A stretch of 52,977 nucleotides of DNA, the filler included, from Bipalium vagum (Eukaryota): NCBI GenBank assembly GCA_037834085.1. It is 3 parts of 3 records of this genome, joined end to end, with 100 filler letters (N's around TTAATTAATTAA, not from the genome) between each part and the next. Parts side by side here need not be neighbours in the genome. Positions count along the whole stretch, not along the records: positions 1 to 19,799 come from JBBMKC010267571.1; 2 more parts are not named here. One strand, 5' to 3'. Under the pieces are notes generated by a model. It ran no database searches. It was not told the origin of the DNA and was given only the letters and a program-made list of their open reading frames with translations. Made by a program: the position numbers and the translations under genes. Positions 1-52,977 of this stretch are shown here, in pieces. Each line of letters begins with the position of its first letter. The stretch's first letter is position 1.

Positions 1-604
1 AGAATAACTTTTATTTAAATTCAGCTTAGAATCTAAGATTTTAAGACTTTTCTTAACGATTAGCAGTATTTGATATCTTAGTAATATAATATAAACCGGC
101 TTTCAATTGAAAATTGTAGGACTGGTCCCGATTCATATTAATTGTTATTATATAGTTTAGTTCTAAATAACCAAACGCGTCATGTCAGACAAGACTCAGT
201 TTGCAGTAACGAATATTAAATAAATTCTCAGGCTAAGACCTGAGTATCAAATATTTTTTGAGCTCTTTTCTTAGGTTTTTTTTGTTCATATTTCACACGC
301 TAAGTAGGACGGTAAAATATATTTGTTTTTCTTCACTGAGGACCTCTGAGCCTAAGAGCGAGAGGATGTTTATAAATAATAACTTTAATTAATAAAATTA
401 TATTCGGTCAGAATTGGTATCACTCATTTGTAATAAAAAGTTTTAATTCGATTTCAATAAAAGTATTAAACCTATCTCGTTAATTTAGTTCATTTAAATA
501 ATTTTAACGAACACAACCTTTTGCAACCTTCAACCGTTGAGACCTAAGTTAAACTCAAGCTCCGACTTTTAAAATCATTTTAACCACCCACTTAGGATCT
601 TAAC
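1..604 (+). mobile_element. LTR-like repeat, copy 1 (probably a solo or 3' LTR; 5' end outside the window)
   Basis: Reverse-complement homologous to 17225-17860 and 19352-19799; block 338-367 is 30/30 identical to 17458-17487. The layout is LTR-like: palindromic blocks, TATAAATA at ~371, AATAAA at ~433 and ~456, and a ...TAACA end at 604. No primer-binding site follows. Confidence 0.6.
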
Positions 605-1249
605 AAACCGATAGAGTTAAATAAAATAATTAATTAATTAATTTTCTTGTTTTGAAATAAATTTATTTTTATTTATGAAAAGAGAATTATTTTTGTGAAT
701 ATTATATGTATTTTTCAAGAGCATTTAATAAATCATACAAAATCGAAAAATCATTGAAAACAAAATATAAAGAAATTGCAAAAAATATAAATATGGCATT
801 TGTAATTTTAATTTAAAACAAAATCAAGTCCCTTTTTATAAGTACTAAAACAATCAGGATGATTTTTTAAGGAATATAAATGTGATAGAACATAATAGAC
901 AAAACATTTATGATTGTTATTTCAAATATATAAAATATAAGTTTATTTAAATGGTGACTTATATGATGACCTTACTAAAGATTTGTATGAATTTAAACCT
1001 ATTTTAATTGTATTTATATATTTAAAATTCTATCCAGATCCTGGAATTTTTTTTCGTCTATTTTTATTTAACTTTAAAAATAATTATTTTACATTTTGTT
1101 TTATTTATTATTTTAATTGGTTTTGAATAAAATGTAAATCATTATATTTATCATTTTTTATATTTACAAGTTAATATTGTTTTAATTTAAAATATTTTAT
1201 TTATTTCAACATATTGAACTCTATCTTCTGATCATTAAACTGCGTTAAA

Positions 1250-3190
1250 TAAGTCCATTATCCTCACACACTAGAAGAATCTCTAGTTTCTGACTCTGAC
1301 TACAGCGATCGATCTGATAAAGACTGCAATTATGCAAATGCCACCACTGACTCAGTTCCTACAGCTCAGTTCCTCCAACTTAAACCTCTATGAAGCTGGC
1401 GAATCCTCTGAAACTCTTTACACTGCTACCTCTAGAAAGAATTAAGTGCAATAAATGTGACAAAATCTACTTGATCAAAGAATCACTATCTGCCCCTAAA
1501 ATCACTCTCTTGAAAATCACAACACAGTAATAGATGAGTTCACCACCTTTCTTTGCTTCTGTTGCTCACTCTCTATGACCCTTTTCTGCTTTACAATAAA
1601 ATCGATGCTTAGAAAAATCTCAACCATAGAAAACATCTGACTTTCAACGACAAAATTCTGACTGTCAACACGAAATTCACAATACTTTCCTACACTGATG
1701 ATCTAGTTGTCTTTTGGGCTGATTCTAAAGAAATTGAACTAATTATCGAACTGATCAACAAAATCAACCTAAAATTTAGACCGAGTAAATGCGGATAAAA
1801 ATAGGATAGATTTAAAATTATATGAAGAGATTATCCCAAAATATCTTTCGAACAAAATACTTACTTCTATCTAGATATCCTAATATTTGGCCATCAAAAA
1901 CAAAAAAATATTGAAAAGATACCTGAGGAAATTATTAATTATTTTAAAATTATATGTGACTCTGACATTCACTCAAGCCAAAAAATAAATTTTTATAAAA
2001 TCTTCCTCCAATCTAAACTAGATTTCCATTTTTTCAAATAAAATTATCAATACTCAAACTCTATCATCAAAAAGTCAAAAGAAAGCTAAGGATAAAAATA
2101 AGGATCACGGTTCTGATGAAAAAATTATGGAAATAATTAAAAATAAAATCACTGATAACTACTCTCAGGGAACCAACAACAATTCTATCTATTTACCTTC
2201 AAATCTTGGTGGCCTTAATATTAATAAATCAATAGACGACTATAGGATATTCATGGACTTAAAATAATGAAACAGTGAAGACTTAACTTTAGGAACTTTA
2301 TAGTGACTAAGCTAATTTAAATTGTAGCCAAAAAGAAAAAACTAGAAAACTCAAAAGAAATTTAAAAAACTGTAATGACTAAGCGATAGGATAAGGGCCA
2401 AAAGGATCTTGCTGGATTAAAATAAGATTAAAATTAATAATTATAATAAATAACAACAATAAGGGTACTAAGAGAAACCTATAAAATAGACTTTGACTTT
2501 CTAAAGCTCGATGGTGAACTTAGGAACGCAATATCTCTAAACTGTTTTAACAATTGGAAAGCAAAAACAGCTCAATGTCTTCTAGTTCACCGATATTGTC
2601 TAAGTAATAAATCAAATAAAATTATTAATAATACTGATTAAACGATAGGCAATGACACTTTCTAATTTAAGCACGAGAGAATATTCTACCTCTATATTAG
2701 AAACCCAAAAAAATTAAGCTAAGCTCCCACTAATGTGTAGGAAATGCAATATTAATGTAGAAACTCAGGCCTACATCTTAAATAACTGTAAATTATTCCT
2801 CTTGAACAAAAATATAAAACTTAAAAATGTATTAGCAGTCTGTGGAAATTACTTAAGAGATATAGAATTCAATGTAGATATAGACTTAAAACGAATTGAG
2901 ATTAAAATATAACTAAACTAAGGCCAGATCTAATTATTAGAGATAAATAAAAAAGGCCACACAACATGGAAATTAACTTTAAGAATAAAATATAAAAATC
3001 TAAGCTTTCAGGTAAATCAAATTATAAGATTTCAAATATCACTAGATACAATCGTTATTAAAAAAAAATGACACTTCCCTTAAAAATATAGGTTTAAATA
3101 GAACTCAAATCAAAATACTGTAAAATTTATTAATTAAAAAGGGAATCCAAGAGTCATTCTACATAAACCTAAATCATGTATATAAGTAAA
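1250..3190 (+). mobile_element. Decayed RLE-class (R2/NeSL-like) non-LTR retrotransposon
   Basis: Motifs occur in the expected order across stops and frameshifts: ILSYTDDLVV (1691-1702, RT YxDD), NLKFRPSKC, IYLPSNLGGLN, CRKCNINVETQAYILNNC (~2736, CCHC-type knuckle) and LRPDLII (~2921, PD-(D/E)xK restriction-like endonuclease). Confidence 0.8.
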
Positions 3191-3999
3191 ATAAAACTAA
3201 CTTTGAATCTCTTGAAATATAAAAAAACTAACTAAAGCTTTTTTTGGTGCTTTTAATTTTTATTAAAAAAAACTTTATTATTACAATATTAACCTTAGCC
3301 ATAATTGTTATTAATTATGAACTTAATATACTAAAATATTTTTTCACTTAAAACTGACTTTATAATAGTATTCGACATTCCAAGATCTCTAATTACACGT
3401 AAGCCAAAATCAACCTATTAATATAACTTTTGAAAACATTATAAAGTATGACACTTTAATAACTACTAATAATTAAAAGTAACTTCTCATTACTTCATTA
3501 GACATTACCAACTTTCAATTTTAAGTCAACCAAATTTGTAAGAAAAATTTTTTTTACTACGTCTAATATTTAATAAAGACAATACCCTGTTCAAAGCTGT
3601 ACATAGTATCTCTCTACGTTTTCTAAATACAATGCACTATGTTATTGATAGTACTTTTACCGAAATCGAAACCTTAAAACACGACATAATCTTTCTTTGT
3701 CTATTTATTTTTGATTTAAACTTTTTTCTTTTTCTTTTTATTTTTTACTATCTCAGTTGATAAGCCGACATAGGAATAATAAAACAAATGGTTAAGTATG
3801 AAATATTAGCTATATAAATTTGAACAGAAGTACTGCCGTATCTATTGAATCATTAACCTGTAAATCTTTATTAAAAACCATTACTCTTAATATCATTTTA
3901 TTCTTGATTATATTATGTATTAATCTCTGTTCTCTATTTTCTTTATCAGTTTTCCACTCCATTCCTCTCTCAGTTAATAAATATTTAGAACATATTCAA

Positions 4000-4940
4000 A
4001 TGAGCGTTGATGGCAACCAAAGCAATAAATACAAAAAATCAAATTCAATATTCAAAACAAAGGAAGAAGATGATACATGATGCATATTTTCCCCGAACGA
4101 GGCTATTTATAATCTAGAACAGGTTCCGAAGAAGTGTTATAATTGTCACAAAATGCGACATTTGGCAAGTCAATGTCGAGTACCAAAGAGAGATTCTAGT
4201 GTGGGCCGAGATGAAGACCCTAACGTGGTACCAGATGTAGTTTGTAGAAATTGCAATGAGGTTGGGTATTTTGCAAAGGTATGTAAAATAAAAGTTTGTA
4301 AACATTGTAATAAAAGAGGGCATTTAGCAGAGACGAACGAAAAATCTACCTTAAAGAGATAATGTAAACATTGATAGGAAATTTCAATGTTTCGAATGCA
4401 AACAATATGTCTTAGTAAAAAGACTTCACAGAAGGTTGTAAAAAAATTGGCATTTTGAAATGCAAAAGTTAATGCTGTACGAGATATGAAGGATGAAGAT
4501 GAAATGGAAAGGTTGAGAATAGAAAATGATGAGTTGAGAAGACAATTAGCTAGGATAACTGGTTACGGAACAGTATTCATGATGAGATGTCAAGAAAATG
4601 AAATCAGAGTGTTGTCATGGAATTATTCTTTGGAGGAAAGAGTGGATACAAACGGCAATGTGCTTATAGCGTTGCTGGGTGTAGACCAAGAAGACTCTGA
4701 CTGAATTCCTGAAGGAAGGATCCAAACACAGTGCGTCCGCAAGAAATCAGTCAAGAAAGTAGGAGGATCCTACGAAGAGAGTATCTAATCAGATTGGCTG
4801 AAAGATACAGAAAGCAGCATGAAGATTAAGAGTACGATGAAACAACCAGAAAAGATCAAGATAGATTATTGTGATTGTTGGAGTTAATGGATCCAGGTAT
4901 GGAGACAACAGGAGAACCAGATGATTTGACCAGATGATTA
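4000..4940 (+). pseudogene. Decayed gag/nucleocapsid-like ORF with tandem CCHC zinc knuckles
   Basis: KCYNCHKMRHLASQC, VCRNCNEVGYFAKVC and VCKHCNKRGHLAE, plus a further broken CFECKQY-like knuckle near 4390. A coiled-coil-like stretch follows (4486-4704). Stops and frameshifts are present, and no introns are evident. Confidence 0.65.
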
Positions 4941-5292
4941 ACCTCTAAAATGAACTTAAAAGAATATTTTATTATGTTAATAATATTTGATTTTATACTC
5001 ATTCAAATTACTTAAGAAAATTATCAAATTTATTTAATATAAATTAAGAGTAACAATATATGAATTATTTGGAATATGAAAACCTTTAATCCCTTCATCT
5101 AAATTATAATGGTTATAATTGGATAATTTATATAATTAAGGTTGATTTACTTATGATTTTTTAAATTTTTAATGTAATAAAAAAATATTTTAAAATAATT
5201 AGTTTAAATCAATCTCTATAAATAATTAGATTTGAATTTTATATTATAAGATATTAAATTTTATTTAAAATTTTTTTATTGATATCCTTATA

Positions 5293-8200
5293 ATGATAAC
5301 AGGTAAATTTATTCAATGAAAACTCTAAATTCAATTTTGATACAACAGATAGTAAATTAAGTTTTTGTACATGCGGGCCTTTTAGACCAAAATGGATGAA
5401 AATGGTTGATAATATATATAAATCCAGTCCCAATGTATTTGAATATTCAAACTTGATCATAATCTTATTTTTAATGAATAGGATAATTCTAGCCACAGCA
5501 AATTGGTATATTTCTGTGTTCGAAAGCCTGAAAAACTAGACAGAATTGCTGCCTATTTGCAACATCATCTATCTAATAATCTGAATCGAAAAAATTATAT
5601 GTAGATTATTTTTAAACTTGATTGTTATTCTCATGTAATTTAAGAAATTTAAATTTAACAATGGATGCAATAAATTCGTTAATGAATGCTTGTCACACAC
5701 AACGATTGAATTTATTTGTTGTAAACTTCCTCAAAATGATCCAGTTATTATTAGAAAGTAATGTTCCAGATCTTCAATTGCTTGGCGGGCGAAGTGTAAT
5801 TAATTTTTATGAAGAAATATCTCACTGGAAACTAAATACATTTATTCAGTTTGTACAGTTTTCACAGATTTCCGAAGACACACCTAATTATCACAGAGAA
5901 TATGATTATTTAATTAATCATTTTGCTAAAATGGCCCATGACAACAGCGCAAACGAATCAGACAAAAACAAGTAATCAACACTTTTGTTATAGTCAATTC
6001 TCTGTAGTGTCGGTCAATAAAGTCTGTTTGTGTGTGTGCTTGCCTGAGTAATGATGAATGTGATAATTTGAGTAATAATTGACAGTTTAGACATCCTTAT
6101 TCACCAAAAAACGTCGTTATCGAGTGAATGATTTACTTACTAAAAATAAATGCTTTTTTCCATTCAATCAAACTAATAATTCAACATTTGTCTTAAGCTT
6201 ATGTCTTAGTTATTCTTACGGTAAATGATTTTTGTTTTTTCCAGGTTACGAGTGGCCGGTATCAAAGGAATCTACGGTGTCGTTCGGAAATCGACAATGG
6301 ATCAACTGCAGGCAAATGTTTTGGACGGACGATGTCTGAACATGATTTTACCGGCTCTACTATTTAATATGCACTTACCAGAGTGAGTACTGCTTTTCTC
6401 TTTTGCAAAATATACTCGTTCATTGAATTTTCTGAAATCGATTTTTTTATCCAGTCCCAATACTCGAGAGGACAGCAATTTTGACGAAGATCCATCAACA
6501 GAAGCCATATTCGTTTTCAAAGATATTATTTGTCGTGCTTCTTTCAGCAACATTCAGCCATTGATCAGCACTATTTTCACGTGAGAATTATCGATTTTAC
6601 ATTTCCCCTTCTGCATCTTCCTGTCTATCTCACATTTTTTGCTAACTTTGTTTGACTGAGATTTTAACCTTCCAGATATATCGACCAAAACAAATTGTGG
6701 ACTCCTTCAGATTTTACACTGTTTGTCATGGACAATTTCCTGGAGAATATCAGGGTAAGTAAAACACGTAGCCTATCTAAACTTTTATATTTATATATAA
6801 ACAACGATTTTGATTTGTCCTTTTTTATTGACTTGCAACATAATATTAGATTGAATTGTTCATTTTATTAATTTTTTGTATGATCTGATTATTTCATAAG
6901 TCTTAAATTTAAAGATATTTTATTTACTATAGTGAATCAATTAAATTTTTTAATTAAAAAAAATCGATTTATATTTCATCGATCCATCAATAGTTACAAA
7001 CATTACTATTTTGGGTTTCTTTTGAGCATGAAAACACTCCAAACAAGTGAAAAGTAGATTATGTTGATCTGTCTATTATTCTCGGTTTACTAAATTGAGA
7101 TGGGTGAGATTCCATTCCAATCTATATGAGATTATTTCCCCGGAAAGATGGAAAATATATGGCAGTTTTTGGGTTGTAATGCTTTGAAAGTCAGTCTGGA
7201 AAATTGAAAACTCTCTTTCTGGTGCTTATTTTTTGCTAGTAATTAAATATACTCTTTCAGTAAATGCTCTATGATGGAATCTCTTTCCTTCGTCTTAGGG
7301 GATTTTTTCTGTATTCAACAAAATCGATTCACAAATTTACTATTTTAAATATTTATGAGAAAGAGAAATATGTATTTACAAGTGTAACATTTGGTTTAAT
7401 TTCATAAGTCGAATTGATTTTCAAATGTGAATATGAATGATTTTCTAATGGGTTTTGAAAAAAATATTTTAAATATTTTTTTTATTTTGATTTATGAGTC
7501 GTTTTCTTTATATCAGCGATAAACTTTTTTGACAAACGAGAAAATAATTGGCAAGATATATCAAAATTCACTGGCTGCTGATTTCGAGGATTTTTTAATG
7601 AAATATAAAATACTTTAGATATTTATATGATTATAAGAACCTGATTATATAATTGTGGTGGCAGTAATAATAATATTTCACAAACGTGAGAATTATTGAT
7701 TGCCATTGTAATCACTATTAAATGGACATTTAATATTTTCAGAATCCTCAAGCGGCACATGCACTAATGAAACAGCTCGTGTCACATTTGGGAAATGAGC
7801 ACCACCAATTCACGACTCAAGAGAGAACTGGAATTGTGAAGGCCATCAACAAAACTGTGATCTCATTGGCATCCCAAGCAGTGGGACCTGACATTTTCCT
7901 CAATTTTAAATCTTTACTGCAGGTAACATTTGATGGTAAGATGTGTTACAACGTTTGTTGATGGGTTGCCCTCTTGTGGCTACTTTATTGTAGATTCTTC
8001 GACAAAGTATAGAATCAACTGCGAATCAGCAATCATTGAGAAAAGCTGAGAATAAATCAATGAATACGGAAACTGGTGCAGTGGATCAATCAGTTGACAA
8101 TCAAGATTCCGAAAAGGTGTTCCAAGAAGCAATAATAGCAACGATCGCGGAATTTGCCAAAAATTTACCTGATACTCAAAAAATTGAAATTATGAAGTTT

Positions 8201-11200
8201 ATTCTAAATTTCGACTCAATGTATTTGTAAGAATTCACTTTATTGATAATAATATTAAAAATAATATCAATAACGTTTTAAAATCTTTGAAAATTATTGA
8301 TAAATTTTCTGTTTTGATAAAATAACTCTATTGGTATTTTGTTGAATTTTTAATTTATCGATCTTATTATATAATTAATTGAGTCTGTGTATGAATTCAG
8401 TGATAAAGCAAATCGATCTAAGCAACTGATTCGAGTATTATTGAAAACAATGTTACAGGTCGCTACTCAATACAAAACTGGATCGATTTCCAATATTTTC
8501 AATTCGGACTTTCTCAATTTACTCTTGAACGGAGTCGCAGTTGATCGAGATCCGGGAAATCGAATATTTGTTCAAAAAATCTTACACACTCTTATCGATC
8601 GACATAACAACTCGAGACACTTGAACGAGATCAGGTAGTGGACATAAACGGAAAATCGGTCCTCATTTTTTCATTGGCTGTTTTTTATCATTCAGAATTT
8701 ATACCAGAGAAAGCTTGTTGGATTCGCTCCAGATTCAGAAACCTTCTCGACAAGATATAATATTTATGAAAAAGGTGAACTGGGTTTTTATTCTCATTTT
8801 ATACTTAATCGGAGATACACTTTTATTTGATTGTAATTCTTATTTAAATATCACACTTTTCTTTAATAATGAAAATTTTGATTTTTTTATATCGGCGCAT
8901 AGATTAATTTGGTAATCAAAACAGAGATTCAAATTTTTAAGTTCGATATTCGTTTTTCTTCAGTTGCTAGGTAAACTACGATCCTTCATAGGCGTTTCTT
9001 TTATTGCAACCACTTTTCAACTTTCATATCTAAATGTTGACGTAAATGATAATCTTTGGAATTAGAGAAAACTACCTGATTTACTCAATAGTTACAATGT
9101 CTGATTTAGGACTAATTTTTATAAATATTTTTGCAAGGTGTACCTAGAAATATTTTACCATGATAATTCGTCATTAAAAGATTCCTTGTCGGCTTTTAAA
9201 CTTTGATCCCTTACTAAATTATAGATAATGCCAATTTGTTAAAAGTCTACTGAACTTCTCAATATTTTCCAGTCCCATGTTATTTATTGTACAGAGCAAA
9301 TAGTTGATATAGATTTTTTTTATGTGTATAAATGAAACACTTTAGATAAGTATTGATTTTTTGTGAATAAGTGCTAGTCAACATCACCCTTAAATGTTCA
9401 AGTATATTAAACAATGTACCCTCTTAGAAAATCTTGAAATATACATGTAACAGTTTCAAAGCAGTTATTAAATTTGTGATTAATGAGTCTTATTGTCTTT
9501 TATAATAAGGTAATTAATATATTAACAAAGTTCTTTAGTTTTATAACAATAGCTCTGATTTATCTGTTTGAAGTGATTCAAAGTATCTCAAGAAGGTAAT
9601 TAAAAACAAAATTTTCACCTGATATTGATTTTATTAATTTTTACCTTGACATAGGAAAAATACTTAGCTGTAATACGTTTATAACGGATTAAATTATAGG
9701 GCCGATTATTATCAAACAATATTAATTGCTTTCAAAAAAATTAATTTCATTTTTCATATTTGTTAAATTTTTATTCTGATTCGAATTCATTAATACATAA
9801 TAATTTTTCTAGACCGGGGCTATAATTATAGAAAATTTGTTTGTGCAGATAATCGACCAAACAAACAAAGTCGATAATCTTGAACATATTTATTGTACAC
9901 TGTGCTTGATTGCTCTTGAAATGGGTGCAGATCAGGTTTTAGAGATATTAATGATAATGACAAGACAATTAATTCTTGCCTTAGGTAGTGGTAGATTTGT
10001 TTAGATTGATTTTCGGGGCACAAAGCTATATATCTGATCCTAACAATAGAATGCCGGTTACTCACCAATGTGCCATTCATGCTCTTTTGGCTGCATTCAT
10101 AACAATGCTCTCTTTAATTGTTGAATTAAATAATGTCTATCAGCACTCGAATGAGGTTAGTTTCACGATCTTATCCACAAGAATCTTTCAATTTTTGGAT
10201 GGTTTATTGTTTAATGTTCATAATTCTTAAATAATCTATTTGATGTTTTATAATTGAAAAAATCTGGTTTCACTATTTATTTTGGTGATGGCGTAATTTA
10301 AATTATTATTTTTATTATAGTTTTGTGAAATTTTATTTATCACATAATTTATCACTACAAAAATAAAAACATGTCTAAACAAAAATTTGTTATTTAATTA
10401 AATCTTCTTTATTACTTTGTTCCGGTCCATATTTTCTAATGGTTTTAATAAGAGATTTGGATGATTGTGATAAATTGATATCAATAATATTATGATTGAT
10501 TATTAGTAAAATATAAAATTGAACCAGTAAATAAATTTATTAAAATATTTCAACATTGTGCTTGTAATAGTTGGAATGGTCCTCATACTAATTTGATCAT
10601 GTCCGGAAATGTGTGCATGAAATAGATCTAAAATTGAGATCAGAATAGGATTCTGGTAATTATCTAAAAATTCTTCATTTTTTATTGGATCAGAATAAAT
10701 CAATAATTAATCAGAGAATCATTCTAAAACGTAAATTTTTTTGATATGGAAAATACTTTTTAAAAAAATTATGATATCAATATCGAAGGGTGATAAAAGT
10801 TCAAAAATTTGATTTGTAATGGTCATTAGAAATTTATATTTATATTAAGTAAATATTTGATGTAAAATTCTAATTGAAATTTATTGATACGCACAATTAA
10901 CGAAATTGTGTTTGTATTTAACGAACGAGAATATTTGTTTAAAAAATAAACAAAATAAAGCCTTAAAAAAATAAGGATTGGAAAATATTTAGATCGGCAT
11001 TTGATGGAAAATTGTTATATTATTATAGATTGAGTTATTGAATTTCCTATTTATTGATTTATTGATTCGTGTAATTTACCAATTCAGGTAATACGTCTTA
11101 GACAAACAAAAGCAAAATATTTTCTTCCCGACCTCGCTTTCAATCGGTCAAATACTGCCAATATGTGAGTAAATATAAATAAATATTTCCCCATAAATGT

Positions 11201-14200
11201 AATTGGTCAATATTAGCTTGTATTTATGTTTTCTTATTTCACTATTTTGATAATCTCTTGATCGATAATGGTCTGAAGCGAAAGTATCGTAATAAATGCT
11301 CTGACTAACTTTTGTCATGAAATTGGATTTATTTTCACTCTCTTTTCAACCTGATACTTTTTTTAATACAAATTATATTTATTTGGTTCTAATTTTCATC
11401 GATTTTCTTGTTTTAAGATATCCTACTAAAATTGAACTTGATGAAAAATTGGTTTTTTCCGAGGCATTGGTTAAAGAGCAGTTAAACAATTGCGGATACG
11501 ATTTGTCGACATTCGATATACCCTTTCATGCTAAAGCCGGAGAGCAAAGGACACTGTTGCGTTAGTAGTTGATATTTATTGAACTGTGACAAATTTATTG
11601 TTACGTTAATGTAATTGTTTGTTTTAGTATCAGCCCCGAGGAAAGCATCCATTTTTGCCTGTTGGTTAAGTTCTAATTTAATTAATTGTGCACTGCCCAG
11701 CAGTGTCTCGCTTTGCCTTATAAACTTATTATATTCATTTCTTGATTGCTTTGACTCTTACATTTGGAATGGGCTTCAATTAGTAGTGAACCATATCCAG
11801 CTGTCGTGTGTATGTTTGTGTAAAACTTATTAATTGCGTCCTTGACTGTCCACTGTTAGTGAACAATTCTTGTATTGTTGGATGATGAATGTTTGACGAT
11901 GACGAAGCATGTAAACCACGGAACCTCTTCTAAATCAGTTTTATCCACTGAACTTAAGATAAACTTTGAATTGTCGAAATCCAAAAATTCCTATGACAGA
12001 AATGATTATTTGACAGTAATGAGGATCAATAATACTAATAATAAATCGATAATAATGAAAAATATTTTTTCATGAAATTCAGTTTCTTTAAGAATGATCT
12101 TTAGAGATTGTTGATGAAAGTTTTCTGGTATTGATTTCGGTTTTTAATATTTGATATTCTTATTTCACATTAATCCATTTTTAATATCGATTAGCTGAAC
12201 TAAACATTGATATGGAAACTTTGAATTTTGATGGAAATTGATTTTTGCACTTTTAAATCCTTGATTGGTATAATCTTGTAAAGAGTTCTTGAACGAACAT
12301 TCCATGGAGCTAATTTGGTCTTTTCAGAGTATTAAAAACTATTGTAGTAGTTTCAGTTAGTCAAAAAATATTTATGTGGTACATCTTGGTTAGAATCTGA
12401 GTGATATGAAAAGTTTGTTTTCTTTTTGTTTGTTGAAATGGAATTTTCAATTTTCTGAGATCTATCGAATTTGATATTGAAAGGTCTGTCTGTGAAATAT
12501 ATTGTTAATTACAAATTTTCTTGGTAAAATAAACTGAAACTTAGAAATTCTAATTAAGTGATCAGAAAAGAAAATAAATAATTTATAATTCAAATTTGTA
12601 TAGTACTTATTACCAATAAATAATACAAAAATGATAAAAATCTAAAGTTAAAAATTTCATTTATTTAACATTTTTAAATTAAATTTTAATTTATCAAGAA
12701 TAAAAATCAATAAATGTATGACTTCTTCTAGAAGACCCTTATGTCTTCAGATGTCCAAAATCATTTTTTGATTTCATTAACCAAGAGTAAAATTCAATTT
12801 ACCGAAAATTAAAAAATCAATAGATTATGAAAATTATATTTTAAGAATGAACTTTGAATTTTTTAAAAATAAAAGCTGAGCAATTCCAAGATATTTCAAG
12901 ATACAGAAAAGCTTATCTTGTCACATTTTCATAATATATGGTCATTAATTTAGGATCAAAATTGTTTTCATATAATATTTATCTATTGTTGACTTTGATC
13001 CAACCGATATGAAATCCAATTATCAAGTAAACCGTGATAAAATATTTATCGAAATAAGACCAAAGATTAATTTTGATCTCTGTCCAGATAATGGCTCATT
13101 TATTATTCAAAGATTAAATTTACAAACACCTTTATTTTATCCATGGGGAGAAATTCTTACAACTTTATTTTCTAAAATGTGTAAATAAAATCTTTGATAA
13201 AAAAATCGTACAAATAATTTATAGAAAACAACTTTAAAAAAGAACGATGGAATGTTTGTTTGTTAACGGTCGTGGGTTTTTCTAATCTTTTTAAAATTAA
13301 TTTATGACAATTATTGAATTTCATAGACTTTTTGCTTCCTTACATTCGTGACATTTTTAAGATTAATTTTCTAATTTTAAACATTATCGGATTTTATTAA
13401 TATTTTATTCACAAAAACAATTTTCAGTTTCTTTTTCTTATTGCCTTTCTTTTTCAACTCTGAAAATTAAATAAAAACTGGATCTTGGAAATTGTTTAAA
13501 GAATTCAATCGATTTTTTTTCTATGGAGTTTAAAATTCAATTCTTTTTCAAGGCGTCATTTGGTTTGCTTTAAGCAAAAGTTCTTTTTTTAACAGATTTT
13601 ACGAAATAATTCTTGTATTCATATCTGTTGTTTCAAGTCATAGGAAAATTTTCTTTTTCTAAAAACTGAGACAGGTTCTGCAAAAATATATTCTTGTAAA
13701 CAATATTTTAAGAACCAAAAGTGCCTTTATTGTAGAAACTTAATTTATTATTTTCAATTTTTTCCTTTCTAAATTAATTCTGCCAATTGTCTTTAATTAA
13801 TGAGTTGTAACAAACTAATCAAAAATAAGAATATCTTTAAGCCACGTTTCAATATCTTCGAACATGCTTATTCTACTGAATAGCAGATTTGAAATTCTCT
13901 GTTTGCTGATAATTGACCTAGTCTTCGGAACGTTTGATGATGGTTTTAGATGATCTTTATGCAATTATGCCACTAAATCGCAATTAATCTTCATTTATGC
14001 ATCTAACTTTGCATTTTCGTAGTTGCATATACATTGTTATAAATAATGTAACTTGTAGTGCTTTTATTTGCTTTCAATTTGTCAGTTAGTCTAGTTTTTA
14101 CAATTCAAATATTTAGAATTAATATATTATTATCATTATTATTATTTTCTAAATTTGCGGACATATATTTGTGTTGTTTTAATTATTTTATCCTTTCTGT

Positions 14201-14881
14201 TCTTCCTTTCATTACTTTCAAATAATAAATAGTCGGCACTAATCTGTTTGTTTTCGTTGACAGAGTTAAACGGTATTGGCAATATTTTAGATATGGCTCT
14301 CGACGAATTTCACGAATTGCCAGACTTATCAGTTTCCACGACCAGTCTATCAATCTCTGACAACGACAGTACGATACACGAAAATGACGATGTTCGTATA
14401 CATTTCTACCTTTGTAAAAGCTTTACTTAAGTTGATTTAGAAAACGATGACTGAAAACAACGACAATCCTTGTAGTTTTGAGTCCTTTCAGAAATTATTG
14501 AGTAAGTCTTGTTGAAGCTTGTGTCTCATGTGACGACTGTTGCCTATTTTTTGTTTTAGAAGAAACATCGGATGAAAGGAAACAACGAAAGCGCAACAAG
14601 GAAATTGAGATGAACAAATATTTCCGCGAGGTAGGTTTCGAGAAAATTTGCAAAGACGAACGGGAAAAGGTAACCAATTTTTGAGTGGCGAGGACACTAA
14701 ATTGGACTCTTGTTTATTTTTTCAGTACATCCCCATTCGGCAAAAGTTCCTAGAGGTTCTGACCAATTCTCCTCGAACCAACGAACGATACGGCACCGGT
14801 GAATACTATGAGAACGGGTACATTGCCAGCGATGTGCCGGATATTTGGGAAATCGATTATCCCAAATTGTTTGTAGCATAA
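5293..14881 (+). CDS. EFR3: Protein EFR3 homolog (PI4KIIIalpha plasma-membrane scaffold), ~839-857 aa
   Basis: Phase-consistent GT-AG exons: 5293-5302, 5349-5434, 5482-5600, 5645-5795, 5850-5971, 6245-6382, 6455-6580, 6676-6754, 7743-7922, 7994-8220, 8401-8634, 8696-8774, 9813-9935, 9985-10155, 11088-11164, 11418-11560, [11628-11660, 13922-13942 uncertain], 14264-14391, 14441-14501, 14560-14669, 14726-14881. Recognised motifs are FCTCGPFRPKWMKMVDNIY (N-terminal Cys), PEKLDRI, EDTPNYHREYD, AGIKGIYGVVRK, LIDRHNN, RQDIIFMKK and the C-terminal VPDIWEIDYPKLFVA. Confidence 0.93.
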
Positions 14882-14896
14882 TAAAATTGAAATAAA
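14880..14896 (+). promoter_or_regulatory. Candidate polyadenylation signals of EFR3
   Basis: AATAAA at 14880-14885 (overlapping the stop codon) and at 14891-14896, followed by GT/T-rich sequence. Confidence 0.45.
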
Positions 14897-15447
14897 AGTG
14901 TTCCATGTTACAGCCGAAAGGAGTTTTACTTTAGCGAAAATGTGATTGGAATTGTCATTGAGTGCACCTTGTAATTTGTGATGCGAATATTTTCTATTTG
15001 ATTTTTTATCCATAATTGTCCACGCGGAATAATTATAGAATGACGCCAGATTTATAACGTTGCATTTTATTAATTTATCGTACTTGATGAACGAGCCATT
15101 TCAGTGGTCATTCAATGTATATTATTACCGGAAATAAAATATTATTGTTTAGATTGTTTTTTCCTGTTATCTTGTAAAGTTTCGGTTATCATTTTCTCTT
15201 CATCGATTAAAAACAATGGGGATTTCATGATAGCGGGAGTTCACTTTTTCCCCATTTCTGAATTAGGAAACATGAATATAGGATAAAATACTAATAGGGT
15301 AACGATAAAAAATATGTAAAATTGAATGCAGGAATTTATAATATCAATTTATTATAATAATGATTTTGTAAAAGCTATATGATTTATATGAAAACAAACA
15401 GCAAGATATTTTACCGATCATACGAGTCTTCCTTTAACAGGCCGTTA

Positions 15448-15476
15448 TCCGTCGGCCAGGATCGACGGAAATTTAG
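15448..15476 (+). mobile_element. Possible Helitron-type 3' terminus (GC hairpin + TTAG)
   Basis: The hairpin TCCGTCG-GCCAGGAT-CGACGGA stands out in AT-rich DNA and is followed by AAT-TTAG|T. Confidence 0.35.
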
Positions 15477-15862
15477 TATTAATAAGAATTCATAATTATT
15501 GGAATGTAAGTTTTTTTCTACCGACCAACTGAATGAAACAAAATAAAAAGGTAAAATATGAATATTTTTTGTCCAACAGTAAATAAATATGAAAATTAAA
15601 CATTGAACCAGAAGAATATTTAAGAAAAAACATTTTGCTTTTATGAAATGTAAATTTTTACCACCAAGAAATTTAAATTTATCAGTTTTATTAAATAAGA
15701 ACGAAATAGGAAATACGCAAAATTTAAAAATTGTCATAATATTGAAATTTTTGTCAAAATAAATAGACGTAAAATTTGTTTTTATAATAAAAATGACCTA
15801 ATTCATACAAAAAGAATATGTAAAATGTGTTAAAAAGTCAAGCAAGAAAAATGTAAACACAA

Positions 15863-17016
15863 CAGGGATTTTCATTTAATTTAGTCAAATGTTCATTTAA
15901 TTTAGACAACATTTATTGTGAAAAGTTTTTAATCCATGATCACTTCTTTTCTTGCACATCTTAACAGATATTTTATCATATATTTATAAAAACCTAAACA
16001 TTTATTGCTTGTAATAGGAAGAGATGTCCACTTTGCTAAAATCTCCTCAATCGGGTTTAGGAAGGAAGAATAAGGTGTTAGATAGACACATTGATACCCA
16101 AGTTCTCGTATTTTTTCTTCAGCAAGTGAAGAACGGTGAAATGAAACATTATCCATGACAATAGCTGCCTTAACAACACTACAAATTTGTAGCTTCACAT
16201 GGAGGTTATTAAGAAAAGATATAATTTTCTGTATTATAGGCATTGACTTGATTTTCAAAGTATAATAGTCCATCAACATTCATCTCACAGCAATAGAAGA
16301 TATCTCTTGATCTGAATCCTGAAACATTTAATGCTGCCGGTGAACTCTTCAAAGAGCATCCCTCTCTTGAGCACATGAAAGCATAAAAACCAACTTCATC
16401 TATAAATATTATTTCATTCTCTTTACAGCAGAAATTATATCCAAAATGAGGCTGAATAATCTTCTCTTTTTAAATGTTGAGGAGGTAATTTCGATGTTCA
16501 GGTATTTTGTTTATTCTTTTAAGGGTATAATGAAACCATTTAAGACTTCTATAGGCAGTTGTTGGTGATATTTTAACCCCAAATATTTTCATACATTTCT
16601 GTTATTTTTGCCAATGTTAAAGCAATTGGCATCAACCCATTATCGAATTTGTGCTTCCTCTTCCTCACTTGTAATTTTGGACGATGAGAGCCTTTTTATC
16701 TAACTTACTACTACTAGTGATCTGGTTTTTCTTTATAACTGAATACCCCGTTGATCGTTTCAAATCTAAAATCTTTGCAATATCCGAGGGATTTTAGTAG
16801 AATTCATAATAATAATTTTGGATCGTAAATCGTCACAAATCTGCTACATTTGTATTAAAATTAGGAAATTATATCACATATATACATGCAATTTTTAACT
16901 GTTTTTTATTTAGAAATATAATAAATATAAGTAATGATAAACAACAATATTAATAATTATAATTGTTTTGACTAAATTAAATGAAAAATTAGAAGGTTCT
17001 GATCTAAATATCCCCC
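15863..17016 (-). mobile_element. IS630/Tc1-superfamily DDE transposon, decayed
   Basis: Minus-strand motifs IIFIDEVGF, IVMDNVSFHR and YLTPYSSFLNPIEE. There is a perfect 21-bp inverted repeat at 15869-15889 / 16967-16987. Confidence 0.85.
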
Positions 17017-17224
17017 TATTTGTAAAAAAAATTAGAACCTAAAAATTTCACCTAAAAATCTTTTTGTTTAAAAATAACATCTATATAAAAACACTAAAAT
17101 ACGCATTTAGTACAGATAAAAATATAAATTTGATAAATGAAATAAAGATAAAAATATATGAATTATCGGTTACAAACCGTCTTTGGGACAATTTTTTATA
17201 TGCATTGAAAAATTTTAATAAGCA

Positions 17225-17860
17225 TGTTACGATTCTAAAGGATGGGTAGATGTTAAAAGTGGAGCTTAATGTATTTAGGTCTTAACGTGTGAAGGTTGCT
17301 TATTAACGGGTTCGTTAAAATTAACTAAAATGATTGAGAAAACGATTTGAATTTTAATGCTTTTATTTTGATTAAAATAAAGTTTAAATTTACAAATGTG
17401 TGATATCAACCTTGATTGATTTCGAAAATATTTTATTAATTAAATTTATTAAGAAAAATCCTCTCGCTCTTAGGCTCAGAGGTCCTCGATTAAAGAAGAA
17501 TAATTTATCTCACCGCTCTACTTAGCGTATAAAACAAAAACAATAAAAAGAAAAAGGTAGAAAGAGCGGAAAATAAAAAATTATATAATCCTCAGGTCCT
17601 GGCCTGAGGAGTTATTTATTTATTATAGACAAACGGTGCCTTGTTTAACAAGACACGCCAGTTTAATTATTAAAAGAATATAGCAAATGAAATATCAATC
17701 CTATATGAAATTGTTATAGAGCGATTTTAAATTAGGAATTTTACTTTTTTTTAATTTAAGAATCGAGCTAGTCTTGATAAACTTTAGTTTCAAGCTAATT
17801 ATTATTATAATTATTATTGAGTTTTTATTTTATAATAAATTTTGATACACAAGTGTAACA
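17225..17860 (-). mobile_element. LTR-like repeat, copy 2
   Basis: Bounded by TGTTAC (17225) and GTAACA (17860; an alternative end lies at 17930). It shares all conserved blocks with copies 1 and 3. No clean target-site duplication (AGCA vs AGTT). Confidence 0.6.
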
Positions 17861-18025
17861 AGTTGTGATAAACAATATTTTAATTTATTATTATTAAATA
17901 TTATAAAAACTTTGTTACACTATTGTAACAAGTTATTAAATAAAATACTAAAATAAACCAAAAATTACTTTTCAAAAAATCTCAAAAAGCATGAACCAAA
18001 TTTTATTTTATCAATATATTTTCTT

Positions 18026-18422
18026 TATTTTTGTTCCTTCGGACCACTATATATAGAACTGAATTAATAATCATTATTAATCATTACAAAATTTGTTATA
18101 GAATTAGAAGAACCTAATATTTGAATTGTTTCTACTTCTGTTGATTCTAATCTTAAAGTTGCATTTGAAAAAAAATAAGGAAAGAAATTATTTTGCAATG
18201 TAATATTTTCATTTGCTTTTATATCTTGAACTTTAATTTCAAAAACTAAAAATGCTCCTGTTAAATTTAAAGCATTTACAGTTGGTAATAAACTAAAATT
18301 TAATCTTTTATTTTCATGTAAATTTGAAACAGAAGTAGGATTTAAAGAGATTTCTAAATAATCACATTTTTTGTTGATAAATCTTGATGGTAATAATTTT
18401 TTTCTACATTTAAGGAGCTCAT
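18026..18422 (-). pseudogene. Polinton/Maverick-like major capsid protein (double jelly-roll), N-terminal relic
   Basis: Translation ...LNLTGAFLVFEIKVQDIKANENITLQNNFFPYFFSNATLRLESTEVETIQILGSSNSITNFVM resembles the NN...FS...L...(I/V)E.I...G pattern of Polinton major capsid N-termini. It sits next to, and on the same strand as, the packaging ATPase. Frameshifted near the ATG and truncated. Confidence 0.6.
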
Positions 18423-18444
18423 TTTTTAATAAAAAAGTGAGAAA

Positions 18445-19200
18445 TTAAGATTTTTAAAAAATAAAAAGTATTTTAAAAGTAGATGACAATATAACTTCAT
18501 TCTCTAAATTTATAAAAAAATAATTATATTTTTTATACATGTGAAAATTAAATAAATAATCAAATTCTTGTTTTTCAATAAAATGAGATAACATTTTTAA
18601 ATAAATTTGTGATTTATCATTTTTAAAAATATTTAAAAATTGTATTATTTCTTATACTTCTTAAAGACAAATCAAAAAATGATTGTGATAAATAAATAAC
18701 TGAACATTTATTATGATACCTTCCTCTAGTAAAATAAATATTCATAATGTGTTGATTTTTTTCATTTATTACATCTTCAAAATAATTAAATTTTTCTAAG
18801 TTATTTAATTTATCAGCAGGCTGAATTTCATTTGCTTTATCAAATAATATCACCTTTATTTTTTTTCTTTAAATTCAAAATCAACAGCTTCATCAAATTT
18901 TAGTTTTGTTTTTCTTTAGACTTTTCATAAACATCATTTTTTGATAATCCACAATCAAAACAATCTTTAATATATTTAATAGCTGGTTGATTGAATACTG
19001 TTTTAGAAATAATTATAAGATTATCATAATTTAGGTAATTTGGAGTTAATATCTTTTTATATAACAATTCTGTTTTACGAGAACAACTTGGTCCAATAAT
19101 AAACATTCTAAAAATTCTTGGGAAGTTTTTGTGATTATTAGTTGTCTTAATCTTAAAATTGTCTTATCATCTAAAATATCTGAAAAAAATTATCATCCAT
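18445..19200 (-). pseudogene. Polinton/Maverick-type A32/FtsK-like DNA-packaging ATPase, decayed
   Basis: MFIIGPSCSRKT (decayed Walker A), VILFD (Walker B) and YFTRGRYHNKCSVIYLSQSFF...SIRNN (GRH/SQ/RxN signature). Several frameshifts; no introns. Confidence 0.85.
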
Positions 19201-19238
19201 TTTTTAATATTATTTTTAAAAAAAATAAAAATAATAAA

Positions 19239-19351
19239 TTATTCAGTTTGTTTGAGGTGAATAATAAAACTAATTTCTTTTGCATTGAAATCAATTAATT
19301 CTTTATTATCATCAATTATTTTAAATTTTATTGCAGAAATATATTTTTTAT
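19239..19351 (-). pseudogene. Polinton-like minor capsid (penton) C-terminal fragment
   Basis: YKKYISAIKFKIIDDNKELIDFNAKEISFIIHLKQTE* fits the I.I.D...IDF.....HLK end of Polinton minor capsid proteins. It lies directly upstream of the ATPase and is cut by LTR-like copy 3. Confidence 0.6.
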
Positions 19352-19799
19352 AGTTAAGTTTTTCTAAGATTGGGATGGAATTAAAAAAATTGTTAATTAT
19401 CGGAGCTTAATTAACTCTTAGGACTTAACGGTTGAAGATTGCTTGCAGTTGTGTTCGTCAAAATATAAATTGATTTAAATAAACTGAGATAACGCTGTGA
19501 GTTAAATACTTTTATTAAAATCAAATTAAAGTTTGATTATACAAATGAATGATACCAACGTTGACCGATTAAAATGAGTTTATTAATTATGGTTATTATT
19601 TATAAAAAATCCTCTCGCACTTAGGCTCAGAGGTCCTCAATAAAAAAAAACAAGTATACTTCACCGCCCTACTTAGCGTGTGAAATATGAACAAAAAAAA
19701 CAAAAGGTAACGAGAAAAAGGTATTCAAAAAGTTACTTGATCCTCAGGTCCTGGCCTGAGTATTTAATTATTATTAAGTTATACAAACTGTGTCTTGTC
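19352..19799 (-). mobile_element. LTR-like repeat, copy 3 (truncated by the assembly gap)
   Basis: Same orientation as copy 2. Block 19609-19638 is 29/30 identical to copies 1 and 2, and the hairpin CTCAGG-TCCTGG-CCTGAG lies at 19743-19760. Confidence 0.6.
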
Positions 19800-19899
19800 N
19801 NNNNNNNNNNNNNNNNNNNNNNNNNNNNNNNNNNNNNNNNNNNTTAATTAATTAANNNNNNNNNNNNNNNNNNNNNNNNNNNNNNNNNNNNNNNNNNNN
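19800..19899. other. Assembly gap with artificial TTAATTAATTAA six-frame-stop linker
   Basis: 44 N + TTAATTAATTAA + 44 N; identical in form to the gap at 37214-37313. Confidence 0.97.
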
Positions 19900-19999
19900 T
19901 ATTATTATTAATTATATTATTATTATATTATTAATAATATAATTTTATAATGTTAGTATTATTATAATCAGGGAAATTTTATCTAATTCATGATCATAT

Positions 20000-21480
20000 T
20001 TGTTAAAATAAAGAAGAATATCTCTTTTCATCTGACATTCACAGTTTCACAGAAAATCAATAAAGTACATTTTAATAAATTTGGAAAATGTGTTCTACAT
20101 TATAAAAATTCTAGATGTAAGTCATGTAAGATGTCATTTTCCATTTCCTTTTTGTACTTTTGAAAGTTTAATTTTATAAATATTTATCTGCAAGTCAGAT
20201 AAGTCATTTTCAGATATTGTCTTTCATTCCACTAATAAATATTATCATTTGTTTCTCTGAAATGATATTTTCTTTAATTTTTATGGAATTTCAAATTACA
20301 ATTTGATCTAAAATCAATATTCAGTGTTTCATGCTTCAAATTTATTATTTATGACAGTCAAAAATATAATTAATTTGGCGCCAGTGTCTGCATTTAATAT
20401 ATTTTTAATACATTTTTTATTTTTTCATTATTAAGTTTATTTAAGGAATTTTCACAAAGAAAAATATTTTTGGAAATTTGGTGTTAATTTAACACTGTGA
20501 ATATTTAATTATCATTTTCAGACCAGTCTAAATCTTTAATCTTTATTATCTTTGAATTTCTTTTGAGGGATCCAGATTGTTCTAAGTTCTATAATCAAGA
20601 GTAATGGTTACAGACAAAATATCACTGTGTCTTAAATTTTGTTTTTAATTTCCATTAATATTCGTCAGATTCCTTAGATTATAACCGATTAATAATTAAT
20701 AACTTTATTTAATCTAAATTAAAGATTTATTGATTTCCATTGTCAATTAGGTATCGACGTTAGTACTATCAGAGTGAAAACTTGCTCTAATAAAATAAAA
20801 AGAGTAAATGAACGGATTTTAACAAAAATATAATATAGAAATTAGTCTCTTAAAATGGAAGATATCGAATTTTCCAAAAATCATATTCACGAAATTAATT
20901 TTTTGGAATACCAGGAATAATTGAACATAAATATTACTTATCTTCTAGACCTTTAAAATGAAATTAATGAATGTAATGTAGGAAGGACTTAGGCAATTCT
21001 ACAAATTATTTAGAATCAGAGATATAAATCATCGGAATATCGAAACATGTTTAAAATGCTTATTGGTTCTTAATGATTCTTGGAAATATTTTTTTAGATA
21101 AATATTATTTAGGTGTATTCTAAACAAGATATATCTTGTTATCTCAGATACATAATAAATGAAGATCATTTTTATTTAAAATCATATCTTGCATTAACCA
21201 AACTCAGTCTAAGGTCTGACAAAAATGTTGTAGCTCTGTTTCTAAATAATTAGGAGTTTTTCAATAAACAAATAAAAAAATAATTCATAAGTTCTAAAAT
21301 TTTATTTAAACGACATATGCATCAACCATTTGTTCCAAATGATGTCTCAAACCACTTCACAATTATTACAATTTCCCATAATTGTGTCACAAAATATCAA
21401 ATATCTCAAAATCACAACTTTTGCGACATCTTCGACCAATGAAATAAAATTTTAAAAATGAAAATTATTAACAATAAAAA
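20000..21480 (-). mobile_element. Possible highly decayed LTR-retrotransposon internal region
   Basis: Minus-strand ADTGA (20377-20388; aspartic protease-like). Downstream near 20020-20150 are ILHDLH...NCECQ fragments reminiscent of an integrase H2C2 finger. The rest is unreadable. Confidence 0.3.
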
Positions 21481-21896
21481 ATAAATTATTATTATGAATG
21501 GATATGCAAAGAGCCTGGAATCGGCTTCAGATCATACTTAACAGTGGACTACCCGGGTCTATTTAAGTACCAGAAATTCTATATTTATCAGTTTACTTGG
21601 GAGCCTATTCAACACGTCCCCAACTACCTCTGAATTTTTTTTAAACCCCCAGTTCTAAGAGCTGCTTTTATAGCTCCCACTGGCGAATCAGACCGGTTGC
21701 TCTGAGAACTGATAGATCGTTAATTATAACAGCCCAATCAGACCAAAGATCTGATTTCCTGCCACTCAAACAAAAAGAAGAAAAATTACTTTTGCCCTAG
21801 ATCAGGAAAAGTAATTATTTAGGTTATTCCATTTAGGCAGTAATCCTGTCGTAAAAAATTGTTAATTTTTTATTAATTTTAATATTTTCATTATTT

Positions 21897-21898
<2 letters not shown>

Positions 21899-21970
<72 letters not shown>
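21899..21970. repeat. (ATT)n microsatellite, ~24 units
   Basis: Directly visible perfect tandem repeat. Confidence 0.95.
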
Positions 21971-21974
<4 letters not shown>

Positions 21975-22786
21975 TACTGCTATTTTTATTATTCTTAAAC
22001 GTATCAAGATAAAATTTAAACCAAAAAAATTAAATAAAGTAGACTCAACGAATGAATCTATATGAGTTATTGATAATTTTACAGATAGTTATTTTTAAAA
22101 TTTTTGATAAGAGGTACCAAACTTATTTAATGGTCCTTACTTGTAATTACGTTCATTTACAAAATCACATTAGGTAATGTGAATCTATAAATTATTCAAA
22201 AATTACAGGTTTTATAAATAATAATTTTAATTTAATTTTAATTAATTAACAAATTTAAAATATTTTCATTTGAGGAAAATGTGAGGAATGATAATTAAAT
22301 TAAGAGATTTCATTCAAACTTAAAAATTCAGTAAATTTAATTTTATTTGTTAAGTAGTGACATTTACCGAATTAAAGCGTTTTAGAATATTAATAATTAT
22401 GATTTTTATTTTTATAAAAGTAATATTATTTGAAATAAAGTCTAATTATTTGAAAGTTTATCAATAAAAACACACCTAATGATTTTCCAAAAATTCCTAA
22501 ATGCCTTAAAATCGTTTTTGATTGGGGATTATTATAATTAAATCACACGTAATAATTATAATAATTACTTAAAAATAGGAAAGTATTTGTTACTTAAACT
22601 TTTACAATAATTAGTTTTAAAGAACTTTTGTTAAAGGGAATAACAAATCTCCAAAAGATGAGAAATAACATAACACTAAAACATTTCTTAGAAACATGTT
22701 GATAAATTATTGATTGTGCACTTGAAGAAATCAGTACCAAAAAATATAATCTTCAAAATAATAAATAATTGATTTAGTTAAATTTA

Positions 22787-24007
22787 CGAGGGTTTGATAA
22801 AAAGTTCTCGGTATAAGAAAGAAAGAACAAACTTTTTTGACAAAAATTATATTTTATCTTCAACATGATATAGATTCATTCTAATGATAATCAAGTCTTT
22901 TAATCCCATCAGCATAGTATGATTTATCAAGACTTTCGGAATATGGATTAGTTTCCTATTTTACTCCCTGAATTGAATTTTCAAAGGAAACAAGAAAAAA
23001 TCACTCGGTGTCAAATCCGGAGAGTATAGTGGAGGAGGAAGCAATTAATATCGTACTTCATAGAGTTTTCCATGTGCAACTATTGATGAATGAGATGTTA
23101 CATGATGAAAAAGCACATTTTGCCTTTCTAGGTGCGGACGTTTATTCTTGATATCGTCCTTCAATCTGCTCAATAATGATGCATAATATATTTCCTGTGA
23201 TTGTTTTTCATTTTTCCAGATAATCAGGCAATATTTCCCTTCACATCCCAAAAAATGTTGTCATAAGTTTTCCTGCTGATGGAAAAACTTTTGCCTATTG
23301 TGGTGCACTGGAACGTGCTTCTACCCATTGATTTGACTGCTATAATGGTGTATCCATGTTCCATCAACAGTAACGAATTGTCGTAAAAATCAAACTTAAT
23401 TATGCTGAAACAGCTGTAAACATTGATTTGTCAGATTCATTCTTTGACTCTTAATCAATTGTTGCATATGCACCTAACCTTTTCATATGTAACAGAGCCT
23501 GAAGAATCTTTCGTATGCGTTCATCTAAATCTTTTTAATATCAGCAAGTTCATGAGCCTTTTTACGACGATCATCCTAAACTGTGTTGTTCATTCTTGCA
23601 ATAAATTCATCAATTTTGAATGTGCATTGTCTTCCGAAGGTTCATCATCTTTAATCGATGTGCGACTACACGTAAATTCAAATCATTTCAATCATTTTAA
23701 TTTCAACATTTGATTGTTGAAAATGATGGAGCAGAATCACCAAGTGTAGAATCCATTTTATTTTTAATCTATGTTGGAGTTAAGCCTTTCAAAATGAAAT
23801 TCTTAATCACATCGCGATGTTCTATTTTTTGAAAAAATAAGGTAATTGTTTAATTCAAACAATTGTTACAACGAAAAAATAATGAAATGAAATAGTTTGG
23901 AAATCATAACGCAATTACACAGACTTGTATTTTTAAAAAATATTATCCATTTTATTTAATTGATGTTCTTTTCTTTGTTAGATCGAGAACTTTTCACCTC
24001 ACCTTCG
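22787..24007 (-). mobile_element. Near-full-length decayed mariner transposon
   Basis: Imperfect TIRs (CGAGGGTTTGATAAAAAGTTCTCG / CGAGAACTTTTCACCTCACCTTCG) with TA on both sides. Minus-strand transposase relics include KGLTPT..KMDSTLGDSAPSFSTI, YYASLLSRLKDDIKNKRPHL and PPLYSPDLTPSDFFLF. Confidence 0.9.
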
Positions 24008-27000
24008 TATTAAGATGATTTCATTCTACTAGAGAAAAATACACAAAAATTTAATTGTGAAAAGAAACTGAAAAATATTATTCAGTCATCTTTTTTTAAA
24101 TGACATGAAGTTAAAACTAATGTCAAGCTCAGATTTTCGATGAGCTTTTTGAAGTTATCTGGAAATGTTTAATAAGAAGGTACTTACGAAGCGTTCTTGT
24201 AATTATAGATAATACAATGTGCAAATTAAATAATTAATCTTAAAAGATATTGTTGACATACTTGTTAAATGTTTTTTTTATTCCAATCAGTATAACATAA
24301 AATATCTTAAAATAGGAAAAAAATTGATTATTTATTAAGTAATTCAGTAATTAATATTGTTTTCGATACTCTTAATTTTAATTAAAGAAATTTTAGATGT
24401 AAAAAATTCATTTTTCTGTTTTCAAAAAAAATATTTTTTTGTTCTAAAAGTAATATTTATAAAAAATGACAATTGGAAATTTATTATATTTCATATATAG
24501 AAAAATACACGATGATTGATTTATTTAACAATGATTTATATATTACAATTATATTGATTACAATAATTTATTTTATATTTATATTTATTTATTAAAATTA
24601 TACAAATATGTTATGATGATGATTTCCATATTTGTTGTGGGATTTAATTAATTTTTTATTACATTATTGTTTTCACTTGTTACATTTTCTTTTTATGAAT
24701 AAAACCAAATTATTCGTTAATGAAAATTATCATTGCATACCTGTAAATCAATTATTGGATTTTATGTGATATAGTCAAAATTATATTTACGACGGATGGG
24801 TTTCGATAAAATTTTCAAAATATATTTACATTTAAATTATACAAAAATAATGCTTAAAAAATCGATAAAGCATAAATGTTAATGTGAAAAAAAGTTTTTC
24901 TTCTTACAATTTAATTTTTGTAGCATCTTTATTATATGAAATTAATATTAAAAATTTCATTTTGTTATTAATTATTGTTTTACTTTAAGAAAATAATTAC
25001 ATAGACTGCAATAATTAATTTTATATTATAAATTATTCACGAATCATATTGTTGGTATAGAGAGATAAGAATTTTTATCAGAATTAATTTGAGGTTATCT
25101 TTAACAAAATTTTATTAAAAATAATTAATTTTTAATGAGTAAATATAAACAAAAGCTCAATAGTTTTAAAATAATTAATTAATTTGAAAATAATTAGAAA
25201 AATTGTGAAAGGGCTTTACTTAATTTATATTAAACAAAGTTGATGGGAAAATTCCACAATTTTTTTAAAACTACTTTTTAACAGGCTTGTAAAAAATTGA
25301 TCAAGTTATGTTAAGATTTGATTGAAAAAACCCTTCATCCTCAAGCTGAAAATTCTGGTTTCAAAAATTAAAATCAATTGACTTTGACATGAATAAAAAG
25401 GGCTACCTAAAAGTTTGAAGATTATTCTACGGGAATTTCTTTGGAATAAAATCCCTACTGACAAATATATAAAGTTTGATTAGGAAGTACAAAGCATAAA
25501 TCAAAGAAAATTTCATTCGATAGGAAAAATTAAACGAAAATTGTTTTCCCTGATTTGAGAGAAAGTATAAGCAATGGTCGTTTAAGTATAATCACTCTTT
25601 TAATTACTATTCAAAGAAATATTTTTATGGATAATTAGTACGGGCGTACAAAACCAGATTTATTTCAATAATATAAATGAAAACCCAGACCAAACATTAA
25701 TGAAAATATTATTGAAATTGAAGCAGAGTCATGAAGGAATGACATCATCACTAATTGAAAAGTTGAATGTATTAATCAAAAATAGATGTCATACCCAGAA
25801 ATAGTGATTTTTAAAACTTTAACCAACTGTTAGACTTACATTGGGAAGTTTTCCATATTTAGTGTACGATCAACGAAATATTATCTGGTAAATACATATC
25901 CCAATATGGAAGCAAACGTTCCATAATTCTGTGACTGAATGGAGTTATACTTAAGAGAAATTATTTAACTGTTATGAAAAGCTTCCATTCCCAAGACACT
26001 GACTATTTCTTATTTTAATATGTCTATTGTTGCGAAATACATATTAAAATAATTCAAACATTAATATAGTAAATACAACATAAGTATTACTTAATAAGAA
26101 ATTGAACATTTTAAAGCAACACTTCTAAGCAACATTTACTAAATTTAGTAGTAATAAAACAATTCACATTTGCAAAAATAGCACTTTATGCGGGATATGT
26201 TGGATAGAATGTGTAAGATTGAAGAATATAATCCGTTAAATTATTCTTTGGATTATAGGCATATCAAGATTTTTGAACGAAGGATCAAACTAATCAATTT
26301 TTAAAGCTTTGGCAGCCAAAGTTCTAAGAAGTTATTTTGGAAATATAATGTAATGAATCAATATTATTAACTGAAACAGATTATTTATTAATGCAATAAT
26401 GAATAATATAATAAGGAATTTTATTGCAATTCTTTAAGTACTGGAATTGTGACATTGCAAATTAGACATAATGCTTTATTGTTTGACTGAAAAAATAACA
26501 TACGTTCCATTTTTTTCTTAAAAACTCTGCATTCAGAATCAATTTTTCGTTTTTTCTTTAGCTAACATTTTTGCCTAGACCTACTTTATCTAACCCTGAA
26601 AAAGACTAATTATTAAAAAGATAATATATTTATATTATATTATGAGTGGTTAAAATTATTGTTGGCAGTCTGTATAATCAAATTAGAAACTTCAAACTTT
26701 AAACAAGGTATTATTATCGATTGTTAGTACAAGTAAAATTATACAAAAACAGTTACTAAATATAGTTTATAATAAAATCAATATAATCTAAGTATTAAAC
26801 CACGAGTTTTACGGAGTTAAATGAAATTCCGTACAACGGAATATAAAATCCAGTTTTTTTTGTTTAGTTTCGTCAAAGCCCGGTTTTCGATATTTTGCAT
26901 TTGTTTTACATTTGTTGAGAACTTTGGAGGTTGGGATTTGTAATTTTTATTTCATTACATTTTTTATAAAAGCATTTCACTTTTAATGGTATACGATTCG

Positions 27001-27387
27001 TATAGTCTTTAGGTGATGGCACATGTCAGGGTGAAATTAAGATCGTTAAGGAATGAGAGTAAAAAGATAGGTGTAACTCATTCTTATTATGTATATTGAA
27101 GATCATTTTATAAAAGTTGATAATTTCAATCTTCAATAAAAATGGTTTTATATAAAGGGAGAACTTTTTCATGGTATTAGTCATATTGGTTTTCATATTC
27201 AATAATTAAAAACTTAATTTATAAATAACTTTTTCAACTTTATTTCCATCATCATTTCTAATCAGTGGTAAAATATTTTATCATGTAATTTCTTTAGTAT
27301 TTTTAAATTAAATGAGAAAATAAAAGTCAATTAACGGGTAACTAATAATATATAGAATGTACTAAATCACTTAAAGTACTATTATCA

Positions 27388-27418
<31 letters not shown>

Positions 27419-28113
27419 ATTTTATATTATTTTATATTATTATTATATAATTTTGATTTATACTTTTCCAAGATCTTTAAGAACTGAGTGCATATATGCA
27501 TTATCTACTTTTATCATTATCAAATAAAACTGATCTGACTGCTTGAGTTTCTATCTCGAAGCAAACAAATCATTTGATAATGTTCCTGAAATAGATTATT
27601 ATGGAGATATAAATTGTTAATTAATATTGACAAAAACAAAAACATTAGTTTTTATAGTTGATATTGCCAATTTTGAACTCTTTCATTATATTCAAATCAT
27701 AACAGAACTTTGGCAAAATATTAAAAAATACCCAGTTTCGAATTTCTAGTTATTTTTATCTTAATTTATGAGATAATTATTTTATTATTAATATAAATAA
27801 TATATTTTATAATGAAGAGTCTACAATCTATTTTAATTCTTCACTTAATTAAGTTACGTTCTGTTCAAATTGTATTATAAATATAAAATTGATATAATTA
27901 TAAGTGCTTTCAAATTTGAATTTTTTAAAAAGGTTAATTAATGATTTTTTATGTTCTGTATTGCTTTTTTTTATTTGTATTATATGTATTTATTTATATT
28001 TCTTATATTTATTTACAGCTAATCGTTTTTTCTAAATTGAAGTTCTTCACATTTTAAATTTAATCATTATAATTATTTATTTATTAATTTATTATATTTA
28101 TATATTATAAGTA

Positions 28114-28836
28114 TAGTAGTCCACTTAATATGATAAAAGTATAATGCCCAGATTTTTTCTATGTAAATTAAATAAAATAATCTGTGTATCGGAATCAAAA
28201 ATTCGGTTTATGTTATTAATTTATATAAATTAAATTTTATCATCTAATGTTGGGGAAGCTTATCGTAGAGAACTCAATCATAAACTCATTCGAAAAGAGT
28301 GGATTTTTAAAACTAGATTCTGAATTTCACAAATTTTATGATGTTGCTAGCGATATCTTTGATCAACAATCAGATGGTATGTCAAAAAAAGAATTATATG
28401 TGGCTAGATATTGATAATGATGTCCAAAAAACAGCAGTGACAACTTCAGACATTTATCGATCTCTTATAAATTCCAATATATCACTAAAAAATGAAAATA
28501 AAATTGAAAAGATAAAATTCTAGAAAATCCACTAACTGATTTGTAAATGCAAAAAGATTTCGCCGCGGTGCTCAGCATCGTGCGAAAAACACTCAGAAAC
28601 ATTAAGAATATGAACAATTCAAGGCAGTATTGAACGCAAAGAGACATCAAAAAACACAGAATGAATATTTCTAATAAAACATAAAATGTGACTTTAGGGA
28701 AGTGTAAAAATTTTAAATAAAATGTTTTTTATGTTGATATAATAAAATCGATAGGTACCGTAATTTTTTATCTCCTTCGGTTAATGTTATCAAAACTAGG
28801 AGGTCCCAATGTGATCATATTAGGCAGATTCTACTG
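28114..28836 (+). mobile_element. Internally deleted pogo/Tigger-like transposon
   Basis: The right end reads TA-CAGTAGAATCTGCCTAATATGAT on the minus strand; the left end reads TA-TAGTAGTCCACTTAATATGAT. Internal W.SLS...IINSFEKSGF and WLDIDNDVQ resemble Tigger/CENP-B-family C-termini. Confidence 0.55.
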
Positions 28837-29395
28837 TAAAACTTAGGTATCAGTTATTATTTTTATTGAGATTTAATTTCTGATTTTGATTTTTGTGTGC
28901 ACTGTGATAAAATATGTGTAAAATATATTTTGTATGTTATTATTTTATTTAATTCATATTTTTTTAGCTCCGAGTTTTGATGAAAAAATAATCGACTGAG
29001 ATCATTAAGAAATTTATTGAACATTTTGAGATTGTTTTAATCAATCTGATATATTGAAATAGATTAAACAATCAATCAAATATCTTTCAAAACATTAACA
29101 AGTTTTAAAATTGAATTTGTATACGGAATCTTTTTATTATAATGTTTTTAAAATAAAATATTTAATTTTAATTAAAATTTTTGGTAAAATCAAAAAAATA
29201 TGATACTTCCTAAAAATAGATTAGACTGATGTAACGCTCATTATTCACGATACACTCATCCTGATTGCAAAGTGATTAATTTTCCAATTGCAGTGAATAT
29301 AACAAATTAGAAATATGTTATTTTTATAAATTGTTTTAATTTTCTCATTAAATGATTCCAGCTACAAAAAATTTAATTTGTTTAAACATTTCCAG

Positions 29396-32300
29396 ACTTT
29401 AATAAACAGTGTTCCTGGAGCGAACTGTGTTCCTATTCGAAACGAAAGAATGAAAATTGAAGCAACCATGACTGATTTTATATTCGACATTAATACAGAA
29501 ATTGAAAAGCTTGAAGAATTAGAAGTAGCCATTGAAGATCTGAGAATGAATGTGCTCAACAGAAAATGTAGAGTGAACATCGACGAGGTTGAGATGTTGG
29601 CCTTGCATCTGAGTAAAATAAGCAAATGTTTGGCTAATAATAAAGGTAGTTCTCTATTCTGTGTTAATTTTTCGTTATCTTTATTCTCCATTCCATATTT
29701 TATTAAATAAAATTTTGAAAAATCGCAATTTTTTAATTAGTATCGATTGAAACAATTTTAATAATTATTTAGAAAAATCTAATTTTCTTCTTTTTCTCCG
29801 CTGATTATATCTAATCGAAATTTAAAAAGATTTCATTTCTTTGAAATACTATTCGCTTAAAAAAATGAAAAATAAATCAAAACAATTTTTCTTTTGCTTT
29901 GTTGAAAACAAGTTTCTCTGTGAAATGAAATTTTTAAAGGTTTTCTTGTGCAAAGAATATTCAATAAATTCGATTTATATTTGTTATGATAATCACATGT
30001 TTCAGAAAAGTTTCGGTTGTAAAATAATCAGTGAGGCCTCTGACGAACGTGAAGATTAATGTAAATTTTATGGAGAAATTGTCAAAATAGTAAATGGAAA
30101 TGACAATTATATCGAGCCCTGCTTTTAAGTGTTCCTAGACAGTTAAATTAAATTAATTAATTATTCATTAATTAAAATATTTGATACTCCTTGAAACTGA
30201 GATGGGGGGGAGTAAGCAAGCAGAATTGTTTTAAATGAGTTGGGAAATTAATGGAAAGTTACTAACTATGTAAACGGATATTGATTAAAATGTCCAAATA
30301 AAGAGGAAATAAATAAATAATATTAGAAATATATTGAATATTGTCACTAAAAATATTGCTAAAAAAAGATCGTCCTCAGCGATTCCTTATTAGACGACGA
30401 TAGGAGATTTACTAAATTTGAGAATAGCAGTTCATGTTGCTTTGGATTAAATCGAAATAAATAAGTTTCATATTCAGTCGAGCGAACCCGAGCTTGATAT
30501 TTTCATTGTTTTTCTCTGTGAATAGGATAAAGGATACTTTTTTAGATTCCAGGTTTCACCAGTTAAGCTAATTTCTTTTCGATTTGTGCATTTAGATTTA
30601 TAAATATTGCAAACAAATTGACATTGTATTCAGTTATATTATTAATAAATATTTTAATGTATCGAAAATATCAATAGTGAAAATTAATCCTAATCGATGT
30701 CTGTTTATTTATTATTTCAAGATATATAAATTTCAAATTTTTGTATTAAATTTCATTATATTATTATTAATAATATTATTTTTTTTATTAAATAATAAAT
30801 TAAAAGATTTAATAATAATAATAATAATAATTCCTGATTTATTTTGTTTCACTTTTTATATTTTTCATGAAAATGTCAATCCCGGAGGATATTTGAAATT
30901 ATTTATTTTATTTATTTGAAAAACTCATTTCAATGAAAAATATTTATTGAGAATGCTTCTCTTCGATATTTTTAAAAATCTGTCATGACATTTTCATGTC
31001 TAGGAAATGTTTCAGACGTGAAGATTTTCTCAATAGAAATAACTTTTTCATGTACTTGAAAATTGTTTTATTAATTGCATTTTAAATATTTTTTATGTGC
31101 TGATATATAAAACACAGTTTTAATTTATAACAAAGAATTTAAAAGAATATTAGCCTCGGTGTCATTTTTTTTCATAACGTTTTCCATCTATTGACCTATT
31201 TTCACTATATAAACTAATACAAATAATGGTTAAAATGTTTCCTCCCATTTTTGTATCGACACTAAGTTATACAAAATATAATATTTTTTATATTATATAA
31301 TTTAAAATTTTTTAAGAAAATTAAAAAAATATTATTAAATATTTTCCCAATTATAAAATTATATTTTATGTTAATGCTTAATAATTATTTATTTTTAAAT
31401 TAATTTTTTTCTAAAGAAAATGGTGCAGTCTTCTTTCAAATTTTACCTTTATTATTCAACGATGAAGTGATGCAAATGTATTGTGGGTTTCAATAGAATA
31501 AATGTAGGATATGTTTACAATAATGACAAAAAAAATTAGTCTATGGTACATTCTCCTTTATTGTTTATAACTTCCTCTCAAGGTCCAGGTTACTTTTCCA
31601 GCCATTGTTTAGCCAGGTTTGAACGAGAAGAGATTTTCCTACCAATTCATGATTTATGCATCAACCCAATAAATAGACGAGATTTAATTATATAATTTTC
31701 GTATATTATTGTTGTAAGCAATCTTGGTGTATAGGTTTTCATAGTCTGCTAATCAATTATTGAAAAATTACTATAAAGCCTTCTAAATTATTAAATTCTA
31801 ATTATGTTTCTTTACACAAAAAGTTTCATTTTTGAAAATTATTATCCTGTGCTGAATTTTACTTATCATTAAAATACATTTTTCAAATTTTTCTCAACTT
31901 ACATAAAATTATATAATAAAATATTATATAAATTTTTTAATTTAACTTGAAAATAAATAGTCTGCTTATAAATTCTTAGGTTTCTTTTAATATTTTTTTC
32001 TTTTCTGCAAATTCAAGTGTTTTATAAAATGTTTGCTTGGACAATTTTAATTTTGAAATATATTGACTTTAATGGTACTGAACAATTACATGATAAACAC
32101 GAAATAAAATTATAATGAGGACAAAACCTAAAAGAGATGTGTTAAAACAAAATAAGAATAATTAAGAGGGTGGTTTGAAAATTTCGCGAAATGAGAAAGA
32201 AAAAAATTATTTTAACAAAAATCACATTATTTTTCAACACAATCTCCCTTAAAATCAATGCACTTCTGCAAACAATGTTCTAAGACTAAAAAATGATTTA

Positions 32301-33340
32301 CTGCTTCATGAGTCTCCTCTGTTGTGGAAAGGCGCTTTTTACCAGGAAAAATTTTCTATTTTTAGGAGCAGGTGAAAGTCGGAGTGAAATGTTGAAGAAT
32401 CTCGTACTTTAATTCATTGTGTTTTGCCACTGTAATTAATGTCGTATGTGGATGTGCATTATCTTGATGAAAAATGATTTCCTTTTTTGCAAACCGGGTC
32501 TTTTTTCATTAATGATGGTATCTAACTTATCCAACAGTTTTACGTAATACTCTCCATTTTTCGTTTATGCAGATAATCTATGATAAGAATTCCTTTGGCA
32601 TCCCAAAATATTGATGCCATAACTTTACCACAAATTTAGCGGTCATCGCTTTTTTTTGGAGGTGGAGAGTTCCGATGTCTCCACTGTTTAGATTACATGT
32701 TGCTTTCTGAAGTTTAATAATGAACCCATATCTCATCTGTTTTAACAAATTTAGTAACAGTAACAATCTGTATGATGCCTTAGTTATACAAATTTTTTTA
32801 ATGCTATATTTACCGAACTTTTAAACCACCCACGTGGCATAGCTCAGAGATATTTTAGTTTTCCATTTTCTAAAACAATTTAATTTGTAATAATCAATTT
32901 TTCAATAAAATTTCGTTTGATAAATAATCGAATTAGTCTTATAATTTTGGTTCATAATATTGATCTAATTTTATTTAATTTTATCGTCTAAAATCTACAG
33001 AAAAGGTTTAATGAAGACGAAAAATTCTTACTTAAACTATTTAATGACTTTATTGTAAAAATTTTAAAATTAAAATAAAAAATGGAATAAAAAGGATGAA
33101 TAAATAATGTTTATTTATGAATAATTGTATATTTTTAAAGATAAATAGAATTTTATTCAAATTTTATCTTCTTTTATCAAAATTGGGACAGTTATTAAAT
33201 TTTATCTCCTTTTATTATAAACATTTAATTTGATTAAAATAAACTTTGAATTTTCGTTTTTCAGCTGATTTCCCAGAATTGGAATTAAAATTGAAACAAA
33301 TATTGCAAACCGAAAGCGAAATGATCAGAATGGATGAAAA
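29396..33340 (+). CDS. Partial gene: AIP3-domain coiled-coil protein (SRCIN1/KIAA1217/CG32809 family), two exons
   Basis: Exon 29396-29645 (alternative in-frame acceptor at 29362) splices in phase 1 to exon 33265-33340. The product is VPIRNERMKIE...LEELEVAIEDLRMNVLNRKCRVNIDEVEMLALHLSKISKCLANNK-ADFPELELKLKQILQTESEMIRMDEK, matching my recollection of this family's LR.NV.NR.CRVN..DVE.MAL...RFP.L motif. Flanking exons were not found. Confidence 0.75.
32165..32834 (-). mobile_element. Internally deleted mariner inside the AIP3-gene intron
   Basis: TIR pair GAGGGTGGTTTGAAAATTTCG / CGAACTTTTAAACCACCCAC. Minus-strand relics YYVKLLDKL, IIFHQDNAHPH and SDFHLLLK. Confidence 0.85.
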
Positions 33341-36059
33341 GTATGATTATTTATAAAGACAAATACTTTAGATATATTGACAAAAGTTTTTATTTTAAAA
33401 TTGAAACATGATTAAATTATAATTCTACTGATTACGAATAATGACTCCCAATATTATTTAATGTACATGAAGCCCAGTATCTATTTTTCTTTGCAAATTG
33501 GTCTTTTTAATCAATTTTCAGACCGACCCAATTTAACCAAACAGAGATCATGAGTTTATTTGGAGGAAAATCACGTTTATTTCCTGTGCCACTCAGGTTT
33601 GTATACACACAAAATTATTCATCCCATGATAATTCAATGAAAAACCTTTTCCTTGTGGGCTATTGTTGCTCGGCGTCTACTACTAAAACCTTTTGTAACT
33701 TATTTAATTTATCTTTTTAAAGCATTCCTGAATGTTTTGTTGATCAAAGTCTAGTTTTAGACATTTTTCAAGAAGATTTTTCAGGAAAATTTGGCCTGTG
33801 CATTATTATGTAATATATTATAACCAGTAACATTCAGAGATATCCTTAATCAATATTTATAACTTTGGTCTGAAAATTTTCTATGAAATTTCTTCATATT
33901 TAAAATATCAGGATAAACTTGATTTTATTGATTTGAATGATGTTTTTTTAATAAGAAAATCCATTAAAGTTTAAAAAGAAAATTTGGTCTCATGTTATTT
34001 TATCTATCAATTTTAGAAACCCATAGGTTAAAAGTTCAAAAACCGCATAGCACGAATTTTGTAAAGATATTTTCTAGTTTTCCTTAAATCGATTGAAACG
34101 AGGTTATCAAGATTTCTTAATGCTAATTTTATTAAAATATCTGAAATAATTTTTATGCCTATTGAACAGTTAAACATTGGTTAGCTTTACCATTTTTTCA
34201 AAACCCTGTCAGAATGTCGTTCAGCTATTTCTTGATCTTCAATATTTATTTATGATTTTAGGTATTACTTTTTTAATGGGGTAAAGTTTGTCCTCATTTT
34301 ATCTATGTGAAATTTTTTCAGCAGAAGAAACAGTTATATTAGTAGCAGTGTTTCCTACTGGTTTGCGTACTGATACATTGTCATATAATAAGTACATATT
34401 TTCTGGATAAGGCTTTCTTATTTTCTACCTAACTGTTAATACAAAACGTGCGTAGTATTCGCCACTATTTCAAAAATATTCTCAATAAAAGCCATGTCGA
34501 AAATATCCCTGGAATTCCAAAAGACACTGTTTGGCGATTCTTCTTTCGTTCTGCACAATATTCTACAATTTTTAATTTTTCGTCAATTTCTAGAGACACT
34601 TTTAATATCATTGTTTATTTTTGTCCGACTACTTTTAAATTGTAGAAGTAAATTGTAGCTTGGAATTGTACTTCCTCATTATGTAGTTATTGAGGCTGTT
34701 GGACAATTTCTAAAGACTTATATTTAAGTATACTTAAATTAATTTATCTCTAAATAATGTCTTTCATTCTTGTTTCCTTTAGACATCACTCCATATATAT
34801 CTTTTATTAATTTTTAAAAAGAATACCTTAAAATTATCCTGTAGATTTTAAATACTTTTTCAATAACTGAAGAGAATTAAATGAAAATAACTATAATTTA
34901 TTGACAGATAAATATTTACAGAAATTGGACAAAAGAGAAAATGTCATGAATTTCTATATATATGCCTTCCAGTTATAGTCTTTCTTAATGTGCTCTTCAT
35001 ATATTATGTAAAGAAAAGATTAATTATATTTAACTTATTTTAAAACGTGACAATCTCCAAATATTTTTACAATTTTTACATATTATCAAAACTTATGATG
35101 AATTCCTAATGATAAATTGATTTTTATCCGGTTCTAAGGCATTTAGAATACTTTGTATATAAAAAGTATGAAATTTTCGAAGATATGTTCATTAGATTGA
35201 TTAATTGATATTTTTAGAAAAATTGCCCTGAAAACCAATTGTTGTTGTATTACGGTTTTCTAAATATAATCATGAAAATGCGAAGATTAAATAATTTTCA
35301 TTAATATATATTTTTTCAACTTTCCGAGTTCATTTTGAAAATTTCTCATTGAGTGACCTTTATTTTTATGATTATTATATTATATCGACTTTAATTTCCG
35401 TCCTTAGAAATTAAATTTCAATTAAATATATTATATCACAGCTGGAATATAAAAAATATATGGATAACAGAGAAAGAAAATGGTATATGTTATCACTGAT
35501 AAGCAGTCATAGTTATTAAAAACAATCAAGTAGATAGAATGTCAATTATTTCTAACCAATTAAACAATTATAACCTTTGGAAAGGTACTAGTTTTCTGGA
35601 AAATAACGAATAAAAACCAATGAAAATGGCAAATCTTAATAAATTTTTAGATTATCATAAAATGAGGTGAAATCAGTTTTTTTTTCTCTTAATTGAATAA
35701 TTTGTGAAAAATATACCTGAAAAATTTTTTATTCTATAATATAATAAATATAAGTCAAGTGCTTCCATAAAAAGGTTTCTTAATATAATAATAATTATTA
35801 ATTATAACATAAATGTGAATTTAAAATGTCTTCCTAATATTTTTGAATACCCATAATTTTTTGAAATCTAAATTGATAAATTGCATAAAAAATTGATTAT
35901 AGCACCAAGAATAAAAAATTTATAATGAAATTTGATAATTTATTGTGTAATTATTCTGTTTTAAGTTATGATTCATGATATTTACAAAATTTAAATTAAA
36001 AAGTAGTGAATTGAATGAAAAGTCTTCGTATTTTAAGAATAATTCAAAATAGATTTTTT

Positions 36060-36760
36060 ATTATTATAAAAAATTTTATTCAACAGTATATGTACTATTT
36101 TAATCAACGAATTTTCGTCTTATGTCAGGTCATTTAAAAACCCCATTCTTCCAGAATTTCTCTGATTTTAGATCGATTAACACTTCCAGGTAATTTTGGC
36201 AATCATCTAAAAGCTGAAATCTTTTCTATAAAGAGAGTTATGTAAGGATTGGAATATATAAAAATCTTGTGGTACCAGATATGGTGAGTAAGCTGGGTGA
36301 GTATACAGATGAGATTTTTTTATGAGATTTCTTCACTCCTGTAGTCTGTGGGTTTTTTCCACCTTTTCATCAAGATCTTTTTATGCTGTACATTATTATT
36401 ATGTACAATCCATTTATCTTCGTCCGTAATAATTCTTTTGGAAAATTGACTACCTGATTTCGCTTAAATAATGAATTGCATATTGATATTCGATAGATTA
36501 ATCTTTTTCATTTATCACCAAAATATTGTAAAGTCATCTTACCAAAATGGTTTGAAATGGACTTTTGAGATACATTGATAATATTCGCAATGTGATGCGT
36601 TGTAAAATGTAGGTTTTCCTAATCAAACCTTCGATATTTTCATTTTCTGTCAGCAATTATCTTCCTGATCATTCACAATCTTGTATCACTGGCTCACTTC
36701 CTCATAGAAATCAAGTTTTCTGTTTTATCTGCGTTATATTTCTTCTTTTAATCCTATAAT
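36060..36760 (-). mobile_element. Decayed mariner transposase relic
   Basis: Minus-strand KRIITDEDKWIVHNN, HPAYSPYLVPQDFYIFQSLHNSL and KFWKNG. Confidence 0.8.
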
Positions 36761-37213
36761 AATTTCCTATAATATAATCTCATAAGAATATTTTTTGAAA
36801 GAATAACGTCCTTACAATGAGAGCTCTAGTTTGAGTATTAAAACAAAATATGTTTTTTAATCTTTTAAATGATTGACTTTCAGTGTTTTTTTTATTAAAG
36901 TCACTACAAAATAAAGAAGAAGAATTTTTACTCAACTCAATATTAAGTAAAACAAACTGATTCTCCAAGTTATGTAAAATTAAAGATTTTTGGAGTTTGT
37001 TTTTTAAAATTTCTTCTTAATATATTGAACCAAAAGTATCAATTTTCTTATGAAATTAACTATTAGGTTGTAAAGAAATTAATGGCGGTTTATGAAACTT
37101 AATTTTTGCAGTATGAATTAATAAAGGAAAGTTTTATTTTATTAATATAAATTTGTTTTCATATTGAAGCGTAAATTTTAAAAAAGGTATTTCAACAAAA
37201 AAATTTAATAAAT

Positions 37214-37313
37214 NNNNNNNNNNNNNNNNNNNNNNNNNNNNNNNNNNNNNNNNNNNNTTAATTAATTAANNNNNNNNNNNNNNNNNNNNNNNNNNNNNNN
37301 NNNNNNNNNNNNN
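37214..37313. other. Assembly gap with artificial linker
   Basis: 44 N + TTAATTAATTAA + 44 N. Confidence 0.97.
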
Positions 37314-37560
37314 GCAGACCGCAAGGATCAAGGTATAGTCCAAAATATACCACGAAAACGGTGAAATTCGGAGGTAATAGTATCATGGTTAAAGATGGTA
37401 CCAGAGTTCTGGTAAGGTGTCCGGATCGGATGAAATCTGATGCCTACAAAGAGCTACAAAGATGTATTGAAGAGAGGATTGCTCCAAATATATGATGCAG
37501 AGAATATATTTCAATAAGACGCAGCTCCATGCCACAAATCAAAATTGGTGTCTTTTTTTT
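37314..37560 (+). mobile_element. Tc1-like transposase fragment
   Basis: RPQGSRYSPKYTTKTVKFGGNSIMV and FQ*DAAPCHKSK. Confidence 0.75.
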
Positions 37561-38490
37561 GGACATATTATATATTATATATATAACAATATAGTAAAAT
37601 GCATTTTACAAAACCCGCAACCTTAATTAGTTCATTTGTTGTGGAGATTTTTTGTTGAGTTGGTGATAGTTAGCATAAGTAGTCTAACTTGTAAATAATA
37701 ATATTCATTAATCCATCAATAACTTCTGTTGATTAATTGATCAACATCGGTTAAGGTACACTTGGGACTCGAATTCTAAACTGGTTGATCATCCGGTCGT
37801 GTTTCTACAGAATCAAAACATCATTAATATGTGCTGTTCATCTACATTTCTAAAGGATAAGTAAAGAAAACACGAAAAACTAAGGGAATGGGTAATCCAC
37901 TCTAAACGGGCATAAGACTTAGAGACTATCATTCCTGAACGACAATTTCGATTTCCACAAAAATTTTTGAGTCACTGATTCAATACACCATCAATTTATT
38001 CAATTGGTTTGTGTAACATCATATATTTTTCCCAAAGAAAGTTGTGAACATATTTTAAATTACTTCAGAAAATTTTATAAAGTTTACTAATTTATTATTT
38101 AATGAAGTTAAAATCGAATATTTCATTTTCCTTGAAGAAAAAGTTTTGATTCTTAATTTTTTGTAATATATTTATGGTTATTATTATAATTTAGCAATTA
38201 TATAAACTATTATTTATTATATAATTACAAATATAATCAAAGTTTAGATTAAATAATTTTAAACACTTCATTAAAAAACAATTCGAAATTAGACTTTCAG
38301 AGAAAGAAAAACAATGAAACATTAATAGGCAGAAAAAATAATTTTCCATATTTTATTAGACTCTACGAAAACTTTGAAAATATCCTCAAATCGTTTTAAT
38401 TAAAGAAATATTACGAAAACAAGTTTGTTTAAGTGCACTACTTTATGTTTTGTCTTACGACATTTTGAATGTGGGACTTGTAACACAGTG

Positions 38491-41400
38491 ATGATGAGTG
38501 CTGTGATAAACAATAGCGCTAATTCTCTTTCCAGCAGTCTGGTTGATTGTCAGCCGCACGGTGATTGTGAGATCAACATCAATGACAATCTGACAGATGA
38601 TTCCAGGTTAATTGTTGTTCCGATCTGACAGGATCGATAATATTATGTTGTTGAGTGTTGCAAAATGTTCAGGAAGATATTCGTCGGCGGTTTGAGCTGG
38701 GAAACCAATGAGGGTGTGTGTGTGTGGTTTTTGGATTTTAACTGATAATTGTTGTCGATCCCCGTTTAGAAGACTTGAGAAAATACTTCAGTGGGTTTGG
38801 TCTTGTCAAATCCTGCATAATCAAGCTTGACCGGTACACAAGTCACTCGCGCGGCTTCGGATTTGTTATTTTTGATAGTGAGGATACGGTCAACAAGGTA
38901 AGACGATGAAAATAAGTTCGATTTATCTTTCTGTCTCTTTCAAAGATTCCATTTGATATTTTGGATTTTGATTCTCTATAATTTTTCTGGAAAATATTTT
39001 TATATTGATCATAGTGTTTTTAAAAATGGAAATCAATAATGTATCTCTTGTTTTTTTGAAAATGTGGTTTTTTCGTGGGTCTTCTGAAGTGTTTTCTTAT
39101 TGAAAATCGATTTTCTTAAAATCTTGTTCATAACAAAAAATCAATAACCTATTTAATAATTGTTTTAATATTATAAGAAAACATTTGATTTTTTATTGGT
39201 TAATAATATTATAAAGTTAATAATTAAAAATATTTAAAAAATCGATAAAATTATATAATTCAAAATCAATACTTCACACAATCATCTAAGGTCATTATTC
39301 AAACTTTAAAATGGATAATTATCATATTTCCCTCTTCCAATATCAATCGAATTTCTGTCATAATTATTGGTAATTATTTGTACTATTAATATTTCTTGTG
39401 TGGAATGTATAATCATTATTTTTAGTGAATAATTTCTATTTATCTCTGAAAATTAGATAAAAATTTCCTTCAATTACTAATTTAAGATCAGCATTTCAAT
39501 TAATTTCCTATCTTGTACACAGGTCTTGGAAATAAAGGAGCACGTTTTGAACAAGAAAAAGATCGATCCTAAAAAGGCCAAGCCCAGTAGAGAGCCACAG
39601 AAAAAAATCTTTGTCGGTGGACTGGACCCAGATTTGTCGGAGGCAATGATCAAAAACTATTTCAGCCAATTCGGAGAGGTATTTACAGTGTTTTGTCGGG
39701 CTTTGTCTGAATTTCACTATTTCATATAATTAAAAATCGATTTTCATAAAATATTTTATCAGATAATCAATCAATAAAAAAAATCAAATCTTAAAATCGA
39801 TAATTATAAATCAATATTAATTCCAAAAAAATTGTTTCCGTGGTCAATTATTTTTATTTTTTTTCATTATCATTTTTATTAATAAATTTTCTAAATATTG
39901 TTTTTGTTCATTAATTTTTGTTAAAAATTAGAAATCATAAATTTTTCATAATTTAAAATTGATCAAATTTTCATTGATTATTATTAATTATTATTTCTAT
40001 GAATATGACCACTTTTATTTATCGTTATTTAAAATTAATTTAAACTTCAATTTGGAGCTCTAACTGCTGAAGCTCCAGCCCTTTCAACTAATTATTTTAA
40101 TTAATTTTAAAGAATATTTAATAATTATAAATCTTATTGTAATTAAGCTTTATAGTCTCAAATTGATTTTGCTTCTAACAATTTCAATCAATAATTAAAA
40201 CAGGTCTATCATTTTACAGAAAAAATCGATAAAATATATTATTATATTAAATATTATTAAATAAAATATTATATTTTCAATAGTTTAAAATAAATATTTC
40301 ATAAAAATTTTTTTCTGCAAAATTATTGAATTATTATTAAATAATAATTTTAAAAAATCAATTCAATAAAAATCTTACTGAAATAAAAAATACGGTTTTC
40401 AAATCGATAATTTTTAATTCATGTTGAATATCAACAAATCGAAAGGTTTCCATCCACAGTTATCCTTTTATTGATATAGACTACATATAATTGGATTAAT
40501 TATAATTTATTATATTATAATTTAATTAAAATTTGGTAAATGAAATGTATGTATTGTATAATTATTGGTTTATTATTAAATTATTTTTTTTAATAAAATG
40601 ACTTTCCATTCTAAAAATAAATTAAATGATGGAAATTTTATTGAATTATAAAGCCATGTTCAATTTATATGCAGAGAAATAAATTTTGAAAAAAATGTGT
40701 TTCACTAAAAATTGCCACCAGGAATTTGCCATTTTCACAAGTACTGTCTTAGAAAATAGATATTTAAAATCAAATAGGTTTTTATTATATTTGTGAAAAC
40801 TAGGATATCAATGACCCATCAGTTCGAAAAATTATAAATTTTTTTAAAAATTTTACTTATCTAATTTTATTGAACCGACTGGAAAGGTACCAGATCGGTG
40901 CAGAAAATATTGTTGTAGAAGTTTGTTAGGCAATTGTTAAGTTGAAACAAAATCTGGTCATTATATTCGAAAATGGTCAATATTGATATTTTTATTGATT
41001 TTACTGAATTAAAAATATTTAATTTTTATTCCTAATTGGAAATTAGTAATTATTTTAATTATAAACATGTTTTGTGATGAAAAATTCAATAAAATAATTA
41101 TTATTTTTATTATTATTATTCAATATGTACTTATTGATATTATTTTGAGAAATAATTGATAGAATTGTCTTGATTAATGGAAAATTAAAATTTCGAAAAA
41201 AATAGTTTCAATTAAATATATTTATTTCTTTAGTAGATTTTAATAATTTTTCATTCATTTTTCTTGAAGATAATGACTTGAATTTTGTGTTTAAAATTTA
41301 GAAATCAATAATTACAAGTGATTAATAATTTAAAATCAAAATTTCAGAAATATTTTTGATGTTCATTTTTGATAGTACTGTTGCTTTATAATAATTATTT

Positions 41401-44400
41401 TTAAATTTAAATTTTATTTTGTAATTATTGATGTTTGTTTCATTGGTATTTTTCTGGTTTCGAATTTATTTATAATGGTGAGTCATAAGTCATTTCATTT
41501 TTGTTTAACTATTTCAAATTAATTATATATTAATAATTATATTTATTTAAATAAATATAATTTTGTACATAATAAAGTTTTTTATGGGTAGTTAAATGAA
41601 GTAATATAAAGTAATATTTGATTTTAGTTTTAATAAATATACAAAAATTTAAATTCGGTCAATCCTTCAACATTACTTGAAGTATTTGAAATAAGATTTC
41701 AGTGCAAGTGCAGTGGACGAAATATGTGAGGTGGAAGTTGATGATATTATATCAGCTATTGTAGCTCAAATGTTTAAAAAATTTAGTCATTATAAAAGAG
41801 ACCTTCCAGATCAACCACATTCTGACAGACGTTTAAATAATTTGTGAAAAGCCGAAAAAATTCATCGGCAGCACTAAAAGATTGTCTGATGAAATTAATG
41901 TATCCCAGAGAACGCTTGACATCTGAAAGCTATCAGCAAGGATGACAGACTCTGCAGAGAAGTGCCTTATGATTTAACATAAAATCAAGTAATATGAGAC
42001 GTATTGATGAAATATGCCCTAAGCCTCTTAAAAATTCCCATGATCTTCGCCAAATTGTTACCTCATATGAAAATGAATCTATTTTAGCATACTTGACAAA
42101 AATAATCAATGGTTGGATATAGGCCAGGTGGCCAAAACAGTTCCAAAAAGGTAACGGTTATCCAAGTGTCATTGTGTGTTTGTTGATTTTCAAAGGCGTC
42201 ATTTACTTTGAATTAATTCTGAGCGAAAAGGGATTATATTCAGATTGCTATTGTGCTTAATTATATCGAATGTATGAAAGGATGCAACAGAAGTCTCCGT
42301 CATTGGTCAATAGAAAGAGGGTACCCCTGCAACAAGATAATACTAGACCACACACAGCGAAGAAAAACTGAAAAAAAATCAAAAAGTTTGAATCTTTTCA
42401 GATTTTTTCATATCCAGTATATAGTCCTGACTTTGGTGCATCAGACTAATTATGTTTAAGGCATGGAAAAATAATTCCAATTAGAATTAATCTTGAAAAA
42501 AATAATTTCTAAAAACTGTGTTCGATAATTAATAATCATCAATACATTGGACAATTGAAGTTAAAGCATAATTTCAAAAATAATTTTCAAGTATATCAGA
42601 GATTTTTTATTTTAAAAAAATCTCTTTTCCAATTAATTTTTACAGATTATGAATTTCTGAATTTCTGTATTTTTTAAAATTTGAACTAAACTGGTTATTG
42701 ATTCAAATTCATTATTTAGTTGATATTCACAAGTAAAATTAAAATTAAAATTTAAAATTTAAAATCATGAATCAAAATAAATTAAATATTTAAATATTTT
42801 CGAAAAAATTGACAGAATATTGATTTTTAAATTGTACTGGTGGAATACTTTTCATAAATAAATTACAAAAAATGATAAAAATTCATTAATATTTTAAAAT
42901 TTAAATTCTATATCAAGTATTCTAAGGAAAACCAATGAAAACAAAGATAAATTATTATTTTATCAATAAAATATTTATTCTTTTTTTCATTGACTTTCCT
43001 TTCTATAAAGTTCATTTTCTTGATTTAAATAATTTTATTTTTATTGATAATTTAAAATCAGAATCACAGAAATAGATTTTCATATTAAATTATATATTTT
43101 GGATAATTTATAAAATATCCTTGACGAAAAGATAGATATTTTCAGATAATTTTGAAATATTATTTTATAATCTTTTTATTGATTGTCTGTTGAAAATTGG
43201 AAATCAATGGTTTATAGAAGTGTATTTAATACCACAAACATTTGTCAATAAAGCATGCGTAGGTCATATTTCAGCTTTCAACCTTGTTCTGATTTTTATA
43301 TTTTTTATTGTTCTTTAATTACCCTGATTGATTTTTTTCTGCATAAAATGATTCTGTTATTTATTGTTTTTCGCGATTCATAGGAAGTTTGATAAGACGA
43401 TTTTGTGTTTTGTGGTTCTTCAGAAAACACCAATATTATGTGAATTGGTTTTGTGGTAGGACGTGTAGGATTGGCGTAATTATTTTGCTGATTAGTGGTT
43501 TTGAAAAACGTCTAAATAAAAGCGAGGTAGACGGTGGAGACTTACAAATACCGTTTTGTCGTTGTCAACATTGTCCTTCATTCGTATTTAGGGTTCATCT
43601 TTGATTTTCTTTTATAAAGTTTCTCACATTGAAAGAAAATATAAATTTCGCAATATATTTTAATGATGTTTATTTGATTTTATTACAACCCTTTTTAAGG
43701 GGAAAATAATTAATAAATAAAGTATTATAATAATAGTGTTTATAGTAAAAATTGTAAATATATTTTGAGTTCTTTAATAGTTACCAGTCCAAAATTTTGA
43801 TGATGCAAATCAGATACTTTAATAGATATGCACATACAAGGTGGATATAAATGTATCAAAAAAAGAAACAATAAGTTGTTTTTTAAGATGCCTATTATTA
43901 TAAAATCCATCACTGACAGCTCAACAGAAACTGAAGCATTGGGTTAAGAATAAAATAATTTTGAAAATTGAATGGAAAATTGTCATATGGAGTAATAATA
44001 AAAAGTTCAACCTAGAGCGGACTAAATGGTTTTTCTTATTATTGACATGATATGATCGAGGATGAGATTATTCATTCAAGACACATTCAAGGAGCTCCAG
44101 TAATTTCTTAGCATGTTTCAACTTCAATGTAAAGTTAGTTCTTACGTTTGTTTCTCAAAAAAATATCAGTGGGAGTACCAGAAAAATTTAAACAATAATC
44201 GCATTGGTTTCCTGAATATATACGGCAGTGATGATAAAATATTCCAGCATGATAAGTGCTGATTTAACGTTTTTGGCTTCAATTTCGAATCGATCAAAGA
44301 AAGGAAAATCAAGATCATGCAATAGTCTTCTTAATTACTAATCCATTTAGAAAAGTTATGAAGTTTGCTACTTGGTCGTAAAGTGTATACTGGTGGAATC

Positions 44401-47400
44401 AGAAGGTGAAATCTGAAGTCAAGCACTTCTAAGAAGAGATTGTAAAGAGCACCTTAGAAAACCTGACAGGCTCTATGTTGACAGATGTAATTAATCACGT
44501 TATTAACTATTAGCTTTTCAATGGAAAAATATTCGTCATTTTGATTATTTTTCTCTCTAATTAAAATATAGGTATCATGAATTTTAAGTTCAAATTTAAC
44601 TAAAGTATTTATTTATTAAAAAACTTGATTACAGAAAATTATTCAAACATATAAAAATAGCATGAGGGGGGATATTATCATATTTGTAGATGCGGGGGAA
44701 CAGGTACTGTATTAGTAAATATGTTAATAGTAGTAATAAATCAATAAAATACTGTAATTATCGGAATAATCCATATTGTATAAATTATTTATTAATTTAT
44801 ATAATCAATAATTTATTTTTCAAATGAACGATTTTCAAAAATAAATTGTTAAAAAATAAATTTGTCATTATGACGCATGTTTCGAACTTTTCAGTTCTTC
44901 TGTCACTAATATTAATTATTTTATTTATTGAAAAGAGTTTATTTGAACAATAAGTTGATTGATTATGTTCACAAGAATAAAATCAATAATTTATATATAG
45001 TTAATTCTATCTTTTTAAATAAATAGTAATTTAAAATCAATAATGATTTAAAATTAAAAATTAGAATTTTCGTGAAATTTGATAAAAATTTAGTTTAAGT
45101 TCAGTTTAAAATAAATAAAATTTTATTGTTTAATGGAGGGAATTTCTTCAAAATAATATTTTTAAAGTTAAGTTATAGATTTTATATATTGAAATAATTT
45201 ATAGTCATTTCATCAATAATTTTTGACTGATTAAAAGAAGCTTAACGTGTTGTGACTAGAGTTTGATTAAATAAAAGTCAGATCAATGAATATTTCAAAG
45301 TTCTTTATTAGTTTCTTATTCTTATTGATTTTACCGAGAATGTTTACTGAGTGATAATAAATAATCGATTGAATTGATATTTTCTGTAAACATATGTTCA
45401 GGGGTCTCAAAGGATTAACTAAAGTTGAAAAAAAGTAAAAATAAATCAAAGTCTATTATATTAAAATATCCTCATTCTAAATTGGTCTATATTTGATAAC
45501 ATTTTTCTCAAAAAATTTCTTTTAGATCGAAAATATCGAATCTCCGTTCGATACTCGTAAAAACAAACGAAAAGCTTACCTGTTCATTACTTTTTCTAAT
45601 GAGATTGAAGCTCGCAAAGCAACAGCACAAGAGAGTCAAGAAATTGACGGTAAAAAGGTAAAAAAAAAGATTTTTCATTTATGAAAAATCATTTAAACTT
45701 AATTTTTGATGTTAACATTGTTTTTTGTGCTCATGCATATTTGCTGCAACGTGTACAGTTTGAGGTTCGAATTGCAATTCCTCGCGAACAGGCCAATCGA
45801 AGTATGATCGATTAACATGATTGATACTCATATTTTGAATTTTTGATGTTTTCAGGATGGAAAGGAACCAATAGCAACATGTTCTACCCTTATGCAATGC
45901 TTCCCTACATTTATCCAGAGTTTTTCTATTCATATGTTTACAACAATCCAAATCTGTACAGTGCTTTTTACAATCCATATGAACTACTCAATTATGATGC
46001 TGTCAACTTAAGTAAGTTAGCTATGAAAAATGAATCACACATAGAAAGAAAAAGAAAAACTGAAGAAAGGAAAATAAATAGAAAATATTTTTAAAAATGT
46101 AGGGGAAGAAAAGAAAAACTGATGGTTAGTTGCAGAGCTAAAAAGGAAATTGAAATAAAGATAAAAAAATGATAGCGGAGTGAGATAAAAGAAAATAATG
46201 TGAGCGAAAAGAGAATGAAAAAAGGTTAGAGAAATGCAGAGAGGAGAAAGAAAACAAAAAGAAATTGACTGATGAGACATAAAGCCAAAAAAGATATAAA
46301 AGATAAGAAAGAACCGAGTGAGAGGAAGACAAGCATATGAAGATTTGCGAGGGCGGAAAAAAGGAAATTGAGAGAAAAGTTGGATGTCAAAAAATTAAAA
46401 GCTAGAGAAAAAGGAAGAATGAGAAAAGAAAAGGGAAAAGAAAGTGAGAGTAAGAGAAAATTAAAGAGAGTGGAAAAGACCATTGTGATTTTCTGTTTAG
46501 GTTTTTCTGTGAATATTGATTATTATTATTATTGATAATTGTCAATTTTATTTTCAATTTCAGGCCGGCAATTTTCAACTGGCGTCATGATCAATAACAA
46601 TCCTTCAAACTCCTCCAATGTCGCAGCAGCCGCCGCCGTTGCTAGCACCGTAACCAGGCCAAAAATTACTCCAAACAGCAACAGTAGTAGTAGCAACCTT
46701 AACGGCGGTCAGAGCACAACCAATAATAGCAACAGCGGTATCGGCAGCATCAACAACACTGGCACTGGCAACATATCGAAACGACCCAACGCCACCACAG
46801 TTACCACCGGCACCAGTGCAACAGCGAATCCTTTTGTTTCAAATATCGACAGAAATCACCAACACCAGCAGCAACAGTCAGTCAATTTGATAAACCCCTC
46901 ACCCTCATCCTCCTCAATACTACCAAATGGTGGTGATTTGTGCCTGTCTCAATTATCATCTCAATCACCAACGGCAACAACAACGTCAGTGGAACAAAAA
47001 CCCGATGCCATGTCCAAACTGGAGACGGAAGCAGTGAAAACAAATCAGAATATCCTTGCAGGAAAACCGAACGATTCTTCATCAAAAGCAGCAGCCCCCG
47101 TCACAAATAGCAACACCACAAACAACAACAACAACGATGTTAATAGTGCCATCCCTTCTAATCAAAATAATAATAGTAATAAGTAAATTTCTTTACCGGA
47201 AAAGAAAGACAAGATGCCGTCGTTTTTCTCCCATTAAACATTTCTGAGTTGTGTGTCATGGCTGTATGTGCTCATGTGTTTGTGTCTGAGTGCTGCTCTG
47301 AGTCAATTTGTTTGTGTATGTATTGTTTCTGTGTTTGAAGTTTTATTCCAACTCGAAATTATCGATTGATTTGTAATCTATTACTATTATACAACGACCT

Positions 47401-47519
47401 CTTTTCTCTTTCGTCCTTTTCCTGAGTCCTGTACCATTTTCTCTCAATCCCTTCATGCCATCCTCATCCTGTCGCTCATTTTCAGGCTGTCTCGATCCCT
47501 CAATGTTGCCGCGTTTTAA
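38491..47519 (+). CDS. Squid/hnRNP D-like RNA-binding protein (2 RRMs + Tyr-rich and N/S/T/Q-rich low-complexity tail), ~474 aa
   Basis: Phase-consistent exons 38491-38606, 38673-38713, 38770-38897, 39523-39678, 45526-45657, 45759-45801, 45856-46011, 46564-47182, 47486-47519 (or a stop at 47186 if the last intron is not spliced). Motifs: [36 protein letters not shown] and [17 protein letters not shown]. Confidence 0.9.
41690..42470 (+). mobile_element. Decayed mariner in hnRNP intron 4
   Basis: EVPYDLT (WVPHEL-like), [23 protein letters not shown] and YSPDFGASD relics. Confidence 0.8.
43785..44500 (+). mobile_element. Decayed Tc3/Tc1-like transposase relic in hnRNP intron 4
   Basis: [15 protein letters not shown]...GFSYY*HD (WSDEKKFNLDGPDG..YYWHD-like) and IFQHD. 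Confidence 0.7.
44867..44910 (-). ncRNA. Degenerate minimal type-I hammerhead-ribozyme-like motif (Penelope-type)
   Basis: The minus strand reads ATTAGTGA-CAGAAGA-ACTGAAAAGTTC-GAAAC-ATGC-GTC-ATAAT. The core CUGANGA has U4>A, the GAAAC...GUC part is intact, and stems I and II are imperfect. Confidence 0.4.
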
Positions 47520-49680
47520 TAATAATTATCAATATTACTATTGATAAATAATATTCAAAGTAATTATAATTAATATTAATTATGATTATTAATAATAATG
47601 ATTATCATTAATAATAATAAAATCAATAAATAATGATGATAATAATAATAAATGGCACAAGCGTCTGGTTGCTTTTGTTTTTTTTGTTGAGATATTGATT
47701 TGATTTATTGTCTTCGACATTTTTGTTTTGTGCTGATTCCCTCTTGTTCTATTCTCATGTTGTGCATTGTATTCGTTTCCTTGTTTGTGTATGCGCGTAT
47801 GTGAGAGCTGTTTATGATAATATTATAATAATAATACCTATTATTATTATGCGAGTATATTTATTCTCTTTCTTTCCTCCCGTGCTTCTCTTTTGCTTTT
47901 CTCTCGTTTTTCCTTTTATCACGAAAAATTGTTTTATATAATATTATTGAAGCCTTTAAATGTTTTTCACACCAACAGGAAGGAATTGCTCGGTCTTCAT
48001 TTATTGATTCGGGAAATAATGCAAATAAAACTTATCGATTTTGTTGGACAACATGCAATCTCTTAAAAGTTGTCATTATTTTGATTTTTTTAAAAGTAAG
48101 ATAACATAAAAATTAAAGTGAAAAAATGTAGAAGCGAAGAAAATTTAAAATAAGTTCGTCAAAACTTATCACAAACTCCCGTTTTATAGTTTACTTGTAT
48201 ATGCGAAGAAAACTGTTTATTAGTTTTAACTGATATTTTTCAGGAGAAAGCCTTCATAAATAATCAATATTTATGGAATTAATTTTCTTGGAAAACAAAA
48301 TCAATATTTAAAATTTTTAATTCGTCTTTAATTTTTCCCTGATCTTTCTGTTTTGTAGTATGTACTCTGGTTAATGTCAAAAAGCAATGTATACTAACGT
48401 CGAATAGATAATATTTGGTTTTTGCCGCCCAATCGTCTCTTCCCGTCATTTGGACTTTTCCTTTTTCAATCTATTTTATTTAAAGATGAAAAACTTGTAT
48501 GCTTACTGGATTTGGAACGAAACCAATGTTTTCAATGTGAATTTTATTGATTATGTCAATTCGACTTTAATGACTCAAAACTTGAACGGTTTTCTATTAT
48601 TACCCAAAAATTGTGATATTAAGAAAATCACGTCCTCTATGTTATAATTATTTCAACTGATGCTGCTTTACCCTCGATCAATTGTCACTGATCTGGTTAT
48701 TATCATATATTTGGTTTTGAAATTAATGATCTTGTACAGGGTTTTAATTCGGGAATAATTAAATGTTCTGATATTGTTCTGAAATGGAACTTTCAAATTT
48801 GATTAAATTTAAAAATTAGTGTTAAATAGGTATACTTACGAACGGGCTTTTGATATTTAAATGTGATTGGATATTTGATCTGGCTGCCAAAATTATAATT
48901 CAGTGGTGTAATACATCACAGAATGCTAGGTTTTCCAATTTGAAAAAAGATGTAATATTCAAATAAAGAAACCATATTTTAATATGACTCATCGTATGTA
49001 CATGTCGACATTAATAAATTAGCGTTTATTTCATTCTAAAACTTTCGTATAAGGAGGTTCAGCTGCTTACTATGAGGGTTTCTAAAATTGAAAGCGCAAT
49101 TTTATTAAGCAATTTTAATCACAATGCTAAGAAAACAGCGTGCCTTTTACTCCATTGGTCATATAATTACCTTAAATAATGAATTGTGGTTTTCAGAATA
49201 ATTTTGATTCCTAGAGTCAAATATAGGAATTAAAGCCTTGCGAATAATCTTTCTATTTTTATATGACAAGGTAACTACTGTATTACTTATTTTTAATGAC
49301 AAAGTTCAGTTAGAACCTTCGATATAATATATTAATAATGAACTTATTTTTCGTAGGTTACGTGTTAATTAACTTATCCTCCTAAAAAATATATAAATGG
49401 ATGCTTTGAAATATTATAAAAATATGTTGCAGAGATTATCGTATTTTTTAAGCAGCGATACAAATTGTTAAGAAATGTCTCAATTTACGGTGTTTATTTC
49501 TAAAGACAAACAATTACAGGAAATAATTATGACATTTAGAAAAATAAAATTTTGTGAAATCAAAACTCATGGAGATTATAATAAAAAAATAGTAACCAAT
49601 AGCAACAGAAAATTAGGAACAAATTAATTTATCAACAAATTTAATGTAATAATTAAAATGTAAATATCCGCCATAAACTT

Positions 49681-50065
49681 TTATAACATTTTCCCATTTA
49701 AAAACGACTCGAACATGTGATAAGCCGGTAAGGGCTTATCGGTGGGTACCATGTGCCCAGACCCTTTGACAGTCAGTAAAATAAATCTTTCAAAAATCTT
49801 CACGAAGCCACCAATCTGAGATGTGTTGTCTGGATTATTGTAAAACCAAGGTTTTCGCTTGGAGACAACCTAGTGCAATTAAACATTATTACACAATATA
49901 AATTATATATAATATAAAATATATTATTAATTAATTATCTTAAATAAATATTTAATGGAGAAGTTATAATATTAATTAAGGAGTAAAAATTATAAAATTA
50001 TATTATTATAAATATAAATAAATAATTTATAAAATCATAGTCATAGTTGACTGATGTGGAAAAAT

Positions 50066-50107
<42 letters not shown>

Positions 50108-50536
50108 TGAGACTTTCTATTAAAATATGAGGAAAGTATACAGTTTGATTAAAGGTATCGAAATACCACTCGTCAGCCAAATAGGAGCACGCCATGTCCA
50201 CATCGCCATTGTAAATCCAAATTCTGAAGTCCTGAACTCCATAAAACTTATTGATCCATTTAATAATAATTGTACTTTCAATTTGAAGAGAGAGTTGTAT
50301 TGGGAGGTCATGTTTTCATAATTCCATTTATAATTCAAAAAGACGGAGCCAGAGCATACAGACCATTGAGGAACACTTGAAGGAATGTGTAGGGCAAAAC
50401 GAACTTTAGGATCATTCAAATATTTTGTGACTGGTCTGTCATTTGAGCAAGGTATCTCAATTTTAAAATTTTCCTTTGTGAGGGATTGTTCAGAAAGAAA
50501 GGATTTCAATTTTCTAAAATTTTAAGATAAAGTGAT

Positions 50537-50568
<32 letters not shown>

Positions 50569-52172
50569 TAATAATAATAATAAATCTATAGTATTAAAAT
50601 TAATAAAAAAGTATATAATTTTCTCAAATAAAATTTATTTATTTTATAACCATAGTAAAACAACGAAATTATTGGCAAACGAATTGCGGAAACTCCACTC
50701 TAAATTTAACAGCCTCACATGATATCCGTATCCGTTCGAATTAATAAATCTTTGTAATGATGGCAGGGAAACGCAGAAAATAATAGATTTCATGTGATAA
50801 AGGTAAGAAAAAGATTAGAATATCAGTTTCCTTGACCATGTACCATAAAGGCATAAAAGGTCAATAAATGGTGAGTCACTCACATGAAAGTCTGGCGCAT
50901 TTTGGATATTCGAGCAGACTGACTATTCCAACCAGTTATGATCTGGAACTTCTCATAGTTTGAAAAGACCCCTAGACGAGACCAGAATTCGTCGTTCTCT
51001 GCGTTCGGTTCATAACAGTCAGAATAAATGTTATATACATTTATTCCTGCAAAGTATTGAATGGCCGAATTTACCTGAAGGGCGAGAACATAATTAACAA
51101 ATGGTGAAACGGTTGATTAATGAGTGAAGGGTTTTAAAACCCTAATTGATTGATCCATTAAACTAAATTGACATAAGTTTCACTTTTTCCTGACATTCTC
51201 TGTCATTGCTACCGGTAATGTCACAATGAGTGATATTTTGACCACGACAACACAGGGAAAGGATGGTGGACCATAGACTAAGAAACAGTGATAATATTAA
51301 TGAAACCCATACTTAATCAAACATCACCTGTCACTGATCAACCCATGATTGTAAGCGAAATACAAATTACCGTTCCTATTGAAATATCGACTGGACAAAC
51401 CATTTCCAACGGCAATACCCTTTACAAGACTTCAGTTACTCAACCAAGATTCACCAGACTTACTTTAAAGTTAACTGGCAGTCTGGGGTTAGTTGAAATA
51501 ATTCTATACGACAGCGTTGGAATGTAAATTCCCGCATAACTTTCTCCAGTAATGTAGAAATCTCTGAATTTGAATTGGGGAAATTTAATAAAGAAGTGTC
51601 GAAGAGCGTTGAAATTCAGGCTCGAGGTCTAGGAAACTTGGGTTAGAAGGTGCGAGGTAGACAAACACTAATCTTACGCTGTCATCAGTTGCATCACACT
51701 TGTCATCTTTGGAGAAGGAGAACCCTACACAACTTGGTGACTCCAGATAGAGAACATTCGCAATCTTTTGAAACTTCATTATGGAATTGGATGAAATGTA
51801 CTTACCTTGTTCCAACTATTCGGATTATGTATAAGATAACTTTCTGACGTGACCTTCAATATAGCATCACCATATATTAAGTAAGTACTAAATTTTTACT
51901 TGAAAAGGACCATTTTCTGTCAACAGTCCATCTAAAGAACTACAACCAGGACCTCCATTAAGCCACAGAACTAAGGGATCTGAGGTTGGTGATTTCTGAC
52001 TTTCGACAAACCAATAGTGCAACATTCTCTGATCAGATCCGTTCAAGTATCCGGAATAGTGCTTGAAGCTTGGCTGCCTTCGCAAACCTGGAAGAATGAC
52101 GACTTCATCTTCGTGAAAACCATCCACCAAAAGTGCAGCCGACAAAACTACCAAGACTAACTGCTGAAACAT
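49681..52172 (-). CDS. CTSA: Lysosomal protective protein / cathepsin A-like serine carboxypeptidase (S10), ~485-488 aa
   Basis: Exons 52172-51900, 51853-51806, 51764-51678, 51628-51464, 51419-51328, 51277-51184, 51074-50884, [50513-50276, or 50749-50719 + 50473-50276], 50231-50142, 49869-49681. It has a signal peptide [28 protein letters not shown], and the catalytic motifs [14 protein letters not shown] and [11 protein letters not shown]. Confidence 0.93.
50068..50106. repeat. (AT)n microsatellite in the last CTSA intron
   Basis: Directly visible, ~19 units. Confidence 0.95.
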
Positions 52173-52419
52173 TACTAAGATTACTAATCTAAACAAAGTC
52201 AATAAATAGTTCGAGGTAGACGATCTTTAGTCTTTGACCTGTCCCTTGGTTACTACAACTTCAATTTTAAATTTACATATCGATCTTTGCACTACAGTTT
52301 TTCAGATATTTATTTTTAATTCAGATTGTGAATCGGTGACAAATCTGTGGAAAGAATATCAACATAAAATAAAGAATACATTTAAATAATGAGTTTTCGT
52401 TAGTATTAAGCTGTTAGAT

Positions 52420-52700
52420 CAGAAGCGCGAGTCTTCAAGACTAAGCTGATGAGGGATACATTTGCCATAGGTATTTATTTTGACCATTGAATGTAAACGA
52501 TTTGCTAGGGCTACCTGGCTGCATTTGAAGCTCTCAGAAAGTTCTCGAGTGGTTTGTTGAAGCTCTGTCTCGATGACTTGTTTTAAGTCATGACCACCAA
52601 ATGTTTGAGAACGCTGTCCACACTGATCATTTTACAGATCATGTTTCCTTGTTTAAATCGTGAAACCATTCCTACATTCACTATTACCAATAAAAATATC
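52420..52700 (-). mobile_element. Mariner transposase N-terminal (HTH) fragment upstream of CTSA
   Basis: Minus-strand RFKQGN...DLKQVIETELQQTTRELSESFKCSQVALANRLHSMVKINTYGKCIPHQLS (WVPHEL-like). Confidence 0.8.
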
Positions 52701-52833
52701 ACCAAACAATTTGAATTTTATTTCCTTGTTTGAAATCATGCCACATACAAATGTGAATTTTGTAATTTTGGGCAGCCACATTTTAAAGTTGATTTTCCGA
52801 ATGAAATGAAAGATAATGTTAATAATATATATA

Positions 52834-52977
52834 ATGAAAGGCCTAATGAAAGGATTAATACACCGAGTTTGGTCCTTAACATGAGATTATAAGCAGATTA
52901 ATATAGAGTTGAATGAACTAAAGAGAAGATTACAAAATAATGCGTATCCAAATTGGAAAATTGAAAAGACGATAGAA
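52834..52977 (+). mobile_element. Penelope-like element fragment (post-RT region), runs off the window
   Basis: KGLIHRVWSLT*DYKQINIELNELKRRLQNNAYPNWKIEKTI matches the L..R....S......EL.....L..NGYP...I pattern of Penelope-like element ORFs. Confidence 0.7.

Follow-up and report, generated by a model that had tools for sequence, protein, structure and literature searches.

A broken Maverick/Polinton capsid module between two Burro-like Gypsy LTRs in Bipalium vagum, probably a product of nested insertion and decay

We found that a broken Maverick/Polinton capsid module in the genome of Bipalium vagum (GenBank assembly GCA_037834085.1) lies between two LTRs of the same orientation. With a probability of about 93%, this arrangement is best read as nested decay, in which a Maverick/Polinton relic received separate insertions of two Burro-like Gypsy elements and later suffered a deletion. 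Separate insertion of two LTR elements of different subfamilies is the most likely origin of the flanking repeats, and a deletion likely fused the older LTR (copy 2) to the gene for the major capsid protein (MCP). The module sits at the right-hand end of a 19,799-base contig, JBBMKC010267571.1, which in its entirety forms positions 1-19799, the first of three joined stretches, of the DNA analysed here (the window; 52,977 nucleotides, filler included). The source is a short-read, highly fragmented assembly of 441 Mb in 272,664 contigs, whose AT content and Burro-like elements fit a planarian host. The features that bear on the argument are as follows.

168 to 605, plus strand: LTR copy 1, 5′-truncated, of another subfamily; inverted, at a distance of 17 kb along the contig
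15516 to 15860, plus strand: broken Maverick pPolB fragment, motif A region, outside the LTR pair (tblastn 42-63%, DNA matches 72-83%)
15864 to 16988, minus strand: decayed IS630/Tc1-like DNA transposon (DDE_3, PF13358, E = 5e-9; relatives at 76-83%; 21-bp TIR)
17003 to 17220, no strand assigned: short unclassified dispersed repeat (many matches at 70-88%; both orientations in locus L138)
17225 to 18065, minus strand: LTR copy 2, a Burro-like Gypsy LTR reduced to its 3′ 841 bp (TGTTA end; nearest copies at 88-91%)
18067 to 18422, minus strand: N-terminal third of the MCP gene, frameshifted near its start (64% to the MCP N-terminus of another copy)
18454 to 19200, minus strand: A32/FtsK-like packaging ATPase pseudogene (52-54% to P0001)
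19239 to 19351, minus strand: last ~36 codons of the minor capsid protein (mCP, penton) gene (70% to the C-terminus of P0151)
19352 to 19799, minus strand: LTR copy 3, 3′ end, running off the contig end (94-96% to four other copies)

Other sequences on the contig include exons of the host EFR3 gene to the left of the Maverick relic (5622-11565, plus strand), a gag-like zinc-knuckle fragment (4081-4362) and, near the polymerase fragment, an exon of a membrane-protein-like host gene without a Pfam match (14750-15100, minus strand). Depth over the unique module pieces was ~20, that of neighbouring single-copy DNA, in one sequencing run that may be the assembly's source; among the listed contigs of that run, no piece bridged each LTR-module joint.

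An earlier note on this DNA had described three co-oriented, intronless, decayed minus-strand ORFs, and six-frame translation indeed showed three such frames, all of them broken. The ATPase frame has an ATG at 19200 and the MCP frame one at 18422, and the mCP frame ends with a stop at 19241-19239. Since a Pfam scan of the window's own gene fragments gave no significant match, we worked out the identity of the genes via homologues. The module belongs to a large family in this genome (scoring of the best 40 among 2,532 candidates gave identities of 71-86%; the other genome searches likewise scored the best 40, of 85, 51 and 6499 candidates). The ATPase is 52-54% identical to P0001 (238 residues), which itself matches Pox_A32 (PF04665, E = 3e-11), as do, at E ≤ 0.001, 10 of the 12 database homologues scanned. 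It is a pseudogene with several frame changes and stops, and its Walker A motif is degenerate (GPSCSRKT versus GPSGSGKT in other copies). The MCP remnant covers ~118 of ~400 codons (the gene spans ~1.2 kb in two other loci, L125 and L131) and is 64% identical to the N-terminus of the MCP in copies whose downstream parts match PF21738 (E = 1.7e-9, 5e-9 and 1.3e-8, above the cut-off); MCP pieces used as queries in two word-based protein searches gave no match. The MCP frame had been drawn to 18026, too far, because homology stops at ~18067-18070 and positions 18026-18065 are LTR sequence. For the mCP remnant, identity with the C-terminus of P0151 (258 residues) is 70%. A low-confidence model of the mCP family (pLDDT 52) matches the pentons of mavirus (E = 1.4e-6) and of a MELD virus (E = 3.7e-9) and also resembles those of Sputnik and adenovirus; its Atlas neighbours are viral, and a PDB sequence search with the mCP profile returned no match. 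The assignment of the three frames to a Polinton/Maverick single-jelly-roll minor capsid protein, A32-type ATPase and double-jelly-roll major capsid protein is thus borne out by the homologues: these are real genes, all broken, and no working protein is encoded at the locus. At most, the upstream LTR might drive read-through RNA. In the closest long relative of the module among the scored matches (82%; L002:1629-2484), the start of the ATPase is joined to an unrelated proline-rich ORF.

The repeats in the window are the 3′ ends of LTRs of a Burro-like giant Gypsy family and belong to different subfamilies. Same-orientation copies on both sides of the module, clearly divergent from each other, with copy 3 the closer to copy 1, had been noted before, and the alignments agree: copies 2 and 3, starting at 17225 and 19352, are 73% identical over 403 columns, and copy 3 is nearer to the inverted copy 1 (77%). 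The repeat is longer than the ~600 bp first assigned to it, as copy 2 can be aligned with its family along 841 bp (17225-18065) and whole solo copies measure 0.8-2.5 kb. Other family copies continue to ~1.8-1.9 kb, copy 2 lacking its 5′ part of ~1 kb, and the contig end at 19799 truncates copy 3. On the plus strand, copies 2 and 3 start with the family boundary TGTTAAG (the first base of copy 3 is A, a T in its relatives) and other copies reach a second boundary, CTCCACA; read on the minus strand, the unit therefore runs from TGTGG to TTAACA, with TG...CA ends. A perfect 4-bp target duplication flanks seven of the eight solo copies with both ends located. The LTR end followed by TGG matched 155 times, versus 3 for a control pattern, and a primer site (TT-TGGTGAG...) was present in 15 of 30 fetched LTR-end loci, themselves drawn with the TGG-biased pattern. 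This site pairs with the 3′ end of a genomic tRNA-Trp(CCA) at 17 of 18 positions, the terminal CCA being assumed.

The sequence downstream of the LTR encodes a Gag with CCHC knuckles, a fusion glycoprotein, ankyrin repeats, protease, RNase H and integrase; bodies in Gypsy order, with env-like and ankyrin stretches between gag and protease, occur at L185 and L194/L219, and no reverse transcriptase match was found among the 13 ORFs scanned. The long-bodied loci are 67-78% identical to the window LTRs, and L201, in the clade of copy 2, has the primer site. At two loci a viral fusion glycoprotein (PF24664, E down to 1e-23) is encoded between gag and protease (L194:2527-4106 and L198:2915-3661). 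In a tree of 42 LTR segments, copies 1, 2 and 3 fell into three clades, those of copies 2 and 3 with a support of 100/100. The relatives of copy 2 elsewhere reach 88-91%, and copy 3 groups with four copies at 94-96% (clade 100/100); its subfamily appears to be the younger, and copy 3 the youngest insertion.

The term Burro-like reflects agreement with a published layout. Burro/GYPSM1 elements, described from planarians (Arkhipova and Yushenova 2019, PMC6431247), are LTR retrotransposons of the Gypsy group and of giant size, and the elements here share with them, as far as excerpts of that account go, a gag with several CCHC knuckles, an env of the fusion-glycoprotein type placed between gag and pol, ankyrin repeats, protease, RNase H, integrase and 3′ accessory ORFs, plus a SUMO/ubiquitin-like stretch that is a weak match. 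By the same excerpts they differ in that BIR, BCL2 and MATH domains are absent from the scanned ORFs and that the bodies, partial here, look shorter than 25 kb; the window itself holds LTR remnants only.

The two joints between LTR and module are of different kinds. Both outer genes were said to be truncated at or near the repeats; the truncation stands, and "near" can be dropped, since both are cut exactly at the repeats. At the right joint (19352) the LTR terminus directly abuts the mCP gene, as an insertion would give. At the left joint (18065-18067) the LTR breaks off after 841 bases and meets the MCP gene at about codon 118; by our own reading of the alignment, the break falls shortly upstream of a TATA-like motif, as seen on the strand of the element. 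Because neither side of this joint is a natural end, we infer a deletion that followed the insertion of copy 2. No primer site directly follows copy 2 or copy 3. The earlier note held that joints unique in the genome would refute a captured cassette, and a search for recurring repeat-capsid junctions found none: none of the 39 other scored matches spans the left joint (best 40 of 85 candidates) or reproduces the right one (best 40 of 51). One match extending 15 bases across the right joint is copy 3's LTR subfamily abutting the ATPase gene elsewhere (L055/L215), at a different position. Among 29 module loci that reach a breakpoint with flank, the MCP gene runs on past it in 20 of 20 and the mCP gene in 21 of 22, and at 59 module loci on 56 contigs the module flanks were free of this LTR family. 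Nesting itself has a positive control in L072, where the MCP gene is interrupted by a solo LTR from the subfamily of copy 2, with MCP sequence on both sides and the target duplication ATTC. Copy 3 runs into the contig end, so that its far-side target duplication and any continuation of the mCP gene would lie beyond the contig. A pattern search for this far junction gave 5 matches, versus 3 for the control, which is chance level, and all 5 were devoid of LTR and Maverick DNA; one locus with a suitable start for the far side, L098, has no adjoining LTR.

Maverick DNA also lies outside the LTR pair. The earlier note had missed a pPolB fragment at 15516-15860, which is 42-63% identical by tblastn to polymerase ORFs of other copies; those ORFs match PF03175 (E = 6e-12 and 1e-10). 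The fragment faces the MCP gene in convergent orientation, as in eight other loci (L021, L132, L135, L136, L137, L152, L218 and L220), and is separated from LTR copy 2 by 1.4 kb of repeats, namely the Tc1-like element, with an inverted 21-mer at both ends, and the short repeat. From order and orientation only, we infer that the pPolB fragment and the capsid module derive from one Maverick copy. The same eight loci have lost the facing 3′ ends of the polymerase gene, the MCP gene or both, at various breakpoints, a loss that the window copy shares; it may reflect a deletion-prone region or a sampling effect. No Maverick element end and no retroviral-type integrase are present in the window. In two other loci, L139 and L135, integrase-like ORFs stand next to the capsid block, and a related piece in L227 gives only a weak rve match (E = 0.009). 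ORF pieces recurring upstream of the capsid block may, by their motifs, be protease-like; they have no Pfam protease match, and a search of the genome for an adenovirus-like cysteine protease (PF00770) gave no match, its control being likewise silent. At six loci (L125, L128, L129, L126, L005 and L238) a polymerase of another, clearly distinct type accompanies the same capsid block or lies near LTRs of this family, and one piece of it has an endonuclease VII-like match. This suggests that the genome harbours two Maverick groups or that a polymerase was swapped.

We considered whether a one-off ectopic rearrangement or repair event could have put the module between pre-existing LTR relics, the polymerase fragment stemming from another Maverick copy. 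A left joint that is no natural end of either element and shows a few overlapping bases (the matches meet at query 35-40), the 1.4 kb of other repeats next to the polymerase fragment and the off-contig far side of copy 3 would all suit such an event. The facing order of polymerase and MCP genes, shared with eight other loci, and the exact coincidence of copy 3's terminus with the mCP cut speak against it, and we regard it as improbable.

The note had also raised capture, in which an LTR element would have taken up and moved a viral capsid cassette; the cassette would then be cargo between the two LTRs of that element. Such an origin would account for two LTRs of the same orientation, co-oriented with the genes, and for outer genes cut at the repeats; moreover, Burro elements carry extra domains and an env-like gene, according to excerpts of PMC6431247, and so do elements in this genome. 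Yet the LTRs are of different subfamilies and 73% alike rather than near-identical, the would-be 5′ LTR has no primer site, the left joint falls inside an LTR, the cassette amounts to just a third of the MCP gene and the mCP tail, neither junction recurs among the scored matches, and Maverick DNA, including pPolB, continues beyond the pair. Capture is therefore very improbable, and the independent insertion that the note favoured is the model supported by separate subfamilies, unique junctions and Maverick DNA outside the pair. A precedent for the fusion of a transposon with a dsDNA virus, which capture would resemble, is the piggyBac-herpesvirus Teratorn (PMC10175614); in the excerpts of that work Teratorn is a repeated composite, whereas the composite described here is a single occurrence, with fragmentary parts and mismatched LTRs. 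If capture were true, a retroelement would have moved a dsDNA-virus capsid module, and no LTR element with a Polinton capsid module on board is described in the excerpts of the literature consulted.

We give equally little credence to the broader idea that env-bearing giant Burro-like elements transduce Maverick capsid/packaging DNA and that this locus is an old, since-recombined example, in which case a retrovirus-like element would carry the virion module of a dsDNA virus. At another locus (L185/L218; G000:C15724, ~9,990) a Burro-like body with primer site, gag, an env-less stretch, ankyrin, protease, RNase H, integrase and accessory ORFs runs straight into a 6.6-kb deleted Maverick. We rejected this joint as a true capture, as none of the 39 other scored matches spans it (best 40 scored); it is likely nesting plus deletion.

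That the repeats are Maverick terminal inverted repeats is least probable of all, as is an assembly chimera: copies 1 and 3 are inverted and 19 kb apart, a Maverick-sized distance, and the contig comes from a fragmented short-read assembly, but the repeat shows the marks of an LTR (TG...CA ends, 4-bp duplications, a tRNA primer site, and a gag further downstream), is absent from the flanks of all module copies (0 of 59 loci), and has the host EFR3 gene between copies 1 and 3. We rejected these two copies as Maverick TIRs.

Nested insertion and decay would have proceeded in five steps. A Maverick would have integrated and decayed; the Tc1-like element and the short repeat would then have entered the relic; LTR copy 2 would have inserted and then likely become a solo LTR; a deletion would have taken both the 5′ part of this LTR and the final two thirds of the MCP gene; and LTR copy 3, the youngest, would have inserted into the mCP gene.

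The relic agrees with known Maverick/Polinton (adintovirus-like) elements in its pPolB, A32 ATPase, double-jelly-roll MCP and penton genes, which are intronless, and in the two opposite-strand blocks that face each other; within the family, putative integrase-like and protease-like genes, both weak labels, may be a further resemblance. It differs from known Mavericks in having no TIRs or integrase in view, and from those of vertebrates in that the ATPase, which there belongs to the polymerase block, lies between the mCP and MCP genes on the capsid strand. In excerpts of the respective reports, 96% of vertebrate Mavericks are eroded, degraded genomic fossils (Barreat and Katzourakis 2021, PMC8097293), both Polintons and Burro are piRNA targets in Schmidtea mediterranea (PMC8532177), and planarian rearrangement breakpoints are enriched in Gypsy elements (PMC11410931). 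We found no paper on a Maverick capsid in Platyhelminthes in the portions of the literature consulted, where supplements could list planarian Mavericks, and no flatworm passage in the portions of PMC8502044.

The locus is ordinary genome debris, one more fossil of an abundant, decayed Maverick family, and Polintons and Burro elements have both already been reported in planarians. Its use lies in annotating the Mavericks and the Burro-like LTR subfamilies of this genome, and in relative dating, by which copy 3's LTR subfamily would be younger than the decay of the Maverick.
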